From: a bacterium
GTDB taxonomy: Bacteria > RBG-13-61-14 > DATKZS01
Assembly: GCA_035527835.1 (NCBI GenBank)
Contig: DATKZS010000109.1
Coordinates: forward strand, 819 to 64,818
Reading direction: 5' to 3'
DNA: 64,000 nucleotides
Position 1 is the first letter of the stretch. The number at the start of each line of letters is the position of its first letter. Below are positions 1 to 64,000 of the stretch, one piece after another. Both the position numbers and the translations under genes were made by a program. The notes under the pieces were generated by a model. It did no database searches. It saw only the letters and a list, made by a program, of their open reading frames with translations, and was not told the origin of the DNA.

Positions 1-42
1 AAAGGTGGTTGGTGGTACTTAATCATAATCTGTTAAGATTCC

Positions 43-1179
43 TTAGGCAATCGCATCGTTTATTCCCCACTTCGGCGGATACCAATAATTGATTTTATTT
101 AGTTTGGGTTTGAAAATCTGCTTAATCCTTTTCCTCTTGTTGTTACCTTGAATATCCGGATGAGCAATCCTCGCATATTTAGATATTTCGCAAAAAAGAT
201 TCTGGCAATCAACAAGCTTAAGTCTTCTGCCCCAGATAGTCTTAAATTGTATATCGAGCATATTGAAAAATTCATCCTGTCTTTCTGTAACCATCCTTAT
301 GAGATCCATCTCGTTAATTCCACCTAGATCGGAGAAGCACTTTCTAATCCCATCAATAGCTCCCGGCCCAGGGATAACAAATTGCATTTCAGAGAAGTTT
401 AAGACCTTACTGTAGTTAATATCGGTAACTAACTGAAAGGCCAGGAAGTCTCCTATTAGAGGATAAAATTTCAGTAGCTCAAAGGCATGCTCCATGCTTT
501 CAGACTCTGATAATTTTAAGGGAAGATCGTCCTCAATCATCATTTCAATTAATCTTAATATGTTTCTATGTTTCCTTTTAAGACGTAACCCTTTCGCCCT
601 TGAGGGCATGATATAAGCGGCAGAGAAAATTGGGGATCCTGAACGCATCGCTTTCATTAATATCGAATCAAAGCATTTATATGAATAATCAGCATAATTA
701 ATTGTTCCAACTTCCTTGCTTATTATTTCCCATGTCTCGATCTTGTTGAATAGCCTAAAAAGCAATATTCGAAACACGGTATCACTATTAGACCAATCTC
801 CATTATAAATTACATTTCTTATCATATACTGGCTCACGCGGTCAGATGCCCGATATGCATTTGTAAACTTGTATTTCTGTAGAATTTTATCTTCTGTCCA
901 TGGGGGCCTTTCGTTTGAAAGTCTTCTGAAAAATATATTTTGTCTTTCAGCCGCAAACCTCCAAAAAGTCTCAAACACTTTTGTCGGCTTTGCTGGAAAT
1001 AAGCGGGAATAAAGATCGGCATTGTTCAGTTGTTTACCATAATGCTCCTTTTCTTCAAATGCCTCAAACGATCTCTGCAATGGAGTTTCAAAGGCATTAC
1101 TATTATTAATAAGAGATGATTCGGATTTTATCCCCCCTTTTTTCATGTCTTTTCCGCTTCTTTGTTCTCTTTGTTCCAA
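43..1179 (-). CDS. hypothetical protein (378 aa) in low-GC island; possibly nucleotide/DNA-modification related
   Basis: Long ORF in a region of clearly lower GC than the rest of the window, with an AT-rich, Lys/Asn/Ile-rich composition. Its 3' end overlaps the next ORF's 5' end by 37 nt. I could not assign any family with confidence. Confidence 0.5.
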   Translation of the reverse strand: MEQREQRSGKDMKKGGIKSESSLINNSNAFETPLQRSFEAFEEKEHYGKQLNNADLYSRLFPAKPTKVFETFWRFAAERQNIFFRRLSNERPPWTEDKILQKYKFTNAYRASDRVSQYMIRNVIYNGDWSNSDTVFRILLFRLFNKIETWEIISKEVGTINYADYSYKCFDSILMKAMRSGSPIFSAAYIMPSRAKGLRLKRKHRNILRLIEMMIEDDLPLKLSESESMEHAFELLKFYPLIGDFLAFQLVTDINYSKVLNFSEMQFVIPGPGAIDGIRKCFSDLGGINEMDLIRMVTERQDEFFNMLDIQFKTIWGRRLKLVDCQNLFCEISKYARIAHPDIQGNNKRKRIKQIFKPKLNKINYWYPPKWGINDAIA

Positions 1180-1547
1180 TCAGGAATTGTCTCCTTAAGC
1201 TTACTAATGAATTCTGAAGCATCTTTCTTTTTGACCTTGCCTGGAGCCGCAACTGTTGCTATGCAATGCACAGTTGTGAGCTGCAATCCCATTTCATGCG
1301 CCATGAACTGTCCCAATTGATAAAGGCCGAGATAATTTCCATATGCCCTTTCAAAGATGTGTTGCTTCGCGTAAAGTCCGATCACGATAAGATCGTTCTC
1401 CTCAGGAGAAAACAAGACATGCTGAAGGCAAGGAAAGCCCCTTCGCCTTTGATGAGAATGATCCAAGGCCGGGTCAAATATCGCTGCCTGAAGCGCGCTT
1501 CGGCGATGGTTATCTTTGTCTACAAAGGTTTCTATTATATGATCCAA
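1143..1547 (-). CDS. nucleoside 2-deoxyribosyltransferase-like (NDT/DNPH1-fold) protein, 134 aa
   Basis: The segment NDLIVIGLYA...AHEMGLQ...APGKV resembles the NDT core NDIMLGVYI...GMELGYA...GK with its catalytic Glu. The gene lies in the same low-GC island and is co-oriented with the 378-aa ORF. Confidence 0.4.
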   Translation of the reverse strand: MDHIIETFVDKDNHRRSALQAAIFDPALDHSHQRRRGFPCLQHVLFSPEENDLIVIGLYAKQHIFERAYGNYLGLYQLGQFMAHEMGLQLTTVHCIATVAAPGKVKKKDASEFISKLKETIPDWNKENKEAEKT

Positions 1548-1586
1548 TTGATTAATTGGATGATCCTTTGAGCTATGAGCGGGGCA

Positions 1587-1803
1587 GGGGGTCAGACCCT
1601 GACTTGTTAGTTTAATTGCTGCCTCCCGCTCCCGATAAAAGCCGTTCCCTGCCGCCTCGCCTCGAAGGCGCGCCGGCGCTTTGGATTGGGGCGGGGGGTC
1701 AGACCCTGACTTGCTGACTTGTTAGTTTAATTGCTGCCTCCCGCTCCCAATGAAAGCTGTTCCCTGCCGCCTCGCCTCGAAGGCGCGCCGGCGCTTTGGA
1801 TTG
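1587..1803. repeat. tandem direct repeat, 2 copies of about 102-111 bp
   Basis: Copy 1 runs about 1587-1688 and copy 2 about 1693-1803. They are nearly identical, differing by an 8-nt insertion (cttgctga) and a few substitutions. Each copy begins with a hairpin-capable GGGGTCAGACCCTGAC. Confidence 0.85.
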
Positions 1804-1976
1804 CGCAAGCTTGCTTGCGCTTTGGTTCCGGGAGCTTGCTCCCGGATGGATTGAAAAGCTTGTTCCGGGGACCGGCAAGCAAGCTTGCCGATCTAAAGCG
1901 GATGATCCGCCTCAGGCGGCGGCAAGCCGCTTGCAGCGGCGCAACCGCGCGCACTCCAAATCGCTCCCCGCCGAAA

Positions 1977-2290
1977 TTTCAAACCACAAACCTCAAACCC
2001 CAAACCTCAAACCTCTTCTCCCCTTGGTGTCTTGGTGGTTTTCTTTCTCTTCTCTCTTCTTCCCCTCTTCTCAATTACCTTCATACCCTTGGTGTCTTGG
2101 TGGTTCTCTTCTTCTTCTCTTCTCTTCTCCCCTCTTCCCCGCCCTTATACCAACATCCATTGCAAACGCAAGCAGATATTATCGGTAAAATTTACCTGTC
2201 GGGGTGCGACGTTTTTACATATTATAGGGGGGCAATTCGGGGTTTGAGGTTTGGGGTTTGTGGTCTGTGGTTGAACAGGGGAGAGGAGGA
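1977..2290. repeat. inverted pair of heptanucleotide tracts, (CAAACCY)n and its reverse complement (GGGTTTG-like), flanking a CT-rich core plus an AT-rich core
   Basis: Sequence caaacctcaaaccccaaacctcaaacc at 1981-2012 is mirrored by gggtttgaggtttggggtttgtgg at 2239-2262. Between them lie two copies of ccttggtgtcttggtggtt (about 2024 and 2090). Confidence 0.7.
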
Positions 2291-2619
2291 GAAAAAAGTG
2301 TATAGGCACGCTCAACAAGGGCCTCGAAAGCGGTTATTTGGGTGCGACGTTTCGTGGCCTGATTTGTGGGACAGAGTGGCCCGGGTTTCAGGCCGCGGGT
2401 GGCCCGGACGGTGGGACGCGGGAGGCCGGAGATTGGGCCAGCCGTGGTCCAGTTCAGGGTCTTCGCGGCCTGGGCCCTGGGCCTCAAAATTCAGGCCACG
2501 GGCGGCCAACTCCCGGATTTCTTTGGACCCCGGGTCTAAAACGGGGGAAAATTTTCCGGGAAACGGCCTCTGCGGCCTAAATTTGACGACAGTGGTCAAG
2601 GCCCAAATTTTTTTCTTCC

Positions 2620-2850
2620 ATTTGCTTCCCCGTGTTCCCCGTTCCTCGTTCCGAGTTCCCCTCTCCCCGTTCCCCGCTCGTCGCCCCTCGCTCCCCGCTC
2701 CTCGCTCCTGGCTTCCTGCTTCTTGCCCCTGGCTTCTTGCTTCTGGATTCTTGCTTCTGGCTTCTGGATTCTTGCTTCTTGCTTCTGGATTCTTGCTTCT
2801 GGCCCCTGGCTGCTGGCTACTGGCTACGGGCTTCTATCGGCTTCGCGGAT
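2620..2850. repeat. long degenerate heptanucleotide tandem tract (CGTTCCC / CGCTCCT / TGCTTCT / GGATTCT units)
   Basis: Period-7 units can be read across about 230 bp. The region is non-coding, and the overlapping ORFs 1731..2873 and 2632..2913 are low-complexity artefacts. Confidence 0.7.
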
Positions 2851-2888
2851 TTGCTCAGCGGCGGCCGGCGTGATAATTTTTATAGGTT

Positions 2889-4586
2889 ATGGCGGAGAAC
2901 AAGATGGAGCTGATGAAGATTGCGGACAGCGGGGACCTGGCGGAGGTTCCGTTCGGTCGGGTGTTTTACCGTTTTTGCCGGGAGAAGCGGACCGGTGTTC
3001 TGGATGTTCGGGACAAGCCGGCGGCCGGGGGCGGCAGGATTTTGAAGCGGGTGATGATGGTTGAGGGCTCGCGGTTCGCGGCTCAGGGCGGGAGCGCGAT
3101 GGAGACGCTGCCGCAGATCCTGTTGGACCAGGGCAAGCTGACCCCGGATGGTTTTGAGGCGCTGAAGGCGGAGTTGAAGGGCGATTGGGGGAAGATGGAG
3201 CAGAAGGTGCTGGCGGGCGCGGTGGTGCCGGGGTCGGAGATCCCGGAGCTTCTGGCGCTGCAGGCGGAACTGAAGGTGCGGTCGCTGCTGTGCCTGTTCC
3301 GCGGGCATTACGATTTCAAGCCCCAGCCGGTTTCGCAGGTTATGGGCAAGCACATCCTGATGCCGTTCGGGGTTGAAAAGGCTCTGTTGGAGGGCGCGAT
3401 CGAGCACTACCCGGCGGCGCGGATCAATAAGGAGTTTCCGGGGATCGAGAAGAAGAATTTCCGGCCGGCGGGTGATTTCAAGGAACGGATCGGCGGGTTC
3501 GGGCTGCCGCCGAGCGTTCTGCGGTGGCTGCGGTCGTCGCCGGAGTCGTTTTCGTGGGACGGGTTGTTGCAGGGCGCGCCGGTGGGTGCGGAGCAGGCGG
3601 CGGTGATGCTGCTGGCGCTTTATTTCACCGAGGTGATCGTTCTGGCGCGGGCGGACGATGATTTTCCGGTGGGGCGGGCATATCTGGAGGCGCGGGAGGA
3701 AGCGGTTTCCCGGGCGGAACAGAAAGAGGAGAAGCGGGCGGCCGCCGAGCTCAAGTCCGACGAGACCAAGGCGGAGAAGGAGGAGAAGAAGGCGGAGAAG
3801 TCGGCGGAGCCGAAGCTCCCGATCGAGGAGATGCTGGACAAGGAGATGAGCGACGCGGAGACGCTCAAGGAGATCGAGCGGCTGCTGACGACGGCGCACA
3901 ATACCAAGGGCACGTATTTCGATTTGCTGGGGCTGAAGGAGAGCACCCCGACCTCGAAGATCAAGCAGGTTTATTTCAAGTTCGCCAAGAAGTTCCACCC
4001 GGACGCGAACCCGGAGCTGTTCAAGGGCGAGGTCAAGGATCGGGTGGAGGAGTTGTTCACGAAGCTCTCCGAGGCCTACAACACGCTCGCGGACGGAGAG
4101 TCGCGGCAGCAGTACGCGAACTCGCTGAAGAGCCAGGTCTCGAAGCAGGACATGGAGAAGGGGCAGCGGGCGATCGAGGCGGAGATGGATTTCCAGAAGG
4201 CGGAGGTCCTGCTCAAGCGCTCGGCGTGGGCCGAGGCCGCGGGGCTGTTGGAGCGCGCGGCGCAGCTCCAGGCGGACGAGCCGGAGTACGGGCTGTACCT
4301 GGCGTGGGCGCGCTACAAGCAGAAGGGGCCGTCGGAGGCCGCGCGGGCGCAGAAGGCGATCAAGGCGGCGCTGGACAAGCGGCCCAAGGTGGCGGACGGC
4401 TATTATTACCTGGGCCAGTTGGCCAAGGACGAGGGGAACCTGGACAAGGCCGAGGAATATCTCAGCAAGGCCTCGCAAATGAAGCCGCACGATATTGACA
4501 TCAAGCGCGAGCTCCAGCTCATGCAGCGGCGCCGGGTCAAGGAGGCCACCACCAAAAAGGGCGGGCTGTTCGGGAAGAAGAAGTGA
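2889..4586 (+). CDS. DnaJ (J-domain) protein with DUF4388-like N-terminus and C-terminal TPR repeats
   Basis: J-domain signature YFDLLGL...KKFHPDANPE with the HPD tripeptide is present. The C-terminus has a TPR-like AxxAxxYY..G...G pattern, and there is a charged Lys/Glu-rich linker. Confidence 0.7.
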   Translation: MAENKMELMKIADSGDLAEVPFGRVFYRFCREKRTGVLDVRDKPAAGGGRILKRVMMVEGSRFAAQGGSAMETLPQILLDQGKLTPDGFEALKAELKGDWGKMEQKVLAGAVVPGSEIPELLALQAELKVRSLLCLFRGHYDFKPQPVSQVMGKHILMPFGVEKALLEGAIEHYPAARINKEFPGIEKKNFRPAGDFKERIGGFGLPPSVLRWLRSSPESFSWDGLLQGAPVGAEQAAVMLLALYFTEVIVLARADDDFPVGRAYLEAREEAVSRAEQKEEKRAAAELKSDETKAEKEEKKAEKSAEPKLPIEEMLDKEMSDAETLKEIERLLTTAHNTKGTYFDLLGLKESTPTSKIKQVYFKFAKKFHPDANPELFKGEVKDRVEELFTKLSEAYNTLADGESRQQYANSLKSQVSKQDMEKGQRAIEAEMDFQKAEVLLKRSAWAEAAGLLERAAQLQADEPEYGLYLAWARYKQKGPSEAARAQKAIKAALDKRPKVADGYYYLGQLAKDEGNLDKAEEYLSKASQMKPHDIDIKRELQLMQRRRVKEATTKKGGLFGKKK

Positions 4587-4644
4587 AGAAATTATGAATT
4601 AATAATTAAGAGTTAAAAATGGCCGGATAAATAAACGCGATTTT

Positions 4645-4693
4645 TCATGACTCATCAATTTTTACTTTTTACTTTTTACCTTTTACTTTTGTC
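4645..4693. repeat. heptanucleotide tract (TTTTACY)n abutting the PHP gene start
   Basis: Sequence tttttactttttactttttaccttttacttttg lies immediately before the ATG at 4694. No Shine-Dalgarno is present. Confidence 0.6.
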
Positions 4694-5245
4694 ATGAAGT
4701 GCGCATTACACGTCCATACCAACCTCTCCGACGCGGCCCTCACCCCGGATGAAGTGTTGAAGATTTACGCGGACCTCGGGTTCGGGATGGTGGCCATCAC
4801 GGACCACGAGTTCCTGCTCCGCGACAACTACGTCGCGCTGGTGCAGGGGGCCAGGCACCGCGGGATGGCGGTGGCGGCGGGGGTCGAGGTGGACTGGGAG
4901 CCGTGGAACTACCACCACCTGCTGCGCATCTCCGGCACGCGCGAGACGCTGCACGTGCTGGCGCACCCCGGCGCGTATTACCTGGAAATCGAGGAGGTGA
5001 ACGCGCGGCTCGGGTCAACGCCTTTTGCCGTGGACGCGGTCGAGGTGACGCACCGCGGCTTTTATACTCCGAAATACGACACGGACCTGATCGCCGCGCC
5101 CAGGATCGCCACCGACGACGCGCACGAGCCCCACGAGTGCGGCCGCGCCTGGATCGAAATGGCCGACACCCGCGACCTGGACCGGGCGCTCCGGGCCGTG
5201 AAGGCCGGGGACTTCGAGGTGAGGTTCTTCAGAAATAGTAGATAG
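4694..5245 (+). CDS. PHP-domain metal-dependent phosphoesterase
   Basis: The N-terminal HVHTNLSD motif and the later ITDHE motif are typical of the PHP family. Confidence 0.7.
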   Translation: MKCALHVHTNLSDAALTPDEVLKIYADLGFGMVAITDHEFLLRDNYVALVQGARHRGMAVAAGVEVDWEPWNYHHLLRISGTRETLHVLAHPGAYYLEIEEVNARLGSTPFAVDAVEVTHRGFYTPKYDTDLIAAPRIATDDAHEPHECGRAWIEMADTRDLDRALRAVKAGDFEVRFFRNSR

Positions 5246-5294
5246 TAGCAAGTAGCCGGTAGCCAGGGAAATGCTTCAATCTGTTTGGCTCTCA

Positions 5295-5398
5295 TTCTTC
5301 AGCCCTGAAAGGGCCAAAATAAGATAGCCCAGGGTTGGCCGTCCTCGGCCTACCCTGGGATATCGGAGCCCATAATATCCTTTTCAGCCCTGAAAGGG
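5295..5398. repeat. two copies of a roughly 30-bp direct repeat, each carrying the hairpin AGCCCTGAAAGGGC
   Basis: Sequence tcttcagccctgaaagggccaaaataagat at about 5295 matches ttttcagccctgaaagggcgaaataaaaat at about 5368. Both lie downstream of the PHP gene. Confidence 0.6.
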
Positions 5399-5576
5399 CG
5401 AAATAAAAATGGTCCCTTGCGCGCGTTATTCGCTGAATAATCATCTTTGATTCGGATACACCACAATAGAGAAGAAAGGCAAGGATGAAGTACAGAGGCC
5501 GATGCAATTAGATTTCATCCTTCACCCTTCATACTTTTTTTACTTTCGCCCCGCCATCCACCGGCGGTGACATATC

Positions 5577-6134
5577 ATGGCTGACGAGCCGAACAGCAAC
5601 GAGCTTTTAGCGGTCCGCCCCGCGGTCACGGCGGGCGACGCGGCCCTGCGGCTCCGGCTCCGCTCGCCCTGGCCGCCTTTTTTTAAGATCAAGATGGAAA
5701 AGACGGAACTCGTCTGGCTCCCGCACTACCTGTTCACGCTGCGGCTCGCGCACAAGGGAAACGAGGAAAAGGTGGAGGCGGCGGTGGACGCGGTGGCCGG
5801 CCATTTCGCGCACTGGAAGGCGGACAAGGAAAGGATGGAGAGCGCGGCGGGTCAAGAGTTCGAGATAGGTTTCATGCTCACGCCAGAGGAGGCGAGGGCG
5901 AGGCTCATCGAAGAATACCGCTGGGTCATGATCGCCACCGCGCTCAAAACGCGCAAGCGCTTCGAGATAAAAGACGTGCTCCCAGGCCCCCGCGCCTACT
6001 ACCCCTTCTTCGCCGGCTACTACCGCTCCCGCCACCAATGGCGCTTCGAGGTCCTCGACGCCGTCTCCGGCCTGCGCCAGGGCGGCAAGGTCCGGGAGGC
6101 GCTGTTGATGGGATGGATGGGATGTGGGGATTGA
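5577..6134 (+). CDS. hypothetical protein (185 aa)
   Basis: High-GC ORF with codon usage consistent with the host. No recognisable motifs. An internal Met (MEKTELVW) is an alternative start. Confidence 0.4.
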   Translation: MADEPNSNELLAVRPAVTAGDAALRLRLRSPWPPFFKIKMEKTELVWLPHYLFTLRLAHKGNEEKVEAAVDAVAGHFAHWKADKERMESAAGQEFEIGFMLTPEEARARLIEEYRWVMIATALKTRKRFEIKDVLPGPRAYYPFFAGYYRSRHQWRFEVLDAVSGLRQGGKVREALLMGWMGCGD

Positions 6135-6275
6135 GACTTGAGGCTTCTGGGATGTATTTAGACCCTGAAAGGACGATTATGATCCGATGGCGCGGTGATG
6201 GTAGAATATCGCTAATTTATATCATGCACTTTTCGAGATCTCGCCGGAGCCAGTTCCGGTCAAGAGGAAATCAAC

Positions 6276-9200
6276 ATGGCCGATGAAAAGGCTATACTTG
6301 AAGCGCTGCTGACCTTCGCTGACACCGTAACGGCCAAGATGACCACTCTGACCCCGGGTGAGCCGGAAGATCAATTGCGCGCCCCTTTTGAAACATTTAT
6401 TCTCGAAGTCGGACGTGTCCTTTTCCGTAAAATCATCTGCACAGGAGAAACCAGGCTGCCGGGCCGGATTGGGAAGCCGGATTACGCCGTCCATGCAGAT
6501 GATCTATTAGCCGGCTACGTGGAAATGAAAGCCCCCGGCGTCGGCGCGGACCCCGGCCGCTTCTCCGGCCACAACCGCGATCAATGGAAACGCTTCAAGG
6601 CGATCCCCAATCTCATCTACTGCGATGGAAATGAATGGGGATTGTTCCGCAACGGCGAAAAGATCGGCTCAATCATCCGTCTATCAGGTGACGTGGCCGC
6701 CGACGGCAAGAAGGCCGTGACCTCGGAGAACGCCCGCTCCATAACAAAACTCCTGACCGACTTTCTTTCCTGGAAGCCCATCATTCCCACGACATCAAAG
6801 GGCGAAATAGACTTCAAGGGGTTCGCCGACCTGCTGGCCCCGTTGTGCCGGATGCTGCGCGATGACGTGACCGACGCGCTCAAGGACCCGCAATCGCCCC
6901 TCGTCCAACTGGCCAAAGACTGGCGCCAGCTCCTCTTCCCCGATGCCCCGGATGAGCAGTTCGCCGACGCCTACGCTCAGACCGTTACCTTCGCTCTGCT
7001 GCTGGCCCGCAGCGAGGGCGCCGATCCGCTCACCCTCGACAATGCCGAGAAAGCCTTATCCGCGGAACACGGTCTGCTCTCCCGCGCACTCCAGGTCTTG
7101 ACCGATCCCGGAGCTCAATCTGAGATCTCCGCCTCGCTCAATCTGATCATGCGCGTCGTCGCCGAAGTCCCGCCCCTCTCGCTGTCCGGCCCTCAAGACC
7201 CCTGGCTTTACTTCTATGAATATTTTCTCGCCGCCTACGACCCCAAACTGCGCAAGGACGCCGGGGCCTACTACACTCCAGTCGAGGTCGTCCGCGCCCA
7301 GGTCCGGCTTATTGACGACCTGCTGGTGAACCGGCTGGGCAAGCCGCTGGGCTTCGTTGATTCCGGAGTCGTCACGCTCGACCCCGCCGCCGGCACCGGC
7401 ACCTATCTGCTCGGCGTCATCGGGCACGCCCTCGGCCGGATCGAGGCAGAACAGGGCGCCGGCGCCGTAGCGGGGATGGCCACCGCGCTGGCCGCCAACC
7501 TCTACGGCTTCGAGCTCATGGTCGGACCTTACGCCGTAACCGAATTGCGAGTCAGCCGCGCACTAAAGAACAAAGGCGCCAGCTTGCCCCCTGAAGGCAC
7601 GCGCGTTTATTTGACCGACACGCTGGAAAGCCCAAACGCCAAGCCGTCAGAACTGCCTTTCTACCTCAAGCCCATCGCAGAGCAGCACGCCAAGGCGCTC
7701 AAAGTCAAGATCAATGTCCCGGTCATCGTCTGCCTGGGCAATCCGCCCTACGACCGCCATGAAGCCGCCACCGCCGAAAACCAGGCCCGCACCGGGGGGT
7801 GGGTCCGATGGGGAGACGACGGCAAGGGTTATCGCCTGAAGGATGACAGGGAAAAAGATGATGAATTTGAAGACGCTATCTTCCATGACTTTCTCGAATC
7901 CGCCAAAGTGGCAGGCCACGGCGTCCACGTTAAAAACCTCTACAACCTCTATGTCTATTTTTGGCGATGGGCACTATGGAAGGTTTTCGAGCACTCAACA
8001 GCATCCGGGCCGGGCGTCGTCAGCTTTATCAGCGCTTCAAGCTACCTCGACGGCGACGCCTTCTGCGGGATGCGCGAATACCTGCGCCGCGTCTGCGATG
8101 AAATCTGGATACTAGACCTCGGCGGCGAAGGGCGCGGCACGCGCAAGAGTGATAACGTATTCGCCATCCAAACGCCCGTCGCCATCGGCATCGCCGTCCG
8201 CTCGGGCAAGGCTAAAAAGGAAAAGCCCGCCAAGGTCCATTACTCCAGCATTGAAGGCGCACGAGATGATAAGCTCGCGAAGCTGGACGCCATTAAAGAC
8301 TTCAAGAGCTTGAAGTGGCTGGACTGCCCCGAAGGTTGGCAGACCCCTTTCCGCCCGGCGGGCAAAGGCAAATATTTCGAATGGCCGCTCCTGACCGATC
8401 TCATGCCGTGGCAACATTCGGGAGCTCAGTTAAAGCGAACCTGGCCTATTTCTCATGAGCAGGAGACGCTTAAGAAAAGATGGCGGGCGCTTCTTGGTTC
8501 AAAGGATATGAAACAAGCTTTTCGCGAAACCAGGGACCGAAAAGTCGTATCTCCTTGTCCCCAGGCACCGCCCAATGGCAATGGTGAAAAAGCATTGAAG
8601 TCCTTGCCCCAAGACTCAGAAGCGCCTCCCATTGTGCGTTATGCTTATCGCTCATTCGATCGCCAATGGGTCTTTGCCGACAACCGTTTAGGGGATTTCC
8701 TGCGCCCGGTACTGTGGGGGATACATGGCGAACGGCAGGTGTATCTGACAAGCCTGTTGACTAAATTCCTCGGTGCAGGTCCGGCGCTCACGACTTGCGC
8801 AGCTATTCCCGACTTGGACCATTTCTCGGCACGCGGGGCTAAGGATGTCGTCCCTCTCTACCGCACCGCAGACGCATCCGAGGCGAATGTCCTGCCCGGC
8901 CTGCTCGATCTGCTGGGCAAAGCGTACAGGCGCGTGGTGAAGCCGGAAGACTTCCTGGCCTACATCTATGGCGCGTTGGCGCAGCCGGCCTTCACTGGAC
9001 GTTTTCGAAACGAATTGGAAACGCGCGAGCTGCGCGTGCCGGTCACGAAGAATGCCGCGCTTTTCGAGAAGGTGCGCGACATCGGCTCGCGATTACTGTG
9101 GCTGCACACCTATGGCGAGCGGTTTGTGCCGAAGGGTGAAAAGCGCGGCCAGGTCCCGCGCGGCTCTGCTAAGTGCACCAAGGCCGTACCTGGCGGTCAG

Positions 9201-9617
9201 GAAGGCTATCCGGAGTCTTTCGAGTATGACGATGCAACGCGGACGCTCCGTGTCGGCGCGGGCGAGTTCCGGCCCGTGGCGCCCGAAGTATTCGCTTTTG
9301 AGGTTTCTGGGCTCAAGGTGGTGCAGTCCTGGCTCAAATACCGAATGAAGAAAGGCGCGGGCAAGAAGTCCTCGCCTCTGGACGACATCCGGCCGGAGCG
9401 TTGGACCAGTCAATTCACCACCGAACTTCTAGAGCTGCTCTGGGTGTTGGAAGCGACGGTGGAAGGTTATCCCGAGCAGGCGCGGCTTTTGGATGCCGTG
9501 ATTAAAGGTCCCTGCTTCACCGCCCATGAGCTGCCCCCCGTCCCGGCCGCCGCCCGCAAACCTCCTTCCTCGCGGGAACTCGATCTTCTTGACCAGATGG
9601 AGCCGGATGAGGGTTGA
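6276..9617 (+). CDS. type IIL (MmeI-family) restriction-modification enzyme: N-terminal PD-(D/E)xK nuclease, N6-adenine methyltransferase, and C-terminal TRD
   Basis: The N-terminus APFETFILEV ... DYAV ... YVEMKAPG parallels the MmeI D-x(n)-EMK nuclease motif. Methyltransferase motif I LDPAAGTGTYLLG and motif IV NPPY (N6A class) are present. A long C-terminal region follows. Confidence 0.65.
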   Translation: MADEKAILEALLTFADTVTAKMTTLTPGEPEDQLRAPFETFILEVGRVLFRKIICTGETRLPGRIGKPDYAVHADDLLAGYVEMKAPGVGADPGRFSGHNRDQWKRFKAIPNLIYCDGNEWGLFRNGEKIGSIIRLSGDVAADGKKAVTSENARSITKLLTDFLSWKPIIPTTSKGEIDFKGFADLLAPLCRMLRDDVTDALKDPQSPLVQLAKDWRQLLFPDAPDEQFADAYAQTVTFALLLARSEGADPLTLDNAEKALSAEHGLLSRALQVLTDPGAQSEISASLNLIMRVVAEVPPLSLSGPQDPWLYFYEYFLAAYDPKLRKDAGAYYTPVEVVRAQVRLIDDLLVNRLGKPLGFVDSGVVTLDPAAGTGTYLLGVIGHALGRIEAEQGAGAVAGMATALAANLYGFELMVGPYAVTELRVSRALKNKGASLPPEGTRVYLTDTLESPNAKPSELPFYLKPIAEQHAKALKVKINVPVIVCLGNPPYDRHEAATAENQARTGGWVRWGDDGKGYRLKDDREKDDEFEDAIFHDFLESAKVAGHGVHVKNLYNLYVYFWRWALWKVFEHSTASGPGVVSFISASSYLDGDAFCGMREYLRRVCDEIWILDLGGEGRGTRKSDNVFAIQTPVAIGIAVRSGKAKKEKPAKVHYSSIEGARDDKLAKLDAIKDFKSLKWLDCPEGWQTPFRPAGKGKYFEWPLLTDLMPWQHSGAQLKRTWPISHEQETLKKRWRALLGSKDMKQAFRETRDRKVVSPCPQAPPNGNGEKALKSLPQDSEAPPIVRYAYRSFDRQWVFADNRLGDFLRPVLWGIHGERQVYLTSLLTKFLGAGPALTTCAAIPDLDHFSARGAKDVVPLYRTADASEANVLPGLLDLLGKAYRRVVKPEDFLAYIYGALAQPAFTGRFRNELETRELRVPVTKNAALFEKVRDIGSRLLWLHTYGERFVPKGEKRGQVPRGSAKCTKAVPGGQEGYPESFEYDDATRTLRVGAGEFRPVAPEVFAFEVSGLKVVQSWLKYRMKKGAGKKSSPLDDIRPERWTSQFTTELLELLWVLEATVEGYPEQARLLDAVIKGPCFTAHELPPVPAAARKPPSSRELDLLDQMEPDEG

Positions 9618-9778
9618 ATTAATCATCCCGGCATACCGCCCATTTATCAGTCAGCTTCCCGATTGATCCCTCTTACATCGGCGCGGCCCGGGGGCCTTGA
9701 ATCGCCGAGGAGAAAAATGGGGGAATCTTACAGATTGTAAAATCCCCGGACAGATAACGGGGCATGGATTGAGCTGGT

Positions 9779-9810
9779 CCGCCACCCTTATTGGGGGGCG
9801 GGCTTTTTTT
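9779..9810 (+). terminator. rho-independent terminator after the RM gene
   Basis: Hairpin CCGCCACCC-ttatt-GGGGGGCGG is followed by a TTTTTTT run. Confidence 0.5.
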
Positions 9811-10000
9811 GTAATGATCCTGCCGGGTTTGGGGGGATGGGGCCGGATGGATTCGCGGGGGCGTTGGCATGGGCATTGCTTTATTAAGGGAATGGCGGTT
9901 TACGCATTGAGATCATGAAGGGATTTCTTGAGGGGATTAACGGCTCGGCTGAGCTCGCCGAAGTCAGGATTTTCAGGATGGGGGAGGAGGGAGCGGCGCC

Positions 10001-11836
10001 GTGGGGAGAGAAATAGGGGACAGGGGTGACCCTCCCAGCAAAGACGGGGACAAGAGTGTCCCCGCCACCGATGGAGGATATTATTCGCGGCTGACGGCTC
10101 GGTTCGTGCTGATCACGCTCACGTGCTCGATCGTTCCGCTGCTGGTGGGCGGGTGGGGGATGTACGCTCATTACTCGCGGTTCGCGCGGGAGCGGACCAC
10201 TCGTCTGTTCGAGACGCGGGTGATGCACCACCGTCGGGTGATCGAGCTTTACCTCGCGGAGCGGAGCTCGTGCCTGAAGGTGCTGGCGGAGATGGAGTCG
10301 GCGGATGAGCTGACGCGGCCGGGTCGTCTGGCGGAGGTTCTCAAGCTGCTGAACGCGGAATACGGCGGGTCGTTCGGGGACCTCGGGGTGATCGGTGACG
10401 ACGGGCGTCACCTGGCGTACGCGGGGCCTTACGCGCTCATGGACAAGAATTACGCGGGGGCGTTGTGGTTTGGGCAGGTGATGGAGAAGGGGATCTACAT
10501 CAGCGACATGTTCACGGGATTCCGGGGTGTTCCGCATTTCGTGATCGCGGTGCGGCGGGATGAGGGGGGGCGGCCGTGGATCCTGCGGGCGACGGTGGCC
10601 ACGGAGCCGTTCCAGGACCTGGTTTCGGGCCTGCGGTTCGGGGAGAGCGGTGAGGTTTACCTGGTTAACCGGGAGGGGGTGTACCAGACGGCGCCGCGGT
10701 TCGTGGGCCGGGTGATGGAGCAGTCTCCGTTCGCGATGCCGGCTTTGCAGCCGGGCACGGTGGTGGAGGTAATGGAAGGGGCGGAAGAGCGGGACAAGAG
10801 TGTCCCGGCCACCATGAGTGTCCCGGCCACCAGGAGTGTCCCGCCCACCATGGCGCGGGGCCAGCGGATCGTGGCGCGGTCTTGGCTTGAGGACCCGAAG
10901 TGGATGCTGGTGGTGAGCCAGGATTACGGGGAGGCGTTCGCGGACGTGGGCCACGCCCAGCGGGTGATGGCGCTGGCGCTGGTTGTTTCGGCGCTGACGA
11001 TCGTGGCGGTGAGCTGGCTCACGGCGCGGCGGATGGCGGGGGCGGTGCGGGAGCGGGACCGGGAAAGGGAGCGTCTTAACCGGAAGCTGATGGAGACGAG
11101 CCGGATGGCGACGATCGGGGAGCTTTCGGCGGGGGTCGCGCACGAGATCAACAACCCGCTGGCGATCATCCTGACGGAGAAGGAGCTGATGGCGGATTAC
11201 CTGGCCGCGGCGGCGGGGGTGGCGCCGGAGTTCCGGGGCCAGCTCGCGGAGTCGCTGGAACAGATCGGGGCCCAGATCCGGCGGTGCAAGCGGATCACGC
11301 AGGGTCTGCTCAAGTTCTCTCGTCCGGCGGGTCCGGCGCTGGAGCGGGTTGATCTCAACTCGCTGCTCAAGGAAATCCTGGACCTGTTGGGGAGAGAGGC
11401 CCGTGGGGACGGGATCGAGTTCCGGGCCGAGTTCGAGGCGGGTCTGCCGGAGATATTGGCCGACCCGGCGGAGCTGCAGCAGGTTTTCATGAACCTGATC
11501 GGGAACGCGATTGACGCGCACGAAGGCCGGAGGGGGGGGACGATCCGGATCGTGACTGCGGCCGGGGACGGCGGCGTCAAGGTGGCGGTCGCGGACAGCG
11601 GGCCGGGGATCAAGCGCGAGCACCTGGACAAAATCTTCGAGCCGTTTTTCACGACCAAGCCGGTGGGCAAGGGCACGGGCCTGGGGCTGTGGATCTGCTA
11701 CAACATATTGCAGCGTCGGGGCGGGAGCATCTCGGTGCGCAGCGAGCCGGGCCGGGGCACGGAGTTCGAGGTGCTGCTGCCGTCGTCGCCCCCGGGGCGG
11801 ACGGGGGAGCACGCGGAGCAGGGGGGCTCGGGATGA
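10001..11836 (+). CDS. sensor histidine kinase (membrane-anchored periplasmic sensor, HisKA and HATPase_c)
   Basis: A TM helix near the N-terminus is followed by the H-box [11 protein letters not shown] and the N, G1 and G2 boxes ([21 protein letters not shown]). Confidence 0.8.
10791..10849 (+). repeat. intragenic 18-nt tandem repeat x3 encoding [18 protein letters not shown]
   Basis: Unit agtgtcccggccacc plus a 3-nt spacer occurs three times. A related 23-mer gggacaagagtgtccccgccacc lies at 10046-10069 in the same gene and contains the GGACA/TGTCC inverted repeat. Confidence 0.7.
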
Positions 11837-11887
11837 GGAGGGCTTGAGGCTTGGGGCTTGGGGCTGCGCCGGAGAGGGGAGTAAGAC
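11837..11887. repeat. heptanucleotide tract (GGCTTGR)n between the histidine kinase and response regulator genes
   Basis: Sequence gggcttgaggcttggggcttggggctg. Confidence 0.55.
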
Positions 11888-12352
11888 ATGATCGGGACGA
11901 AGGTGCTCTTGGTGGACGATGAGAAGGTCTTCACCGACAACATGTCGCGTCTTCTTGAGGCGAGGGGTTACGTGGTCACGGTGGCCGGCAACGGGGAGCG
12001 CGCGGTGCGGGCGCTGCAGGGGGCCGGTTATGACGTGGTGGTGCTGGACCTGAAGATGCCGGGCAAGGACGGGCTGGCGACTCTAGAGGAGATCAAGAGG
12101 CTCGGTCTGCTCACGGAGACGCTGATCCTGACCGGCCACGGCTCGATAGACAGCGCGCTGGCGGCGCTGAAGCTCGGGGCTTACGACTACCTGACCAAGC
12201 CGTGCGAGGTCGGCGATCTGGCGGCGAAGATCGAGGGGGCGTGGAGGAAAAAGGACGAGGCGCGGATGAAGGAGCTTGAGGACAAGACCAAGAAGATCGT
12301 GGAGTCACCGCGCTCGGCGCTGGAGATGGGGCCGAGGAAGGGACGGAGGTAG
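11888..12352 (+). CDS. response regulator receiver protein (stand-alone REC domain)
   Basis: CheY-like fold with LLVDDE, phospho-acceptor motif VVLDLKMPGKDG, and the conserved Lys in KPC. Confidence 0.85.
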   Translation: MIGTKVLLVDDEKVFTDNMSRLLEARGYVVTVAGNGERAVRALQGAGYDVVVLDLKMPGKDGLATLEEIKRLGLLTETLILTGHGSIDSALAALKLGAYDYLTKPCEVGDLAAKIEGAWRKKDEARMKELEDKTKKIVESPRSALEMGPRKGRR

Positions 12353-12451
12353 GGGAGGCACAGGGCTTGGGGCTTGAGGCTTGGGGCTTGAGGATAGAGA
12401 CAAGGCATCTTGGCCTCACCCCTCACGCCTCACGCCTCAAGCCTCAGTCCA
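12353..12451. repeat. inverted heptanucleotide-repeat pair, (GGCTTGR)n and (CCTCACG)n, between convergent genes; likely a bidirectional terminator
   Basis: Sequence gggcttggggcttgaggcttggggcttgagg is followed by cctcacccctcacgcctcacgcctcaagcctcag. The two are imperfect reverse complements of each other. Confidence 0.6.
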
Positions 12452-14269
12452 CTACTCCGCGGCGAGGGCCTCGCGGACCTTGGCGGCGATGGCGGCGGCG
12501 GTGAAGGGTTTTTGGAGGAAGGCGGTCCCGGGCTCGATGACGCCGTGATGGACGATGGCGTTGTCGGTGTATCCGGACATGTAGAGGGCCTTGATTCGGG
12601 GCCGGGATTGCTGAAGCAGGTTGAAGAGCTCGCGTCCGTTCTTGTCGGGGAGCACGACGTCGGTGAGGAGGAGGTGGATTGTTCCCGGGTATTGGCGGGC
12701 GGCGGCGAGAGCGGCCCCGCAATCCTCGGCCTCGATCACGCGGTAGCCGGCGCCGGCCAGGAAGCGGGCGGCGAGCTTGCGCACGTTCTCGTCGTCCTCC
12801 ACCACCAGAATGGTCTCATCGCCTGTGAGCGGAGTCGCTTCATGCGTTGCCCTTTCCTCCTCTTTTGCGCCGAAAAAGCGAGGCAGGTACACCTTGAAGG
12901 CGGCGCCCTTGCCGGGCTCGCTGTACACGTAAATATTGCCTCCGCTCTGCTTGACGATTCCGTACACGGTGGACAGTCCGAGTCCGGTGCCCATTCCGAG
13001 CTCCTTGGTGGTGAAGAACGGCTCGAAGATGCGCCGGCGGGTCTCCTGGTCCATGCCGCGTCCGGTGTCGCTGACGGAGAGCATGACGTGGGGCCCGGTG
13101 GCGGCGTCCACGTGCGAGGCGGCGTACTCCTCGTCGAGGACGATGTTTCCGGTCTCGATGGTGAGCTTGCCTCCGTTGGCCATGGCGTCGCGGGCGTTGA
13201 TGGCGAGGTTCATGATGATCTGCTCGACCTGGGCGGGATCGGCGCGGACCTCGCCCAGCTCGGGGTCGAGGATGGTTTCCAGCACGATGTCCTCGCCGAG
13301 GATGCGGCAAAGCATCTTCTCGATGTCCTTGACCATGAAGTTGAGGTCGAGGACCTTGGGCTGGAGCACCTGCTTGCGGCTGAAGGCCAGGAGCTGGGCG
13401 GTGAGGGCGGCGGCCTTTTCGCCGGCGCGCTTGATCTCGGCGGCGTCCATGGAATTGGGATGACTTGGTCCCAGCGCGTCGAGCATGAGCTCGGAGAGGC
13501 CCATGATCACGGTGAGCTGGTTGTTGAAGTCATGGGCGACGCCCCCGGCGAGGCGTCCCACGGCCTCCATCTTCTGGGACTGGAGCAACTGCTCCTCCAG
13601 GCTCCTCTGCTCAGTGACGTCAATGATGACGCCTTCCACCGCAACGGGGCCCAGATCGGGCACGGCGATGCCCTGATCGAGGACCCACTTTTCCTCTCCG
13701 CCCGCCAAGCGGATGCGGTAAGTGAGGCTGTAGGGCCGGCCGTGGTCCAGGGCCTGGCGCATGGAAGACCACATGAACTCGCGGTCCTCGGGATGGACCA
13801 GAGCGCCATACGACGTCTTCTTGCTTCCGGCCAGGTCCTGGTCCGCCAGGCCCAGCAGGGCGGCGCTGCCCTCGCTCACGAACTCCATGGTCCGGTCCCG
13901 GTCGGCGCGGCCCCGGTAAAACAAGCTGGGCAGGTGTTGGTTGAGCGCCGAGATGATGTGCTGGTATTCCTTGAGCGCCTCTTCCGTCCGGGCTCCATCC
14001 AGGCGCAGGCGCTCCTCGGAACGCGTGAGCTCGGAGGCCGCGATCTCCCGCTGGCGCTGGAAGCGCGAGACGATGACGCCGAGGAGAATGAACAACGCGA
14101 GCACCATCGCGCGCATGAAGATCTCGTGCGCGGGGACGCGGGTGATCATGGCGGCGGCCAGCGATCCCGGCACTTGATGAAAGACATAGCAATCGAGGAC
14201 GGAGTCCAGGACCCAGAACAGGACCCCCAACATGGCGGAGGCGAGGATGATGTTTTTCCCGCGTTTCAT
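12452..14269 (-). CDS. hybrid sensor histidine kinase (TM, PAS-like, HisKA, HATPase, C-terminal receiver)
   Basis: The H-box [12 protein letters not shown], an HATPase motif with GLGL, and a C-terminal REC domain ([11 protein letters not shown]) are present. The longer ORF extends to 14410, but the Met at 14269 (MKRGKNIIL) immediately precedes the TM segment and has a GAAGG Shine-Dalgarno. Confidence 0.8.
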
Positions 14270-14657
14270 GATAACCTTCAACTGGCCCGATCCGAAGAAC
14301 GGCGCCTGCCGACCTGGCGGCCATAGCGCGCGGGCAAAGGCAACCATGCATACGCGGCAGTGCTTGACCCGCGGAAGTTCTCCGCCGGCACGGATCATGG
14401 CTCCGAACACTCAAGGCGCAAATACTATCATGCGGTATCTATCAAAGAATGTGTATTGGGCAGTCTAGCACATCCGATAATAATGTCAAGAAAATAATTC
14501 GTATCAGGGTTATTTTTTCGGGGGGGGCCGCGGGAACCATCACTACGATGTCCGGAAGGGCGCTCCGACGCCAGGCACTGCGGTTTCGTGGGGGGCTCTC
14601 ACGAATATAGAATTTATTGAGGAGTGATGCTAATATGAGGCGCAACCGGAAAGGAGG

Positions 14658-16142
14658 ATGAGGATGGGCCGGAAAGTATTAATTTTCGGGAGCGGGGCGG
14701 TGATCGGGGCACTGGTGGCGGTGGCCATCGGGTGCCTGCAAATCCGGAGCCCGAAGGTGGTGGTTCGGGAGCCGGCGGCGCCGGGCGAGTCCACCTTGAC
14801 GTACACTCCGCCGCCCGAAGCCACGCTCTCGGCGGAGATGGCGGCCAAGGCCGCGCCCATGCTGCTCACCATGATCAGCCCGAAGATCGTGAAGGTGAAG
14901 GACGGCGTTTACGTGGCCATGGGTTACGCGCTGGGCAACGTGGCGATGGTGGTGACGGACGATGGCCTGGTGATCGTGGACACCACGGAGCGCGAGGAAG
15001 CGGCCAAGAAGATCATGGCGGAGTTCCGGAAGATCTCGGACCAGCCGGTGCGCTACGTGGTCTATACCCACTTCCACCCGGACCACACCCAGGGCACGCG
15101 GGCCTTCATGGGGCCGGGCACGCGGGTGATCGCGACCAGGGCCTTCCTCTACTGGATCGCCTACCAGAACGAGCTGCTGGGCACGCACCACCGCCGGTCG
15201 CGGGCGACGCAGGCGGGGCTCAGGGAGCCGGAATGGGCCTTTGACATGCCCATCTCCCGGAACCCGTTCCTGGGAGCGTGGAAAAAGCCCGAGGTGGTGA
15301 TGCCCACCATCACGTTCGAGGATGACTACAGCTTCACGCTGGGGGGCAAGCGCTTCGAGCTGTTTGCGACGCAGGGCGAGACCGAGGACCACCTGGCCAT
15401 GTGGATGCCGGACGAGCGCGTGCTCTTTGTGGGCGACCTGTATTACAAGTCCTTCCCCAACCTGTCCACCCCCATGCTCGAATCGCGGCCGGTGCAGGGA
15501 TGGATTGATTCGCTCACCCGCTTCATCGGCATGAAGCCGGAATACCTGGTGCTCGGGCACACCGAGCCGCTCCAAGGCGCGGACCTCATCGCCGAGCACC
15601 TCACCAACTACCGCGACGCCGTCGAGTACGTGCACGACGAAACCGTGCGCTGCATCAACGAGGGCAAGACCGTGGACCAGGCCGTGGCCGAGATCAAGCT
15701 GCCGGAGCGGCTGGCCAAGCTCGACTACCTGAACCCGGCGTACGGCCGGGTGGACTGGTCGGTGCGGGGCATCTATCACGGCTACAAGGGCTGGTACGAC
15801 GGCCAGGGCACGGCCCTGAACCCGCTGCCGCCCCAGTACCGGGCGCGCGAGCTGGTGCAACTGGCCGGTGGCGCCGACAAAATCCTGGCCCGCGCCATCG
15901 AGCTGCAAAAGAACGGCGAGCACCAGCTCACCGCCGAGCTCTGCGACCTGGTCATCGCCGCGAACCCGGCCGACAAGCTCGCCCACCGCATCAAGGCCGC
16001 CTCCATGCAGTACATGGCCTACGGCTTCAATAACCTCAACTGCTTCGGCTTCTACCGCTCGGCCTACTCCCTGGAAATGAAGGCCGCGGGAGAGCCGCCC
16101 CGCAGCGAAAAGTCGTCGGACGCCCAGGGCGTGAGCAAATAA
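14658..16142 (+). CDS. MBL-fold metallo-hydrolase (alkyl/aryl-sulfatase-like), membrane-anchored or secreted
   Basis: Motif THFHPDHTQG (HxHxDH) is present, an N-terminal hydrophobic helix is present, and an AAGGAGG Shine-Dalgarno precedes the start. Confidence 0.7.
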   Translation: MRMGRKVLIFGSGAVIGALVAVAIGCLQIRSPKVVVREPAAPGESTLTYTPPPEATLSAEMAAKAAPMLLTMISPKIVKVKDGVYVAMGYALGNVAMVVTDDGLVIVDTTEREEAAKKIMAEFRKISDQPVRYVVYTHFHPDHTQGTRAFMGPGTRVIATRAFLYWIAYQNELLGTHHRRSRATQAGLREPEWAFDMPISRNPFLGAWKKPEVVMPTITFEDDYSFTLGGKRFELFATQGETEDHLAMWMPDERVLFVGDLYYKSFPNLSTPMLESRPVQGWIDSLTRFIGMKPEYLVLGHTEPLQGADLIAEHLTNYRDAVEYVHDETVRCINEGKTVDQAVAEIKLPERLAKLDYLNPAYGRVDWSVRGIYHGYKGWYDGQGTALNPLPPQYRARELVQLAGGADKILARAIELQKNGEHQLTAELCDLVIAANPADKLAHRIKAASMQYMAYGFNNLNCFGFYRSAYSLEMKAAGEPPRSEKSSDAQGVSK

Positions 16143-16226
16143 AGGCTGCGAATTATTATAGCACTGTTGGATTTGAAGGTGTTAAGAATGCTGTAATGTT
16201 GCTTACACTAAGACGGAGGGCATAAA

Positions 16227-17159
16227 ATGGGTAAGGCAAATAAGCAAAAGCCCGATAGCAAGGCAAAGGCTGGATGTTTTAGGTATCCTCTAATTGTTAT
16301 TATTGCCTTCTTTATCTATGCCCCTCCTGTTTGTGTGAGCAAGTCTCAAAACCATATATTCGTAGATGGTCCTTCTGATCTTTATGATATCCATAGCCTG
16401 GCTCGGAGAGGCAAGACCCCTCTTGTCATTATCTACACCCTATTTAGTCCCAAATTGGTGAATTCGATTGATGATGGTAAGACCCCTCTCCATCTAGCAG
16501 CGGCAAACGGCCATACTTTCATGGTTCACTATTTGGTTTGGATAAAGGCTGACGTAAACAATAGGGGTCGAACCACGCCGCTAGAAGAAGCTCTCATCAG
16601 CGCCGCCAATATTAATCGCGCCAACCGCATTGCAAAGTATCTTATTGATCATGGATCTAAAATAAATCCTAAATCGGGTAGAGCGCCATTAAGCGTTGCT
16701 GTTTCCTATTGTAATACAGAAATGGCAAGCTATCTAATTGATAAAGGGGCGGATGTCAATTATGGCTCTCCGATTCTGCTCGCTACTCGTTGTGATGGTA
16801 ACATGTTAAAACTACTTGTGGATCATGGAGCAAATATTAACGCACGTTATAGGGATGGGAGGACTTTCCTGCACCAATTGGTTCTTGAAATGCCGAGTCC
16901 TCGATATGAACTCTTTCCTATACTTGCCGAAAATGGGATTGATCTCAATGCACAGGACGAACAAGGAAATACCTTTGTTCATTTGGCAGTTAATAAGGGA
17001 GATATAAAATTTATAGAACTTGCCATTGAGTATGGCGCTGCTGTGAATATCAATAATAATGAAGGAAAATCTCCTCTTGACCTAGCATTGGAAAAACCCA
17101 AGTATAAGATAACTGAGATTATAATTAACCAGCTGATAAATGAAGCTTCCATAAAATAG
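16227..17159 (+). CDS. ankyrin-repeat protein with N-terminal signal/TM segment (low-GC island)
   Basis: Ankyrin motifs GKTPLHLAAANGH...LV are repeated several times. The region is AT-rich relative to its flanks, and a GGAGGG Shine-Dalgarno precedes the start. Confidence 0.8.
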   Translation: MGKANKQKPDSKAKAGCFRYPLIVIIAFFIYAPPVCVSKSQNHIFVDGPSDLYDIHSLARRGKTPLVIIYTLFSPKLVNSIDDGKTPLHLAAANGHTFMVHYLVWIKADVNNRGRTTPLEEALISAANINRANRIAKYLIDHGSKINPKSGRAPLSVAVSYCNTEMASYLIDKGADVNYGSPILLATRCDGNMLKLLVDHGANINARYRDGRTFLHQLVLEMPSPRYELFPILAENGIDLNAQDEQGNTFVHLAVNKGDIKFIELAIEYGAAVNINNNEGKSPLDLALEKPKYKITEIIINQLINEASIK

Positions 17160-17231
17160 CGCGTTATTTTCTTAAATTCCGTAAATTCCGGGGACACAAT
17201 ACCTAACCAGCCCCATCTTCTCATCTTCACC

Positions 17232-17392
17232 TCATCGCCCGGTCAATTGCTCCATTTTTTCGGGATAGCGGGTGCCTTGGACGGTGATCTGGGAGGCGGC
17301 GGTTTGGATGTCGCGGAGGTCGGCGGAGGTGAGCTCGACCTTGACCGCTCCGATGTTCTCGTCCAGGCGCTCGAGTTTGGGGCGTGACGGGT
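17232..17392 (-). pseudogene. 3' remnant of an aldo/keto reductase gene
   Basis: Minus-strand translation gives ...PKLERLDENIGAVKVELTSADLRDIQTAASQITVQGTRYPEKMEQLTGR* — the typical AKR C-terminus (the preceding 5' codons run into the arm of the hairpin element at 17389). The 5' three-quarters of the gene is missing and its place is taken by the hairpin element at 17389. Confidence 0.55.
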
Positions 17393-17475
17393 CAGTGCTT
17401 CAGTTTTCAGTTAATCTGGGGAATGTTCATGACCTGGGGAGACTCGCGATTAACTGAAAACTGAAGCACTGACCC
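17389..17475. repeat. long inverted-repeat hairpin element (copy 1 of 2)
   Basis: Sequence GGGTCAGTGCTTCAGTTTTCAGTTAAT ... ATTAACTGAAAACTGAAGCACTGACCC forms a roughly 27-bp stem. A near-identical architecture is found at 46717-46803. Confidence 0.75.
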
Positions 17476-17550
17476 TGGCGACTTTTGCTGGACAGGGAGA
17501 TGTTGTAGCATGGAGACAAGGCGGGCCGGGGTCATCCGGAGGAAAACGTC

Positions 17551-18603
17551 ATGGCCGGGCTCGATTGGCGGGAGATGAAAAACACAAAGGCGATAAAGGT
17601 ATCTGAGATCGCGGAGCTGGTCGGCGGCGAGGTGGTTGGTGACGGCGGCGCGGAGGTGAAGGGCGTGGCGTCGCTGGAGGAGGCGGGGCCGGAGGACGTG
17701 AGTTTTTGGGGTAGCGTGAAGCACAAGGACGCGGCCATGGCGAGCAAGGCGGGCGCGCTGATCGTGGGCAAGGCGATCAAGAAGGACGTGCCGCAAGTGG
17801 CGGTGGCTGATCCTTATGCCGCGTTCGTCAAGGTGATGGAGTATTTTCATCCAGTGGCACGGCCGGAGCCGGGCGTGCATAAGACGGCGGTGGTGGAGAA
17901 GGACGTCACGCTGGGCGCGGACGTCTCCGTGGGCGCGCTCGCGGTGGTGGGCGCGGGGACCAGGATCGGGGCGCGGAGCGTGATCGGCGCGGGCGCCGTG
18001 ATGGGACCGGGGTGCGAGATCGGAGAGGACTGCGTGGTCCATGCCCGGGTCACGCTGTACGCGGGCACGCGGGTGGGATCGCGGGTGGTCATCCATTCGG
18101 GCACGGTGATCGGGTCGGACGGGTTCGGGTACATCCTGTCGGACCAGGGCCACGTGAAGAAGCCGCAGGTGGGCCGGGTGGTGATCGGGGACGACGTGGA
18201 GATCGGGGCCAACTGCGCGATTGACCGGGCCATGCTGGACGCCACGGTGATCGGGGCGGGGACCAAGCTCGACAACCTGGTGCACGTGGCCCACGGGGTG
18301 CGGATGGGAAGAAATTGCATCCTGCTAGCGGGCGCGATGGTGGGCGGCAGCGTGAGGCTGGGGGATTTCTGCATCATCTCCGGGAACGTGACGATCAAGG
18401 ACAACATCACGCTGGGCGACCGGGTGACGGTGGCGGGCCATTCGGCGGTGGCGGACGACGTGGCGTCGGGTCAGACGGTGTGGGGCTTCCCCGCCATGCC
18501 CTTCTCGCTGGCCAAGCGCGTGTTCGGCAGGGCCAAGCAGCTCCCGGACCTGTTCACGCGGGTCAGGGCGCTGGAAAAGAAAATGAAGAAGGAAGATAAA
18601 TAA
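17551..18603 (+). CDS. lpxD: UDP-3-O-acylglucosamine N-acyltransferase
   Basis: An N-terminal LpxD-type domain is followed by many hexapeptide (left-handed beta-helix) repeats. The length is about 350 aa, and a GGAGGA Shine-Dalgarno sits 8 nt upstream. Confidence 0.8.
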   Translation: MAGLDWREMKNTKAIKVSEIAELVGGEVVGDGGAEVKGVASLEEAGPEDVSFWGSVKHKDAAMASKAGALIVGKAIKKDVPQVAVADPYAAFVKVMEYFHPVARPEPGVHKTAVVEKDVTLGADVSVGALAVVGAGTRIGARSVIGAGAVMGPGCEIGEDCVVHARVTLYAGTRVGSRVVIHSGTVIGSDGFGYILSDQGHVKKPQVGRVVIGDDVEIGANCAIDRAMLDATVIGAGTKLDNLVHVAHGVRMGRNCILLAGAMVGGSVRLGDFCIISGNVTIKDNITLGDRVTVAGHSAVADDVASGQTVWGFPAMPFSLAKRVFGRAKQLPDLFTRVRALEKKMKKEDK

Positions 18604-18711
18604 AGAGCCGCGCGGCGATTGACCTGGCCCCATGGTCTTTGCTAGAATGGGTAATTCAATGACTCAAGAGACGGGACGCGGGAAATTCACCCCAACCAAG
18701 GAGGAGACGGC

Positions 18712-19170
18712 ATGGAAAACATAGAGCTGCTGAAAAAGGTTCGGATCTTCCAGGGCCTTTCGGATGACGAGCTCAAGAAGTTCGGGCCCATCGTCGGGGA
18801 GGAGCAATTTCCGCCCCAGGCGGTGATCATCGAGGAGGGCATGGAGGGCCGGGCGCTGTTCATCATCCGGCGGGGCACGGTCACGGTGACCAAGATTGAC
18901 GGCGAGGTGGAGACGGAGCTGGTGAAGCTGGTGGCGGGCGAGGAATTCGGGGAAATGAGCCTGGTCGAGGACACGGTGACGTCGGCGCGGGTCACGGCCT
19001 ATAACGACGTGGAGTGCCTGATCATCAACCGGGAACCATTCATGCAACTGCTGAACAATGACCTAAGCCTCTCCAACAAGGTGTTCCGGAACTTTACCAA
19101 GGTCCTCTCCGAGCGGCTCCGCAACACGTCGTCCGAGCTGGTCACCTGGAAGCCCGACATCGCCTTCTAG
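18712..19170 (+). CDS. cyclic-nucleotide-binding domain protein (no HTH)
   Basis: A cNMP-binding beta-roll with GEEFGEMSLVED and the RSA motif region is present. An AAGGAGG Shine-Dalgarno precedes the start. Confidence 0.75.
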   Translation: MENIELLKKVRIFQGLSDDELKKFGPIVGEEQFPPQAVIIEEGMEGRALFIIRRGTVTVTKIDGEVETELVKLVAGEEFGEMSLVEDTVTSARVTAYNDVECLIINREPFMQLLNNDLSLSNKVFRNFTKVLSERLRNTSSELVTWKPDIAF

Positions 19171-19206
19171 AAGCATCGCCCAATGACATTGGTCCAGAGA
19201 TATTAG

Positions 19207-19283
19207 GACAGGATTAACAGGATTTACAGGATGTCCGGAATACGCCTTCTCTTTTGTATCCTGTAAATCCTGTTAATCCTGTC
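19207..19283 (+). terminator. long hairpin downstream of the cNMP-binding gene
   Basis: Arm gacaggattaacaggatttacaggat pairs with atcctgtaaatcctgttaatcctgtc and is followed by aaaattttt. Confidence 0.5.
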
Positions 19284-19331
19284 AAAATTTTTCACGATTT
19301 CTTGGCGCCCCAAAGCGGCATGAGCAAGTGT

Positions 19332-19357
19332 AAAAAAAACCCGGGACGGTTCCCGGG
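19332..19357 (-). terminator. rho-independent terminator of tRNA-Val
   Basis: On the minus strand, CCCGGGAaccgTCCCGGG is followed by T8, 14 nt after the tRNA 3' end. Confidence 0.55.
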
Positions 19358-19370
19358 TTTTCTGTTTTCA

Positions 19371-19446
19371 TGGTAGGCGCGCGCGGGCTTGAACCGCGGA
19401 CCCCTACCGTGTCAGGGTAGTGCTCTCCCAACTGAGCTACGCGCCT
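19371..19446 (-). tRNA. tRNA-Val (anticodon GAC)
   Basis: The 76-nt cloverleaf has acceptor AGGCGCG/CGCGCCT, D-arm GCTCAGTTGGGAGAGC, anticodon loop CTGACAC, T-arm CGCGGTTCAAGCCCGCG, and an encoded CCA. Confidence 0.9.
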
Positions 19447-19456
19447 GGGTCGGTAT

Positions 19457-19487
19457 ATTAATATGCCACTTGGCCGGGAAAAGTCAA
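19457..19487 (-). promoter_or_regulatory. sigma70-like promoter for tRNA-Val
   Basis: On the minus strand, TTGACT is followed by an 18-nt spacer and TATTAAT, placing the TSS a few nt before the tRNA 5' end. Confidence 0.45.
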
Positions 19488-19537
19488 GCAGCGTAGGGCG
19501 TATGTCGCAGGTCGTATGGCGTAGGTCGCAGGTCAGG

Positions 19538-20584
19538 TTAAGGTATGGAGACGGCGGGGCCGGCGGCGGCCGGAAGGGGCTCCCCGGCGGGGGATGCGGG
19601 GTCGTCGAAGAGGGCGAGGAAGACGAGGACGTCGTGGAGATGGGCGGGTCCGTGGCCGAAGTCCACGCCGCGGGCTTGATGCTCGACCCTGACCTGCCAT
19701 CCGTCCTCGATGGCGGCGCGGGCCAGGGCGGCGGCGCGCCGGACCGCGGCCTCCCGCAGCGGCTCCGGGGACTCCGGACGGGGCGCGGACAGGTTGAGGG
19801 CGATGCGGAGCTTGCGCTCCTCCTCGCTCTCCCGGACGCGGACCATGAGGCCGCCGGTGCGGGCCGAGGTCTTCCAGTGGATGTCCTTGACCGGATCTCC
19901 CCGCGTGTACTGGCGGAACCCGAAGAGCTGGTCGCCGCGGCCGGCCTTGTGCACGGGCCGCTCTTCGCCACGCGCCGCGATCTGGTCGCGGTCCACCTCG
20001 CTGGAATCGGCGCGGGGCAGGGCGATGAGCCCGCCTTCGAGCGGCACTCGTTTCCTTTTGTCGAACCATCCGAAGGGCGCGGTGGTGGAGATGGTCATGT
20101 CGTGGAAGCGGATCCGGCCGCGCTCTGGGGCGATGGCGGACGCCTTGATCACCGTTTCCTTGCCCGCGCCGACGAAGGCGGCGATTGCCATGAGCTCCAC
20201 GCTGCCGAGCGATTCATTGACGCACACCGCAAATGAAGGGATGAGCTTTTTTTCATTCTTGAAGCGGTAAGTGACGCGGAAGCTGACGCCGGCGGTGACG
20301 AACTCGGGGGCGGCGCGTTCCACCCGCACCTGGGCGATTACGTACTCCGAGACCATGAAAGAGGCGAGCATGGCGGCGAGCATCATGGAAAGCACGAGGT
20401 AGAGGAGGTTATTGCCGGTGTTGAAGGCGGCGCCGGCCACGGCCACGATCAGGAAGAGGAAGGCGAATCCGGGCCGGGTGATGCGGACGCGGCGGTTCAA
20501 CAGCCAGTCGGGGAAGAAGATGCGGCGGAGCAGGGGCAGCATTTTATTCAACCGCGGAGGCGCGGAGGACGCAGAGGAAGACAT
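19538..20584 (-). CDS. DUF58 domain protein (vWA-like, MoxR-partner type)
   Basis: Two N-terminal TM helices and the DUF58 signature FGFRQYTRGDPVKDIHWKTSAR are present. Confidence 0.7.
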   Translation of the reverse strand: MSSSASSAPPRLNKMLPLLRRIFFPDWLLNRRVRITRPGFAFLFLIVAVAGAAFNTGNNLLYLVLSMMLAAMLASFMVSEYVIAQVRVERAAPEFVTAGVSFRVTYRFKNEKKLIPSFAVCVNESLGSVELMAIAAFVGAGKETVIKASAIAPERGRIRFHDMTISTTAPFGWFDKRKRVPLEGGLIALPRADSSEVDRDQIAARGEERPVHKAGRGDQLFGFRQYTRGDPVKDIHWKTSARTGGLMVRVRESEEERKLRIALNLSAPRPESPEPLREAAVRRAAALARAAIEDGWQVRVEHQARGVDFGHGPAHLHDVLVFLALFDDPASPAGEPLPAAAGPAVSIP

Positions 20585-20700
20585 GATTAATTCCTGTTAT
20601 TATTGGGTTGAGACCAATTCATTCTTCCTTCATCCTTCAAACTTGATTCTTGATTCTTTCCCTATCTACTACCTACTGACTACTATCTACTACACCAACC
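20585..20700. repeat. heptanucleotide tandem tract (TCTTGAT / CTAYCTA units) running into the 3' end of the phosphoglycerate mutase gene
   Basis: Sequence ttcttgattcttgattctttccctatctactacctactgactactatctactacacc. The last 9-10 codons of the mutase ORF and its stop codon are encoded by this tract. Confidence 0.7.
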
Positions 20701-22253
20701 CCCTGCCCGTCGGCCAGCGCGCGGTAGGCCTTTTCCACGCGGTCCCAGTTGTTCTCGCGGTCGAGCGCCCAGAAGCGGCCCATGACCGTGACCACGCGGC
20801 CGAGTCCGAGCTTTTCGCAGAAGGTCTCGACGTCGTCAATGTAACGGGCGCCGGCCTCCGGCCGCTCGCCGCGGCGGCCGAGCAGTCCGTGATGATATAG
20901 CTCGGTGACGCCGCGGTCCCTGGCCATGCGCAGGATGGCGTAGAGGTGGTCCACGGAGCCGTGGCTGGAGTAGAAGCTCACGATGCCCAGCAGGTGGAGC
21001 GGCCGGCGCTCGTTGACGGAGATGTCCATGGCCCGGATGAAGGCCGGGTTCCGGGCCAGCGAGCCCGCGGAGATGGCCTGGTCAATGCGGATGCGGTCGG
21101 AGAGCACGCGGCGGCCGGCGCCGATGTGCAGGTGCCCGGCCTCGGAGTTGCCGACCTTGCCCGCGGGCATGCCCACGGCCTCGCCGTGCGCCGCGAGCGT
21201 GGTGAACGGGAATTCGCGGCGCAGCCGGTCCATGACCGGGGTGTCCGCTTTTTTAATCAGGTTGCCGTGCTCGTCATCGCGCTCGCCCCAGCCGTCGCAG
21301 ATCACGAGGAGCAACCGCCGGGCCTTGCCGGGAGGCGCGCCCAGGATCAGACTCGATCCGGTCATCTCTTGGGGCGCGGCGATGCCGAGCAGGGAGAGGA
21401 CGGTGGGCGCGACGTCGGTGAGCGCGCCGCCTTCGCGGAGCCGCACGTCCTGGAATTTTTCGTCCACGATGGCAAAAGGCACAGGTGAGTCGGTGTGCCC
21501 GGTGTCCACCTTGCCGTCCGGGTACAGCCACTTCTCGGCGGTGCCGTGGTCAGCGGTGACCACGGCGGTGACGCCGGCCATGCGCGCGGCCTCCAGCACG
21601 CGGCCGAGCTCTCGGTCCACTGCCTGGACCGCCTGGATCACCGCGGCCTCGTTCTCGATGTGGGCGACCACGTCAACGTTGGCGAAGTTCACGATGATCA
21701 CGTCGCTCCCGCCGGCCTCCATCTCCGCGATGGTCTGGTCCGCGACCTCGCCAGCCGACATGGCCGGCAGCTCGTCGTAGTTGTTCACGTCCTTCCTCGA
21801 CTCGACCACGATCCGCCTCTCGCCCTCGAACGGCCGCTCGCGCTTGCCGTTCAGGAAATAGGAGAGGTGGACGGCCTTCTCGGACTCGACCACCTTTACG
21901 ATCTTCCGCCCGGCCCCGACCACGGCCTCGCACATGGTGCCCTTGATCGCGACCTCGGGCGGGAAGGCGGCCTCGGCCGCCAGCTCCGAGTGGTACTCGA
22001 TCATGGTGAAAAAGCGCGCGAGCCGTCCGGCGGTGTCGAACTCCTGAAACGACGGGTCCACGAACGCCCGCGTCAGCTCGACCTCCCGCTCACCCCGGAT
22101 GTCGTAAAAAATCACCGGGTCGCCGTGCCCGATCCTGCCCACCGCCCTGCCCTCTCCATCCGCGAGCACCAGCGGCCTGAGCGCCTCGTCCTCCTCGCCC
22201 CGCGCATAAGCCTCACGCACGGCCTCGGCCATTACATGCAACTTGTCACTCAT
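20673..22253 (-). CDS. gpmI: 2,3-bisphosphoglycerate-independent phosphoglycerate mutase, circularly permuted relative to canonical GpmI
   Basis: The protein's first half carries the C-terminal phosphatase-domain motifs of canonical iPGM (FLNG, ADHG, GHTDSPVPF, QEMTG). After a GAPPGKAR linker, it continues with the canonical N-terminus (LLLVICDGWG, GNSEAGHLHIGAGR) and the transferase domain (SSHGSVDHL, RFWALDRENNWDRVEKAY). A strong Shine-Dalgarno (GGGAGAAG) lies at the new start. Confidence 0.75.
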   Translation of the reverse strand: MSDKLHVMAEAVREAYARGEEDEALRPLVLADGEGRAVGRIGHGDPVIFYDIRGEREVELTRAFVDPSFQEFDTAGRLARFFTMIEYHSELAAEAAFPPEVAIKGTMCEAVVGAGRKIVKVVESEKAVHLSYFLNGKRERPFEGERRIVVESRKDVNNYDELPAMSAGEVADQTIAEMEAGGSDVIIVNFANVDVVAHIENEAAVIQAVQAVDRELGRVLEAARMAGVTAVVTADHGTAEKWLYPDGKVDTGHTDSPVPFAIVDEKFQDVRLREGGALTDVAPTVLSLLGIAAPQEMTGSSLILGAPPGKARRLLLVICDGWGERDDEHGNLIKKADTPVMDRLRREFPFTTLAAHGEAVGMPAGKVGNSEAGHLHIGAGRRVLSDRIRIDQAISAGSLARNPAFIRAMDISVNERRPLHLLGIVSFYSSHGSVDHLYAILRMARDRGVTELYHHGLLGRRGERPEAGARYIDDVETFCEKLGLGRVVTVMGRFWALDRENNWDRVEKAYRALADGQGVGVVDSSQ

Positions 22254-22401
22254 GCTTCTCCCGCTCCATTCAGATTCAAGTCCGCATTGCTTAATTTAAC
22301 AGCGCCTTCCGGCATAGACAACTTTAAAATTCCGTTTGAAAAAATCCGTTGCCCCGGTGCGGAAGGTATGGTATAAATCGCGGCAAGGAGAAGGGAAGGA
22401 C

Positions 22402-23583
22402 ATGGCGCAGGTACTGGTGGGGATGAGGGTGCTGGATTTAACGCGGCTGTTGCCGGGTCCGTTCTGCACACAGATGCTGTCGGACCTGGGGGCGGAGGTT
22501 ATCAAGATCGAGGCGCCGGGGGAGGGCGATTACAGCCGGACGCTGCACACGGCGATCCGGGGGTACGGCTCGACGTTCGTGATGTTGAACCGGAACAAGA
22601 AGAGCATCACGCTGAACCTGAAGCAGCAGGCGGGGGCGGAGATCTTCCGGCGGCTCGCCGGGAGCGCGGACGTGGTGATCGAGAGCTTCCGTCCCGGCGT
22701 GGTGGACCGTCTGGGGATCGGGTACAAGAACCTGAAGCGCGACAACCGCAAGCTGATCTACTGCTCGCTCACCGGGTTCGGCCAGGACGGGCCTTACGCG
22801 CAGCGGGCGGGTCACGACATCAATTACCTTTCCTATTCCGGGATCGGCTCGCTGACCGGTCCGCACGGCGGGCCGCCGGTTCCGCTGGGCATCCAGGCGG
22901 CGGACATCGCGGGAGGGTCGCTGATGGCGGCGTTCGCGGTGATGGCGGCGCTGTACCAGCGTTCGCAGACGGGACGCGGCCAGTACATTGACGTGTCCAT
23001 GTTGGATGGGCTCTTGGCGGTGGGGCAGACGCTGTTCGGCGAATATTTCTCGACGGGCAAGGCGCCGGGTCCGGGGACCATGCGGCTCTCCGGCGGCTAC
23101 CCGGTGTACGGGATTTACGAGACCAGGGACGGCAAGCACTTCGCCCTCGGCGCGCTCGAGCCCAAGTTCTGGGAGACGTTCTGCAAGAAGGCCGGGCGGC
23201 CGGACCTGATCCTGCTGCACCAGTCCGCGCGGGACCAGGATAGCGAGAAGCTGGAAAAGGAGCTCAAGGCGCTGTTCAAGAAGAAGACGCGGGCGGAATG
23301 GTCTGCGCTTCTGGAGGGGGAGGACGCGTGCGCTTCTCCGGTGCTGACGCTGGACGAGGTGATGGACGACCCGCACCTCAAGCACCGGGGCATGTTCGTG
23401 ACCGGCCCGCACCCGGAGGAGGGAGAGGTCACCCAGGTCGCGTTCCCGATCAAATTCTCCGACATCACGCCCGAAAAGCCCGGGCCCGCGCCCAAGCTCG
23501 GGCAGCACACCGAGGAGATCCTGCTCTCGGTCGGCTACTCCAAAAAAGAGATCGAGGGATTCAAGAAGGACGGAGTGATCTGA
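22402..23583 (+). CDS. CoA-transferase family III (CaiB/BaiF-like)
   Basis: Motif LDLTRLLPGPFCTQMLSDLGAEVIKIE is present. An AGGAGAAGGGAAGGA Shine-Dalgarno precedes the MAQV start. The longer ORF from 22336 lacks a ribosome-binding site. Confidence 0.8.
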   Translation: MAQVLVGMRVLDLTRLLPGPFCTQMLSDLGAEVIKIEAPGEGDYSRTLHTAIRGYGSTFVMLNRNKKSITLNLKQQAGAEIFRRLAGSADVVIESFRPGVVDRLGIGYKNLKRDNRKLIYCSLTGFGQDGPYAQRAGHDINYLSYSGIGSLTGPHGGPPVPLGIQAADIAGGSLMAAFAVMAALYQRSQTGRGQYIDVSMLDGLLAVGQTLFGEYFSTGKAPGPGTMRLSGGYPVYGIYETRDGKHFALGALEPKFWETFCKKAGRPDLILLHQSARDQDSEKLEKELKALFKKKTRAEWSALLEGEDACASPVLTLDEVMDDPHLKHRGMFVTGPHPEEGEVTQVAFPIKFSDITPEKPGPAPKLGQHTEEILLSVGYSKKEIEGFKKDGVI

Positions 23584-23625
23584 ACCATCCCTCCGCGTCA
23601 GCTGCAATCCAAGCAAGGAACAATC

Positions 23626-24801
23626 ATGGGTGATAAACATATTCATGTAAGCAAAAAGGGCGTGCCCTACTATCTGGTGCAAAAAACGAGGAAGGGGAAA
23701 AAGAGCTACCTCTGCGTGCCGCGGCCGCCGGATGGTCCTGATTTCGTGGTGCTGGAGGCCGTGCCCGAGGGCTATGAGATTTGCGAGACGCGCGGCAAGG
23801 TGAATTGCCTGCCCATTGCGGTCGAGGGCATCCCGGCGGAGGACGTGGAGAAGGTGAAGGCGGAGCTTGCCAGGCACGAGGCCTTTGAGGGCTGCCGGAT
23901 GGAAATTACTCAGGACCAGATCGTGGTCCACCTCTACCTGCTGAATCCCTTCCTGAAGAATCTGATGCAGGAAAGCCGCGAGGTTGCCGGCCTGCCCCCC
24001 CTCACGCCGCAAGAGTTCGAGGCGATAAAGCGGGAGGCGGGCCCGTCCCAGTTTTACATGCCCTTCCTGCGCTTTACGCTCCAGGACCGGAGAAGGCTGG
24101 ATTATGTGGCCGAGGGCTTCGCGGCCGGAGACAGGGGAGACGATGAACCGGATTGGGAATTCGTGGATTTCGGCAAGATCGGACGGATTTCGCGACAACT
24201 CATCGAGGAATTTCTCGCCGATATGCATTCAGCTCCGGCCATTGGGGCGCTGGATCCGGGGCCGGAGGCCAAGTCCTCGGGGCGGCGCCGGAGAAAACGC
24301 CCGCGCCGCAAGAAAGGAGAGAAGGCCAGGATTTACACGCTGAAGGTCGAACTGGAATCGGGGTACATCGTGGACAAAAAATATGGGGGTCATGAAATTT
24401 CCCGAACCATCCAGATCCTTGGCGATCAGTCCCTGCAGGATCTGCACGAAATAATTTTCGACGCCTTCGAGCGGGAGGATGAGCACCTTTATGAGTTCTT
24501 CTTCGGAAAGCGGCCTTATGGCAGAAAGAACCGGGTCTACGCCCATCCCTTCAGCCTGGAAGATAGCCCGTTCGGACCGGAGCCGAATATCGTGGGAACG
24601 GTTGATGAAACCTGGATTGACGACCTGAACCTCCGGCCCCGCCAGACCTTCGGTTACCTCTTCGACTACGGCGACGACTGGGTGCACCGGATCAGGGTGG
24701 AGAAGATCGAGGAAGCGGCCCCGGAAGGCGATTACCCGCGTATCACCGCGGCCGTGGGCGAGGCCCCGCCGCAGTATCCGTTCGATGATGACGAAGATTA
24801 G
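23626..24801 (+). CDS. hypothetical protein with C-terminal pRiA4b ORF-3-like domain
   Basis: The C-terminal IYTLKVELES...QSLQDLHEIIFDAF...HLYEFFFG matches the conserved pattern of the plasmid pRiA4b ORF-3 family. An Arg/Lys-rich linker is present. Confidence 0.5.
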   Translation: MGDKHIHVSKKGVPYYLVQKTRKGKKSYLCVPRPPDGPDFVVLEAVPEGYEICETRGKVNCLPIAVEGIPAEDVEKVKAELARHEAFEGCRMEITQDQIVVHLYLLNPFLKNLMQESREVAGLPPLTPQEFEAIKREAGPSQFYMPFLRFTLQDRRRLDYVAEGFAAGDRGDDEPDWEFVDFGKIGRISRQLIEEFLADMHSAPAIGALDPGPEAKSSGRRRRKRPRRKKGEKARIYTLKVELESGYIVDKKYGGHEISRTIQILGDQSLQDLHEIIFDAFEREDEHLYEFFFGKRPYGRKNRVYAHPFSLEDSPFGPEPNIVGTVDETWIDDLNLRPRQTFGYLFDYGDDWVHRIRVEKIEEAAPEGDYPRITAAVGEAPPQYPFDDDED

Positions 24802-24921
24802 TACGACGACGAGAATGAAGACGGCCTCGATGGATGACGCCGCCGTCTGATTCCTCGCGGCATCGAGACCATCCTCCGATCAGAGGCGTCCACCGGTTAC
24901 AAACCGGTGGCACGCAGGTCA

Positions 24922-26268
24922 CTACAGCTTAAACCCCTCCGGGAAGCATCGTTTCCAGAAGCCGCGGATGAAGATCATGCCGATGACGGCGCGTCCGATG
25001 AGGAAGCCGGTGGACCAGAGCAGGGAGAAGGCGATGACCTGGTCGGCGGTGCCGACCTTGCCCACCGAGACGATGAGGAACCAGGCGATGAGCTGGGGCC
25101 CTCCGTAGCCGCCGACGCCGATGGGGAGGAAGACGGAGATCACGATGACGGGGATGACGATGAGGGCGAGCGGGAGCGGCGGGTCCACGCCCATGGCGCG
25201 GAGCGCGGCGTAGCTGGAGGCGATGGAGGAGCAGAGGAGGACCATGCGGACGGCCCAGACCCGGAGGTAATGGTTCCAGCGGGCGAGGCTGAAGGTGCGC
25301 AAGAGCTGCATGAGCTCGCCCACGATCTTCTGGGCGCGGGTCTTGGACTCGACGCCTTCCCGGCCGGAGGCGATCCAGGTCATGGCGCGGTCGCGCAACG
25401 GGCTGTGCCAGAAGGCGACGTTGCCCAGAAACAGCGCCCAGAAAATGATGCAGGCCGCGAGCCAGGCGGGGCCGATGGCCGGGATCAGGCCGGTGTGCAG
25501 GTTGTAGATGACCGCGGGCAGCAGCACGGTGAAGTTGGCGGTCAGGTCCATGATCATGGACCAGAGGTTGGAGCTGACGCTCTCGGTGACGGGCACCTTT
25601 TTCACGCGGAGCATGTAGAGCGGGAAGAAGACCTCGGCCAGCACGGCGAGCCCGACCTGGATCACGTAAGGCGCGCCGCGGCACTCCATCAGCTCGCGGA
25701 ACTTGATGTCCGGGACGTTGAAGAACTTGTAGGCCATGCCGAAGCTGAGCACGTCGGCCATGAAGAAGATGAAGCAATGGAGGACCATCAGCGGCAGGAA
25801 GAAGCGGAGGTCGGCGGCCCGGACCAGGGCCCAGATGTCGGACATCTTGACCTTCTTCACGTAATTCACGGACACGGGCGCATGGTCGGGGATGCGGGTG
25901 CCGGCGGTGCGGCTGATGGCGGCCGCGCCTGAATTGCTCTCCGGCCGGAACTCGAAGTCGCCTCCGGCCGGGCAGCCGGCCGCGGCCAGGTCGCCCTTGT
26001 CCTCCTGCTCGGCCTCGCCCTTCTCGCAATAGGTAACGGTGCCGTCAATGCTCTTGATCGCCACCGATCCCTTTTTCACGCCGCTCGCCTTAAGCTCGGT
26101 CCACTCCGTCCCGGAAAATTCGTAGCGCTCGTCCACCACGTTGCTGGACAGCCCGGTGAACACGTAAACGAGGATGACGGCGGTGAAGACGTAGGGCACG
26201 AGCTGGCTTGCGAGCGACGGTTTTTTTACTTCGGCGTCCGGCCCCGGCTGGTTCTCGACCTGGCCCAT
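24922..26268 (-). CDS. polytopic membrane protein (flippase-like / LPG-synthase TM-region family)
   Basis: A soluble segment of about 140 aa is followed by at least 8 hydrophobic helices. This frame was chosen over the overlapping GC-artefact ORFs because of coherent TM periodicity. Confidence 0.45.
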   Translation of the reverse strand: MGQVENQPGPDAEVKKPSLASQLVPYVFTAVILVYVFTGLSSNVVDERYEFSGTEWTELKASGVKKGSVAIKSIDGTVTYCEKGEAEQEDKGDLAAAGCPAGGDFEFRPESNSGAAAISRTAGTRIPDHAPVSVNYVKKVKMSDIWALVRAADLRFFLPLMVLHCFIFFMADVLSFGMAYKFFNVPDIKFRELMECRGAPYVIQVGLAVLAEVFFPLYMLRVKKVPVTESVSSNLWSMIMDLTANFTVLLPAVIYNLHTGLIPAIGPAWLAACIIFWALFLGNVAFWHSPLRDRAMTWIASGREGVESKTRAQKIVGELMQLLRTFSLARWNHYLRVWAVRMVLLCSSIASSYAALRAMGVDPPLPLALIVIPVIVISVFLPIGVGGYGGPQLIAWFLIVSVGKVGTADQVIAFSLLWSTGFLIGRAVIGMIFIRGFWKRCFPEGFKL

Positions 26269-26287
26269 TAGGTTTTTCCTTTCCCTT

Positions 26288-26617
26288 TCACTTCCTGGCG
26301 GAGCACAGCCGCGAGCGGCCCGGGGTGAACTCCCGGCACACCCGCGGCCTGGTCTTATAGATCAAGCAGGTGGTGCGGCCCTCATCGCCGACCGGCTTGT
26401 TGAAGCGGCACGGCTTGAAGCGGCGCAAGCCGGCCAGGCCCGACTCCTCCTCCCAGTACCTCTGTTCCTCCTCGAGCGCGGCCAGGATGTCCTCGCGCTT
26501 CTCCTCTTTCCAGCGGGGCACGTCGTCTGGTGAAACGTAGCGCGAAAAGGGGTCCTTGCAGCAGCGGCCGCAACGCAGGCACACGGCCTCCCTTATTTTT
26601 TCCGTTGATTCGTCCAT
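26288..26617 (-). CDS. YkgJ-family cysteine-cluster (Fe-S/Zn) protein
   Basis: Motifs CLRCGRCC and later CxxxxC clusters are present. The start at MDESTEK (26617) is preferred over the extended basic, low-complexity ORF running to 26812. Confidence 0.65.
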   Translation of the reverse strand: MDESTEKIREAVCLRCGRCCKDPFSRYVSPDDVPRWKEEKREDILAALEEEQRYWEEESGLAGLRRFKPCRFNKPVGDEGRTTCLIYKTRPRVCREFTPGRSRLCSARK

Positions 26618-26649
26618 GCTGTTTTCAAGCCGATGGCTCCGCGCGAGAG

Positions 26650-26685
26650 CTTTGCAGTGCGCGGGCATGCCCGCGCACTGCAAAG
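26650..26685. terminator. perfect 36-bp palindrome downstream of the MaoC gene
   Basis: CTTTGCAGTGCGCGGGCATGCCCGCGCACTGCAAAG is an exact palindrome located between convergent and tandem minus-strand genes. Confidence 0.55.
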
Positions 26686-26706
26686 CGGCGTTTCGCGGCG
26701 CTCTAT

Positions 26707-27564
26707 TTAGAGGCTTACCTTTCCGAGCTCGGCGCGGCCGTTCTTGATCACGGGCTCGCCGGCGGGGTTCGCGGCCTCGAAGCCCAGGAGCTTGTCCTTT
26801 TCCATCCACCATCCCTTGATGGTGAGCACGTCAGTCGGGCGCACCGGCTTACTGAAGCGCACGGAGAATTTGCGGAGGCTGGTGGGGTCTCCGCCGCAGG
26901 CGTTCTGCACGACGGCCTTGTGGCAGAAGGCCAGGGTGCACAGGCCCTGGAGGATGATGCCGCCGAGCCCGACCTTCTTGGCGAAGTCCTCGTTCACGTG
27001 GATCGGGTTGTGGTCGCCGCTGGGCTCGGCATAGACGTAGCTCTGGCCGACGAGCACGCGCTCCTTGGACTCGAACGCGGTGTTGGACTTGTCCTCCTCC
27101 GGCTCCGGCGTCTTGGCCTTCTTCTCGAGCTTGCCGTAGCCGCGCACGAAGAAGCTGAAGAGCTGGCGGCAGACCGGCTCTCCGGTCACGAGCTTGGTGG
27201 ACGACTCGACGATGAGCAGCTCGCCCGAGCCCTTGTCCTGGATGTCCTGGATCTTGCCGGCGGTCAGCACCTTCTGGCCCGGCTTCACCACCTTGAACCA
27301 CTCGATCTCCTGCTCGCCGTGGACCAGGAAGGCCATGAAGCCCTGCCCGACCTCCTGGTCGAAAAACACGGAGGCCAATGCGCCGCCGCCGTAGTTCACG
27401 GCGAACATGGGCGGAGCGATGACCCCGCCCTCCCGCGAGCCGTTGATGTACCACGGGTTCGGATCGTTGGTGGCGAGAGCGTAATACATGCTCTCGTGGC
27501 CCTTGATCTCGACCTCGCCGGGCGGGTAAACCTTTCCGATCACTGCTTTGTTCAGTTCCGGCAT
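26707..27564 (-). CDS. MaoC-like (R)-specific enoyl-CoA hydratase, double hot-dog
   Basis: Two hot-dog halves are present, and the MaoC motif region includes the PIHVN-type segment DHNPIHVNEDFAKK. Confidence 0.8.
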   Translation of the reverse strand: MPELNKAVIGKVYPPGEVEIKGHESMYYALATNDPNPWYINGSREGGVIAPPMFAVNYGGGALASVFFDQEVGQGFMAFLVHGEQEIEWFKVVKPGQKVLTAGKIQDIQDKGSGELLIVESSTKLVTGEPVCRQLFSFFVRGYGKLEKKAKTPEPEEDKSNTAFESKERVLVGQSYVYAEPSGDHNPIHVNEDFAKKVGLGGIILQGLCTLAFCHKAVVQNACGGDPTSLRKFSVRFSKPVRPTDVLTIKGWWMEKDKLLGFEAANPAGEPVIKNGRAELGKVSL

Positions 27565-27619
27565 GACTTCCTCCTTTCCGGGCTATCAGTACATTTAAGT
27601 CTTGGAAACCGTATGATGG

Positions 27620-27717
27620 GAATTTTCAACGCCAAGACGCAAAGACGCAACGTATTTTTTTATTTTCTTTTTTCTTGGCATCTTGGCGCCTTGGCATCTT
27701 GGCGTTAAAAATTCCCT
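27620..27717. repeat. palindromic GCCAAGACGCCAAGG-type element (copy 1 of 3)
   Basis: Sequence gggaattttcaacgccaagacgcaaagacgcaacg, then an AT-rich loop, then cttggcatcttggcgccttggcatcttggcgttaaaaattccc. It lies between the lipA stop and the maoC start. Confidence 0.65.
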
Positions 27718-27761
27718 CCATGAATGAACACAACATTATTACCACAACCCGGCCCTGTTTG

Positions 27762-28652
27762 TCATCCGTTGGTCCGATGCGCCAATTCATCGAAGATTTT
27801 ATCCGCGAGGTAACTGGAGCGTACCAGGGGCCCGGCGAAGACGGTGAGGCCGAGGGCTCGGCCGTATGCGGATAGCTCGTCATATTCGCGAGGCTCCCAG
27901 AAGCGGGCCACGGGCAGGCGACCGCGGCGGGGCTGAAGGTATTGGCCGATGGTGACGATGGCGCAGCCGGCGGCCGCGAGGTCGTTAAGCGCGGCCTTGA
28001 CCTCGTCCTTGTCCTCGCCCAGGCCGACCATGAGGCCGGACTTGATCACGGTCCCGGCGCCGGCCTCGCAAGCCAGCTCGCGGGCCCGGGAGAGGACGGC
28101 CAGCGAGCGGAGATAGTCCGCCGCGGGCCGCACCGCCGGGTAGAGGCGGGAAACGGTCTCCAGGTTGTGGTTGAACACGTGGGGCGCCGCGGCCATGACC
28201 GTGCGCACCGCATCCGGGTCGCCCCGGAAGTCCGGGGTCAGGACCTCGATGCTCGCCGCGGGCAGGCGCGACTTGAGCGCGAGGATGACTGATGCGAAGT
28301 GGGCGGCGCCGCCGTCGGCGAGGTCGTCGCGGGTGACGGAGGTCACGACCACGTGCCTGAGCCCGAGCTCGGCGGCGGCCGAGGCGACGGCCTGCGGCTC
28401 GGCCGGGTCGAGCGGGAGCGGGCTTCCGGGAGTGACGGCGCAGAAGCGGCAGGCGCGGGAGCAGCGATTGCCCATGATGAGGAAGGCGGCGGTGGGCCGG
28501 GAGAAGCATTCCGTGATGTTGGGGCAGCGGGCGGACTCGCACACGGTGTGCAGCGACGAGCGGCGCAGGCGGACCTTCACCTCCCGCGCGGCTGCCCGCG
28601 AGCGGCAGGGGTTGAGGACGTAATGTGGGAGCCGGTCAATTTTGCGCTTCAT
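27762..28652 (-). CDS. lipA: lipoyl synthase
   Basis: Motifs CESARCPNITEC and CSRACRFC (two Fe-S cluster motifs) are present, and the length is typical. Confidence 0.9.
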   Translation of the reverse strand: MKRKIDRLPHYVLNPCRSRAAAREVKVRLRRSSLHTVCESARCPNITECFSRPTAAFLIMGNRCSRACRFCAVTPGSPLPLDPAEPQAVASAAAELGLRHVVVTSVTRDDLADGGAAHFASVILALKSRLPAASIEVLTPDFRGDPDAVRTVMAAAPHVFNHNLETVSRLYPAVRPAADYLRSLAVLSRARELACEAGAGTVIKSGLMVGLGEDKDEVKAALNDLAAAGCAIVTIGQYLQPRRGRLPVARFWEPREYDELSAYGRALGLTVFAGPLVRSSYLADKIFDELAHRTNG

Positions 28653-28717
28653 GGCGGTTAAATTTTATGGCCGGCGGCCGGGCGATGCAATGAGCCGATA
28701 AAAGCAGACAAGAAGAT

Positions 28718-28800
28718 TACCGCCAAGACGCCAAGGCCTCCAAGAACGCCAAGAAAAAATATTTTTATTAATTCTTGGCAACCTTGGCGTCTTGGCGGTG
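28718..28800. repeat. palindromic GCCAAGACGCCAAGG-type element (copy 2 of 3)
   Basis: Sequence accgccaagacgccaaggcctccaagaacgccaagaaaaaa, then an AT loop, then cttggcaaccttggcgtcttggcggtg. Confidence 0.65.
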
Positions 28801-29000
28801 ACCTTTTTGCCGATACCTTTCGAGAACGGACTCTCCCTGATCATCGCAGCGGCACCAGCCCTTTCTTGCTGGCCGGACGGGTGACGGCGGCGCTGATCGG
28901 GACGGGGCCGGCTCGCGTTACCATTGCCGCTGATCTGGGTTATACTGAATTTAAGAATATCTGAGATGGTTCGTCAAGGGAAGGGTAATAAGGAGCGCGG

Positions 29001-29951
29001 ATGGGCAAGGGCCAGGGAAAATACGTATTCGGTCCGGTGCCGTCGCGGCGGCTGGGGCGGTCGCTGGGGGTTGACCTGATCCCCTATAAGACCTGCTCTT
29101 ACGATTGCGTGTACTGCCAGATCGGCCGGTCGGAAGCGACGACCATCGAGCGCAAGGTTTATGCTCCCGCCCGCGCCGTGATCGAGCAGGTCCGGGAGCG
29201 GCTTAATCGCGGCGCCGCCCCCGACGTAATCACCATCTCCGGGTCGGGCGAGCCCACGCTGCACGCGGAGATCGGGGACGTGATCGCGGCCATCAAGGGC
29301 ATGACCGCCGCGCCGGTGGCGGTGCTGACCAACGGGTCGCTGCTCTTTCTGCCCGAGGTGAGGCGGGCGCTGATGGACGCGGACATCGTGGCGCCGGACC
29401 TGGACGCGGCCGATCCGGAGACGTTCCAGAGCGTCAACCGGCCGCACCCGGAGCTTAAGCTTTCCGAGATCATCGCCGGCTTGCGGTCGTTCGCCCGGGA
29501 GTACCGGGGCCGGCTGCTGCTCGAGGTCTTTCTGGCGGAGGGCCTGAACGCGGACGCGGCCCAAGTTGCGAAGCTCGCGGCCATCGCCCGCGGTCTCAAG
29601 TCCGGCCGGGTGCAGCTCAACACGGTGAGCCGGCCGCCGGCCGAGCAGTGCGCGCTGGCGGTGTCGCGGGAGAAGATGGCCGAGCTCGCGGCGCTGTTCG
29701 AGCCGCCGGCCGAGGTGATCGCGGATTTCCGGGCGGGCGTTAAATCAGCTCCCGCGGCCTCCGGGAGCGGCGCCGAAGTTCTGGCCATGCTGTCCCGCCG
29801 GCCGTGCACCATGGAGGACATCGCGGCGGGGCTGAGCTTGAGCCGGAAGCAGGCGCGGGAATTGGTGGACAAGCTGATCAAGGACAAGCAGGCGCGCATT
29901 TACGAGCAGGGCGGCCGGACGTACTACGCGGCCCGCGGCCGGGAGCGGTGA
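29001..29951 (+). CDS. radical SAM protein (COG0731-like Fe-S oxidoreductase)
   Basis: N-terminus FGPVPSRRLGRSLGVDLIPYKTCSYDCVYCQ carries the CxxxCxxC motif. A GGAGCG Shine-Dalgarno precedes the start. Confidence 0.75.
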   Translation: MGKGQGKYVFGPVPSRRLGRSLGVDLIPYKTCSYDCVYCQIGRSEATTIERKVYAPARAVIEQVRERLNRGAAPDVITISGSGEPTLHAEIGDVIAAIKGMTAAPVAVLTNGSLLFLPEVRRALMDADIVAPDLDAADPETFQSVNRPHPELKLSEIIAGLRSFAREYRGRLLLEVFLAEGLNADAAQVAKLAAIARGLKSGRVQLNTVSRPPAEQCALAVSREKMAELAALFEPPAEVIADFRAGVKSAPAASGSGAEVLAMLSRRPCTMEDIAAGLSLSRKQARELVDKLIKDKQARIYEQGGRTYYAARGRER

Positions 29952-30047
29952 CCGCGCGGCAAGGTCCGGCCGGGCCCCGAGCCCGCGGCCCGTTCTTTGA
30001 CCCCCCTGAGCCATGCGGTTATAATAAAATTCAAGGAGGCCAAGGAC

Positions 30048-30965
30048 ATGAAAAAGAGCGCACTGATTTTCGGTCTTTTCCTGGCACTGGCGCTGGTTCT
30101 CGCTTGCTGCGCTCCCAAGAAGCCGGCGGGCCCGCCGCAGGAGCTGGTTGACGAGATCGGGGCGGCCGAGTCGGTTTACCATGACCTGAGCGCGCTGAAC
30201 CCGTCGGACCAGAACAGCGCGTCCTATCGCGCGCTGATCGCGGACGCCAAGGGCAAGTTGGACGCGGGCGACTACAAAGGGGCGATGGCCAAGGCCCGGG
30301 CGGCGCACCTGGAGGCCGAGCGGCTCTACGCGCGCCTGGTTTACGCGGAGCTGGAAAAATACCACCCGCCCACGCCGCTAACCTATCACTACCGGCAGGG
30401 GCTCAAATCCTCGGACGACGCCCAGAAGGCCGGCGACATCCCGGGCGCGATCAAGGCGGCGCAGGACGCGCGGGAGCAGGCGCGGCTCGCCCTGCAACTG
30501 CAGAAGCAGTGCATGGACGACATGGCGCAGCGTCTGGCGGGCTTGAAAAACGAAATCGAGCTGCTTTACAAGCCGAACCTGGATCTCATTTTGCTTTACT
30601 GGGACTCGATGGACTCGCTTCCCCAGCTTGACTGCGAGAAGAGCAAGGCCATGGTTAACGAACTGGCCCGCTGGGTCGCGCAGTTCAAGGCCAACACCAT
30701 CGCGATGCAGCGGGTGTATTACGTGAACGCCTCGTTCGACTACATCAAGATGTACGGCGACCCGTACATGTACGGGGAGGTCACTCCTGACGGGAAGCTG
30801 AAGACCCGGGTTGACCAGGTGCAGGTGGGCCAGCCGTTGACGTTCATCCGGAGCATGCTGTTTTCCCGGGACAAGACCCTTTATTTCGTGGAGGACCAGC
30901 GCAACGGCGTGGAGGGCTGGATGGCGGAGGAGCGGGTTTGGCCGGAGCGCGCGATGCAGCACTAA
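30048..30965 (+). CDS. secreted/lipoprotein of unknown function
   Basis: The start MKKSALIFGLFLALALVLACC (signal peptide with Cys) is preceded by an AAGGAGG Shine-Dalgarno. The longer ORF from 29997 lacks a ribosome-binding site. Confidence 0.5.
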   Translation: MKKSALIFGLFLALALVLACCAPKKPAGPPQELVDEIGAAESVYHDLSALNPSDQNSASYRALIADAKGKLDAGDYKGAMAKARAAHLEAERLYARLVYAELEKYHPPTPLTYHYRQGLKSSDDAQKAGDIPGAIKAAQDAREQARLALQLQKQCMDDMAQRLAGLKNEIELLYKPNLDLILLYWDSMDSLPQLDCEKSKAMVNELARWVAQFKANTIAMQRVYYVNASFDYIKMYGDPYMYGEVTPDGKLKTRVDQVQVGQPLTFIRSMLFSRDKTLYFVEDQRNGVEGWMAEERVWPERAMQH

Positions 30966-30975
30966 GGACACGGAA

Positions 30976-31557
30976 ATGGCCATTACCCAGGAAGCCGATG
31001 AACACCTGATCGGACAGGCGCGTTCGGGAGACGCGGCGGCGTTCGAGGCGCTGATCGAGCGTTACCGGAGCCGGGTTTTCCGGCTGGCGGTTCGTTTCAC
31101 GCGGAACCCGGACGACGCTCAGGAGGTCTTACAAGAGGTATTTTTCACGGTTTACCAGAAGCTGGGTCAGTTCGAGGGCAAGTCCGCGTTCTCGACCTGG
31201 CTTTACCGGGTGGCGGTGAACACGGCGCTGATGCGGCTCCGGGGCCGGGACAAGGCGGAGCTGGTTTCGATCTCGGAATTCCCCGACGATTCGCTTCCCG
31301 GCGAAACGGAAGGCAAGGGGCCCGAGGACAAGATCATGACGGAACAGGCGCTGGCCCGGATCGAGCGGGCGATGATCCCGCTGCCGGCGGACTTCAAGAC
31401 GGTGCTGATCCTGCGCGACATCGAGGACTTCTCGAACGAGGAGACGGCGGAGATCATGGGCCTCTCGGTTGCGGCGGTCAAGTCGAGGCTGCACCGGGCG
31501 CGCGGCTTCATGCGCAAGAAGCTCGAGGACCTATACAAGGAGACCACGCAGCCGTAA
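30976..31557 (+). CDS. ECF-family RNA polymerase sigma factor
   Basis: Sigma-2 region FEALIERYRSRVFRLAVRF...AQEVLQEVFF and sigma-4 region ETAEIMGLSVAAVKSRLHRAR are present. Confidence 0.85.
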   Translation: MAITQEADEHLIGQARSGDAAAFEALIERYRSRVFRLAVRFTRNPDDAQEVLQEVFFTVYQKLGQFEGKSAFSTWLYRVAVNTALMRLRGRDKAELVSISEFPDDSLPGETEGKGPEDKIMTEQALARIERAMIPLPADFKTVLILRDIEDFSNEETAEIMGLSVAAVKSRLHRARGFMRKKLEDLYKETTQP

Positions 31558-31614
31558 GGGCCGGCGGGCAGGGGCGCCGGGGGCGGATAATAAAAGCTGA
31601 AAGGGACGCTCGCG

Positions 31615-32376
31615 ATGAAGATGCTCCAAGATGAGAACGAGCTTTATTGCCTGGAACAACTGGGGATCCAGAACGCGCGGGGCGACGTGGCGCGCCGGAT
31701 CCGCGAGTTGGCGCCGGCGCTTTCGGAGGATGAGCTGTTGTCGCTTTCACTGGACCGGGGCCGCTTTTTGATCGTGGACCTGGAGACGACGGGGATGAAG
31801 GCCCGGCGGGCGCAGGTGATGGAGATCGGCGCGGTGGAGGTTGACGGGTTCGCGCTGGGCCGCGAGTTCGCCACGCTGGTCAACCCCGGAGTCCCGGTGC
31901 CTCCGTTCATCGCGTCGCTCACGGGCATCCGCACCAACATGCTGATCGAGGCGCCGGGTATCGGGGCGGTGTTGCCGCTCGTGGAGCGGATGCTGCGGGG
32001 CCGGGTGCTGGTGGCGCACAACCTTCGCTTCGACGCCTCCTTCCTGGAATCGGCCTGGGACCAGGTTTTCGGCCGCAAGATCGAGGCGCCGACCCTGTGC
32101 ACGGTGCGGCTGGCGCGGCGGGTGTTCCCGGAGCTTGGCTCCCACAGCCTCGACGCGGTGGCCGCGCACCTGGGCATCCGGCCCGAGCCGGACGGGGCCA
32201 AGGCCCGGCACCGGGCGCTGGGCGACGCCCGCATGACCGCGGCGCTCCTAGTGCAGGTCTGCATGAGGCTCCGGGGCGAGGGCGTGGAGAGCGTGGCCGA
32301 CCTGATCGCGTTCCAGTCGTCGCGCCGGGCCCGGAAGAGGCTCGGCAAGCCGCAGGCCCGTCCGACCCTTAGTTAG
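31615..32376 (+). CDS. DnaQ-like 3'-5' exonuclease (DEDDh)
   Basis: Exo I LIVDLETTG, Exo II VAHNLRFD, and Exo III HRALGDA are present. Confidence 0.75.
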   Translation: MKMLQDENELYCLEQLGIQNARGDVARRIRELAPALSEDELLSLSLDRGRFLIVDLETTGMKARRAQVMEIGAVEVDGFALGREFATLVNPGVPVPPFIASLTGIRTNMLIEAPGIGAVLPLVERMLRGRVLVAHNLRFDASFLESAWDQVFGRKIEAPTLCTVRLARRVFPELGSHSLDAVAAHLGIRPEPDGAKARHRALGDARMTAALLVQVCMRLRGEGVESVADLIAFQSSRRARKRLGKPQARPTLS

Positions 32377-32432
32377 TCGCGCGCGGCCGGCCCGCGCTTT
32401 GTTGTTCCGGCACTCCGTGCTAATTATCCTTA

Positions 32433-33998
32433 GTGGCCATGACACCAAACCATCCCACCGGATTCAATCCCCATCTTAAGCGGGTGATGCTGATCTTCCC
32501 GCCGAGCACCACCTGCGCGCGCTTCGAGCCCATGGTTTCGACGCCGATGGGGATCGCGTACCTGGCGGCGACGCTCCGGGAGGCGGGCTACGAGGTGGCG
32601 TGCCTGGACGCGCTATGCGAGGCCCCGCGGCAGGAGACGCTGGTATCGGAGGACATCTTCCGGCTGGGGTTGAGCTACGACCAGATCATCGCTCGGATCC
32701 GCGAGTTCCAGCCGGAGGTGGTGGGGATCTCGTGCATTTTTTCCAACCAGTGGCCGGCGGCCAGAGAGCTGTCGCGTCGGATCAAGGCGCAGGACCCCGA
32801 CCTCGTGGTGTGCACCGGCGGGGCGCATCCGTCCTTTTTAAGCGAGCGGTGCATGAACGACGCGCCGCTGGATTTCATCGTCAAGGGCGAGGCCGAGGAA
32901 AGCTTTCCCGAGCTCTTGGGGCGGCTTCGGAAGGAGCGGCCATTTGACGACATTGACGGACTCGTCTGGCGTGACGGCGGGTCGTTGCGGCAGAACCCGA
33001 AGACGCGCTTCATCCGGGACCTCGACCGTCTGCCCTTTCCCGCCCATGACCTGTTAAACCCGGAGAGCTATTTCCGGGTGGGTCTGCCCATGGGCTACGA
33101 CTTCGTGAGCCCGCGCAACCTCCCGGTCATGACCTCGCGCGGCTGTCCCTGCTCGTGCACCTTCTGCTCCAGCGCGAACTTGTGGGGCCGGCATTACCGC
33201 ACGCGCTCATCCGCCAACGTGCTCGCGGAGCTGGACTGGCTCCAGGACCGGTTCCAGGTCAAGGAGATCAAGTTCCAGGACGACAACCTGACGGTGGACC
33301 GCAAGCGGGCGCGGGAGCTGTTTAACGGCATGGCTGACCGCGGCCGGCACCTGATGTGGAACACGCCGAACGGGATCGCGGTGTGGACCCTGGACGAGGA
33401 GATGCTCGGGCTGATGAAGCGCTCCGGCTGTTTCGGGATCACCATGGCCATCGAGAGCGGCGACCAGGAGGTGCTGTCGTCGCTGATCCGGAAGCCGCTC
33501 AAGCTCGACAAGGTGAGGGAGGTGAACCGGGCCGCGCGGCGGCTGGGCATTTTCCGCGGCGCCTACTTCATCATCGGCTTCCCCGGCGAGACCCGGGAAC
33601 AGATAGGAAAGACCATCAGCTTCACGCGCGAGCTCAAGCTCGACAACTGCATCATCTTCATCTTTAACCCGCTGCCCGGCTCGGAGCTGTTTAAGGAGTG
33701 CCTCGCCCGCGGCTACATCACGGAGGAAAGCTTTTTCGAGACCGGGAACCAGTACTTCTCGTCGGTGATTGATTCGGAGCAGTGGAAGGCGGAGGAGCTG
33801 GAGCGCATGATCCAGCGCGAGTACGTGCGCAATTACCTGGCGCTGTTCCGAAACCCCGTGGTGGTGGGACGGCGGTATTACAACTACATCCGGCACCATC
33901 CGGCCGCGCTCGTTTACGCTTCCACCCGCGTCCTGCGGACGCTCAAGGAGCAGGTGCTCAAAAGGAGCGGCCGCGCCCTGCCCTCCCGCGGCGGCTAG
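32433..33998 (+). CDS. B12-binding domain radical SAM protein
   Basis: An N-terminal cobalamin-binding Rossmann segment is followed by the radical SAM CxxxCxxC motif (RGCPCSCTFC). Confidence 0.8.
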   Translation: MAMTPNHPTGFNPHLKRVMLIFPPSTTCARFEPMVSTPMGIAYLAATLREAGYEVACLDALCEAPRQETLVSEDIFRLGLSYDQIIARIREFQPEVVGISCIFSNQWPAARELSRRIKAQDPDLVVCTGGAHPSFLSERCMNDAPLDFIVKGEAEESFPELLGRLRKERPFDDIDGLVWRDGGSLRQNPKTRFIRDLDRLPFPAHDLLNPESYFRVGLPMGYDFVSPRNLPVMTSRGCPCSCTFCSSANLWGRHYRTRSSANVLAELDWLQDRFQVKEIKFQDDNLTVDRKRARELFNGMADRGRHLMWNTPNGIAVWTLDEEMLGLMKRSGCFGITMAIESGDQEVLSSLIRKPLKLDKVREVNRAARRLGIFRGAYFIIGFPGETREQIGKTISFTRELKLDNCIIFIFNPLPGSELFKECLARGYITEESFFETGNQYFSSVIDSEQWKAEELERMIQREYVRNYLALFRNPVVVGRRYYNYIRHHPAALVYASTRVLRTLKEQVLKRSGRALPSRGG

Positions 33999-34028
33999 AG
34001 GCCGCCCCCGGACCGAAGCACGGAAGAT

Positions 34029-34105
34029 ACCGCCAAGACGCCAAGGCCGCCAAGGAGAATAAGATTTATTTTTCTTGGCGGTCTTGGCGTCATGGCTGCT
34101 TGGCG
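34029..34105. repeat. palindromic GCCAAGACGCCAAGG-type element (copy 3 of 3)
   Basis: Sequence accgccaagacgccaaggccgccaaggagaataag, then an AT loop, then cttggcggtcttggcgtcatggctgcttggcg. It lies between convergent genes. Confidence 0.65.
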
Positions 34106-34136
34106 TAATTCTTATTGTCTCGTCCTTCCAGGAAAG

Positions 34137-35342
34137 TCACTCCTTTTGGTTCTGGTACTGGCGCAGGATGCGCTTGGCGACCACCACCTTGTGCACCTCG
34201 TCGGCGCCGTCGTAGATGCGGGCGGCGCGCTCCGAGCGGTAGAAGAAGGAGAGGATGGTGTCGTCGGACACCCCGAGCCCGCCGTGCACCTGGATGGCCT
34301 TGTCAATCACCTTGAGCATCATGTTGGCGGTGTAGAACTTGATGAGCGATATTTCCTCGCGGGCGGCGTAGGCCCCCTGGGTGTCGATCTTCCAGGCGGC
34401 GTGGAGGACCATGAGGCGCGCGGCGTGGATCTCGGCCCGGCACTCGGCGATCCAGGACTGGATGATCTGCTTGGTGGCCAGCGTCTTTCCGCCTCCCGCG
34501 TCGCGGCGCGCGGCGTAGGCGCACATGATCTCGAAGCTACGCTGCGCGATGCCGATGTAGCGCATGCAGTGGTGGATGCGGCCGGGACCCAGCCGCTCCT
34601 GGGCGATCACGAAGCCCTGGCCCTCCGGACCCAGCAGGTTGGTTTGCGGCACGCGGCAGTTCCGATACATGATCTCGCCGTGGGAGGCGTAGTCGTCGCC
34701 GGCGTGGCCCATCACCGAAATGTTGCGGACCAGCTCGAAGCCCGGCGTGTCGGTGGGCACGATGATCATGGAGGCTCGGACGTAGGGCGAGGCCGCCTCC
34801 GGGCTGGTGATGGCCATGACCACGGCAAAGGCGGCGCCGTCGGCCGAAGAGCTGTACCACTTGTGGCCGTTGATCACGTAATCGTTGCCGTCCTTTTTCG
34901 CGGTGGTGGCCATCTCGGTGGGGTTGGAGCCGGCGAACTCGGGCTCGGTCATGGAGAAGCAGGAGCGGATCTCGCCCTTGATCAGCGGCCACATCCATTT
35001 TTCGCGCTGTTCTTCGGTGGCGTACTTGGCCAGGATCTCGATGTTGCCGGCGTCGGGGGCCTGGCTCCCGAAAGTGTACGGGCCGATCGGCGAGCGCCCG
35101 ATCTCCTCGCAACACTGCGCGTAGCCCATGAAGCCGATGCCCACGCCGCCCAAGTCCCTGGGAAGCTGCGGCGCCCACAGCTCCATCTGCTTCACCTTTC
35201 GCCGGGCCTCGGCCAGCCGGGGCTTCATCTCCTTGAAGCTCTTGCCCAGGAAATGCGGCTCCAGAGGATAGACCTCCTTGTCCATGAACTCCCGGATCAT
35301 CTCCAGGATCGTCTGCGTCTTTGAATCAATCCCGAACTCCAT
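34137..35342 (-). CDS. acyl-CoA dehydrogenase
   Basis: ACAD signatures include the catalytic base near the C-terminus, GGxG motifs, and a FAD-binding segment. The length is about 400 aa. Confidence 0.85.
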   Translation of the reverse strand: MEFGIDSKTQTILEMIREFMDKEVYPLEPHFLGKSFKEMKPRLAEARRKVKQMELWAPQLPRDLGGVGIGFMGYAQCCEEIGRSPIGPYTFGSQAPDAGNIEILAKYATEEQREKWMWPLIKGEIRSCFSMTEPEFAGSNPTEMATTAKKDGNDYVINGHKWYSSSADGAAFAVVMAITSPEAASPYVRASMIIVPTDTPGFELVRNISVMGHAGDDYASHGEIMYRNCRVPQTNLLGPEGQGFVIAQERLGPGRIHHCMRYIGIAQRSFEIMCAYAARRDAGGGKTLATKQIIQSWIAECRAEIHAARLMVLHAAWKIDTQGAYAAREEISLIKFYTANMMLKVIDKAIQVHGGLGVSDDTILSFFYRSERAARIYDGADEVHKVVVAKRILRQYQNQKE

Positions 35343-35470
35343 GTCACTCCTCCTTACTATTGCGCGGCCCTATTTTTTTCCCGCTCAATACCTATTACAA
35401 TTTTCCCGCCTTGCTTCTTGAATTTCAATAAACTCTTCTCTGCGTCCTCTGCGCCTCCGCAGTTAAAGAA

Positions 35471-36196
35471 TCACCTGTAACTAATCAGTGAAGGATCATT
35501 GAGATGCGGCGTTCCGTTGAAGCCGGCCAGCGAGAACTTATCGCCGCTGTAGCGGAACTCGGTGATGGAGCTGTTGCTGATGGACCAGCCCAAGTCGAGC
35601 GCGATCTTGTCGGGGCTCTGGAGGGCGCGCTGCACGGCGGCGGAGATGGGCCCGCCGGAGGTGAAGACGGCCACGGTCTTTCCCGAGTCGTGCCGGGCCA
35701 TGACCGATGAGAGTCCGCGGTTCACGCGCGCGGTGAAGTCGCGCCACGACTCCAGGCCCTGGACGTTGAGCTCGCCCTTCACCCATAAATCCATGATCCG
35801 CGCGAACATGCGCTGGAAGTCCTCCTTGTTGCCCCTGAGGTCGGGCTTGCCGTCGGGCGAGAGTTTTTTAGCGAGCTCCAGGATGTCGGGGTGCTTGGCG
35901 ATGAGGTCGGGGATGGAGCCGGTCAGGATGGCCGCGGTGTCGTACTCGTTCCACTCGGCCATCTCTTGGAGCTCGGGAAAGGGCAGGCCGGCGTCTTCAT
36001 AGGCCGTACGCACGAAGGATGCGCTGGCCTTCTGGCGCTCGAGGGCGCCGGCGATGGCCGCGTCAATCTTGACCCGCCATTTGGCCCAGTACTCGCCCAA
36101 CGCGCGGCTCTGGCGCTGGCCGAGCTCGGAGAGCCGGTCGTAATCAGCCTGGCCGAAGGAGGCCTGGCCGTGCCTTACCAGATAGAGCGTGCTCAT
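35471..36196 (-). CDS. histidine phosphatase family protein (PGM-like branch)
   Basis: The start MSTLYLVRHGQASFG carries the RHG catalytic motif. The longer ORF to 36244 adds an implausible leader. Confidence 0.7.
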   Translation of the reverse strand: MSTLYLVRHGQASFGQADYDRLSELGQRQSRALGEYWAKWRVKIDAAIAGALERQKASASFVRTAYEDAGLPFPELQEMAEWNEYDTAAILTGSIPDLIAKHPDILELAKKLSPDGKPDLRGNKEDFQRMFARIMDLWVKGELNVQGLESWRDFTARVNRGLSSVMARHDSGKTVAVFTSGGPISAAVQRALQSPDKIALDLGWSISNSSITEFRYSGDKFSLAGFNGTPHLNDPSLISYR

Positions 36197-36322
36197 TTCG
36201 TGTTTCCTGGAGAAGCGGCCATGATTGTATCCGCACCGGCCCATAATATACTATGGAAATGACGCGGCCATCGCGACCAGAGCGCCGGCGCCGCATCAAG
36301 GCCCGCGAATAAAAAGGTTATC

Positions 36323-37099
36323 ATGAAAATCCTGGTTTGCGTAAAATCCGTTCCGTCTCCGGAGTCGCGCTTCCGGATCAACGCGTCCGGCACCGGCTAC
36401 GACGAGTCGGGGCTCACGTTCCACGTGAACGAGTACGACCTTTACGCGATGGAGGAAGCGGCGCGGATCAAGGAGCGGTTCGGCGACGTTTCGATCACCG
36501 TGGTCTCGGTGGGTCCGCCGCGCGTCGTGGAGCAGGTCCGGAAGGCCATGGGCCTGGGCGCGGAGGAAGGGGCGGTGATTGACGACTCGGAGGCCCCGGC
36601 CGGCGACGCGCTGGCGGCGGCGGCGCTGCTCGCGAATTGGGCGCGCGCGGAAAGATATGACCTGGTGCTGTGCGGGGTGATGTCGGAGAACATGCAGCGC
36701 GGCGCGACCGGGCCGATGCTGGCCGAGCTCCTTCATCTTCCCTGCGCCACCACGGTCATCGCCGAGCGGATCGAGGACGGCCGCAAGAGCATTCTGTGCG
36801 AGCGCGAGCTGGAGGGAGGAGTGCGCGAGCGAGTGCGGCTCCCGCTCCCGGCGCTCATCACGGTGCAGTCCGGGATCAACGCGCCGCGCTACGCGTCGCT
36901 CAGCAACGTGCTCCGGGCCAAGGGCCGCGAGGTACCGGTGATCAAGGCGGCGGAGCTCGGCGGGGCCGCGCGCCGGAGCGAGGCGGTAAGGCGGGCCTAC
37001 CTGCACAAGCGGTCCGGCGCGTGCGAGATATTGACGGGAGACCTGGACACGATGGCGGAAAAATTAGCGGAGCGTATCAGGGCGCGGGTGCCGCGTTAA
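36323..37099 (+). CDS. etfB: electron transfer flavoprotein beta subunit
   Basis: The start MKILVCVKSVP and the typical EtfB fold and length are present. Confidence 0.85.
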   Translation: MKILVCVKSVPSPESRFRINASGTGYDESGLTFHVNEYDLYAMEEAARIKERFGDVSITVVSVGPPRVVEQVRKAMGLGAEEGAVIDDSEAPAGDALAAAALLANWARAERYDLVLCGVMSENMQRGATGPMLAELLHLPCATTVIAERIEDGRKSILCERELEGGVRERVRLPLPALITVQSGINAPRYASLSNVLRAKGREVPVIKAAELGGAARRSEAVRRAYLHKRSGACEILTGDLDTMAEKLAERIRARVPR

Positions 37100-37127
37100 T
37101 ATGCCCGTGGCGCGAGGTGGTTAAAGG

Positions 37128-38114
37128 TTGGGAAAAGAAATACTGGTGGTGGCGGAGCACGGGGGCGGCGCGCTCCGGCCGGAGTCGCTGGAGGCCGCGG
37201 CCTGCGGGCGCGAGCTCGCGGAGCTCACGGGCGGGAGCGTCACCGGGGTGGTGCTGTCGGCCCCGGGCCTGCCGCCGGCCGGGGAGTTCGCGGCGCGGGC
37301 CGGCATTGAAGTCGTGGCGCTTACGCATCCGGAGCTCGATCTCTACAACGCCGAGGCTTACCTGTCCGCGCTCGCCGCGCTGATGAATGAACGCCGGCCG
37401 GCGTACGTGCTGATCCCGCACACGGCCACGGGGTGGGACTACGCGGCGCGGCTGGCGGTAAGGACGGGCGCGTCGTACCTGGCCGCGGTCACCGCGATCA
37501 TGGCCGGCGATCCTCCCGCGTTCACGCGCTCGATCTGCCACGGGAAGATCGCGATGGAGGTCATGCCGGCGGAAGGGACGGCGGTGGTGACGGTGATGCC
37601 GGGGGCGTTTGCGAATTCGATGGTCGCGACTAAAGTCGCTCCCACGGATGAGGAGATTGGCGGGGTGGAGAGGCTGGAGGCGGCGGTGGACCTGCGGGGC
37701 ACGCGCGCGCGGGGATACGTTGAGGCGAAGCGGCGGGCGCTGGACCTGGGCCAGGCGGAGGTGATCGTGGCGGCGGGCCGGGGCGTGGAAAAGCCGGAAA
37801 ACCTGGGGCTGATCCGCGAGCTGGCGGCGTGCTTCGAGCGGGGCGCGGTGGGAGCGTCGCGGCCGCTGGTGGACATGGGCTGGCTGCCGCTGGACCATCA
37901 GGTGGGCCAGACCGGGCAGACGGTGGCGCCACGGCTCTACTTGGCCTGCGGCATCTCCGGGGCCATCCAGCACACCGCGGGCATGAAGAACTCCGAGCTG
38001 ATCGTGGCCATCAACCTTGACCCCGGCGCCATGATTTTTGACGTGGCCCGCCTGGGAGTCGTCGCGGACCTTGTCGAGTTCATTCCGGCTTTGATCGGCA
38101 AGCTGCGGCGATAA
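37128..38114 (+). CDS. etfA: electron transfer flavoprotein alpha subunit
   Basis: The FAD-binding C-terminal domain carries ISGAIQHTAGMK, and the gene is adjacent to etfB. Confidence 0.85.
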   Translation: MGKEILVVAEHGGGALRPESLEAAACGRELAELTGGSVTGVVLSAPGLPPAGEFAARAGIEVVALTHPELDLYNAEAYLSALAALMNERRPAYVLIPHTATGWDYAARLAVRTGASYLAAVTAIMAGDPPAFTRSICHGKIAMEVMPAEGTAVVTVMPGAFANSMVATKVAPTDEEIGGVERLEAAVDLRGTRARGYVEAKRRALDLGQAEVIVAAGRGVEKPENLGLIRELAACFERGAVGASRPLVDMGWLPLDHQVGQTGQTVAPRLYLACGISGAIQHTAGMKNSELIVAINLDPGAMIFDVARLGVVADLVEFIPALIGKLRR

Positions 38115-38164
38115 AGCGCGAGCCGCCGCGCCCGAAGTTCGGCGGCACTGAGAAAGGACGCAAG

Positions 38165-41100
38165 ATGATCACGGCAACCGCGAAAAAGAAGATGGGGATC
38201 ATGCTGGCTCTGTTAATGGTCGTTCTGCCCGGCAGCGGCGGCGCGGCGGAGGTCAACAATTTCATCGGGACGGGCGGCTCGGGCTTCGGCGTGGGCAGCA
38301 CCTTTCCGGGCCCGTGTCTGCCCTTCGGCATGGCGCGTCCGGGCCCGGACACGGCACGGCTGGGCGTTTCCTTAAGCTTTTACCATTGCGGGGGCTATTA
38401 TTATTCCGACGGCCAGGTGCGCGGCTTCAGCCAGTTCCGCCTCTCCGGCATCGGCGCGGTGGACTACGGCAACGTGCTGGTCATGCCGACGCTCAACCGG
38501 TCCGGGCATTATGACGATGAGTCCAGCTACCGCCAGAGGTTCGAGCATAAGAGCGAGCAGGCCGACCCCGGCTATTACGCCGTGACCCTGGAGAGCTCCG
38601 GCATCCGCGCTGAGCTTACCGCGACCGAGCACTGCGGGCTCCACCGCTTCACTTTTCCGACGGCCGGCCGCGGGCGGATCATTATCAACGCGGCGCACGC
38701 CAACGCCAAGGACGGCGTGTGCGCGGCGGAGGTGGAGGTCGCGCCGGTCTCGCGCGAGGTCACGGGCCGCGCGGTGAGCTGCGGGAGCTTGAGCGGCCGT
38801 AACGGGGGCGTCGAGATATTCTTCGCGGCGCGGCTTAGCCGGCCTATCCTCACGAGCGGCTTTTCGCAAGACGGCGCGGTGGCGTGGGTGGAGGTCGAGA
38901 CCGGACCGGACGACCCGGCGCTGGTGGCGGTCGGCCTCTCCTTTATCAGCGTGGAGCAGGCGCGGAGGCACCTGGACGGGGAGGTCAAGGGCAAGAGCTT
39001 TGACCTGGTTCGCGCCGACGCGGAGCTTAAGTGGGCGCGGGCGCTCAAGCTCATCGAGATCAGCGGCGGCACGCCGGACCAGCGCGCGATTTTTTACACG
39101 GCGCTGTATCACAGTGAGATCATGCCCACGGACTTCACCGAGTCCGGCGGGCTCTACCGCGGCTTTGACGAGAAGGTCCACGAGGCGCGGGGCTTCACCT
39201 ACTACACGGACTTTTCGTTGTGGGACACGTTCCGGACGCTGCACCCTCTGCTCACCCTGCTCCTGCCGGAGCGCTCCGGCGACATGATGCAATCGCTCAC
39301 GCTGATGGCCGAGCAGGGCGGGTATCTGCCGCGCTGGCCCACCGGATACCGCTACACCTCGTGCATGATCGGCCAAAACGCGGACAACGTGATCGCCGAC
39401 GCGTACGTGAAGGGCGTGCGCAACTTCGACGCGGCCGCGGCCTATGCCGCCATGCGCCAGGCGGCCACGGAGCCCATGCCGCCCGGCCGGGGCTACCCGG
39501 AGCTTGACGGACTCGCCGAGTACATGAGCCAGGGCTACGTGCCGGCGGACCGCTACGGCGGCGCCGCGTCCTGGACCATCGAGCTTTCCTATAACGACTT
39601 CGCCATCGCGCAAATGGCGCGGGCGCTGGGCCATGATGAGGACCATGATACGTTCATGGCGCGCTCCGGGAACTGGCGCAACATCTGGGACGCGAAGAGC
39701 GGGTATCTGCGCGGGCGCAAGGCCGACGGCGCTTTTAAATGGCCGTTCGCGGCGTGGGCGTGGACAAGCTATTACGTGGAGGGCGACGCGCGGCAGTGGG
39801 TATGGGCGCCGCTGCACGACGCGCACGGGCTGATCGAGCTGATGGGCGGGCCGGAAAAATTCGCACAGCGGCTGAACGGGTTTTTCGAAAAGAGCGCGGA
39901 GCGGCCGGACACGTTCTTGTGGGACACCTATTACTGGCACGGCAACGAGCCGGACATCCACGCGGCGTATCTTTTCGATTACGCGGGCCGGCCGGACCTC
40001 ACCCAGAAATGGGCGCGCTGGGTCATGGCCGCGAAGTACAAGAACGCGCCCGGCGGACTGGACGGCAACGACGACTGCGGCACGCTCTCGGCGTGGTACG
40101 TCTTCAGCGCGCTGGGCTTCTACCCGGTGGCCGCGACCGACACGTACCTCGTGGGCTCGCCGCTCTTTCCGCGCGCCGTGCTCCACTTGCCCGGCGGAGA
40201 CCTCACGGTGCGCGCCGTCAACGACCCCGCCAAAAACATCTACGTGCGCCGCGTCTCCATCAACGGCCGGCCGCTCGAGCGTCCGTGGTTCAGGCATGAC
40301 GACATCGCGCACGGCGGCGAGATCGTGTTCGAGATGTCCGCCGAGCCCGGAGCGTGGAACGCTCCGGCCGCAGCTCCCGTGGCGGCGCCGCCTACGGCGG
40401 CGGGCGACGCCGCGTTCATTGACTGGGCGCATCTTAAGAATCCGGTGCTCTCGCTCGAAGACCGCGCGGTCAAGGACCAGGTCGTGGTGTACGACAACGG
40501 CTGGTTTTACATCTTCGCTTCCAACCGCTTCGAAAATAACGATGACGATACCTTTCTCGAGGGGATCCGTTTTTATCGGACGCGCGACTTCAAGACCTAC
40601 GAGCCTTTCTTCGATCCCGACCTCATCACCTATTACCAGGGCCGGCCTGGGTTCCCGGAGTCGCCGGACGTGGTGAACGTGAACGGCGTCTGGCACATGG
40701 TGTTCCAGTCGCGCCTCACCGATCATGAGCATTACCGCCTCTTCCATTCGGTCTCGCACGACCTCATGGACTGGTCGCCCGCGGTCGAGATCGCGCCCGG
40801 GAACAAGCCGAAAGAAAGACAGATTGACGGCGCGCTGGCCTACGAGGGCGGCCATTTCATCCTGGGCTACAAGGGCCGGCAGAAGTTTTACGTGACCCGC
40901 TCCCTGGGCCCGGAGCTTGACGGCGCATGGGAAGCGGCCCGGCGGGCGAGCGCGGGCGGGAAATGGGCGGAGAATTTTCAGTTCATCCGGATTGACGGTG
41001 CCTGGCGCATGATCGCCACCGCCATCAACCCCAAGGTCCTCAAGCGCTGCGGCTACACCTGCGGCCACGAGGCCTACATCTACGAGATGGACGGCAAAGG

Positions 41101-41353
41101 CGGTCAGGATGACGACTGGACGCGCTGGACCGACATGCGCCGCCTCGAAGTTCCGACGGAGGACTGGAACCGCGTGATGATTGACAACTCGGCCTATCTC
41201 TGCGACTGGCGGCAATTCGACGGCTGGTTCTACCTGTTCTACGCCGGGTGCAACGACGACGGCCGGTTCCAGAAGCAGGGCCACGGCCAGATCGGGGTGG
41301 CGAGGTCAAGGGACCTGATCACGTGGAGACTTCCGGGGCAGATGGATGATTGA
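38165..41353 (+). CDS. secreted GH92-family alpha-mannosidase with extra C-terminal beta-propeller-like domain of about 300 aa
   Basis: A signal peptide is present, as is the GH92 N-terminal signature FIGTGGSGFGVGSTFPGPCLPFGMARPGPDT. The C-terminal domain with WFYIF and GVWHMVF motifs resembles GH43/GH130-type propellers. Confidence 0.7.
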   Translation: MITATAKKKMGIMLALLMVVLPGSGGAAEVNNFIGTGGSGFGVGSTFPGPCLPFGMARPGPDTARLGVSLSFYHCGGYYYSDGQVRGFSQFRLSGIGAVDYGNVLVMPTLNRSGHYDDESSYRQRFEHKSEQADPGYYAVTLESSGIRAELTATEHCGLHRFTFPTAGRGRIIINAAHANAKDGVCAAEVEVAPVSREVTGRAVSCGSLSGRNGGVEIFFAARLSRPILTSGFSQDGAVAWVEVETGPDDPALVAVGLSFISVEQARRHLDGEVKGKSFDLVRADAELKWARALKLIEISGGTPDQRAIFYTALYHSEIMPTDFTESGGLYRGFDEKVHEARGFTYYTDFSLWDTFRTLHPLLTLLLPERSGDMMQSLTLMAEQGGYLPRWPTGYRYTSCMIGQNADNVIADAYVKGVRNFDAAAAYAAMRQAATEPMPPGRGYPELDGLAEYMSQGYVPADRYGGAASWTIELSYNDFAIAQMARALGHDEDHDTFMARSGNWRNIWDAKSGYLRGRKADGAFKWPFAAWAWTSYYVEGDARQWVWAPLHDAHGLIELMGGPEKFAQRLNGFFEKSAERPDTFLWDTYYWHGNEPDIHAAYLFDYAGRPDLTQKWARWVMAAKYKNAPGGLDGNDDCGTLSAWYVFSALGFYPVAATDTYLVGSPLFPRAVLHLPGGDLTVRAVNDPAKNIYVRRVSINGRPLERPWFRHDDIAHGGEIVFEMSAEPGAWNAPAAAPVAAPPTAAGDAAFIDWAHLKNPVLSLEDRAVKDQVVVYDNGWFYIFASNRFENNDDDTFLEGIRFYRTRDFKTYEPFFDPDLITYYQGRPGFPESPDVVNVNGVWHMVFQSRLTDHEHYRLFHSVSHDLMDWSPAVEIAPGNKPKERQIDGALAYEGGHFILGYKGRQKFYVTRSLGPELDGAWEAARRASAGGKWAENFQFIRIDGAWRMIATAINPKVLKRCGYTCGHEAYIYEMDGKGGQDDDWTRWTDMRRLEVPTEDWNRVMIDNSAYLCDWRQFDGWFYLFYAGCNDDGRFQKQGHGQIGVARSRDLITWRLPGQMDD

Positions 41354-41459
41354 TATGATATTGCAAAGCATTTTCTTGCGTCACTTCCTGGATTTAAATT
41401 TTCAGATCAGGTAAAATTGATATGGAAGTGAAAGTAATGGTTCTACGAAGGGGGGTACC

Positions 41460-42386
41460 ATGCCAAAAAAACGAGTTGAACTGGTAACTCATATATTCAA
41501 AGGCGCTCGTTTCGAGGATCACGGCATTGATATAGACGTCCTTGAGGAGTTGATTGTATATAAAAAAATCTTGGTTGAAACAGCCAAGGAACTTTGGCGA
41601 CGTCATAACCCTGATCGTCAAAGATTGCCGAAAAATTTTGAAGATTCTCTCTGCATCAAGTTTTATGAGCTTCGGGAAGGCTCAACTGGCGTTCCGATGA
41701 TGCGGGAAATTGAATATGATAACGGCGAACTCCCTCTTCCACGGCCTGAGGATGAACTGGATGAGGCTGTGAAGGTTGTTGCGGAAGCGGAAGATGCGGC
41801 CAATAATGATTACCCGCTCCCGGATAATTTTCCTAAAAATATCATTCCACTGTTCGATAAATATGGAGACAGTTTGAGAGAAGACGAGAGTTTTGAGCAC
41901 CAGCCGGCAAACTCCGAACGACGTATCATTTATAATAAGAAGACTCGTGAACGGTTGCATAGTTGGTCAGACGGTCAATACGAAGACATGATTGAGCTGA
42001 GCGGGGAAGTCCGAGCCGCAGACCTTGACCAAGGAAATTTCACCATTCGTCTGGATGACGGGACCAAAGTCGCCGGAAAATTTAATCCGAGCCAGGAAGA
42101 AGAGGTAACGCTCGCACTCCGCGAACATGAGAAGAAGAGGCTAAGCGTGAAAGGTAGAGGAGGGTTTTCCTCGCCCGAAGGCAAGCTGAGACGTATTATC
42201 GCCGTGGAGCAAATGATAATTCATCAAGGTAATGGCGACGTTTTTGATGCCAGCGCCCGACCCATTTGGGAAGTCGTTTCCGAGATTGGGGCCTCCGTTC
42301 CCGAAGAGGAATGGGCCAAGGTTCCCACCGATCTTTCGAAAAACCTTGATCATTACTTGTACGGCGCACCCAAGGATGCGAAATGA
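41460..42386 (+). CDS. hypothetical acidic protein (308 aa), putative partner of the downstream PIN toxin (low-GC island)
   Basis: AT-rich codon usage unlike its flanks. The stop overlaps the PIN gene start (ATGA). The C-terminus ends ...KVPTDLSKNLDHYLYGAPKDAK. Confidence 0.5.
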   Translation: MPKKRVELVTHIFKGARFEDHGIDIDVLEELIVYKKILVETAKELWRRHNPDRQRLPKNFEDSLCIKFYELREGSTGVPMMREIEYDNGELPLPRPEDELDEAVKVVAEAEDAANNDYPLPDNFPKNIIPLFDKYGDSLREDESFEHQPANSERRIIYNKKTRERLHSWSDGQYEDMIELSGEVRAADLDQGNFTIRLDDGTKVAGKFNPSQEEEVTLALREHEKKRLSVKGRGGFSSPEGKLRRIIAVEQMIIHQGNGDVFDASARPIWEVVSEIGASVPEEEWAKVPTDLSKNLDHYLYGAPKDAK

Positions 42387-42793
42387 AAAAAATTTTCGCC
42401 GATTCCTCTTATTGGATTGCTCTTCTTAATCCTCGAGATGAACATCATGATAAGGCAAAAATAGTTTCTTCTTCTCTCGGACAGATACATATCGTCACCA
42501 GCGACATGGTTTTAACGGAATTCTTAAATTCCTTTTCCACTAGAGGAACTTTATTGCGAAAAAGGGCAGCAGAAACCGCCAAGGGAATCTTGAACAATCC
42601 CAATGTGAAAGTTGTTGCTCAAACCAGGGAGCAATTCAATGAAGCCCTCTCGCTATTTTCCGACCGAGAGGACAAGGAATGGGGCCTTACTGACTGTTCC
42701 TCCATTAAGATCTGCATTGATAACAAGATCAATGAGGTGTTAACCGCCGACCATCATTTTCAACAAGCCGGCTTGATCGCGTTGTTGTTATAG
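42383..42793 (+). CDS. PIN-domain ribonuclease (VapC-like toxin)
   Basis: The N-terminal FADSSYWIAL motif (first acidic residue) and the later acidic residues TSD and LTDC are present. The length is about 136 aa. Confidence 0.75.
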   Translation: MKKIFADSSYWIALLNPRDEHHDKAKIVSSSLGQIHIVTSDMVLTEFLNSFSTRGTLLRKRAAETAKGILNNPNVKVVAQTREQFNEALSLFSDREDKEWGLTDCSSIKICIDNKINEVLTADHHFQQAGLIALLL

Positions 42794-42817
42794 ACCAGTC
42801 TAGTACTACTTATCTTA

Positions 42818-44134
42818 TCAGTTCCACCCCGCGAGCATCCTCTGGGCCGCATACTTTCCGATGCACAGCGACAGCAGCACGACGGGGGTCCCGAGCTCGT
42901 CGGGGATGACGGAGGCGTCGGAGACGTAGCAGTTCTTGATCCTGGTTTCCAGGTTGTTGTCCACCACGTGTCCGATGCGGGCGGAGCCTCCGGGGTGCGC
43001 GGCCTTGACCGGAGCGGTCCATAACGATGACTTCTTGACCCCGGCCTGAAGCAGAATCTCGCGGGCCCGGGCGTCGCCGGATTCGAGGCGCTTGTGGACT
43101 TCGGGCTCGAGCTTCTTATTGAGTTTCCCGTTCGCGTCAATCGTGCCGGAGACCGGGTCCTTGACCTTGGTCATGATGCCCAGGGTGGTGCGAAGATTCG
43201 GAAGCTGGTCCACACGGAACTTGAGGCCGAGGGATGAGAGTTGGAGGAGCCAGGGCTCGGCCAGGTCGGTGAGCACGAAGCCCTCGGCGGCGTGGAACTG
43301 CCAGGTGCCGGCGGTCATGGGCACGTCGTAGATCGAGCCTTTTTCCTGGCCCGGCCGCCGGCCGTAGGTAAAGACCAGGGGGTCGGTGAAAAAGCCCTGG
43401 CCCGCTTCCTCGATGCCGGAGCGTTTGAGGATGACGGGGGTGCCGAGCCCGCCGGCGGCGATCACCACCTTTTGCGCGCGGACCTCGACCGGCCCTCCCG
43501 GTCCGCGGCCGCGCACGCCCACGGCCTTGCCGTTCTCCTGCATCACCTCATCCACCTTGACCCCGGTCATCAGCGTCATGCCCTGGCCCTGGGCCTGCTT
43601 CACGAACTCGCGGGAGGTCCACTTGGCGCCGCGCTTGCAGCCCAGCATGCACTCACCACAGTCGCGCACGCACTTGTCCGGATTGATGAACTTGGGCAGG
43701 GGCTGCCAGTCAATGCCCAGGGCCCGGGCCGCCTCCATGATGCGGCGGGCGCCGTCGCCGATGAGGCGCTCGGGGAGCGGGGCCACGCCGAGCTCTTCCT
43801 CGAAGGCGTCGGCGTAGGGCATGAGGTCTATGCCGGTCTGTTCCTTGATGAAGGCGGCGGGCTTGGTGGCGGTGCCGCAGTAGATGAGGGACGAGCCGCC
43901 GGTGGTGATGCCGCGGACCATCATGGCGTGTCCGAGCGGCAGCGCGTTCTTGAGGTCCACCTTGGGCAGGACCGAGAGGTGCGAGCCGATCCAGTCGCTG
44001 TCTCCGCCCCACTCCAGCATCGCCACCTTTTTCCCGGCCCGGCAAAGCTCGCGCGCGGCACTGGCCCCGCCCGGGCCCGAGCCCACCACTACCACGTCAT
44101 ATTCCATTGTCATGGCCGTCCCCTCCTTGTTCAT
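42818..44134 (-). CDS. FAD-dependent oxidoreductase (GMC-like)
   Basis: The dinucleotide-binding motif YDVVVVGSGPGG is at the N-terminus. The start may be the later Met (MTMEYD). Confidence 0.7.
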   Translation of the reverse strand: MNKEGTAMTMEYDVVVVGSGPGGASAARELCRAGKKVAMLEWGGDSDWIGSHLSVLPKVDLKNALPLGHAMMVRGITTGGSSLIYCGTATKPAAFIKEQTGIDLMPYADAFEEELGVAPLPERLIGDGARRIMEAARALGIDWQPLPKFINPDKCVRDCGECMLGCKRGAKWTSREFVKQAQGQGMTLMTGVKVDEVMQENGKAVGVRGRGPGGPVEVRAQKVVIAAGGLGTPVILKRSGIEEAGQGFFTDPLVFTYGRRPGQEKGSIYDVPMTAGTWQFHAAEGFVLTDLAEPWLLQLSSLGLKFRVDQLPNLRTTLGIMTKVKDPVSGTIDANGKLNKKLEPEVHKRLESGDARAREILLQAGVKKSSLWTAPVKAAHPGGSARIGHVVDNNLETRIKNCYVSDASVIPDELGTPVVLLSLCIGKYAAQRMLAGWN

Positions 44135-44251
44135 GCCGGGCCGGTTGTGCAGGGCGGGATGCGGGCGCCGGCGCCTGGAATTATAAATGCTGCAATGCCT
44201 GCGCCATTACCATAGCCTAATCCATTGCCCGATTCAATGGCGATCAGGATT

Positions 44252-44725
44252 TCAGGCTTGGCCGGCCGGGCGGTGACGGCGCAGGAAAAGGGCGGCCAGG
44301 GCGAGCGCGGTGATGATGACCGCGAACGCGGGGCTGGAATATTGGATGTAGCCCCGCGCGAAGTCCGTGCGGCGGAGCGGATAAAAAAGCAGCACGGGCC
44401 AGTCGCAGAGCACGTCGAGGCCGAGGGGGACGAGCAGGCAGAACACGGCGAGCAAGTAAAGCGTCATAAATCTGGAGCCCTTGCCCCACTTCCATCCCGC
44501 CCACGCGGCCGGCGCCGCGATCACGGGGAGCGCGAACAGCGTGTGGGTGAAGAGGCGGTGATAATGGTAATACAGGCCGGCGCCGCCGAGGTAAAGGGCG
44601 GCGTCGAGATCGGGCAGGGCCGAGGCGATGACTGCGGCGGCCAGCATCGCCTTCAGGTCCCGGCCGCCGCGGGCCGCGGCCGCTCCCAGGAACATCCCGG
44701 TCATGGAGTGGGTCACGAGGTCCAT
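44252..44725 (-). CDS. DUF457 membrane-bound metal-dependent hydrolase (YdjM-like)
   Basis: The start MDLVTHSMTGMFLG and His-rich TM segments are present. Confidence 0.7.
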   Translation of the reverse strand: MDLVTHSMTGMFLGAAAARGGRDLKAMLAAAVIASALPDLDAALYLGGAGLYYHYHRLFTHTLFALPVIAAPAAWAGWKWGKGSRFMTLYLLAVFCLLVPLGLDVLCDWPVLLFYPLRRTDFARGYIQYSSPAFAVIITALALAALFLRRHRPAGQA

Positions 44726-44734
44726 GGGCGCTCC

Positions 44735-45547
44735 CTAAAAAATCATGGCGCTGAAGAAGAGGCCGATGACTCCATGGATCACGGCGGGCGCCATGATGCC
44801 TCCGGTGCGCTCGTAGATCAGGCCCAGGATGAAGCCCTCGAGTCCGGTGACAAGGGCCTCGCCGATATTGGGACAAAAATCCCGGAGCCGGTCCACGAAG
44901 GGATTGTAATAGGCGAAGCCGTGGCCCAGGCCGAAGATGAGGGAGGCGATAATCAGCCCCCACCCGAAGCCGACGCCCGCGATCTTGAACGGCCGCCCCA
45001 GCGCCCGGTTCAGCCGGCCCTGGATGTAGCCTCGGAACAGCACCTCCTCTCCCACGCCGCAAAACACCACGGTAAAGACCACGGTATCGAGCCAGCCGAT
45101 CAGGTTGGTATCATGCCGGGTGAGGCCCAACCGCTCGCCGAAATGAAAGGGCGGCAGCAGGAGCGCGAGCCTTTTGCCTTCGTACAGATGCGGGACCAGG
45201 GAGAACAGGATCCAGATCGCGGTGAGCTCGGCCGCGGCCACCCGGGAGATGCGCCTTGCCTCCGGGTCGCACAGTTGCGCGCGGCCGAGCCCGAGGTCCG
45301 AGAGGGGACGGCGCATCAGAGCGGTGAGGGCGAGGGGAAAAGCCAGCATCATCAGGTGCGCGAAATAATCCCAGCCCACCAGGTAAAGCTGCACGGTCCC
45401 GAACCAGGTGGTCTCCAGGTACTTGATGAAAAGCAGGAACGCGGAAAACAGCGCCATGACCTCGGCCAGGGCCAATGCTCCCGAGTCCCGCACATCGCTC
45501 ACCTTGAGTCCCGCCGCGATCCTTGTGCTTTCCGCGGCATTTTTCAT
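44735..45547 (-). CDS. CPBP-family intramembrane metalloprotease (CAAX protease/Abi)
   Basis: The EEVLFRGY motif and the FGLGHG motif lie within a polytopic membrane protein. Confidence 0.75.
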   Translation of the reverse strand: MKNAAESTRIAAGLKVSDVRDSGALALAEVMALFSAFLLFIKYLETTWFGTVQLYLVGWDYFAHLMMLAFPLALTALMRRPLSDLGLGRAQLCDPEARRISRVAAAELTAIWILFSLVPHLYEGKRLALLLPPFHFGERLGLTRHDTNLIGWLDTVVFTVVFCGVGEEVLFRGYIQGRLNRALGRPFKIAGVGFGWGLIIASLIFGLGHGFAYYNPFVDRLRDFCPNIGEALVTGLEGFILGLIYERTGGIMAPAVIHGVIGLFFSAMIF

Positions 45548-45551
45548 CTGT

Positions 45552-45620
45552 TCACCCCCAGGTGATGATCATCAGTATCACGATGATGGCCCCCAACAGC
45601 ATAATCAATCTCTCGCTCAT
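45552..45620 (-). CDS. 22-aa hydrophobic peptide ORF immediately upstream of the CPBP protease
   Basis: The ORF encodes MSERLIMLLGAIIVILMIITWG, and its stop lies 4 nt before the protease ATG. It is below the ORF-track size cutoff. This call is speculative. Confidence 0.25.
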   Translation of the reverse strand: MSERLIMLLGAIIVILMIITWG

Positions 45621-45836
45621 GCCCGCCTCCTTTTCATATCCGGCCCTCTTCGCTCATAGGTCATAGCAAGCTCGGTGCCAAGTCCGCGGCCTGGCCGCAA
45701 CCGGCCTATTTCAAAGCGGTTTAATGATTTCAGGAATGGGCCATCGTTTACGGAGGGCATGTAAGCGGTTTCACAGCCCGGCAAGGCAGGGCAGCAATAG
45801 AGAGGCGCGGGAATGGCGTCAGGAGAGTTCGGGCGG

Positions 45837-46598
45837 CTATTTATGCTTGGGCGGAGGAGGATTGTTGGTGGATGGCGCGGGCTTTTCTTCCTTGGCGGGC
45901 GGCTGCTTGTTGTCAGCGGGAGCGTCGTCGCCCTTTTCCCACCAGAAGAGGGCCTTTCTCCACTGGGGCTTGATGTCGGTGCCGTTGGCGCCGGGTTCGA
46001 GCTTTTTCTTGCGGGTGCGGACTTCCTTGCGGATGGCGAGGAGGCGCTCGATGACGATGGAGCGGTTATCGAGGTCGGAGCTGAACTTGGGCACGAACCA
46101 TCCGGGGTCGCGGGCCAGCACGTAGACGACCCTGGTCTTTTGGTGGTCGGGGGCGAACGGGTGCAGCGCGATGGACTCGTATTCGGTCTTGAGGTTTCCT
46201 TCCTCCATGGTGAAAGAGATGGTCCAGGCTTTTTTGTTTTCCGCGGCCTTCAAGGTGTACACGAAGTCCGGGTAGGGCCAGAGGTTGTTGATCCGGATCT
46301 TTACGTGGACGATGTTTTGTTTGCGGTCGAGCAGCTCGGAGCCGGCGATGGAGGGGAAAATTTTCTGGTAAGCGGCGTAGTCGGTGAGCGCGGACCAGAT
46401 CAGCTCGGGGGGCGCGTCAGTCAAAATCTCGCCCTGCACCTCGTGGACCGAAGTCTCGGGGGCCTCGCGGAAGCTGATGAGCACGTCGCCCCGCAACAGC
46501 CGGCCCTCATCCGCGCTAAGAGGCTCCGCCCCGAGCCCGCCGGGGGCGATCCCAACTATCAGTAACATGGCCCCTGCCCATGCCAGGATGTTCTTCAT
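45837..46598 (-). CDS. secreted SRPBCC (START/Bet v1-like) protein
   Basis: A signal peptide MKNILAWAGAMLLIVGIAPGGLGA is followed by a polyketide-cyclase-like fold segment and a Pro/Lys-rich tail. Confidence 0.55.
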   Translation of the reverse strand: MKNILAWAGAMLLIVGIAPGGLGAEPLSADEGRLLRGDVLISFREAPETSVHEVQGEILTDAPPELIWSALTDYAAYQKIFPSIAGSELLDRKQNIVHVKIRINNLWPYPDFVYTLKAAENKKAWTISFTMEEGNLKTEYESIALHPFAPDHQKTRVVYVLARDPGWFVPKFSSDLDNRSIVIERLLAIRKEVRTRKKKLEPGANGTDIKPQWRKALFWWEKGDDAPADNKQPPAKEEKPAPSTNNPPPPKHK

Positions 46599-46716
46599 CT
46601 TCCACGCCGCGGACGGGCATATTGCCTGTGATGGTCGCATCATCCGATTGTAATGCTAGATCAGGGGGACATCAAAGTCAAGGAATAAACGGCGTTCCAA
46701 TCCTGGACAGCGGGTT

Positions 46717-46803
46717 GGGTCAGAGCTTCAGTTTTCAGTTAATGAGAGGATTGCCGAAAGCTGGAGCGATCCCGACATTAACTGAAAACTGAAGCTCTGA
46801 CCC
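46717..46803. repeat. long inverted-repeat hairpin element (copy 2 of 2)
   Basis: Sequence GGGTCAGAGCTTCAGTTTTCAGTTAAT ... ATTAACTGAAAACTGAAGCTCTGACCC. It has compensatory changes relative to the copy at 17389. Confidence 0.75.
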
Positions 46804-46835
46804 TCACCACCGCACAACCGGCAATGGCTTCCGGC

Positions 46836-46866
46836 TTGACATTCAGGCGCCGTTCATCTATTTAAT
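46836..46866 (+). promoter_or_regulatory. sigma70-like promoter for tRNA-Gly
   Basis: TTGACA is followed by a 17-nt spacer and TATTTAAT, about 20 nt upstream of the tRNA 5' end. Confidence 0.45.
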
Positions 46867-46885
46867 AGAGTGTGACCAAAAACCG

Positions 46886-46961
<76 letters not shown>

Positions 46962-47012
46962 ACAACCAATCCCTCCGCCTCGACCGGGGCGGGCTTTTTA
47001 TAGGAAACGTGA

Positions 47013-47110
47013 GGATGCCGGAAGCGGAGAGGAGCGAGGAGCGAGGAGCGAGGAACGAGGGAAGCCCCGGCCTCAAGCCTCACGCCGGCCGCCGCACGTC
47101 TCTTCCCTCG
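47013..47110. repeat. inverted heptanucleotide-repeat pair, (GAGGARC)n and its complement
   Basis: Sequence gaggagcgaggagcgaggaacgaggg ... cctcgatcttcgctccccgcccgtcgctcctc. The same unit family occurs as its reverse complement at 2640-2700. Confidence 0.6.
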
Positions 47111-47148
47111 ATCTTCGCTCCCCGCCCGTCGCTCCTCTTTGAGGACTA

Positions 47149-48843
47149 ATGAGCTCGAACGGCATTCAGGGCAACCTCCTGGGCATCAGCCGGCAGAAGC
47201 AGGACGAGATCTCCCGGCTGTTCCGCCGCCGCATTCCCGCTGACCAGGTCACCACCCACGAGTTCAACCGCGAGCTGTGCGCGCTGAGCCACGAGATCGG
47301 CCGGCAAATCGGGACGCTGCTCAACCGGCGCGGCCAGGTGGAGAGCGTGGTGGTGGGCGGCGACAAGAGCCTGCTCCTCGGCGACGTGGGCCGGAGCCGG
47401 GGCGATCCTGCCCGGTTCCGCGGGTTGCGCTACGTACATACCCACTTGAAGCCGGAGCCGCTTTCGGAGGAGGACCTGACCGACCTCGGGCTCCTGCGCC
47501 TGGACCTGGTGCTGGCGGTGACGGTTGACGAGCAGGGGTATCCGGGGCCGTCGTACCTCGCGCACCTTCTGCCCTATAACCAGGAAGGCAGGCCGTACGA
47601 GGTCTATCCTCCGTTCGCTCCCGGGCAACTGGACATGGATTTCCAGGAGCTGATGCGGTCGCTGGAGGAGGAGTTCGCGCGGACCCGGCCCAAGCTCAAG
47701 GGCCGCGACCGGGAGGGCGTGATCCTGGTGAGCGTGCAGGTGGACGAATTCCGCGCGAATTCGCCGCTGCCGGCCGCGCCGCGGATTGATTCGATGGCGG
47801 AGCTCATGGAGCTGGCGCGGAGCGCGGGCGTTGACGTGCTGGACCAGGTGGTGCAGCGTAGGCCTAAGGCGCACCCGCGCACGGTGCTCGGCCCGGGCAA
47901 GCTCCAGGAGGTGGTGGTCCGGGCCATGCAGCTCGGCGCGGTCACGCTGATCTTCGACCGCGAGCTGTCGCCGTCGCAGGTGAACGCCATCCAGAAGCTG
48001 ACCGAGCTCAAGGTGATAGACCGGAGCCAGCTCATCCTCGACATCTTCGCGCAGCGGGCCAAGTCGCGGGAAGGAAAGATCCAGGTCGAGCTGGCGCAGC
48101 TCCGCTACAACCTGCCCCGCCTGGCCGGGCACGGAGTGGACATGTCGCGGCTGACCGGAGGCATCGGGAGCCGGGGGCCCGGCGAGACCAAGCTCGAGAT
48201 TGACCGCCGCCGCGTGCGCGAGCGCATCCACCGCCAGGAGCGGGAGCTCGAGAACATCCGCCGCACCCGGGCCCAGAAGCGGGAGCGCAGGAAAGCGCGG
48301 GAGGTCCCCGTGGTCTCGATCATCGGCTACACCAACGCCGGCAAGTCCACGCTCTTGAACCAGCTCACCGACTCCACGGTGGACGTGGAGGACAAGATGT
48401 TCGCCACCCTGGACCCCACCAGCCGCCGGCTGCGATTCCCCCGCGAGCGCGAGATCGTCATCACCGACACCGTGGGCTTCATCCACGAGCTGCCCAAAGA
48501 CCTGATGGAAGCCTTCCGCGCCACCCTCGAAGAGCTCGCGGACGCCGACCTCTTCCTCCATGTCGTGGACGCCGCCGACCCGTCATGGGACGGACAGATC
48601 AGCGCCGTGGGGAAAATCCTCGAAGAGCTCGAATTCAGCGACAAGCCCCGCATCATCGTCTTCAACAAGGCCGACCTCGCCGCCCCCTCCGACCTGGGCG
48701 CCCGCCTCGCCCGCTTCTCCGGATCCATCTCCATCTCCGCCCTCAACCGCCGTTCCTTCCTCCCCCTGCTCCTGGCCATGGAGCGGGAGCTGTTCCGGGA
48801 AAAGGAGCTCGATTCCACGGCGTGGCAATCGCTGGGGTATTGA
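47149..48843 (+). CDS. hflX: GTPase HflX (with N-terminal extension of about 170 aa)
   Basis: HflX N-domain, the G1 box GYTNAGKST, G3 DTVGF, and G4 NKAD are present. Confidence 0.8.
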   Translation: MSSNGIQGNLLGISRQKQDEISRLFRRRIPADQVTTHEFNRELCALSHEIGRQIGTLLNRRGQVESVVVGGDKSLLLGDVGRSRGDPARFRGLRYVHTHLKPEPLSEEDLTDLGLLRLDLVLAVTVDEQGYPGPSYLAHLLPYNQEGRPYEVYPPFAPGQLDMDFQELMRSLEEEFARTRPKLKGRDREGVILVSVQVDEFRANSPLPAAPRIDSMAELMELARSAGVDVLDQVVQRRPKAHPRTVLGPGKLQEVVVRAMQLGAVTLIFDRELSPSQVNAIQKLTELKVIDRSQLILDIFAQRAKSREGKIQVELAQLRYNLPRLAGHGVDMSRLTGGIGSRGPGETKLEIDRRRVRERIHRQERELENIRRTRAQKRERRKAREVPVVSIIGYTNAGKSTLLNQLTDSTVDVEDKMFATLDPTSRRLRFPREREIVITDTVGFIHELPKDLMEAFRATLEELADADLFLHVVDAADPSWDGQISAVGKILEELEFSDKPRIIVFNKADLAAPSDLGARLARFSGSISISALNRRSFLPLLLAMERELFREKELDSTAWQSLGY

Positions 48844-48975
48844 GCGGCTTTTGCCCCGCGGCTCTTCATGCCGCGAGGAAGCGCTCTGAGCACGTGAAAA
48901 GGCGCTGGGCGTGATGCCTGCCGGGCCCGTCGCCGGCGCGATTGAAGGGACCTATGGTATTGGTTACAATGCCAG

Positions 48976-50799
48976 TTGTGTCAGGTGATGGAAAGCGCTA
49001 GTGTCAGAAATCTCTCCCGGCATCTGCCGCTCGCGGCGATCGTGGCGCTGGCCGCGGCCTTCCGGATCGCGCTCCTGATCGAGCATTATCATAGCCCGCT
49101 GTTCACGTTCCTCCGGCTTGACGAGCTGCAGTACGAGGAAGGGGCGCTGGGCGCCATGCAGGGCGAGCTGTTCCAGCATTACGTTCCCACCAACGCGCCC
49201 GGGTATTCGTGGTTTTTGGGCGCGCTCTATTACGTGTTCGGGCATAGCCTCATGGTCCCGCGCCTCGCCCAGATCGCCCTCGGACTCGCCTCCATCATCA
49301 TCGCGCACCGCGTCGCGCGGCGGCTTTTTTCGGAGGCGGCTGGACTCATGGCGGCGCTCATCCTGGCGCTGTACTGGCCGCTGATGATCTTCGAGCAGCG
49401 CCTGCTCTCGGCGTCGTTGTTCGTGTTCCTGAACCTCGCGGGCCTGTGGGCGGCGGCGCGGGCGGCACAGGGGGAATCATCGCGGCCGTGGGCGCTGGCC
49501 GGATTGATTTTCGGGGCGGCGGCGCTGGTGCGGCCGGAGGCCATGCTCATCATCATCGCTTACATCGTCTGGCTCTGCGGGCGGGCGGCGCGGGAAAAAA
49601 GCTGGCGCCGGATGGAGCAGGCGCTCGGGCTCACTGCCCTGGCCTTCCTGGTGGTCGCGCCGGTGGTGCAGGTGCAGCACGGCTTAAGCGGCGAGTGGAT
49701 GCTGCTGCAGAGTAACGGCGGGCTTAACCTCTACCTCGGCAACAACCCGGACTCCGACGGAACTCCGTATGCGCGGCCGGGAGGAGCGTGGGACGCGCTC
49801 ACGGCCATGCCGGCCAGGCAAGGGGCGCTGACGGACGCGGAGCAGGACCGCTGGTTCGCGCGCAAGGCCTGGGAGTTCGCGCGGAGCGAGCCCATGGATT
49901 TCCTGAAGCTCGTGCTGAAGAAGTCGGCCCTGCTCGCGAGCCATCGTGAGGTCCGGGCCACGATTGACCCGGAGTTCCATCGGTCGCTGTTCCGAGTCCT
50001 TAAGCTGCCCTTGCCCGGGTTCGCGCTGGTATTGGGACTGGCCGTGCCGGGCCTGCTGGCGCTCTGGCCCATGAAAAAAGGCCGTCAGGCGCTGCTCATT
50101 TATATTGGAGTTTATGCCGCGGCCACCGTCGGCGCCGTGGTCTCGTCGCGCTACCGGCTGCCGTTCACGGCGGGCATTATCATCCTCTCCGGCGCGGGCG
50201 CGGCCAGGGTGGTGGAGGCCGCGCGGGCGCTTCGGCGCGGCTTGGCGGGAGGCCGGGAGGCGGTGTCGAAAAGATCGCTCGCGCCGCTGGCGCTCCTGGC
50301 TTTAGGGCTGGCGGCGGCGTACCTGCCGGTGCGGATAGGTTACAACGCGGCGGAGGAATACGCGTACCTGGGCGATGCCTGGATGAATCATAAGAACGTG
50401 GCCCGCGCGGCCGAGAGTTATCAAGAGGCGCTCAAGCTGGGTCCCTCCCGCGCTCAGGCCATGAGGGGGCTGGCCCGGATCGAGCTCGGCCAGGGCGGGA
50501 CCGGGGCGGCGGAGCAATGGCTGCGGCGGGCCGTGGCCGCGGACCCGGCCGGCGCGGAGGGGCATTACGAGCTGGGATCGCTCTGGTGGCGCCAAGGCCG
50601 GAAGGATGAGGCAATCAAGGAATTGGGGACGGCGGTGGATTGCTCTCCGCAGTCCATCATGATGCTCTACTGGCTCGCCTACTACGAGCGGCTGGCGGGC
50701 AACACGGAGGACGCGAAGCAACGGCTCATGAGCGCGCTCCTGCTCCGGCCGGACTTCGAGCCGGCGCGGCAGATGCTCCTCGAAATGGAGTCCCGGTAA
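48976..50799 (+). CDS. GT-C glycosyltransferase (GT39/ArnT/PMT-like) fused to C-terminal TPR repeats
   Basis: The N-terminal polytopic domain of roughly 10 TM helices has the typical PMT/ArnT spacing, and the C-terminal TPR block carries motifs such as AxxxYxxAL. It is paralogous to the next gene. Confidence 0.7.
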   Translation: MCQVMESASVRNLSRHLPLAAIVALAAAFRIALLIEHYHSPLFTFLRLDELQYEEGALGAMQGELFQHYVPTNAPGYSWFLGALYYVFGHSLMVPRLAQIALGLASIIIAHRVARRLFSEAAGLMAALILALYWPLMIFEQRLLSASLFVFLNLAGLWAAARAAQGESSRPWALAGLIFGAAALVRPEAMLIIIAYIVWLCGRAAREKSWRRMEQALGLTALAFLVVAPVVQVQHGLSGEWMLLQSNGGLNLYLGNNPDSDGTPYARPGGAWDALTAMPARQGALTDAEQDRWFARKAWEFARSEPMDFLKLVLKKSALLASHREVRATIDPEFHRSLFRVLKLPLPGFALVLGLAVPGLLALWPMKKGRQALLIYIGVYAAATVGAVVSSRYRLPFTAGIIILSGAGAARVVEAARALRRGLAGGREAVSKRSLAPLALLALGLAAAYLPVRIGYNAAEEYAYLGDAWMNHKNVARAAESYQEALKLGPSRAQAMRGLARIELGQGGTGAAEQWLRRAVAADPAGAEGHYELGSLWWRQGRKDEAIKELGTAVDCSPQSIMMLYWLAYYERLAGNTEDAKQRLMSALLLRPDFEPARQMLLEMESR

Positions 50800-52662
50800 A
50801 TGGCATCCTCGATGACAGCAGCCGGCCGCGGCCACGGATTCATATCCCGCGGCTTCCCGCTCCTCCTGGTGCTGCCGGCCGCCGCGGCCTTCCGCATCGC
50901 TCTGCTCTGGGAGCATTCGCGCAGCCCGCTGTTCCATTACCTGCGGATTGACGAGGGCGAGTATGATCTGTGGGCGCGGGACGTGGCTAACGGTTTTTTG
51001 TTCCCGGACACGCTGGCCAATCACGGGGCGGGGTATCCGTGGCTCTTGGGAGGGCTCTACTATTTTTTCGGCCCTGGCCTTATACTGCCGCGTCTGGTCC
51101 AGATGGCGCTGGGCCTCGCATCCATCGTCCTGGTCCATCGGATCGCCGCGCGGCTTTTCAACAAGGGCGCGGCGCTGGCCGCGGCCCTGCTCTTCGGGCT
51201 GTACTGGCCGCAGATGCTCTTTGAGCAGCGCATCCTGGACGCGACGCTGTTCACGTTCCTGAACCTGGCCTGGCTCCTTGGCGCGGTGCGGGCCGTGGAG
51301 AGCGGAAGGGCGCGGGCCTGGGCGGCCACCGGATTGCTGATCGGCGCGGCGGCGGTGGTCCGGCCGACGCCGGTGATCTGTCTGGCCGCGCTCTTTGTCT
51401 GGCTCATGTATCGCGCGGCGCGGGAACGGAGCCAGGCGCCCGCGCTCGGGGCGTTGGCCATGCTCGCGGCGTGTCTCATCATAATCTTGCCGGTGATGGC
51501 CGGCGGCCGGCTGGCGTCGGGCCACTGGTCGCTCTTGCAGGCGGAGGGCGGGCTGAACCTTTACATCGGCAATAATCCGGACGCGGACGGGACGCCGTAT
51601 GCTCGGCCGGGCGGCGTTTACGACCGGCTCCAGGCGCTGCCGGTCGCGGAGGCCGGGATCACCGACCCGGCGGGGCAGGACCGGTTTTATATGAAAAAAA
51701 TTTTTGAGTTCATGCGGCGCGACCCGGCGCGGTTCTGGAAGCTGCAGCTTAAAAAGGCGGCGCTGCTCGTGAACCATCGCGAGCTCAGGGCGAGTGTCAA
51801 TCCCGAGTTCCAGCGGTCGCTGTTTCCGGCGCTTAGGCTGCCGCTGCCCGGCTTCGGCGTCATCCTGGCGCTGGCGCTGGCGGGGCTGCCGGCTCTCAGG
51901 TGGAGGCGGCGCGGCCATCAGGTATTCATGATCCATCTGGCGGCGTTCGCCGGCTTCACTGTTGCCACGGTGGTCTCCAGCCGGTACCGGCTGCCCCTGG
52001 CCGCGGGGATGATGGTCCTGGCGGGCGCCGGCGCGATGGAGCTTGGGCGGGCTGCGCTCCTGATGCGCGGCAAGGAACAGGGGCGGCGCGGAAGGCTGCC
52101 GCGGGCGGCGGCGCCGGTGGCGCTCATGCTGCTCGGGCTCGGACTCTCGCGTCTGCCGGTGGCGCCGCACTACACGGACGCGGAGGACTGGTCGTATATG
52201 GGCGGCGCGTGGCTGGAGCAGGGGAACCGGGAGCGCGCGGCGGACTCGTATGAAAAAGCGCTCGCGCTTGATCCGTCTTTGGCGGAGGCCATGATGGGCA
52301 TGGCGCGGCTGGAGCAGGAGAACGGCGATGCCGGCGCGGCGCGCCAATGGCTCACGCGCGCGGCCGCGGCCGATCCCGGCGGCGCAGCGGCGCACCATGC
52401 GCTCGGGCTGTTGTTGTGGGAGCAGGGCGAAAAGACGCGGGCCATTGCGGAGCTGACTCAGGCCGTTCATTTAAGGCCGCAGTGGCTTCCGGGCTATAAT
52501 GACCTGGCGCGGCGGGAGTGGGACATGGGGATGCATGACCAGGCGATAGCTCATCTCAAGACGGTGCTCAGGATGTATCCGGATTTCAGCGAGCTGAAGG
52601 CCCTGGTGCGCGAGCTGGAACGGGAGGCGGCGCGGCCGGCGGGCGGGGGTTCCGGGCCGTGA
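50800..52662 (+). CDS. GT-C glycosyltransferase (GT39/ArnT/PMT-like) fused to TPR repeats (tandem paralog)
   Basis: The protein aligns along its full length with the preceding gene (roughly 45-50% identity by eye) and shares the same domain order. Confidence 0.7.
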   Translation: MASSMTAAGRGHGFISRGFPLLLVLPAAAAFRIALLWEHSRSPLFHYLRIDEGEYDLWARDVANGFLFPDTLANHGAGYPWLLGGLYYFFGPGLILPRLVQMALGLASIVLVHRIAARLFNKGAALAAALLFGLYWPQMLFEQRILDATLFTFLNLAWLLGAVRAVESGRARAWAATGLLIGAAAVVRPTPVICLAALFVWLMYRAARERSQAPALGALAMLAACLIIILPVMAGGRLASGHWSLLQAEGGLNLYIGNNPDADGTPYARPGGVYDRLQALPVAEAGITDPAGQDRFYMKKIFEFMRRDPARFWKLQLKKAALLVNHRELRASVNPEFQRSLFPALRLPLPGFGVILALALAGLPALRWRRRGHQVFMIHLAAFAGFTVATVVSSRYRLPLAAGMMVLAGAGAMELGRAALLMRGKEQGRRGRLPRAAAPVALMLLGLGLSRLPVAPHYTDAEDWSYMGGAWLEQGNRERAADSYEKALALDPSLAEAMMGMARLEQENGDAGAARQWLTRAAAADPGGAAAHHALGLLLWEQGEKTRAIAELTQAVHLRPQWLPGYNDLARREWDMGMHDQAIAHLKTVLRMYPDFSELKALVRELEREAARPAGGGSGP

Positions 52663-54389
52663 AGCGGGAGCGCTTTATTCCGGCCATGCTGGCCGCGGTG
52701 ATGGCGGCGGCGTTCCTGGTCAACGCGCCTTCCCTCGGCTACGGCTTTGTTTTCGACGAGCGGTTACTGATCGTTGATAACCCGGTGGTGCACGACCTGG
52801 CGAACGCGGGGCGGATGTTCGGCGAGAAGTTCTGGCCGGGCCCGGCGCGGGGGATTTACTACCGGCCGCTGGTGACGCTCTCTTATGCGGCGGGCTATGC
52901 CGTGGCGGGGGAGACGCCGTGGGTCGAGCACCTGATCAACGCGTTGGCGCACGCGCTGGCCTCGGGGCTCATGTTGCTCCTCCTGGTCCGGCTCACGGGC
53001 AAGGAGCGGGTTGCGGCGCTGGCGGCGATGATCTTCGCGGTGCATCCGGCGCACGTGGAGTCCGTGGTGTGGGTGCCGGGCCGCACCGACGTTTTCGCCG
53101 CGATGTTCATGATGGCGTCCTGGGTCATGCTGCTTCGGGCCCGGGACCGGGGAGACCATGCCGGCCGCGCCGCGCCGTATTCCCTGGCCGCCCTGTTCTA
53201 CCTGGCCGCGCTGTTTTCGAAGGAGATCGCGGTGACGCTGCCGGCGCTCATCGTGGCGCACGATTTTTTCCAGCGCCGATCCGCCATGAGAAAGCGCGTG
53301 TATGAATACGCGGCCCTGGCGCTTATCACCGCGGCGTTCATGGCGTGGCGGACGCACGTGCTCTCGGCGCCCGGCCCGGCGCCGGCGCCCAACGCCCTGG
53401 CCGGGCTCTCCCCGGCCCGCTCCGCGCAGGCGATTATCATGGTCTTCGCCTATGCCCTGAAGCTCCTCGCATTGCCCTGGTTCTGGCGCATTGATTTTGC
53501 CTACGCCGCGAAGATCACCTCGGCGCCGGCGTGGGCCGGAGTCCTGTCCGCCGCCGTGGCCGCGCTCCTGATCGGGGCGGCGGCCGGGTCATGGAGACGG
53601 GGCCCGTCCGCCTCATTTTTTATCGCGGGCTTCTTCATCAGCGTCCTGCCGTTCTCGCAGCTCGTTCCCTTTCCGACGTTGTTCGCCCAAAGATTTTTGT
53701 ATCTGCCGAGCCTGTTCATCTGCGGCCTCGCTGCGTCCATGCTCATTCTTGCCGCGGAGAGGCTGAAGAAGTCCGGAAGCGGGGCCGGAAGCGGGGCCGG
53801 ACGCGTGGCTTTCGCCATCCTGCTGGCGGCCGTATTGCTGGCGCTGGGGCCGCTGTATATCGCGAAGGGACGGGTGTTCAGGAATGACCTGACTTTCTGG
53901 CGGGCCGCGGTGCAACAGGTCCCGGAATTGGCGCTGGCCCACAACAACCTGGGGATCGCCTATCGCGACCGGGGCCTGATGGCCGCGGCCCAGGCGGAAT
54001 ATGAAAAGACCATTGAGCTTGACCCTTCCTATCACGTTGCGCGGATGAACCTGGCCGAGATCGTGATCAAGAACGGAGACCTGGCGCGGGGGATCGCGCT
54101 GCTCGAGCAAGCGGCGGCGGAAGATCCGCAAAACCCGGCGGTCAGGAACAACCTGGGCCTGGCCTATATGAGCGCGGGGCGGGCGGGTGACGCCAGGGTC
54201 CAGTGGGAGGCCGCCCTGGCCCTGGACCCGTCAAATTTCATCGCGCACGTTCAACTCGCCCACTATTACCTGGAGTCGCGGCCGGACCTTGCGGCGGCCC
54301 GGAAGCACCTTGCCGCCGCGCGTGAAATCATGCCCGGCCACCCCCTGGTGCTCGAACTGGAGCGGGAGATCCGGGAGCGGGGACCGTGA
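52659..54389 (+). CDS. TMTC/DUF1736-like GT-C glycosyltransferase with C-terminal TPR repeats
   Basis: A different N-terminal family is present (FAVHPAHVESVVWV motif). TPR repeats are at the C-terminus. A 4-nt start/stop overlap with the upstream gene is present. Confidence 0.6.
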   Translation: MKRERFIPAMLAAVMAAAFLVNAPSLGYGFVFDERLLIVDNPVVHDLANAGRMFGEKFWPGPARGIYYRPLVTLSYAAGYAVAGETPWVEHLINALAHALASGLMLLLLVRLTGKERVAALAAMIFAVHPAHVESVVWVPGRTDVFAAMFMMASWVMLLRARDRGDHAGRAAPYSLAALFYLAALFSKEIAVTLPALIVAHDFFQRRSAMRKRVYEYAALALITAAFMAWRTHVLSAPGPAPAPNALAGLSPARSAQAIIMVFAYALKLLALPWFWRIDFAYAAKITSAPAWAGVLSAAVAALLIGAAAGSWRRGPSASFFIAGFFISVLPFSQLVPFPTLFAQRFLYLPSLFICGLAASMLILAAERLKKSGSGAGSGAGRVAFAILLAAVLLALGPLYIAKGRVFRNDLTFWRAAVQQVPELALAHNNLGIAYRDRGLMAAAQAEYEKTIELDPSYHVARMNLAEIVIKNGDLARGIALLEQAAAEDPQNPAVRNNLGLAYMSAGRAGDARVQWEAALALDPSNFIAHVQLAHYYLESRPDLAAARKHLAAAREIMPGHPLVLELEREIRERGP

Positions 54390-54435
54390 GGGGCCAGAGG
54401 CTTGGGGCTTGGGGCTTGAGGCTCGGGGCGCGGGA
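54390..54435. repeat. heptanucleotide tract (GGCTTGR)n
   Basis: Sequence ggccagaggcttggggcttggggcttgaggctcgggg. It belongs to the same family as the tracts at 11840 and 12360. Confidence 0.6.
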
Positions 54436-54470
54436 GATCCGTGAGCGGGGACCGGGAGGCCGGAGGGGCT

Positions 54471-55169
54471 TCACGCCTTCTTTTTCTTCCGGGAATCCAG
54501 ATAGAGGGCCACGATCTCTTTGCCCGCCCGCGCCATCACTCGCGCGCTTCCGCCGGTATTAAAGCCTTTCAATCTCGGCTTGTGGGTCACGGCGATCTCC
54601 ACCGGGTCCACGCCCTGTTTCGCGGCCACGGCCAGAATCTCGGCGTTGATGAGCGCGCCGCGGCTTAGGAACTCGTGTCCGCTGATCAGGTCTTTCCGGA
54701 AGAGCTTGAAGGCGCAGTTGACGTCGGTGGCCTTGACCTTGAACAGCGCCCGGACGGCGGCGGAGAAGATGAAGCCATAGGCGCGGCGGCGCCAGGGATC
54801 GGCGCGGCGGGCGCGGAGGCCGGTGATGAAGCGGTGGCCGGGGGCCTCGGCGGCGAGCCGGCTGAGCTCGGCCGGGTCGAACTGTCCGTCGGCGTCGGTG
54901 AAAAAGATCCAGTCGTACTTCGCGGCCGCGAAGCCGGAGGTGAGCGCCGCGCCGTAGCCCCGCCGTTTTTCATGATGCACCACGCGGACCCGGCCGTCGC
55001 TCTTCGCCAGCCCATCGGCCACGGCGGCGGTGCCGTCCCGCGACCCGTCGTCCACGATGATGATCTCATAACGCGCGGCCGCGCCCGCCAGGGCCGCGGC
55101 CAGGCCCTCCACCACCGCGGCCAGATTTTCCGATTCATTCAGCGCGGGCAGGACCACGGAAATCTCCAT
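54471..55169 (-). CDS. GT2 polyprenyl-phosphate sugar synthase (DPM1/ArnC-like)
   Basis: The start MEISVVLPALNE and motifs DDGSRDGT and TDAD are present. The longer ORF to 55253 adds 28 residues without a ribosome-binding site. Confidence 0.75.
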   Translation of the reverse strand: MEISVVLPALNESENLAAVVEGLAAALAGAAARYEIIIVDDGSRDGTAAVADGLAKSDGRVRVVHHEKRRGYGAALTSGFAAAKYDWIFFTDADGQFDPAELSRLAAEAPGHRFITGLRARRADPWRRRAYGFIFSAAVRALFKVKATDVNCAFKLFRKDLISGHEFLSRGALINAEILAVAAKQGVDPVEIAVTHKPRLKGFNTGGSARVMARAGKEIVALYLDSRKKKKA

Positions 55170-55492
55170 GGAGTTATCATGTGGCATGGCAAGCAAAGGT
55201 TTAACATTTTGACCCGGTCCGCGCAAACCGGAGACATGGGCGGACGCCGGCAACGTCCGGGCGGCCCGGGCCCGGGGCCTTCACGGTGAATGCCCTCCGT
55301 CCCATACGCGATCTTTTTGCCAAGGCCACGGGGCCATGCTATTATTAATTATTGGTTCGCGTGACGGCCAAGGACACTGGCCGCGAAAGGGCGGGAACTT
55401 TTTTTACCCTGTTGGTTCCCAACGGAAAGCAACAATAGAACATTGAGTTATGAATCCGGGGCGAGCGCTCGGCCCCGGGGGAGCGGCTGGAA

Positions 55493-56551
55493 TTGAACGA
55501 CGACATGGCGGCGCCGGCGATGAAGGATGAAAAGAATCCTGAAGGGACGCAGGGCCAGTCCCCGGCCCAGACCCCGGAGAAAAAGCCGGCCAAGAAGAAA
55601 GCCGATAAGCCCGGGGTGAAGAAGGCCGCGAAGCCCCTGGATCCGGCGGTGGCGGAGGCCCGGGCGCATGACGCGCAGAACCGGACGATCCTTGAATCGG
55701 CGGGCAAGATCGCGGACCGGATCCAGGCGCGGCAGATTTTCATGATTATCGAGGATCCGTCGGAATGCAAGATTCCGGCGGCGCTGGCCAGCCGGAAGAA
55801 CTTCGTGCTGGTGGTCAGCGAGCGGACGGTGAACGACGAGCTGCGCAAGCAGTACAAGAACATCCTGACCCTTCCCGATCTTCACCTCACGCGCATGGGC
55901 AAGGTCAAGATGGCGGTGATGCGGAGCCTGTCCGCGCACATGATCGCCCATGGCGACAAGATCGTGTGCGTCACGGGCTCGCGCGGGCTGCCCACGGTTG
56001 ACACGATGGTAGTGCTCGACATCGGCAAGGAGTTCGAGCTGATGGGCTCCGCGGAAATCGCCAACATCTCGACGCAGGTGCGGACGGAGGTGTTCGAGGA
56101 GCTGGTGACCATCTCCACCGAGCTGGCCAACCAGGGACGCGAGGGCAAGCCCATCGGCGCGATCTTCGTGCTCGGGGACACGGACAAGGTGATGCAGCTC
56201 TCGCGGCAGTTGATCTTCAACCCCTTCCACGGCTACCCGGAGGAGGAGAGGAACATCCTGGACCCGCGGCTCAAGGACACGATCAAGGAGTTCTCCGCCC
56301 TCGACGGGGCTTTTGTCATCCGCGACGACGGGGTGATCATGGCGGCGGGCCGGCACCTGAACGCGGTGCTGGAAGAGGAGTCGCTGCCGCAGGGACTGGG
56401 CGCGCGGCACGCCGCCGCCGCCGGCATGACCGACGTGACCAACTCCACCGCCATCGTGGTCTCGGAGAGCACGGGCACGGTCCGGATTTTCAGGAACGGC
56501 AAAATCTTCATGGAAATCGAGAAAGCCGCCGCCGCCCCCCACAAACGATGA
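55493..56551 (+). CDS. diadenylate cyclase (DAC domain) protein with N-terminal lysine-rich histone-H1-like tail
   Basis: The C-terminal DAC motifs DGAFVIRDDG, LGARHAAA, and VVSESTG are present. The N-terminus carries KKPAKKKADKPGVKKAAKP. Confidence 0.65.
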   Translation: MNDDMAAPAMKDEKNPEGTQGQSPAQTPEKKPAKKKADKPGVKKAAKPLDPAVAEARAHDAQNRTILESAGKIADRIQARQIFMIIEDPSECKIPAALASRKNFVLVVSERTVNDELRKQYKNILTLPDLHLTRMGKVKMAVMRSLSAHMIAHGDKIVCVTGSRGLPTVDTMVVLDIGKEFELMGSAEIANISTQVRTEVFEELVTISTELANQGREGKPIGAIFVLGDTDKVMQLSRQLIFNPFHGYPEEERNILDPRLKDTIKEFSALDGAFVIRDDGVIMAAGRHLNAVLEEESLPQGLGARHAAAAGMTDVTNSTAIVVSESTGTVRIFRNGKIFMEIEKAAAAPHKR

Positions 56552-56676
56552 CTCCGCCTCTCCCGCCTGCTCCGGGCGGCGCCGGCCAGGCTCTGGCGGC
56601 AAGGGAAAAAGCCAATCTATGGTAGACTAATAAAACGCCGGCGCGGTCCTTACCGCGCCGGGCGGCGCTGGCGGAC

Positions 56677-58296
56677 ATGACGCCCGTTCAGCGGACCGAT
56701 ACCAAGAGAGATCGCGTGACGGACCAACGGGACAATTTAACGCACGAGCTTGCCGCCGCGGTGGGGGCGGAGCACGTGTCGGCGCGCCACGTGGACCGCG
56801 CCATCTACAGCCGGGACGTATGGCCGCGCAACACCATCCGGCTGCAGTCGGACGAGCTGCCCGACCTTCCCGAGGCCGTGGTGTGGCCGGGCTCGGTGGA
56901 AGAGGTGCGGGCGGTGGTGCGCATCGCGGGGCGGGCCCTGGTCCCGATCATCCCCATGGGCGCGGGCTCCGGCGTGTGCGGGGGCACGGTGGCCCTCGGC
57001 GGCCGCGGCATCGTGCTCGATTTGAAGCGCATGAACCGGGTGCTGGCGATTGACGACGAGTCGCTCACGGTCACGGCCGAGGCCGGCATCATCGGCGAGA
57101 TCCTGGAGCGGCGGCTCAACCGGAAGGGCTATACGATGGGGCACTTCCCGTCGTCCATCTACTGCTCGTCCTTCGGCGGCTGGCTCTCGACCCGGGCCGC
57201 GGGCCAGCTATCCGCCAAGTACGGCAAGATCGAGGACATGGTGGTGTCGCTGCAGGTGGTGCTCCCGAGCGGGGAGGTGCTCGAGACCCGGAGAGCGCCG
57301 CAGAGCGCGACCGGTCCGGACTGGAACCATGCGTTCATGGGCGCGGAGGGGACGCTGGGGATCATCACCGCGGCGACGTGCCGGGTCTGGCCGTACCCGG
57401 CGTCGCGCCGCTTCCAGGCGTATTCGTTCGCGACGGTGGAGGACGGTCTGGAGGCGATCCGGGAGATGATGCAGGCGGAGCTTCGTCCGGCGTGCGTCCG
57501 GCTCTACGATCCCGTGGACACGTTCTTCTCCAAGACGAGCAAGATCGTGCCGGCCGAGGAGCAGATTGAGGATCATCAACGCCGCGCGCCGAAACAATTA
57601 AAGGACCGGGGGACCTGGCCGCGCCGGGTTCTGCCCTTGTTGTTCCATCCCGGGCTGATGAACCCGCTGCTCAATCGCCTGGACCGGTCCAAGCTGGTGC
57701 TGACGTTCGAGGGCGACCCGGAGATCACGGCGCTGGAGCAGAGCCTGGCCAAGGGGATCTGCGCCCGGTGCGGCGGCCGGGACCTGGGCCCCGGCCCGGC
57801 GCGGCACTGGTGGGAGAAGCGCTACAAGGTGAGCTACACCATGCAGGTCATGTTTGATCTTGGCTTCTTCGTGGACACCATCGAGGTGGCCACGGTCTGG
57901 GACCGGCTCGACGAGCTGTACTACGGCATGCGCAACGCCATCGGGCGGCACGCCTTCGTGATGGCTCACTTCAGCCATTCCTACCCGCAGGGCTGCTCGA
58001 TTTACTTTTCCATCGCGGCCACGGCGCGGTCGCAGGCGGCGAAGCTCGCGGTGTATGACGGGGTGTGGAAGGACGCGCTCGACGAATGCGTCCGGCGGGG
58101 CGGGAGCATCAGCCATCACCACGGGGTCGGCGTGCTCAAGGCCAAGTGGCTGGAAGAGGAGGAGGGCGGGGCGTTGCCGCTGCTCAAGGCCCTGAAGAGC
58201 GCGGTGGACCCGGAGGGGATCATGAACCCGGGCAAGCTGGGGCTCGGCGGAAACAACGGGAACCGGAAGCAATCGGATGAATCAAAGAAGTTATAG
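56677..58296 (+). CDS. FAD-linked oxidase (AGPS/GlcD/D-lactate dehydrogenase superfamily)
   Basis: A PCMH-type FAD-binding domain is followed by HFSHSYPQGCSIYFS and SISHHHGVG in the C-terminal half. Confidence 0.7.
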   Translation: MTPVQRTDTKRDRVTDQRDNLTHELAAAVGAEHVSARHVDRAIYSRDVWPRNTIRLQSDELPDLPEAVVWPGSVEEVRAVVRIAGRALVPIIPMGAGSGVCGGTVALGGRGIVLDLKRMNRVLAIDDESLTVTAEAGIIGEILERRLNRKGYTMGHFPSSIYCSSFGGWLSTRAAGQLSAKYGKIEDMVVSLQVVLPSGEVLETRRAPQSATGPDWNHAFMGAEGTLGIITAATCRVWPYPASRRFQAYSFATVEDGLEAIREMMQAELRPACVRLYDPVDTFFSKTSKIVPAEEQIEDHQRRAPKQLKDRGTWPRRVLPLLFHPGLMNPLLNRLDRSKLVLTFEGDPEITALEQSLAKGICARCGGRDLGPGPARHWWEKRYKVSYTMQVMFDLGFFVDTIEVATVWDRLDELYYGMRNAIGRHAFVMAHFSHSYPQGCSIYFSIAATARSQAAKLAVYDGVWKDALDECVRRGGSISHHHGVGVLKAKWLEEEEGGALPLLKALKSAVDPEGIMNPGKLGLGGNNGNRKQSDESKKL

Positions 58297-58368
58297 GGGG
58301 AAGGTGCGCCTTCGCGCCGCTTGCCCGGATAATGGAATTATTAATCAGAACAAAGATACCAGCGCCGC

Positions 58369-59844
58369 ATGAAGCAGGAACCAGACATCAATAAGCTGAA
58401 GTTTCCGGAACCGGACCCGGACCTGCTCACGGCCCTGGCCGGGATCGTGGGCGAGAGGCACGTGTCGGGCCGGGCGCTCGACCGCCTGGCCGTGAGCCGC
58501 GACTCGTGGCCCCAGGGATATTTCTGGATGCGGGAGGGGAGAGCGCCGCTGCTGCCCGCGGCCGTGGCCTGGCCGGGGAGCGAGGACGAGGTCGCGGAGC
58601 TGATCATGTGGTGCGCGATGAACCGGGTGCCGCTGACGCCGGCGGCGGGCGGGTCGGGCGTGTGCGGGGCCTCCATCCCGGCGCGCGGCGGGATCGTGAT
58701 GGACTTAAAGCGCATGAACCGGCCGCTGGAGCTGAACGAGATCAATCACACGGCGGAGGCCCAGGCCGGGATCATGGGCGAGACTTGGGAGCGGTGGCTC
58801 AACCGGCGCGGCTTTTCGCTGGGCCATTTCCCGTCGTCCATGTACTGCTCGACGCTGGGCGGGTGGCTGGCGTCCCGGAGCGCGGGCCAGCTCTCGTCGA
58901 AGTACGGGAAGATCGAGGACATGGCCTTGAGCCTGTCCGGGGTCCTGGCCGACGGGAGCAAGTTCACGTCGTCCGACTCGCCGAAGAGCGCGGCCGGGCC
59001 GGACCTGGACCAGCTCATCATCGGGAGCGAGGGCACGCTGGCGGTGATCACGAGCGCGGTGATGGCGGTGCACCGGCTGCCGGAGCGCTCCGCGTTCCGC
59101 GGGTTCATGTTCGAGGATCTGGAGAGCGGGGTCCGGGCCATGCGCCTCGTCATGCGGGCGGGGCTTGACCCGGCCGTGATGCGCCTCTACGATGAGCTGG
59201 ACACCAGGTTCCACGCGAAGAGCCTCGGGGCGGAGGGGCCCGGCTGCCTCCTGGTGGCGGGGTTCGAGGGCCCGGACCACGAGCTTACCCGGGCCAAGGC
59301 CGCGAAGGGCTTTTCCATCCTGGCCGAGGCGGGCCGCGACCTGGGCCCGGGACCCGGCGAGGCGTGGCTTGGGCGGCGCTACTCGGTGAGCTACAATCAG
59401 AGCACGGTGCTCTCGCTCGGGCACACCATCCTCGACACCTGCGAGGTCGCGGCGGTGTGGTCCAAGATTCCCGGGCTCTACCATGCCGTGCGCGGCGCCA
59501 TCGCGCCGCACGCGCTGGTGACCGCGCACATCTCGCACGTCTACTCCGTGGGCGCGGCCATTTATTTCACGTTTGTCGCGGGCTCGGAAGAGCCGCCGGC
59601 GGCCGAGGCCTATAAGGCGGCCTGGAGAGCGGCCATGGAAGCATGTCTTCAGGCGGGCGGGACCATCAGCCACCACCACGGCATCGGCGCGCACAAGGCC
59701 CGCTGGATGCGCGCGGAGCTGGGCCCGGCCCTCGACATCTTTAATGATTTGAAGCTCAGGCTTGATCCGGGCACAATATTAAACCCGGCCAAGATGGGCA
59801 TCGGCGATACTGAAACGGAGGACCGAGATGATCAATTTCTTTAA
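58369..59844 (+). CDS. FAD-linked oxidase (AGPS/GlcD superfamily), paralog of the preceding gene
   Basis: The architecture matches the preceding gene, with motifs AHISHVYSVGAAIYFTF and TISHHHGIG. Confidence 0.7.
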   Translation: MKQEPDINKLKFPEPDPDLLTALAGIVGERHVSGRALDRLAVSRDSWPQGYFWMREGRAPLLPAAVAWPGSEDEVAELIMWCAMNRVPLTPAAGGSGVCGASIPARGGIVMDLKRMNRPLELNEINHTAEAQAGIMGETWERWLNRRGFSLGHFPSSMYCSTLGGWLASRSAGQLSSKYGKIEDMALSLSGVLADGSKFTSSDSPKSAAGPDLDQLIIGSEGTLAVITSAVMAVHRLPERSAFRGFMFEDLESGVRAMRLVMRAGLDPAVMRLYDELDTRFHAKSLGAEGPGCLLVAGFEGPDHELTRAKAAKGFSILAEAGRDLGPGPGEAWLGRRYSVSYNQSTVLSLGHTILDTCEVAAVWSKIPGLYHAVRGAIAPHALVTAHISHVYSVGAAIYFTFVAGSEEPPAAEAYKAAWRAAMEACLQAGGTISHHHGIGAHKARWMRAELGPALDIFNDLKLRLDPGTILNPAKMGIGDTETEDRDDQFL

Positions 59845-62359
59845 AAGCGGCGGCAAGTGGAGACCGGCCCGGATCGCGGGCGTCTTGATTCTTCTCATCT
59901 GCCTGGCGGGCAGTTGCACCGGCCAGGGCTGCAAGGGCTGCACCGCCTGCGAGAGCTGCTCCTCATGCAAGCCTCCCGCCGGCGGACCCGGAGGCGTGAC
60001 CCAGCCCGGCGTGCTACCCGGCGGCACCAGCCAACCCGGCGCCCAGAAACCGGCCTTTGACTGGACCAAGGAGACACGGCCGTCGCCCTACCGGCCCGTG
60101 ACCGTCCTTTCCTCCGACACCGCGCGATACGTCCCCACCGCGGAGCAGCAGGAAGCCGCCAAGAAGTTGCTGCGGGAGATCGAGGCCAAGGGCCAGGGCG
60201 AGAACCCGCCCGCCGCTCCCCTGAACCTCAATGCCCAAGACGTCAAGGGAGTCAGCGTATCTCTGACCTGGACCGACGCCTCCAATAACGAGCAGGAGTT
60301 CCAGGTGGACCGCTCGGAGGGCGGCGGTCCGTTCGTGGCGGTTTTCCGGCTGCCGGCCAATTCGGCTTCGGTCATGGACGGGCCGCTCGCGAAGGGGACT
60401 TACTCCTACCGGGTGCGGGCCGCCAACGATACCGGGGCCTCCGCGTTCGCGGGTCCGGCCGCGGTGACGCTCGCGGGAGCGGACAGCGCGCCGGCCGCTC
60501 CGGTGGCGCTGACCGCGGATGCCGACGCCACGCCCCAGGTCATGCTGCTGTGGGAAGACCAGTCGGACAACGAGGAGTACTTCAAGGTAGAGCGCTCGGA
60601 GGGACGGGGCCCATTCGCAGCCATCGCCACCCTCGGGGTGAACGCCAACTCTTACAACGACCCCATGGTCCAGGACAAGATGACGTACACCTACCGCGTG
60701 ATCGCCGGGAACAAGGCCGGCGAGTCCGCCCCCACCAATACCGCGAGCGTCAAGATCAAGGTGGCGGACAAGCCGCCGGCGGCGCCCACCAACCTCCAGG
60801 CCGTCACCGGGACTGACGGCGGTGTGACCCTGCAATGGGACGACAACTCCGACAACGAGGACCGGTTCGTGGTCGAGCAGAGCACGGCCGACGTCCCCAA
60901 GTTCCGCCGCTTCGCGGAGACCGACCAGGACCAGCCGGCGTTCTCCCTGCAAACGGCCGAGCCCGGAGAAGCCTGGAACTACCAGATCCGCGCCGAGAAC
61001 GCCGCCGGAACCTCCGACCCTTCCAACGTGGTCACGGTTACCGGCAAGGACAAGCCGGTCACCGCCTTTACCATCACGGTTGACCCCTCCGGCAACGTCG
61101 CGGTCACCCCCCCGTCGAACCCGTCGCTGCCGAGCCTCGTGGTGCAAAGCTCGGCGCGGGAGGGCGCCGACATCGTGGCCGAGATCGCGGTCCGCAACAG
61201 CGACCCGGAGAACAAGCTCGAAGAAGTTTATGTCCTGGTCGAGGACAGCGACCAGAGCGGCGTCATGCTGCAGGGTTGCGACCGCGGGCCCGGGAGCTGC
61301 GCGCTGGATGAGGGGATAGCCTCGGGCTCGCCGGTGGGCTATCAATACGTGGAGGGCGGCTACGACCGGCAGGTGCTGCACGGTGGCGAGATGGAGCATT
61401 ATCCTTCCCAGCAGGGTTTAAGCTATGCGGTGCGCAACATCTGGCCGGCCTGCGGGTCGGTGGCCGTGAAGTGGACCTTCAGCGGGGTAACCGCCACCAC
61501 CCAGCTCGGGGTCAATCTCTACGGCAACGTCGCGCCGGGGGACTTACGCCGGGGGGATGCGCGCTTTGACCGCAACAAGTTGCTCTTCATGATCGAGCCG
61601 TTCGCCCCGGGCCCCGCGACCGAGCTTTACAAGCCCGGGGCCCTGCCCAACCCTACCTCGCGGCACATCAATTTCCTCAAGCCCGGAGACGTGGTGGCGG
61701 TCAACGTGTCGGTCGAGGCCGCGGACTGGATGGAGAACCAGCCGGAGATCGGACGGCTCGCGGATGAGCCGAACGCCGACTACATCTACTGGCACGACCT
61801 AGGCTTCGGCATCACCTTTGATCCCGCCGTGATCCAGCCCATCTCCAAGAGCGTGGTCATGCCCGACGGCTCCGTCCTGTACAAGGGCATCCAGGACCCC
61901 ATGACCGCCGCCCATATCTTCGACGACGGCTGGAACGCGGAGAACGGCCAGTGGTGCTTCTCTTACATGGTGCCCAACGAAGGCGTGGTCGTGGCCAATT
62001 TCTCTTATGCGAGCTTCGAGATCGGCCAGAACGCGCAGGGCCAGGAAACCTGCGTGCATTGCGGACAGGAAGGGTTCGTGGACGCCAATGGAGTCATCAC
62101 CGGGCCGGACCCGGAACCGGAGGCCACGCTCGGGCTCATTTATTTCCAGGTGGTCGGCCCGCCCGGCTCCGGCACGCCGCTCCGCCTCTTCCCCAGGCCC
62201 ATGACCTTCGCGATACCCTACAGCACCAAGGGCACCATCCGCGACTGGCACGACGACCAGGCCCGGGACTGGTCATTGGAAATAAGCACCCAGCTCCCCA
62301 TGACCGGCTTCTGGCCCGGCGAATACCAGGCCAATGAGTCGTTTATATGCGTGCAATAA
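59828..62359 (+). CDS. secreted/lipoprotein with Cys-rich N-terminal segment, four FN3-like repeats and a C-terminal domain of unknown function of about 420 aa
   Basis: A signal peptide with a lipobox-like LAGSC is followed by CxxxGCxGCxxCxxCxxC. Four roughly 95-aa repeats each carry W.D.S.NE..F.V.RS and Y.YRV motifs. The start overlaps the upstream gene's stop by 17 nt. Confidence 0.65.
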   Translation: MINFFKSGGKWRPARIAGVLILLICLAGSCTGQGCKGCTACESCSSCKPPAGGPGGVTQPGVLPGGTSQPGAQKPAFDWTKETRPSPYRPVTVLSSDTARYVPTAEQQEAAKKLLREIEAKGQGENPPAAPLNLNAQDVKGVSVSLTWTDASNNEQEFQVDRSEGGGPFVAVFRLPANSASVMDGPLAKGTYSYRVRAANDTGASAFAGPAAVTLAGADSAPAAPVALTADADATPQVMLLWEDQSDNEEYFKVERSEGRGPFAAIATLGVNANSYNDPMVQDKMTYTYRVIAGNKAGESAPTNTASVKIKVADKPPAAPTNLQAVTGTDGGVTLQWDDNSDNEDRFVVEQSTADVPKFRRFAETDQDQPAFSLQTAEPGEAWNYQIRAENAAGTSDPSNVVTVTGKDKPVTAFTITVDPSGNVAVTPPSNPSLPSLVVQSSAREGADIVAEIAVRNSDPENKLEEVYVLVEDSDQSGVMLQGCDRGPGSCALDEGIASGSPVGYQYVEGGYDRQVLHGGEMEHYPSQQGLSYAVRNIWPACGSVAVKWTFSGVTATTQLGVNLYGNVAPGDLRRGDARFDRNKLLFMIEPFAPGPATELYKPGALPNPTSRHINFLKPGDVVAVNVSVEAADWMENQPEIGRLADEPNADYIYWHDLGFGITFDPAVIQPISKSVVMPDGSVLYKGIQDPMTAAHIFDDGWNAENGQWCFSYMVPNEGVVVANFSYASFEIGQNAQGQETCVHCGQEGFVDANGVITGPDPEPEATLGLIYFQVVGPPGSGTPLRLFPRPMTFAIPYSTKGTIRDWHDDQARDWSLEISTQLPMTGFWPGEYQANESFICVQ

Positions 62360-62378
62360 AAGATTGTAGTGGAGTCGC

Positions 62379-63497
62379 TTGATGGCCGACTGGCGCACGG
62401 GCTTCAGGAAGCAGATCGAGTACTGCGCCTATTGCCCCAAGCTCTGCCGCTTCGCCTGCCCGGTGGCGCAGGCCGAATGCTCGGAGACCGTCACCCCCAC
62501 CGCCAAGCAGACCATCCTCAAGCTGGTGCGCGACGGCGCGCTGCCCTTTGACCGGGAAGTGGGCGAGCTGGTCTACATGTGCTGCGGCTGCCTCATCACC
62601 CGGCCCTACTGCGAGCACGAGATCGAGGTCTACCCCTGCTTCGAGGCCGCGCGGGCGGAGGCGGTCGAGCGCGGCGTGGCCCCCGAAGCCGCCATGACGT
62701 TCGAGAAAAAATGGGCCCAGCGCGGCAACCCCTTCAACGCCGACCTCGCCGCCGTCCTCGCCCGCCATGTTTCGGAGAAGCATCACGCCAACGGACGGAC
62801 CGTCCTCTTCACCGGATGCTCCACCACCCATCATTTCCCGGACCAGGTAGCGGACATCGCCGCGGTCATGGAGGCCATCGGCCGGGAGTTCAGCGTCTTC
62901 ACCGGCGACTCGATCTGCTGCGGGTATCCGCTGCTCACCCTGGGCCATAAGGAGGCTTTTGAGCGGCAGGCCCGGAAGGTCGCCGCCGGCCTCCGCGGCG
63001 CCGAGTTGGTGCTCTCGCCCTGCCCCACCTGCGCGCACATGCTCAAGACACGCTACCGCGAGCTGGGCTTTGCCCTGGACGCACGGGTGATGCACGTTAC
63101 CGAGTTCGTGGCCGAGAACCTCGCCAGGCTGACGGTGCGGAAGCCGGAGCCGCGACCCACCATCTATCATGACCCGTGCCACCTGGGCCGATACCTCGGG
63201 GTCTATGACGAGCCGCGCCGGATCCTGGAGGCCGCGCTGGGCAAGGCGCCGCTCGAGTTCTTCGAGGCCCGCGAGCGCGGGACCTGCTGCGGCGGCGGCG
63301 GCGGGCTGCCCGTGGTCAAGCCCGAGACCGCGCGCAAGATCGCCCATGACAAGGCCGCCACCATCCCCGAGTACGGCGCCCTGCTCCTCGCCACCGCCTG
63401 CCCCATGTGCCGCCGGATGCTGGGAATGGCCGGCCGCGAGACCAACATCCCGGCCGACGACGTCATCTCCATCCTCCGCCGCTCCCTGGAAACGTGA
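62379..63497 (+). CDS. (Fe-S)-binding protein, GlcF/heterodisulfide-reductase-like with CCG domains
   Basis: An N-terminal ferredoxin-like segment CAYCPKLCRFACP is followed by two CCG-type Cys clusters (CCGCL..., CCGYPLL, TCCGGGGG). Confidence 0.7.
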   Translation: MMADWRTGFRKQIEYCAYCPKLCRFACPVAQAECSETVTPTAKQTILKLVRDGALPFDREVGELVYMCCGCLITRPYCEHEIEVYPCFEAARAEAVERGVAPEAAMTFEKKWAQRGNPFNADLAAVLARHVSEKHHANGRTVLFTGCSTTHHFPDQVADIAAVMEAIGREFSVFTGDSICCGYPLLTLGHKEAFERQARKVAAGLRGAELVLSPCPTCAHMLKTRYRELGFALDARVMHVTEFVAENLARLTVRKPEPRPTIYHDPCHLGRYLGVYDEPRRILEAALGKAPLEFFEARERGTCCGGGGGLPVVKPETARKIAHDKAATIPEYGALLLATACPMCRRMLGMAGRETNIPADDVISILRRSLET

Positions 63498-64000
63498 TGC
63501 GCGCGAAAAACGCCGGCCGCCCCGTCATTTACTCCGGAGTCATTCTTGCCGTTTTTTTCTGGGCCGCCTTCCCGCTGATGATCACGGCCCCGCCCGCCAG
63601 TGGAGGCGATGACCCGGCCGCGCCGAAGGCCGCGGCCCATGCCTCCGGCAAGCTCACGCCCCCGGCCCGGCCCTTGCGCGCGGTGCAGGTGATGGAATTC
63701 GAGTGCGCGACCTGGGACGAAGTGGACAAACGGCTGGACGAGTTCAAGGCCGCCGGCGTCCAGGCCGTCATCCTCAGAGTGTTCCACAATCAGGACGACG
63801 GCTATTACCGGATGATCAATCCGGCCGCGCCGGCCGGGGTCTATTTTCAGACCTCGGCCGCGCCGGTGGTCGCTGACGTGCTCGGCCCGGTCATCCAAAT
63901 GGCCCACAAAAAAGGATTATGGGTCATCGCCTGGATGACCACGCGTTATGCTGATTACGGCCATGAGCGGGAAAGCGCGCTCCCGTGCATGGCCTGGGAC
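63497..64000 (+). CDS. partial (5') gene for a secreted protein, possibly GH-like TIM-barrel (GHL10-type); continues beyond the window
   Basis: The ATG overlaps the upstream stop (TGATG). The open frame runs to the window end. A signal/TM segment is followed by VQAVILRVFHNQDDG. Confidence 0.4.
   Translation, partial: MRAKNAGRPVIYSGVILAVFFWAAFPLMITAPPASGGDDPAAPKAAAHASGKLTPPARPLRAVQVMEFECATWDEVDKRLDEFKAAGVQAVILRVFHNQDDGYYRMINPAAPAGVYFQTSAAPVVADVLGPVIQMAHKKGLWVIAWMTTRYADYGHERESALPCMAWD

Follow-up and report, generated by a model that had tools for sequence, protein, structure and literature searches.

Genes and features of the locus

The window analyzed here is a 64,000-nucleotide stretch of bacterial DNA, and the three open reading frames originally predicted between its positions 4,694 and 9,617 are all present (Table 1). 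The last of them encodes an enzyme of 1113 residues in one uninterrupted reading frame. The gene is preceded by a Shine–Dalgarno sequence, and the promoter search found one weak promoter-like site only, overlapping the start codon. The gene is certainly real: its homologs number more than 4600, and the top 120 are 68–100% identical across the full length. The protein matches the PADLOC model REase_MTase_IIG (PDLC03631) over its full length with 1213 bits.

Table 1. Positions of the genes, domains and motifs, counted from the first letter of the window
Feature	Positions	Strand	Basis or remark
Short PHP-domain phosphoesterase, 183 aa, host gene	4694..5245	+	Pfam PHP PF02811, E 2.9e-9
185-aa protein, unnamed family, partner of PHP gene	5577..6134	+	profile-defined family
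Shine–Dalgarno sequence GAGGA	6264-6268	+	ahead of enzyme gene
Restriction endonuclease-methyltransferase gene, 1113 aa, Thermus-family TspGWI–TaqII branch (Type IIC/IIG/IIL; very probable)	6276..9617	+	123.4 kDa
N-terminal PD-(D/E)XK endonuclease domain, aa 1-170	6276..6785	+	motif conservation, AF2 topology, Foldseek
Catalytic P68-D69	6477-6482	+	nuclease motif
Catalytic E83-M-K85	6522-6530	+	nuclease motif
Helical connector (HsdM-N-like helical domain), aa 171-305	6786..7190	+	all-helical in model, H180-303
Gamma-class N6-adenine DNA methyltransferase domain, aa 306-700	7191..8375	+	Pfam N6_Mtase, E 2.7e-7
Motif I DPAAGTG, residues 369-375	7380-7400	+	methyltransferase motif
Motif IV NPPY, residues 489-492	7740-7751	+	methyltransferase motif
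Type-ISP-type target recognition domain, aa 701-1060	8376..9455	+	Pfam Type_ISP_C, E 7.5e-72
C-terminal tail, aa 1061-1113, plus stop codon	9456..9617	+	poorly conserved

The GC content at third codon positions (GC3) is 0.70 in the enzyme gene compared to 0.84–0.92 in the flanking genes, and this difference suggests that the gene was horizontally acquired. Homologs are also carried on plasmids, and some adjoin AbiE and transposase genes. As originally predicted, neither a second methyltransferase nor another defence gene is found within about 10 kb (Pfam on the source contig, and PADLOC), and no conserved neighbour gene accompanies the enzyme across 80 homolog loci. The enzyme is a solitary restriction-modification gene without a partner methyltransferase.

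Domain structure and catalytic motifs

The full-length AF2 model of the enzyme is poor (mean pLDDT 52), and the architecture of the methyltransferase (MTase) and the target recognition domain (TRD) consequently rests on sequence profiles and not on the model. The N-terminus is modelled with pLDDT 70–89 and the topology a-a-b-b-b-a-b-b-a, with D69 just ahead of predicted strand beta2 (70–74), E83 at the end of predicted beta3 (77–84), and K85 one residue past it. The catalytic residues have the spacing D69-X13-E83-M-K85. On alignment, D69, E83, K85 and an auxiliary E58 did not vary among 27 homologs with identities as low as 46%, and the same holds for N489–Y492 of the NPPY motif and D369, P370 and G373–G375 of motif I, whose variable position is A in the enzyme and A, V or C among the homologs. 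The nuclease triad is intact and conserved, and catalytic activity is predicted.

The connector has counterparts in TspGWI, where a helical domain has been described, and in the DrdV connector, and the MTase domain aligns to those of DrdV, LlaGI and LlaBIII. Type_ISP_C (PF18135) spans residues 708–1054 and model positions 1–342 of 342. The C-terminal region had been described as unusually long, at about 620 residues, and as a possible site of an extra domain. While 621 residues do follow NPPY, the length is not unusual, as the NPPY of TaqII lies at residues 472–475 of 1105; with a length equal to that of TaqII and residues 708–1054 filled completely by Type_ISP_C, the extra domain can be discarded. 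The tail shows the lowest conservation of all segments (0.44–0.54), with pLDDT <50.

Family placement

A tblastn search matched the enzyme to TaqII and TaqIII on plasmids of Thermus aquaticus YT-1 with 44.5–45.8% identity and 96–99% coverage; these loci in CP020572 and CP020571 are taqIIRM (3318 bp) and taqIIIRM (3306 bp) (PMC5587805). In the alignment, identity is about 46% over 1068 columns, nuclease domain included, and amounts to 36% in the nuclease, 36% in the connector, 50% in the MTase and 51% in the TRD. The nearest characterised relatives are only about 46% identical to the enzyme.

The TspGWI subfamily is characterized by the fusion of endonuclease and MTase in one polypeptide of about 120 kDa, and by a SAM-binding motif given as DPA(V/M)GTG (PMC3751577). 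The enzyme is a fused single polypeptide of this size, has the N-terminal PD-(D/E)XK of this subfamily as opposed to the D-EXE of the TspDTI subfamily, carries NPPY and a DPAxGTG motif in which Ala replaces Val/Met, and shows the whole-length similarity that subfamily members retain despite different specificities. Subfamily enzymes also cut at 11/9 nt past an asymmetric site of 5–7 bp, respond to SAM or sinefungin and methylate one strand, and homology predicts the same behaviour for the enzyme. The closest solved structures are DrdV, LlaBIII and LlaGI, reached in the PDB by the family profile at 9.4e-51, 1.4e-44 and 9.5e-44, respectively. Foldseek with the enzyme model found DrdV (E 5e-12), and the nuclease domain compared with the nuclease-only DrdV chains 7lvv_D/C gave TM 0.69 and rmsd 4.0. 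We conclude that very probably the enzyme belongs to the TspGWI/TaqII/TaqIII/RpaI branch of the Thermus family, combines restriction and modification in a single chain, and is encoded by a solitary gene acquired by horizontal transfer.

Alternative identities

A BREX PglX-like relative had also been proposed. PglX proteins are MmeI-like fusions of MTase and TRD, and in TsoI the MTase activity dominates the endonuclease activity according to the authors (PMC3751577), so one might picture a PglX-type or other methyltransferase-only protein with a vestigial nuclease. This is very unlikely, as the invariance of the triad and E58 argues against a vestigial nuclease and the PglX/BrxX models of PADLOC do not match the enzyme. 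BREX PglX is a nuclease-free MTase–TRD protein beside PglZ, BrxC and BrxL; a check for BREX genes near the locus found none, PglZ, BrxC and BrxL are absent from the neighbourhood and from the large ORFs of the window, and the homolog loci have no conserved neighbours.

The original prediction of a single-polypeptide enzyme with an N-terminal D...EMK nuclease and NPPY stood, with the motifs as placed, whereas its assignment to the MmeI family did not. An MmeI-family Type IIL enzyme of the same architecture, cutting 20/18 nt away, would share with the present enzyme the domain order, the single polypeptide without partner MTase, and a PD-ExK preceded by a conserved Glu (E58 here, E51 in MmeI), and the predicted strands place the triad much as described for MmeI (PMC2731913). 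However, family membership calls for high similarity to MmeI throughout, endonuclease and TRD regions included (Morgan 2009), and such similarity is missing: the Pfam models MmeI_N/hel/Mtase/TRD/C give no match even at E≤10, and neither MmeI nor BpuSI is among the PDB structures that the family profile finds at E≤1. The nuclease spacing is D-X13-EXK compared to D-X9-EXK in MmeI (D70-X9-E80-X-K82; PMC2731913), the TRD is of the Type ISP type, and the full-length identity of 46% is to TaqII and TaqIII, whose Thermus family is held separate from the MmeI family (PMC5587805). We consider the MmeI-family reading highly improbable.

The automatic NCBI name of the enzyme and its homologs is "type ISP restriction/modification enzyme", and the MTase and TRD are indeed homologous to those of LlaGI and LlaBIII. 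An ATP-driven translocating nuclease-methyltransferase like LlaGI is nevertheless exceedingly unlikely. The alignment is limited to the MTase–TRD part (LlaBIII residues 839–1497, LlaGI residues 675–1290), the enzyme has 1113 residues compared to 1406–1578 in Type ISP enzymes, and its nuclease and MTase are joined by a helical connector of 135 residues. No helicase Pfam domain matches the enzyme, neither a Walker A nor a DEAD/DEAH motif was found in it, and the RecA-like ATPase/translocase module that defines Type ISP is lacking. The name is misleading because the enzyme has no translocase.

PHP and 185-aa genes ahead of the enzyme gene

The 185-aa protein has no match in Pfam, NCBIfam, PADLOC or PHROG and no significant fold match in the PDB. 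Its family comprises 279 clusters at 50% identity detectable by profile, and shorter fragments aside, nearly all members are stand-alone proteins of about 170–200 aa. The gene comes after a PHP gene in loci L085–L088, and in L085, L086 and L088, on related contigs, the DnaJ-TPR, PHP and 185-aa genes occur together without a restriction-modification gene. DnaJ-TPR and PHP genes are likewise found without it on one contig (P0133), where no 185-aa gene was called. The PHP gene itself is host-like in composition (GC3 0.89).

There is next to no chance that the PHP and 185-aa genes make up a defence module of three with the enzyme gene, in which PHP would serve as accessory nuclease or phosphatase: the genes are adjacent and all in one direction, and PHP domains are known in some defence-associated ATPases (the TrlF-family match is weak, E 6e-5, far below the cut-off), but neither gene lies within 10 kb of the enzyme in any of the 80 homolog loci, the PHP–185-aa pair, usually after DnaJ-TPR, and the DnaJ-TPR–PHP pair both exist without the enzyme, the genes are separated by gaps of 331 bp (PHP to 185-aa) and 141 bp (185-aa to enzyme), and GC3 differs (0.84–0.89 compared to 0.70). 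The co-occurrence count likewise refutes the suggestion that the two genes are accessory. They belong to a conserved DnaJ-TPR/PHP/185-aa host block and have no role in restriction-modification. The locus is ordinary, since the enzyme family is well studied and the upstream genes are unrelated host genes.

Predicted recognition site and mechanism

Specificity positions of the enzyme were predicted by mapping onto K688/S737/S776-R779/H817/S820-R822 of TaqII with the rules of PMC5587805, in which residues were related to bases in three Thermus enzymes and ten Type ISP enzymes. The predicted positions are K720, N767, D807-F808-L809-R810, D848 and S851-A852-R853. By these rules K720 would specify C, D848 G, and S851xR853 G, and we tentatively propose 5'-..C-G-G-(m6A)-3' as the core of the site, with the bases 3' of the adenine probably left unread, as suggested by G619/N627. 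The rules assign no base to the two 5' positions. At positions 0 and 1 the combinations N767/F808 and D807/R810 fall outside the published rules.

Among homologs at least 68% identical, the specificity positions vary combinatorially, with about 48 combinations in 132 sequences. The variants include K/G at 720, H/D/N at 848, SxR/RxS/AxR at 851–853 and DFLR/DYLR/SRPR/DRPx at 807–810, the enzyme itself having K/D/SAR/DFLR. Such variation on a conserved scaffold agrees with this enzyme class. Members of the clade, mostly from uncultured bacteria, span more than 15 phyla and keep 68–78% identity along 1100 residues. If each combination represents a distinct specificity, it is possible, if not quite probable, that the clade constitutes a natural library for the recognition code of Type ISP/Thermus-type TRDs and that the site of the enzyme is new.

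By analogy with TaqII, TaqIII, TspGWI and the structurally solved DrdV, the MTase and the Type-ISP-like TRD would clamp an asymmetric site of 5–7 bp and flip an adenine into the NPPY pocket. In host DNA, this adenine would be methylated on one strand only, which would suffice to protect it. In foreign DNA that lacks the methylation, cutting of both strands about 11/9 nt downstream would fall to the N-terminal PD-(D/E)XK domain, which the helical connector would keep at a distance of about one helical turn; assembly of several enzyme–site complexes would probably be required. Type designations are used here as IIC for fused, IIG for AdoMet-affected and IIL for one-strand methylation.

The main value of these results is a correction: the locus carries a routine solitary Type IIC/IIL enzyme from the lineage of TaqII and TspGWI. 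It encodes neither a relative of MmeI or PglX nor a system of three genes. Given a large conserved clade with combinatorial variation of predicted DNA-contact residues, methylome data from uncultured lineages could extend the residue-to-base code for Thermus-family and Type ISP enzymes, and the extended code could serve to predict or engineer specificities.

Comparison with known systems

DrdV, a Type IIL enzyme of Deinococcus wulumuqiensis (CATGNAC, 10/8; PDB 7LO5/7LVV), has the same four-part order of nuclease, helical connector, MTase and TRD. Its profile match covers the MTase and TRD of the enzyme, whereas the N-terminal 290 residues go undetected by profile; identity in the structural alignment is 17–18%, and DrdV is 84 residues shorter. 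With LlaGI and LlaBIII the enzyme shares a homologous MTase and TRD, and TRD contact positions are transferable, whereas in Type ISP enzymes the translocase sits between the nuclease and MTase domains and cleavage follows a head-on collision. The MmeI family follows the same logic of an N-terminal PD-ExK and one-strand methylation, and its specificity shifts through few TRD substitutions, but MmeI has a different TRD family, a longer cutting reach, and no detectable sequence kinship with the enzyme beyond the generic MTase core.

The closest resemblance is to the Thermus enzymes. TaqII (1105 aa) and TaqIII (1101 aa) are similar in length to the enzyme and collinear with it end to end, and together with TspGWI they have in common with it DPAxGTG, NPPY, a Type-ISP-like TRD and the absence of a partner MTase. 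The D-X13-E-X-K spacing is the same in TspGWI (D58/E72/K74, targets of mutagenesis) and TaqII (D66/E80). TaqII (GACCGA) and TaqIII (CACCCA) are Type IIC/IIL enzymes that cut at 11/9, as does TspGWI (ACGGA). Unlike these, the enzyme comes from an uncultured bacterium that is not Thermus, and its gene is chromosomal. Of its specificity residues, D848 is TspGWI-like while D807, F808 and N767 are unlike those of any characterised member, and the recognition site consequently probably differs from those of TaqII, TaqIII and TspGWI. As judged from its sequence, the enzyme belongs to the known solitary Type IIC/IIG/IIL kind, with predicted specificity residues that are partly unlike those of characterised members.

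Gene layout and genomic context

The three co-directional open reading frames named in the original prediction, which encode a PHP-domain protein, a 185-aa protein and a large restriction-modification enzyme, were all recovered and are listed in the following table together with other features of the window. The intergenic gaps are 331 bp (PHP to 185-aa gene) and 141 bp (185-aa gene to enzyme gene), and a GAGGA Shine–Dalgarno sequence lies 7 nt upstream of the enzyme ATG. The PHP protein has an additional, below-threshold match to PHP_C in Pfam, and the 185-aa protein had no match in Pfam, NCBIfam, PADLOC or PHROGs. An Rfam scan of positions 1–12000 of the window gave no match at E ≤ 0.1, and a promoter and terminator scan yielded no more sites than in shuffled sequence.

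Features of the window discussed in the text
Feature	Position	Strand	Basis or properties
HMUDK_hel protein, 378 aa	43-1179	-	Pfam HMUDK_hel (5-hydroxymethyl-dU DNA kinase helical domain) E 6e-107; phrog_2396; GC 37%, GC3 0.375
380-aa ORF	1731-2873	+	no family match; GC 57%, GC3 0.58
DnaJ-TPR, PHP, 185-aa block	2889-6134	+	
PHP-domain protein, 183 aa	4694-5245	+	Pfam PHP E 2.9e-9
PHP-185aa spacer	5246-5576		
185-aa protein	5577-6134	+	ORF; no family match
Third, short repeat copy	6163-6176		
Restriction-modification enzyme, 1113 aa	6276-9617	+	ORF, Pfam, PADLOC
Ankyrin-repeat protein, 310 aa	16227-17159	+	GC 41%, GC3 0.36

The suggestion that the PHP and 185-aa genes are accessory to the enzyme finds no support in their distribution. 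Homologs of neither gene were found within 10 kb of an enzyme homolog in any of 80 loci from other species, and clustering of the flanking ORFs at these loci revealed no conserved enzyme neighbour, the largest shared family occurring in 8 loci and reflecting local synteny. The pair also exists without the enzyme, as in L085, L086 and L088. In these related contigs and in L087, relatives of the 185-aa protein, at 66% and 55% identity, are encoded directly 3' of a short PHP gene. As in the window, the pair is preceded by a DnaJ-TPR gene in L085 and L086; there it is followed by an Ldi-family gene and by no restriction enzyme. On the P0133 contig, which also has the DnaJ and PHP genes, the next genes encode GmrSD_N and HEPN and run in the opposite direction. 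The GC3 values of the DnaJ, PHP and 185-aa genes and of the downstream kinase gene are 0.89, 0.89, 0.84 and 0.87, compared with 0.70 for the enzyme gene. Because co-occurrence is lacking, the block is found without the enzyme and GC3 differs, we conclude that the PHP and 185-aa genes belong to a host-lineage block and that the enzyme gene, foreign in composition, was acquired separately.

Elsewhere, enzyme homologs are found on plasmids or adjoin AbiE and transposase genes. The enzyme had been described as a stand-alone system, and no BREX or other defence genes were found near its gene. A repeat search of positions 4500–10100 detected no flanking direct or inverted repeats as marks of a mobile element around the enzyme gene, its only find being a 33-nt duplicate in the spacer between the PHP and 185-aa genes, and tblastn of the enzyme against phage genomes gave no match. 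Insertion boundaries could not be drawn by synteny with L085, since the shared gene order breaks off to either side of the DnaJ-PHP-185aa block.

The same block, with its short PHP protein of about 183 aa, recurs on several other metagenomic contigs: it occupies positions 1090–4027 of L085 and is also present in L086 and L088; its DnaJ-TPR protein carries a sub-threshold DUF4388 match. When clustered at 50% identity, the family of the 185-aa protein forms 279 clusters; besides shorter fragments, almost all are stand-alone proteins of about 170–200 aa. A fold search of the 185-aa model against the PDB returned no significant match (best E 0.08, TM no higher than 0.27). In relatives the gap between the PHP and 185-aa genes is 39–78 bp, a spacing at which co-transcription of the two is probable. 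The spacer between them measures 331 bp in the window versus 39 bp in L085 and holds two copies, at 5298 and 5383, of a 33-nt repeat starting TTCAGCCCTGAAAGGGC, with the hairpin GCCCT-GAA-AGGGC. Upstream of the enzyme gene there is a third, short copy. The repeat may reflect insertion of a small repeat element. The cargo 3' of the DnaJ-PHP(-185aa) block differs by lineage, being the Type IIC enzyme in the window, the Ldi-family gene (4039–5628) in L085, and GmrSD_N (Type IV restriction) with HEPN_RiboL-PSP on the P0133 contig, and the site may be a variable or defence-gene hotspot.

The HMUDK_hel gene sits right at the beginning of the source contig and is of low GC content for a 63% GC window. 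It has the appearance of a phage-type DNA-hypermodification gene and lies some 5 kb upstream of the restriction enzyme; in the sister contig L002 a radical-SAM fragment adjoins it. The ankyrin-repeat gene and the 380-aa ORF are likewise compositionally foreign, so that the window's first 20 kb mix host genes with acquired ones.

Domain organisation of the large protein

The motifs reported for the large protein, P68-D69...E83-M-K85, DPAAGTG (369–375) and NPPY (489–492), are all present. Pfam detects N6_Mtase at residues 313–501 and a complete Type_ISP_C target recognition domain (TRD) at residues 708–1054 (model 1–342 of 342, E 7.5e-72). The PADLOC Type IIG model PDLC03631 matches from end to end (1213 bits), and matches to PDLC03621, PDLC03597 and PDLC03051 are confined to the methyltransferase (MTase) region; these models are unnamed in PADLOC, and by length and matched coordinates the first appears to correspond to DrdV, a Type IIL enzyme of solved structure, and the other two to Type ISP enzymes. 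The PADLOC scan gave no PglX/BrxX model. A profile of 27 homologs matched DrdV (7LO5; 9.4e-51) and the Type ISP enzymes LlaBIII (1.4e-44) and LlaGI (9.5e-44) in the PDB, in each case through MTase and TRD, with nothing else below 0.01; MmeI and BpuSI were not reached. The C-terminal region, once thought unusually long and a possible carrier of an extra domain, is ordinary for the family because the 621 residues after NPPY compare with about 630 in TaqII. It consists of the second half of the MTase, the Type-ISP-type TRD and a 50-residue variable tail, and holds no extra domain.

Loss of the nuclease can be dismissed because the catalytic residues are kept and the fold matches the DrdV nuclease. 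D69, E83, K85 and the upstream E58 are invariant in 27 homologs down to 46% identity, as are GNPPYDR (488–494) and D369, P370 and G373–G375 of motif I (DPAxGTG). The isolated N-terminal 321 residues matched no Pfam family at E ≤ 10. A full-length AlphaFold2 model built from 38 homologs had a mean pLDDT of 52.5 and was used for the nuclease domain only, residues 1–250 being confident (block means 57–89, most 70 or above). The modelled topology is alpha-alpha-beta-beta-beta-alpha-beta-beta-alpha, with E58 two residues past predicted strand 1, D69 just ahead of strand 2 (70–74), E83 at the end of strand 3 (77–84) and K85 one residue past it; D70, E80, K82 and E51 of MmeI are described as having the same layout (PMC2731913). 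The top Foldseek match was DrdV (E 5e-12), and two DrdV chains with the endonuclease domain only were also matched (TM 0.69, rmsd 4.0 Å). A helical connector about 135 residues long separates nuclease and MTase.

The protein has no Walker A or DEAD/DEAH motif. Its NCBI-derived name, "type ISP restriction/modification enzyme", is wrong because the defining translocase is absent.

Similarity to TaqII and predicted recognition

Among the best tblastn matches on plasmids are two Thermus aquaticus YT-1 plasmids (44.5–45.8% identity over 96–99% of the query). The matched genes, CP020572 51144–54461 (3318 bp, 1105 aa) and CP020571 6537–9842 (3306 bp, 1101 aa), are taqIIRM (TaqII, GACCGA 11/9) and taqIIIRM (TaqIII, CACCCA 11/9) (PMC5587805). 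Global alignment with TaqII and TaqIII gives 46% identity over 1068 columns, with 36% in the nuclease, 36% in the connector, 50% in the MTase and 51% in the TRD. The nuclease domain is alignable too, with VGKPDLGV...GFVELKAPG against IGKPDYAV...GYVEMKAPG.

The contact positions of PMC5587805 were transferred onto the window enzyme through its alignment with TaqII. Since K720, D848 and S851-A-R853 read as C, G and G, the recognition site tentatively has a TspGWI-like ..CGG(m6A) core.

Predicted specificity positions of the window enzyme
TaqII	Window enzyme	Reading
K688	K720	position 2 = C
H817	D848 (as TspGWI D828)	position 3 = G
S820-x-R822	S851-A-R853	position 4 = G
G586 / N594	G619 / N627	no specificity 3' of adenine
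S776 / R779	D807 / R810	outside published rules
S737 / R777	N767 / F808	outside published rules

The enzyme has more than 4600 homologs, of which the best 120, to which the identity figures refer, are 68–100% identical, full length and spread over many phyla. The TRD is conserved nearly as well as the MTase. Among 132 sequences, the predicted contact positions show combinatorial variation that amounts to about 48 signatures, the pattern expected where a few substitutions switch specificity. Two hypervariable patches stand out in a family otherwise at least 68% identical: an insertion-prone loop after NPPY (residues 511–540) and a TRD loop (745–785) that comes in a small number of distinct "cassette" versions (PCPQAPPNGNG / TYRVSLNENND / LPPxKAxLKP) and co-varies with a DFLR/SRPR/DRPx motif at 807–810.

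By homology with TaqII, TaqIII, TspGWI and DrdV, the MTase and TRD would bind an asymmetric site and flip the adenine. Host sites would be N6-methylated on one strand. At an unmethylated site, the N-terminal nuclease would be free to cleave about 11/9 nt downstream, probably within an assembly of several sites.

Comparison with known enzymes

The reading as a single-chain restriction-modification enzyme with an intact nuclease stands as regards its class, without the extra domain and accessory genes; its assignment to the MmeI family does not. The MmeI_N, hel, Mtase, TRD and C models of Pfam gave no match to the large protein even at E ≤ 10, and the nuclease motif is spaced D-X13-E-X-K, compared with D-X9-E-X-K in MmeI. 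The former spacing is shared by TaqII (D66/E80) and by TspGWI, in which D58/E72/K74 were the targets of site-directed mutagenesis. The TspGWI subfamily is defined by a typical PD-(D/E)XK motif and DPA(V/M)GTG (PMC3751577), where the window enzyme has DPAAGTG. PMC5587805 keeps the MmeI family apart from the Thermus family: enzymes of the former cut 21/19 nt from the methylated adenine, those of the latter 11/9. The same paper describes the TRDs of the Thermus family as "remarkably similar" to Type ISP TRDs. Full-length similarity to TaqII and TaqIII, motif spacing and TRD type together place the large protein, on sequence grounds, among the Type IIC/IIG/IIL enzymes of the Thermus family (TspGWI/TaqII branch), and the locus is an ordinary solitary restriction-modification gene for a known kind of enzyme.

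Follow-up and report, generated by a model that had tools for sequence, protein, structure and literature searches.

A compositionally foreign ankyrin-repeat gene and the remnant of an aldo/keto reductase gene beside a dispersed hairpin repeat upstream of lpxD in an uncultured bacterium

The region between the genes encoding an MBL-fold hydrolase and LpxD, in the 64,000-nt stretch of DNA analyzed here (the window, GC content 63%), has probably undergone two independent lesions, namely the gain of an ankyrin-repeat gene and the loss of most of an aldo/keto reductase (AKR) gene. The AT-rich islet carrying the ankyrin gene and the truncation of the AKR gene are located at the opposite ends of a remnant having a host-like composition (GC3 0.80), which argues for two separate lesions and not for one event; this corrects a preliminary description of this DNA, in which the foreign gene was paired with the scar of an insertion/deletion event. 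The host is an uncultured, unclassified, Gram-negative, soil-type bacterium known solely from metagenomes. The locus provides a clean and in principle datable example, from an uncultured lineage, of two everyday processes: the gain of a single, apparently foreign and unameliorated gene with no mobility signature, and the decay of a neighboring gene at a palindromic repeat, beside the essential lipid A gene lpxD. Such wear and tear is ordinary in genomes, and the current understanding stands. The hairpin family alone is mildly unusual, and it constitutes the more useful lead as regards the spread and upkeep of palindromes and the possible promotion of deletions by these elements.

The features of the locus are listed in Table 1. 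The sequence extending from position 14658 to position 18603 is 100% identical across the contigs of five independent assemblies (two from ENA, two from Logan, and one from JGI), which excludes an assembly artefact. The two neighboring genes have the composition of the host, with GC3 values of 0.92 in that of the MBL-fold hydrolase, the stop codon of which (16142) forms the left edge of the islet, and 0.88 in lpxD. The tRNA nearest to the islet is located at positions 19371–19446, 2.2 kb away.

Table 1. Positions of the features in the window, with the data on which they are based.
Feature	Position	Strand	Details
MBL-fold alkyl/aryl-sulfatase-like hydrolase	14658–16142	+	494 aa; Pfam Alkyl_sulf_dimr E 5e-37, Lactamase_B E 2e-20
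AT-rich single-gene islet	16143–17231		1,089 bp, GC 0.41; composition
Ankyrin-repeat gene	16227–17159	+	310 aa; NCBI HUT53807.1; ORF, Pfam, PDB
Hydrophobic segment, codons 20–38 (YPLIVIIAFFIYAPPVCVS)	16284–16340	+	Kyte-Doolittle, charge count
Ankyrin-repeat solenoid	16392–17141	+	Residues ~56–305; Pfam stretches, PDB alignments
AKR pseudogene remnant	17232–17387	-	Last ~51 codons and natural stop TGA (17234–17232); tblastn, PDB, database matches
87-bp palindromic repeat, family 1	17389–17475	+	Arms 17389–17416 and 17448–17475, loop 17417–17447
lpxD leader/promoter region	17476–17550	+	75 nt; translations, tblastn
lpxD (UDP-3-O-acylglucosamine N-acyltransferase), right neighbor	17551–18603	+	350 aa; Pfam LpxD and Hexapep; NCBI HUT53808.1
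Family-1 hairpin, second copy in the window	46717–46803	-	31-nt loop in the opposite orientation

The ankyrin gene is the sole ORF of the islet and is preceded by a ribosome-binding site (GGAGGG). Its product belongs to the Pfam PF12796/PF00023 clan, with scores above the curated thresholds: Ank_2 was matched with an E-value of 1e-33 and 116 bits (cut-off 27.3) and Ank with an E-value of 1.5e-26 and 91 bits (cut-off 21.1), and Ank_4, Ank_3, and Ank_5 also match the protein. In the PDB, ankyrin-1 and DARPins align with residues 56–300 (E 1e-49), and approximately 7–8 repeats were counted by reading the sequence. Codons 20–38 form the only strong hydrophobic stretch, where the 19-residue Kyte-Doolittle mean amounts to 1.99 versus at most 0.95 elsewhere in the protein; a Lys-rich N-region with a net charge of +5 precedes this segment, and no lipobox was found on reading the sequence. 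As judged solely by hydropathy and charge, the N-terminus fits a Sec-type signal or a signal anchor, which would place the repeats outside the cytoplasm. The matches obtained with PADLOC (PDC-M72A, "Ankyrin") reflect only generic repeat likeness, and a role in defence was not retained. The protein may be regarded as a candidate protein-binding factor acting outside the cytoplasm, and nothing ties it to a host or a pathway.

Bacterial ankyrin proteins bearing a signal for export or anchoring at the N-terminus include AnkB of Pseudomonas aeruginosa, and "eukaryote-like" ankyrin proteins occur in symbionts and intracellular pathogens (Wolbachia, Legionella, sponge symbionts). The protein studied here shares with the exported bacterial ankyrin proteins the tandem 33-residue repeats making up a protein-binding solenoid, the N-terminal hydrophobic segment with its positive-inside charge pattern, and the patchy distribution and atypical composition that point to horizontal transfer. 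It differs from them in that the window contains no secretion-system genes, no partner gene (such as katB), and no signs of a host-associated lifestyle. The closest database relative of the protein is itself; the best non-self match shows 35% identity over 70% of the length, and the matches are a mix of metagenomic, Planctomycetota, Wolbachia, and insect or plant ankyrin proteins (25–35% identity). No characterized ankyrin protein is specifically orthologous to it, and this best match is generic.

The GC content falls directly after the stop codon of the MBL-fold hydrolase gene and rises again at approximately 17230–17260, near the AKR stop codon, giving the islet sharp edges. The ankyrin gene itself has a GC content of 0.41 and a GC3 of 0.36, versus GC3 values of 0.88–0.92 in the flanking genes, a composition which suggests that it is foreign in origin and was acquired horizontally. 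The islet shows none of the classical features of genomic islands, as it carries no integrase or transposase gene, is not inserted next to a tRNA, and has no flanking direct repeats. At its junctions, no repeat of 9 nt or more was found; the longest one, the 8-mer CATAAAAT located at the start and stop codons, was rejected as a flanking repeat, chance being enough to account for it. As to the mode of entry of the islet, the ORFs, tRNAs, and junctions checked revealed no att site, flanking repeat, or mobility gene that would explain it. Its DNA matched nothing in the plasmid and phage collections and its protein matched nothing in the viral contigs; no eukaryotic, viral, or plasmid donor was identifiable in the protein and DNA searches, nor was any specific homology with a eukaryotic gene or a characterized effector detected beyond generic repeat likeness. 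The preliminary description of a low-GC, signal-anchored, "eukaryote-like" ankyrin gene placed between the MBL-fold hydrolase and lpxD thus stands as far as the compositionally foreign single-gene insert is concerned (GC3 and GC profile) and, at the level of hydropathy and charge calculation only, as far as the N-terminal hydrophobic anchor is concerned; the term "eukaryote-like" applies only in a generic sense, given the weak best non-self match and the absence of a eukaryotic donor from the search results.

The islet occupies what we assume to have been the 3′-3′ spacer of convergent MBL and AKR genes. Every contig recovered by exact-protein look-ups of the ankyrin protein and LpxD shows the same arrangement, and none of these contigs comes from a strain devoid of the insert. 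The contexts of six MBL homologs (63–72% identity) are all unrelated neighborhoods with no AKR or lpxD gene nearby. The relatives of lpxD in 185,579 reference genomes (Verrucomicrobiota, Zoogloea, and others) show at most 40% identity, and the search via lpxD detected no close genome among them. No relative with an intact AKR gene between MBL and lpxD was found in the MBL contexts and lpxD searches, and the ancestral order is therefore an assumed one.

To the right of the islet, a minus-strand frame reads ...KLERLDENIGAVKVELTSADLRDIQTAASQITVQGTRYPEKMEQLTGR*; it has no start codon and is closed upstream by a stop codon. A tblastn search with an AKR C-terminal piece gave a match with 78.8% identity (E 3e-23) at positions 17390–17235. 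The 37 database matches (E 1.6e-16 to 3.5e-5), most of which are annotated PF00248, show 62–82% identity to C-termini, and the PDB match is with residues 279–317 of the 337 residues of perakine reductase (E 0.013). Pfam gives no score to the 52-aa piece, and NCBI annotates no protein at this position, as the accessions HUT53807 and HUT53808 are consecutive. The remnant, which has a GC content of 0.63 and the host-like GC3 mentioned above, covers only the residues equivalent to ~279–330 of an AKR of ~330 aa and has kept the natural C-terminus (...RYPEK[LM]EQLTGR*). Its last ~50 residues align with the AKR11/13-like "aryl-alcohol dehydrogenase-like" enzymes (PF00248; perakine reductase, PDB 3uyi/3v0s), with which it shares the tail ...ENIGA...LT..DL..I...RYPE... 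and the natural stop; unlike these enzymes, it has no complete (alpha/beta)8 barrel, no catalytic residues, and no start codon. When N-terminal portions of the closest AKRs (206 and 271 aa) served as queries, tblastn found nothing in the window (best E 0.1), and translations and tblastn detected no AKR-like coding signal in the lpxD leader. Judging from these similarities, the remnant is a genuine C-terminal pseudogene fragment of an AKR gene and no enzyme.

The clear AKR homology starts at the Lys codon 17378–17376, and the outer base of the hairpin is at position 17389, so that the homology ends at most 10 nt from the 87-bp element. The two earlier observations that the last ~50 codons of an AKR are present on the minus strand and that they end at the hairpin were both confirmed by these data. 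The fact that all 37 relatives of the fragment are 44–90 aa long raised the idea of a conserved mini-gene, which was abandoned, since their contexts show that they are the C-terminal parts of full-length AKRs that have been split or frameshifted (206+85 aa and 271+55 aa); the bias toward short matches results from the word-index search.

The hairpin, which abuts the AKR breakpoint and is separated from the lpxD start downstream by 75 nt, has 28-nt arms that are 100% complementary and a 31-nt loop. The arm reads GGGTCAGTGC TTCAGTT TTCAGTT AATC and contains the units TCAGTGC-TTCAGTT-TTCAGTT. The folding energy is -61 kcal/mol in the case of RNA (z = -10) and -33 kcal/mol in that of DNA (z = -9.8), and 0 of 200 shuffles fold as well. 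A scan of positions 16050–17600 detected no intrinsic (Rho-independent) terminator at the hairpin, the stem of which is 28 bp long, AT-rich, and not directly followed by a T-run, whereas terminators have a short GC-rich stem and a U-tract. The Rfam search yielded two tRNAs only and assigned the element to no known RNA family.

The hairpin had been described as a unique scar replacing the missing part of the AKR gene, but it turned out to be one copy of a dispersed family known from a total of 13 loci, two of which are in the window. This family forms part of a wider class of intergenic hairpins, common in the studied genome and made up of inverted arrays of 7–10-nt units, at least seven of which lie in the window. 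The second copy in the window lies between a polyketide-cyclase-like gene (45837–46643, minus strand) and a tRNA-Gly gene (46887–46961, plus strand) and shows two arm differences from the first one, both of which are compensated. The 11 other distinct loci are in high-GC contigs from the same JGI metagenomes as the studied locus. The pairwise identity between copies amounts to 94–95% in the arms, 50% in the loops, and 31–36% in the flanks, the copies having been gathered by an exact 19-mer from one arm, which inflates the apparent conservation of the arms. Pairing is maintained in 98.6% of the arm cells, and compensated variation occurs at two positions (AU/UA/GC and CG/AU/GC). Covariation scored 0.073 in the copies and 0.023 in the shuffles, 0 of 500 shuffles reaching the former value, a test that possible shared ancestry of the copies inflates. 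All the copies are intergenic, and three of them are 73–75 nt upstream of a start codon. A promoter module was considered in view of this ~74-nt spacing and rejected: no motif is common to the intervening sequences, and there are also copies that lie at 3′ ends or separate co-directional genes.

In the gain of the ankyrin gene, an AT-rich segment of 1.09 kb with a single complete gene would have entered the spacer separating the convergent MBL and AKR genes, through horizontal transfer and recombination of the illegitimate (non-site-specific) type, and the composition of this segment would not yet have drifted toward that of the host. The product would most likely be inserted via Sec with its repeats toward the periplasm or the exterior, where it might serve as a protein-binding scaffold, this topology and this role being predictions. 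The loss would have removed the promoter and ~275–280 N-terminal codons of the AKR gene, of which 51 in-frame codons remain together with the natural stop, most likely by a palindrome-associated deletion. The hairpin may already have resided in the divergent spacer between AKR and lpxD, like the other copies present ~74 nt upstream of genes, and either hairpin/cruciform processing or recombination between two copies may have deleted the DNA to its left. Since the hairpin is a copy of a dispersed family in a hairpin-rich genome, an insertion is no more probable than a deletion that stopped at an element already in place, and the data fit both orders of events.

It is conceivable, although rather unlikely, that a MITE- or REPIN-like hairpin was transposed into an intact AKR gene, the upstream part of which was lost later on, through either an adjacent deletion or recombination between the element and a second copy located in the lpxD leader. 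The presence of the 87-bp element at 13 or more intergenic loci that are unrelated, as are their flanks, implies dispersal, and its small size and terminal inverted repeats are those of a mobile element; no target-site duplications were found in the flanks of the 13 copies, which show just a weak C-rich bias on one side, and their absence would fit single-strand mobilization of the IS200/IS605 or RAYT type. Transposition into the gene is disfavored by the other 12 copies, none of which interrupts a gene; in addition, no pair of empty and filled sites was found, an unsystematic look at the window and the fetched loci revealed no transposase or RAYT, and the element matched nothing in the reference genomes, viral contigs, or plasmids.

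If the ankyrin gene and the AKR fragment had been imported as one block, perhaps together with the hairpin, as the remnant of a larger island, this would account for the contiguity of the three features (16143–17475) and for the absence of an AKR N-terminus from the window. Such an import is nevertheless highly improbable, as the host-like composition of the AKR fragment (GC3 0.80, versus 0.36 in the ankyrin gene) would require two donors of opposite composition, and the hairpin family resides at many loci having the composition of the host. The metagenomic origin of the contig and the lack of a Pfam score for the 52-aa fragment might have suggested a mis-assembled low-GC segment or a chance open frame, but this possibility, to which we give practically no weight, is refuted by the identity of all the junctions in assemblies made from different samples (ENA, Logan, and JGI) and by an AKR match (79% identity, E 3e-23) that ends exactly at the natural C-terminus of the family.

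The hairpin can be compared with known repeats. As in REP/REPIN elements (Bertels and Rainey, 2011; PMC3116915), the 87-bp hairpin is extragenic and consists of two inverted ~28-nt repeats, the complementarity of which is preserved, and a more variable loop; like these elements and like bacterial MITEs (reviewed in PMC10969869), the family-1 hairpin is multicopy and dispersed. Perfect 28-bp terminal repeats, a length of 87 bp (below ~300 bp), and 13 distinct loci are also in line with MITEs, most of which differ from the present family in having a target-site duplication. The arms are runs of heptamer-like direct repeats and not palindromic REP units, and whereas REP/REPIN elements number hundreds of copies per genome and have a cognate RAYT (Y1 transposase) gene that the repeats flank, no cognate RAYT or IS was identified here and 13 family-1 loci are known so far.

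Inverted pairs of heptamer simple-sequence repeats (GGGAATC) have been described in Xanthomonas (Rehm et al., 2015; PMC4692102). Repeats of the heptamer TAACTGA occur in intergenic DNA of Beggiatoaceae, Cyanobacteria, and Bacteroidetes (MacGregor, 2015; PMC4679880); those of Beggiatoaceae are direct and not inverted and are located just upstream of start codons. The resemblance with these repeats lies in the intergenic arrays of 7-nt units, often in convergent pairs able to form stem-loops, and in the complement of the family-1 arm, which reads TAACTGA-AAACTGA. In contrast with both heptamer-repeat systems, each hairpin sequence family has a homologous loop and disperses as a whole unit, and the arms are short (~3 units) and nearly invariant.

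Speculatively, and with the odds against it, one may envisage an undescribed superfamily of dispersed palindromes that would include the 87-bp hairpin; its families would each consist of inverted arrays of a 7–10-nt unit of their own, with near-invariant, complementary arms and drifting loops. Such a superfamily would imply either a dedicated hairpin-recognizing system of mobilization or copy correction (RAYT-like or new) or a structured DNA or RNA function, and its members might act as gene-truncating breakpoints, as in the case of the AKR gene. At least eight unit types were counted in the studied population and one co-occurring relative. As in the heptamer-repeat systems, such arrays are numerous in the studied genome and differ in their units and unit number: TRF detected arrays with periods of 7 to 9 in the two arms of the hairpins at 12363/12413, 19208/19258, 28721, and 34031/34073, and the number of units in the family-2 hairpin varies between copies (3 versus 2 units in L043).

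The locus records two lesions, the gain of a foreign gene and the truncation of an aldo/keto reductase (AKR) gene, since a remnant of the AKR gene having the composition of the host separates the AT-rich islet (16143-17231) carrying the ankyrin-repeat (ANK) gene from the 87-bp hairpin located upstream of lpxD. What was observed in the preliminary description is confirmed; its interpretation, based on an insertion/deletion scar in which the hairpin replaced the rest of the AKR gene, is partly supported and can now be refined. The ANK gene located between the MBL-fold (metallo-beta-lactamase-fold) hydrolase gene and lpxD was rightly described as foreign in composition: its GC content is 0.41 and its GC3 0.36, versus GC3 values of 0.88-0.92 in the flanking genes and a GC content of 0.63 in the whole window. 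The fall in GC starts directly past the MBL stop codon (16142), and the values rise again between about 17230 and 17260. Mis-assembly of this region was ruled out, since the whole 3.9-kb stretch from the MBL gene through lpxD is 100% identical in the contigs of five assemblies made independently (ENA, Logan, JGI). The NCBI protein records are HUT53807.1 and HUT53808.1, and the MAG is labelled only "bacterium."

Residues 56-300 of the ANK protein match ankyrin-1 and designed ankyrin proteins (PDB search, E about 1e-49). Residues 1-19 have a net charge of +5 and precede the sole strongly hydrophobic stretch (residues 20-38, YPLIVIIAFFIYAPPVCVS; Kyte-Doolittle mean 1.99), which is followed by slightly acidic residues. 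On this basis, the positive-inside rule predicts a periplasmic location of the repeats, with the protein either signal-anchored or released by signal cleavage; no lipobox was seen when the protein sequence was read by eye. Apart from the protein itself, no close relatives were found, the next match showing 35% identity over 70% of the length. The matches are a mixture of ANK proteins from bacteria, Wolbachia, insects, and plants, with only generic similarity, and point to no particular donor. The islet has no relatives in the plasmid, phage, and viral collections searched and carries no integrase, adjacent tRNA, or junction repeats. Two short repeats, both compatible with chance, were noted: an exact tandem 9-mer (TAAATTCCG x2, 17173-17190) in the 72 nt separating the ANK and AKR stop codons, and an 8-mer (CATAAAAT, 16221-16228 and 17150-17157) overlapping the ANK start and stop codons.

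The minus-strand frame is, as previously proposed, the C-terminal tail of an AKR: the C-terminal piece of one related AKR matches positions 17390-17235 (tblastn, 78.8% identity, E 3e-23), 37 relatives showing 62-82% identity were found in a large protein database (best E 1.6e-16; most of them annotated PF00248), and the fragment aligns with perakine reductase (337 aa) over its residues 279-317 (PDB search, E 0.013). Pfam gave no score for this short fragment, the GC3 of which (0.80) is host-like. The ending RYPEKLEQ[LM]TGR is common to every one of the relatives, so the fragment keeps its natural C-terminus and stop codon. The rest of the gene is gone, as had been claimed: N-terminal AKR queries (206 or 271 residues) matched nowhere in the window (tblastn), and the homology starts at codon 17378-17376, which places the breakpoint no more than 10 nt from the outer base of the hairpin. 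All the database relatives are only 44-90 aa long, which is an artefact, as their contigs show the tails of split or frameshifted full-length AKRs (206+85 aa, 271+55 aa) in unrelated neighborhoods. In two contigs from an unrelated organism (L029, 5203-5463; L030, 2760-3020), an 86-aa ORF encoding an AKR C-terminus is preceded by a gene for a zinc alcohol dehydrogenase and by an ORF of 44 aa, and no N-terminal part is called; it is possibly a further truncated member of this AKR subfamily.

A foreign single-gene segment would have entered the spacer in which the 3' ends of the MBL and AKR genes faced each other, and a deletion with one end at the hairpin would have removed the AKR promoter and about 275-280 codons. 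Long palindromes are hot-spots for breakage and deletion. Because of this proneness, and because every other copy of the hairpin is intergenic, we favor a deletion ending at a hairpin already resident in the AKR-lpxD spacer over the alternative in which the element was inserted into the AKR gene and the upstream part was then lost. The open frame of the remnant and its 79% identity to distant AKRs suggest a non-ancient truncation, although 51 codons do not suffice to date it. No relative with a conserved neighborhood was found: six MBL homologs (63-72% identity) occur in six unrelated contexts, and in a search of 185,579 reference genomes no lpxD relative exceeded 40% identity. The locus is an ordinary case of gene gain plus gene decay.

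Coordinates of the genes, the AKR remnant, and the hairpins
Feature	Sequence	Position	Strand	Remarks
MBL-fold hydrolase	window	14658-16142		upstream of ANK; alkyl-sulfatase dimerisation domain (Pfam)
ANK ORF	window	16227-17159	+	310 aa; Ank_2 (Pfam E 1e-33, far over threshold)
AKR fragment	window	17387-17235	-	reads SRPKLERLDENIGAVKVELTSADLRDIQTAASQITVQGTRYPEKMEQLTGR, then TGA
Family-1 hairpin, copy 1	window	arms 17389-17416 and 17448-17475		28-nt arms, perfectly complementary; 31-nt loop
lpxD	window	17551-18603		downstream gene (Pfam)
Family-1 hairpin, copy 2	window	46717-46803		between polyketide-cyclase/START-like gene (45837-46643, -) and tRNA-Gly(CCC) (46887-46961, +)
Hairpin	window	12363-12446		unit GGCTTGR
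Hairpin	window	19207-19283		unit ACAGGATTW
Hairpins	window	27628-27706, 28717-28801, 34029-34105		unit CGCCAAGA
Family-1 and family-2 hairpins	L043	5138-5213, 5290-5375		contig with family 1
Further hairpin families	L046, L047, L048, L054, L060			contigs with family 1
mutS-like gene	L054	495-3200	-	downstream of family-1 hairpin; N-terminus MNKITPMLKQYFEIKEQYPD...
Hairpins of this kind	L008	168-264, 3017-3184, 7795-7905		another MAG, same sample

The hairpin does mark the AKR breakpoint, but as a scar it is not unique: once duplicates were removed, family 1 was found at 13 distinct loci, searched for in JGI metagenome contigs with an arm 19-mer. The paired copies sit in high-GC contigs of metagenomes that also hold the ANK locus. 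The fold of copy 1 is much more stable than those of shuffled sequences (z about -10, RNA or DNA). Copy 2, the only other full copy detected in the window by a covariance model derived from family 1, differs from copy 1 by two arm substitutions, both compensated; its loop is equal in length, opposite in orientation, and only loosely alignable. In the alignment of the loci, the pairwise identity is 94-95% in the arms, 50% in the loops, and 31-36% in the flanks, and since the loops can be aligned, the element has an orientation. Paired arm cells amount to 98.6%, and two arm positions vary with both sides changing jointly (AU/UA/GC and CG/AU/GC). None of 500 shuffles gave as high a covariation score, with two caveats: the loci were sampled by means of an exact word from the arm, and the copies may have common ancestors. 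Every copy lies between genes, whether these are convergent, divergent, or co-directional, and no target-site duplication is visible at them. Three precede a start codon by 73-75 nt (lpxD, 75; the gene at 46643, 73; the mutS-like gene, 74), and no shared motif was found in these three spacers. Searches of Rfam and of plasmid, phage, viral, and reference-genome collections yielded nothing similar to family 1.

The family-1 arm consists of consecutive heptamer-like units (TCAGTGC-TTCAGTT-TTCAGTT; complement TAACTGA-AAACTGA). At least five further long hairpins in the window show the same architecture with other units: in these five, the arms are inverted arrays of about three tandem 7-9-nt units each, the z-scores of the DNA folds lie between -3.8 and -8.5, and the intergenic spacers are convergent, divergent, or co-directional. 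There seems to be one such hairpin per roughly 9 kb of genome. The contigs bearing family 1 also carry the unit types GCAGATGAAC, GAAGCAA, CACAGAGR, GGCTTGA, and TCAGGAT, several of which recur at different loci. In L043, a hairpin of another family (family 2) lies 76 bp from a family-1 hairpin; the number of family-2 units varies from copy to copy, this one having three in one arm and two in the other. Related phenomena have been published: arrays of the GGGAATC heptamer forming convergent pairs capable of stem-loop formation in Xanthomonas (PMC4692102), intergenic TAACTGA direct repeats in Beggiatoaceae, Cyanobacteria, and Bacteroidetes (PMC4679880), and the hairpin doublets known as REPINs, whose loops vary (PMC3116915). 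The 87-bp element is therefore a new family of a known general kind and not a one-off scar. This perfectly paired palindromic repeat family, set in a genome where inverted short-repeat hairpins abound, is a mildly interesting by-product of the analysis.

Two other AT-rich islets are present in the window. The first (43-1547, minus strand, GC 0.37-0.44) carries a 378-aa ORF (43-1179) matching the helical domain of 5-hmdU DNA kinase (PF18723, E 6e-107), an enzyme of phage thymidine hypermodification, and an overlapping 134-aa ORF (1143-1547) without any Pfam match. The other one (41460-42793, plus strand, GC3 0.46-0.47) encodes a protein of 308 aa that matches PDC-M32A, a candidate defense family of PADLOC (E 5e-54), and next to it, in an overlapping gene, a PIN-domain protein (E 3e-10); it is probably a small defense or toxin module. 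Dense non-coding heptamer arrays adjoin the first islet (1979-2015, 2241-2272, 2630-2835): TCAAACC x5 and GGTTTGT x4.6 are paired in inverted orientation at a distance of 225 nt, beyond which occur TCCCCGC x7 and GCTTCTG x19. Further heptamer arrays are located at 4659-4690, 11840-11865, 47029-47060, and 54399-54429.

Follow-up and report, generated by a model that had tools for sequence, protein, structure and literature searches.

Can an iPGM (cofactor-independent phosphoglycerate mutase) whose two halves stand in swapped order along the chain be a genuine gene, and is it still a phosphoglycerate mutase? This question is raised by a reading frame in the window analysed here, a stretch of bacterial DNA of 64,000 nucleotides. 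iPGM is a textbook two-domain enzyme, a target for anti-parasite and antibacterial drugs, and its catalysis depends on large inter-domain hinge motions. A family of natural variants with a re-threaded chain offers a ready-made experiment on how chain connectivity relates to folding and domain closure. Sequence comparison and structure modelling suggest, with a probability of about 0.8, that the gene is a functional member of an old and widespread clade of permuted iPGM homologues, which we call group A. The features on which the argument rests are the following.

20673..22253, minus strand: coding sequence of the circularly permuted iPGM homologue, 526 aa, identical to NCBI HUT53811.1 (named 'alkaline phosphatase family protein')
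22227..22253, minus strand: new N-terminal head, residues 1-9 (MSDKLHVMA), family-wide pattern M..KLHVMAE.VR.AY
21342..22226, minus strand: residues 10-304, aligned with canonical iPGM 218-510
21315..21341, minus strand: linker GAPPGKARR, residues 305-313, bridging the old C- and N-termini (alignment and model)
20697..21314, minus strand: residues 314-519, aligned with canonical iPGM 6-211
21144..21146, minus strand: codon of Ser370, the predicted phospho-serine nucleophile in GNSEAGH, equivalent to B. stearothermophilus Ser62
20673..20696, minus strand: C-terminal tail GVVDSSQ, residues 520-526, and TAG stop, read from the sequence
20662..20693, no strand: weak 7-bp periodicity (CTACCTA) over the last 6 codons and the stop, found by TRF
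22258..22262, minus strand: GGGAG Shine-Dalgarno-like motif, 4 nt 5' of the ATG, read from the sequence
20585..20672, minus strand: purine-rich, unstructured 88-nt spacer from the iPGM stop to the DUF58 start
19538..20584, minus strand: DUF58 gene, downstream on the same strand
22336..23583, plus strand: CoA-transferase family III gene, divergent neighbour

Permuted order and chain ends

Canonical GpmI (TIGR01307; 1EJJ/1O98 of B. stearothermophilus) runs from phosphatase (1-76) through transferase (77-310) and back to phosphatase (311-511), whereas our protein carries the equivalents of 218-510, a linker and then 6-211, with ~40-44% identity over each half. A phmmer search against PDB chains matched 1EJJ in two out-of-order stretches (E 2e-117), residues 10-304 and 314-519, and tblastn of the canonical halves onto the window placed the C half at 22226->21342 and the N half at 21308->20700; both bear out the swapped halves of the preliminary description. 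In the profile search TIGR01307, PF06415 and PF01676 each matched in two stretches, and the scores for PF01676 (191 bits) and PF06415 (167 bits) show that the metalloenzyme core and the iPGM_N transferase domain are both present. Summed over its two out-of-order stretches, TIGR01307 reached 460.8 bits against a cutoff of 330.65; NF003897 gave 397 against 862. Residues 10-304, which carry R53, R56, K126, D194, H198, D235, H236 and H253, comprise the later portion of the transferase domain (~10-100) and the C-terminal portion of the phosphatase core. The N-terminal portion of that core (D320, S370, H374) lies in residues 314-519, together with the earlier portion of the transferase domain (H431, R461, R493, R499).

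The junction reads ...PQEMTGSSLIL-GAPPGKARR-LLLVICDGWG... and the protein ends in ...WDRVEKAYRALADGQGVGVVDSSQ*, both as described beforehand, and a Shine-Dalgarno-like motif is present at the new start. Relative to canonical iPGM the chain is cleanly permuted: the cut lies in the loop that follows the transferase-domain WDRVEKAY helix, and an in-frame fusion links the old C-terminus with the old N-terminus; the alignment thus confirms that the new termini fall inside the transferase domain. An AlphaFold2 model gave a confident two-domain fold (pLDDT 92.9, pTM 0.87) in which the linker is well modelled (pLDDT ~93-97), and Foldseek matched the model to iPGM structures only, each covering one half. 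The predicted structure shows the same two domains and the same two hinges as canonical iPGM, with the chain ends inside the transferase domain and, in the phosphatase domain, the short linker that bridges the old termini. ApgM (TIGR00306) and phosphopentomutase (DeoB) share the metalloenzyme core, a Ser/Thr nucleophile and two metal ions with this protein, but have another or a smaller cap domain and no iPGM_N. Membership in either was ruled out, with 39-41 bits against cutoffs of 254-320 and matches confined to query residues 165-301.

The preliminary description had also proposed that a (CTAYCTA)n repeat supplied the final nine residues and the stop codon, and apparently created the 3' truncation; we weighed this as a recent permutation private to this lineage. 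A 7-bp periodicity does overlap the end of the gene, where the tail codons are AT-rich, unlike the remainder. However, the repeat is weak (period 7, 4.6 copies, 76% matches, score 36) and covers the stop and the last 6 codons rather than nine. Tract and tail are base-for-base identical in an 86%-identical homologue (L021; overall dS between the two genes 0.34), so the tract is not an unstable repeat; a second homologue (L001, 70% identical) stops at the same place, ..VEVADR*, with ordinary GC-rich codons and no tract. Since the tract is kept in the former and absent from the latter with the same terminus, it did not create the truncation. Close relatives, moreover, keep the tail as a protein motif (e.g. 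VVDSSL, IVDSSQ), and identical termini occur family-wide and across phyla. We therefore rule out repeat-driven truncation, which we consider highly improbable; the heptanucleotide-like 3' tract is ordinary conserved coding and spacer sequence with no role in the permutation. An RNA element was ruled out as well, as tail and spacer gave no Rfam match and the fold of the spacer is less stable than that of shuffled sequence (z = +1.8). The promoter and terminator scan found nothing above chance, and the spacer holds no terminator-like site.

Spread and origin of the family

The same order, junction and termini were found in at least 119 homologues with 56-86% identity and 97-100% collinear coverage, and all 107 of the 107 loci fetched, from different samples and assemblers, carry the permuted order. 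Hosts come from about ten phyla of bacteria, with one further member from a Heimdallarchaeota MAG, and the subfamily motif occurs in at least 450 further metagenomic loci. The permutation is therefore neither private to this lineage nor recent. The N-terminal head, the C-terminal tail and the linker are all conserved across the family.

A contig that is chimeric or wrongly joined, or a tandem duplication collapsed in assembly, could mimic a permuted gene. Such an artefact is a concern with a MAG-derived sequence, and is conceivable for one other permuted protein discussed below, P0125, which lies on a 1.5-kb contig. For the present gene, misassembly is unlikely: NCBI, JGI/IMG, Logan and ENA each have a record of the identical protein, which lies on two contigs, the longer of 114,635 bp. 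The ORF is intact, and the comparison with L021 indicates purifying selection (dN/dS 0.25). Together with the uniform order of the fetched loci, the four records rule misassembly out, and the probability that we leave to an artefact is negligible.

Our literature search found no published description of a permuted iPGM, in agreement with the preliminary description, and the gene is one member of a large, old family that is present in many phyla and appears to be undescribed so far. Its members are annotated inconsistently, as 'alkaline phosphatase family protein', 'sulfatase-like hydrolase/transferase' or 'iPGM', and metabolic reconstructions of many uncultured phyla may for this reason miss or misassign the PGM step.

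Natural circular permutants, such as those among DNA methyltransferases and the saposin/swaposin pair, arise by duplication, fusion and truncation. The iPGM case resembles them in that its linker equals the summed ancestral tails and a few extra residues remain at both new ends. In 148 permuted proteins the spacing from the old C-terminal MTG motif to the old N-terminal Asp has a median of 20 aa, equal to that of the canonical C-tail plus N-head (also 20 aa), and ~10 extra residues are retained over the two new ends. The difference is that the 150 best representatives at 50% identity included no tandem gpmI-gpmI intermediate. Eight long proteins in this set (596-5027 aa) were ruled out as intermediates, each being a single iPGM unit with unrelated extensions, seven canonical and one permuted (P0155). 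The route by tandem duplication and truncation put forward earlier thus fits the linker spacing but finds no intermediate in that set. A canonical gpmI-type gene would have been duplicated in tandem, the two copies would have fused head to tail and in frame, and the fusion would then have been shortened from either end, with both cuts in the surface loop that follows the WDRVEKAY helix, probably long before the lineage of this window arose.

In neighbour-joining trees group A formed a clan in 199 of 200 bootstraps, and all permuted forms together were monophyletic in 4 of 200. Outside group A stand P0134, P0158, P0125 and the domain inside P0155 (group B), which share the cut loop and the head-to-tail junction with it. 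Unlike group A, they keep the canonical residue at each of the 11 columns changed in group A (see below), including Asp154 of DGRD; they are about as identical to canonical iPGMs (~50%) as to each other, and lie apart from group A in the trees. P0158, permuted and with canonical motifs, is co-oriented with pgi and overlaps its end by 4 bp. It is possible that permutation at this loop of iPGM took place on more than one occasion, in group A and in group B.

Active site, neighbours and the likely substrate

In B. stearothermophilus numbering, we take S62 to be the nucleophile and D12, D403, H407, D444, H445 and H462 to be the metal ligands, and the substrate is said to be contacted by H123, R153, D154, R185, R191, R261, R264 and K336. 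The nucleophile corresponds to S370 of our protein and the six metal ligands to D320, D194, H198, D235, H236 and H253; all seven residues are present and are invariant in 119/119 family members, as are seven of the eight substrate contacts; the exception, Asp154, is Gly in 119/119. Both SDGGVHSH and DGRD are invariably replaced in group A. In the family of our protein they become SF[YF]SSHGS and GRRG: in the query SFYSSHGS (426-433), of which His123 alone remains as before, and GRRG (459-462, within LLGRRG), with Asp154 lost. The view that all catalytic motifs are retained thus stands for the Ser nucleophile and the metal ligands, but not for the HSH-like motif or DGRD. The query belongs to group A by its permuted order, its termini after WDRVEKAY, its S..SSHG signature and its loss of Asp154.

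Most likely, the protein is an active phosphomutase that depends on Mn. It resembles canonical GpmI in its PF01676 and PF06415 domains, its Ser nucleophile and metal ligands, its Arg/His/Lys cluster and its predicted two-domain fold, and catalysis would proceed as in iPGM at a binuclear Mn site (D320, S370, D235, H236 / D194, H198, H253). The substrate phosphate would move to Ser370; the Arg/His/Lys cluster in the transferase domain would re-orient the substrate, and a neighbouring hydroxyl would then take the phosphate back from Ser370. The predicted substrate pair is 3-phosphoglycerate and 2-phosphoglycerate, interconverted without a need for 2,3-BPG, an assignment that we favour only somewhat, because the glycerate pocket is remodelled.

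This remodelling is extensive. Among 93 columns at least 90% conserved in canonical iPGMs, 11 differ in group A, and most of these adjoin residues of catalysis or substrate binding. Among them, Asp154 is replaced by Gly/Ser and Val122 by Ser, and positions in NFRxDR, DMVGH and ADHGN also differ. The changes at V122 and D154 extend through all of group A, that at G120 through most of it. It is conceivable, though we judge it doubtful, that group A is a neofunctionalised permutant that keeps the phospho-serine chemistry and acts on another phosphorylated substrate, or is mainly a phosphatase, with a role in the scavenging of organophosphates or along a pathway connected with ADP-ribose or nucleotide-derived metabolites. 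The changed columns, the invariable loss of Asp154, the extra Arg of GRRG and the NCBI names other than iPGM would fit such a shift; the invariant catalytic residues and remaining 3PG contacts, and a summed TIGR01307 score above the cutoff, speak against it.

The neighbourhoods bear on both readings. In distant group-A lineages the adjacent genes are those for GDPD, a PhnU2-like fused ABC permease, a binding protein and a LysR regulator, and one locus of this kind (L028) has two paralogues; group A is therefore not uniformly glycolytic. This context is, however, absent from all 99 query-subfamily loci. There, a Macro-domain (O-acetyl-ADP-ribose) deacetylase gene lies directly downstream in 18 of 83 loci, which fall into 12 of the 45 clusters formed at 70% identity. 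An MSMEG_4193-like histidine phosphatase ('putative phosphomutase') follows in 10 loci, and NUDIX occurs in 6; these neighbours would agree with a role in ADP-ribose or nucleotide-derived metabolism. Most loci of the subfamily, by contrast, are flanked by nothing but housekeeping genes, among them pcm, nlpD-like, carD and ispD. No neighbour recurs in more than 23 of the 99 loci, and this lack of a universal operon partner is as expected for a housekeeping enzyme.

Taken further, the neofunctional alternative would make group A a distinct, undescribed phosphomutase/phosphotransferase family, in which the glycerate pocket was reshaped after the permutation (Asp154 lost, an Arg gained) and the substrate pair is no longer 3PG/2PG. 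This we offer tentatively; candidate contexts would be organophosphate scavenging in the GDPD/ABC lineages and Macro/NUDIX/histidine-phosphatase-linked metabolism in the query subfamily. If the remodelled pocket does reflect a new substrate, the family represents an unrecognised enzyme activity.

We nevertheless prefer a functional permuted iPGM homologue as the reading of this gene. The points that count against it are the changed columns, the GDPD/ABC islands, the Macro and histidine-phosphatase neighbours and the low bootstrap for monophyly of all permuted forms.

Synteny with the DUF58 gene is confined to close relatives (L001/L005, L021), with a read-through fusion in P0023, and the CoA-transferase family III gene is syntenic in L001, with no functional link across the family. 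No second PGM gene was found within the 64-kb window. Among the 107 loci, a second complete iPGM copy occurs only in L028 and a second partial copy in L029, and weak gpmA-like matches were seen in L088, L026 and L027.

Domain order, distribution and predicted fold of the permuted gene

A single plausible long ORF is found where the preliminary description had placed a circularly permuted iPGM, and the order swap, the junction and the new termini are real, since split matches to Pfam and NCBIfam models, alignment to a solved structure and mapping of the canonical halves agree.

Features of the permuted gene
20673..22253, minus strand: permuted iPGM ORF, 526 aa
4 nt 5' of the ATG, minus strand: GGGAG motif, read from the sequence

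The Metalloenzyme core (PF01676, alkaline-phosphatase-like, 191 bits) and the iPGM_N transferase domain (PF06415, 167 bits) are each matched in two separate stretches, as is the iPGM equivalog TIGR01307 (460.8 bits against a cutoff of 330.65). A phmmer search against PDB chains (E 2e-117) aligned residues 10-304 of the protein with residues 218-510 of B. stearothermophilus iPGM (1EJJ) and residues 314-519 with 1EJJ residues 6-211, and tblastn of both canonical halves onto the window placed the C half from 22226 to 21342 and the N half from 21308 to 20700. The old ends are joined as ..PQEMTGSSLIL-GAPPGKARR-LLLVICDGWG.., and the new ones lie directly past WDRVEKAY.

The arrangement is not private to this lineage. 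A 5.8-billion-protein collection holds at least 119 further proteins of 517-555 aa, collinear over 94-100% of the query at 56-86% identity, with a common N-terminal head (M..KLHVMAE.VR.AY..GEEDE) and C-terminal end (..WDRVEKAYRAL.DG.G..V..). Named sources are MAGs of Chloroflexia, Anaerolineae, Eisenbacteria, Schekmanbacteria and Planctomycetota; a GTDB genome scan extends the range to Thermodesulfobacteriota, Armatimonadetes, Deltaproteobacteria, Cloacimonadota and one Heimdallarchaeota MAG, and at least 450 additional metagenome loci were confirmed in a scan with two peptide patterns specific to the subfamily. The possibility that the gene is an artefact was rejected, since DNA order is permuted in all 107 fetched loci holding both halves, the identical protein (HUT53811.1) occurs in NCBI, JGI/IMG, Logan and ENA, and dN/dS against the 86%-identical homologue at locus L021 is 0.25. 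One 52%-identical member (locus L010, 10001-11593) comes from a 47.7-kb contig assigned by binning to Candidatus Heimdallarchaeota; the gene may have been transferred horizontally into an archaeon, or the contig may be wrongly binned.

Structure modelling, which had been proposed as a check, gave a confident AlphaFold2 model from a 46-sequence family alignment (mean pLDDT 92.9, pTM 0.87), with the linker region at pLDDT 93-97 and lower confidence restricted to the new termini and a few loops. Foldseek matched the model only to iPGM structures in the PDB, each over ~300 residues at TM 0.4-0.5, as expected of an order-dependent aligner given a permutant, and found no collinear solved structure there. 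The ORF is intact and under selection, and its product is an iPGM homologue with a confidently predicted fold and the full catalytic machinery. A full-text literature search found no description of a permuted iPGM, and permutation goes unmentioned in a recent survey of 338 iPGMs. Public names vary between 'alkaline phosphatase family protein', 'sulfatase-like hydrolase/transferase' and 'iPGM' or 'phosphoglycerate mutase (2,3-diphosphoglycerate-independent)' (homologues P0001, P0010, P0039 and others), so that automated metabolic reconstructions will treat the family inconsistently. The family is of interest for annotation as well as for enzyme evolution.

Origin of the permutation and the 3' end

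In 148 permuted proteins a median of 20 residues (IQR 20-21) separates the MTG motif of the old C-terminus from the DGWG Asp of the old N-terminus, and the canonical C-tail plus N-head has the same median in 85 canonical iPGMs. Equal spacing is the expectation for direct in-frame head-to-tail fusion of tandem copies, and the permutation would have arisen by such a fusion followed by trimming. The two new ends combined measure 36.5 residues against 27 across the canonical cut loop, and these ~10 additional residues suggest that both trimmed copies retained a little past the cut. The suggested search for a tandem gpmI-gpmI intermediate found none among the 150 best representatives at 50% identity, where the long proteins are single iPGM units with unrelated extensions (seven canonical and one permuted, P0155).

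The preliminary description also attributed the 3' truncation to a heptanucleotide repeat that encoded the C-terminus. TRF does detect a period of 7 bp at 20662-20693, but a weak one (score 36, with 4.6 copies and 76% matches); it overlaps the stop and last six codons, and these belong to a conserved coding sequence. The final 21 nt of the CDS (GTAGTAGATAGTAGTCAGTAG) are identical in L021, where the purine-rich spacer is also largely conserved, despite an overall dS of 0.34 between the two genes. The 70%-identical gene at locus L001 has its stop in the same place, after ordinary codons rich in GC (..VEVADR*), and other relatives retain the tail as protein (e.g. VVDSSL, IVDSSQ). Judged from these comparisons, the tract is conserved coding and spacer sequence and not the cause of the truncation. 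What was first proposed as a unique, repeat-generated event is instead one case of a widespread, naturally occurring, circularly permuted form of a well-studied enzyme, in which the pocket has been remodelled. Between 20585 and 20672 the spacer has no Rfam match and no terminator-like site, and is less structured than shuffled sequence; it probably serves translation initiation of the DUF58 gene that follows. The nucleotide-level conservation with L021 noted above spans 20585-20696 here and 3170-3285 in L021.

An exhaustive search of 1.84 billion representatives found 17 of the 150 best to be permuted. In NJ trees of permuted sequences, rotated back to canonical order, with 104 canonical iPGMs, 16 of 20 permuted sequences, the query subfamily included, formed one clan (group A; 199/200 bootstraps). 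Group B comprises P0125, P0134, P0158 and a domain inside P0155, and is ~50% identical to canonical iPGMs, equal to the identity among its own members. All permuted forms were monophyletic in just 4/200 replicates, under simple distances that cannot decide between single and multiple origin; iPGM may have been cut at this loop in one event or in several. P0155, predicted from a 15.6-kb Logan contig, has 5027 aa with its permuted unit at residues 3854-4374; it could be a true giant protein of many domains, or gene calling may have produced it in error.

Active site and gene neighbourhoods

The catalytic motifs had been described as all retained, and this holds in part. In 119 close relatives, without exception, the Ser nucleophile (S370) is conserved, as are the metal ligands (D320, D235 and H236; D194, H198 and H253) and the equivalents of H66, H123, R153, R185, R191, R261, R264 and K336 (B. 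stearothermophilus numbering). However, the near-universal SDGGVHSH of canonical iPGMs is invariantly SF[YF]SSHGS in the query family, and (F)LDGRD is invariantly LLGRRG, with Asp154 replaced by Gly and Gly152 by Arg. Group A has altered 11 of the 93 columns that are at least 90% conserved in canonical sequences, and most of these flank catalytic or substrate-binding residues (NFRxDR, DMVGH, ADHGN, YAMDR); group B keeps the canonical residue in all 11, including Asp154 of DGRD. The residue roles assumed here are those reportedly assigned by Jedrzejas et al. 2000.

We infer the chemistry of a Mn-dependent phospho-serine phosphomutase. Interconversion of 3PG and 2PG is the most likely reaction, at a probability of about 0.55, because it is favoured by seven of eight substrate contacts, by the TIGR01307 score and by a gene context that is solitary and mostly housekeeping. 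Neither the window nor the ~20-kb loci contain another PGM gene, which is weak evidence that carriers may lack one. The main rival, a changed substrate, is considered less likely; the remodelled pocket, the Macro, His_Phos and NUDIX partners and the non-glycolytic contexts of sister lineages speak for it.

Neighbouring genes in other loci
L072 4153-4689 and L081 1674-2246, same strand as the permuted gene: Macro-domain deacetylase (NF001664, 212 bits)
L017/L018 7353-10216 and L052 11521-12147: histidine-phosphatase examples
L026/L027 8001-15038, L028 6073-17093 and L029: GDPD/ABC islands

Across 99 query-subfamily loci there is no universal neighbour; the most frequent are genes for an NlpD-like LysM/M23 protein (23) and Pcm (18), along with further housekeeping genes. 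Immediately 3' of the permuted gene, on the same strand, 18 of the 83 loci with enough downstream DNA carry a gene for a Macro-domain O-acetyl-ADP-ribose deacetylase, at a median gap of ~19 bp; these loci fall in 12 of 45 clusters at 70% identity. In 10 loci (3 clusters) a MSMEG_4193-like histidine-phosphatase 'putative phosphomutase' (TIGR03848, 187 bits, slightly below cutoff) follows on the same strand, overlapping the stop of the permuted gene by 4 bp, and six of these have a NUDIX gene upstream. The L017/L018 cluster adjoins ATP-citrate-lyase-like genes.

Distant group-A lineages with a DGRS motif (P0179/P0286, P0146) adjoin GDPD genes and an ABC transporter whose permease is a PhnU2-like fusion, in islands that also hold a binding protein and a LysR regulator; in L028, two permuted paralogues flank the transporter and the LysR regulator is present. 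This region may be an organophosphate-scavenging island, a context seen in 0 of the 99 query-subfamily loci. Group-B P0158 (L022 6556-9626), with canonical motifs, starts 4 bp before the end of pgi, and this operon-like overlap suggests that permuted enzymes can serve glycolysis.

In the window, a DUF58 gene starts 88 nt 3' of the permuted gene's stop and a family III CoA-transferase gene is divergent from it, a synteny restricted to close relatives (L001/L005, L021); other neighbours encode a cNMP-binding protein, LpxD, an ankyrin-repeat protein and an alkyl-sulfatase-like protein. P0023 (869 aa, on a 13.3-kb ENA contig) is a read-through of permuted iPGM into DUF58, comparable to 19538-22253; its DUF58 part is 57% identical to that of the window, and either a genuine fusion or the loss of a stop codon could explain it. 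The 310-aa ankyrin-repeat gene (16227-17159) ends in a low-GC stretch (0.41 at 17000-17299, surroundings ~65%) and may have been horizontally acquired. Adjoining the CoA-transferase gene, 23626-24801 encodes a protein of 391 aa whose C-terminal domain is PRiA4_ORF3 (plasmid pRiA4b ORF-3-like).
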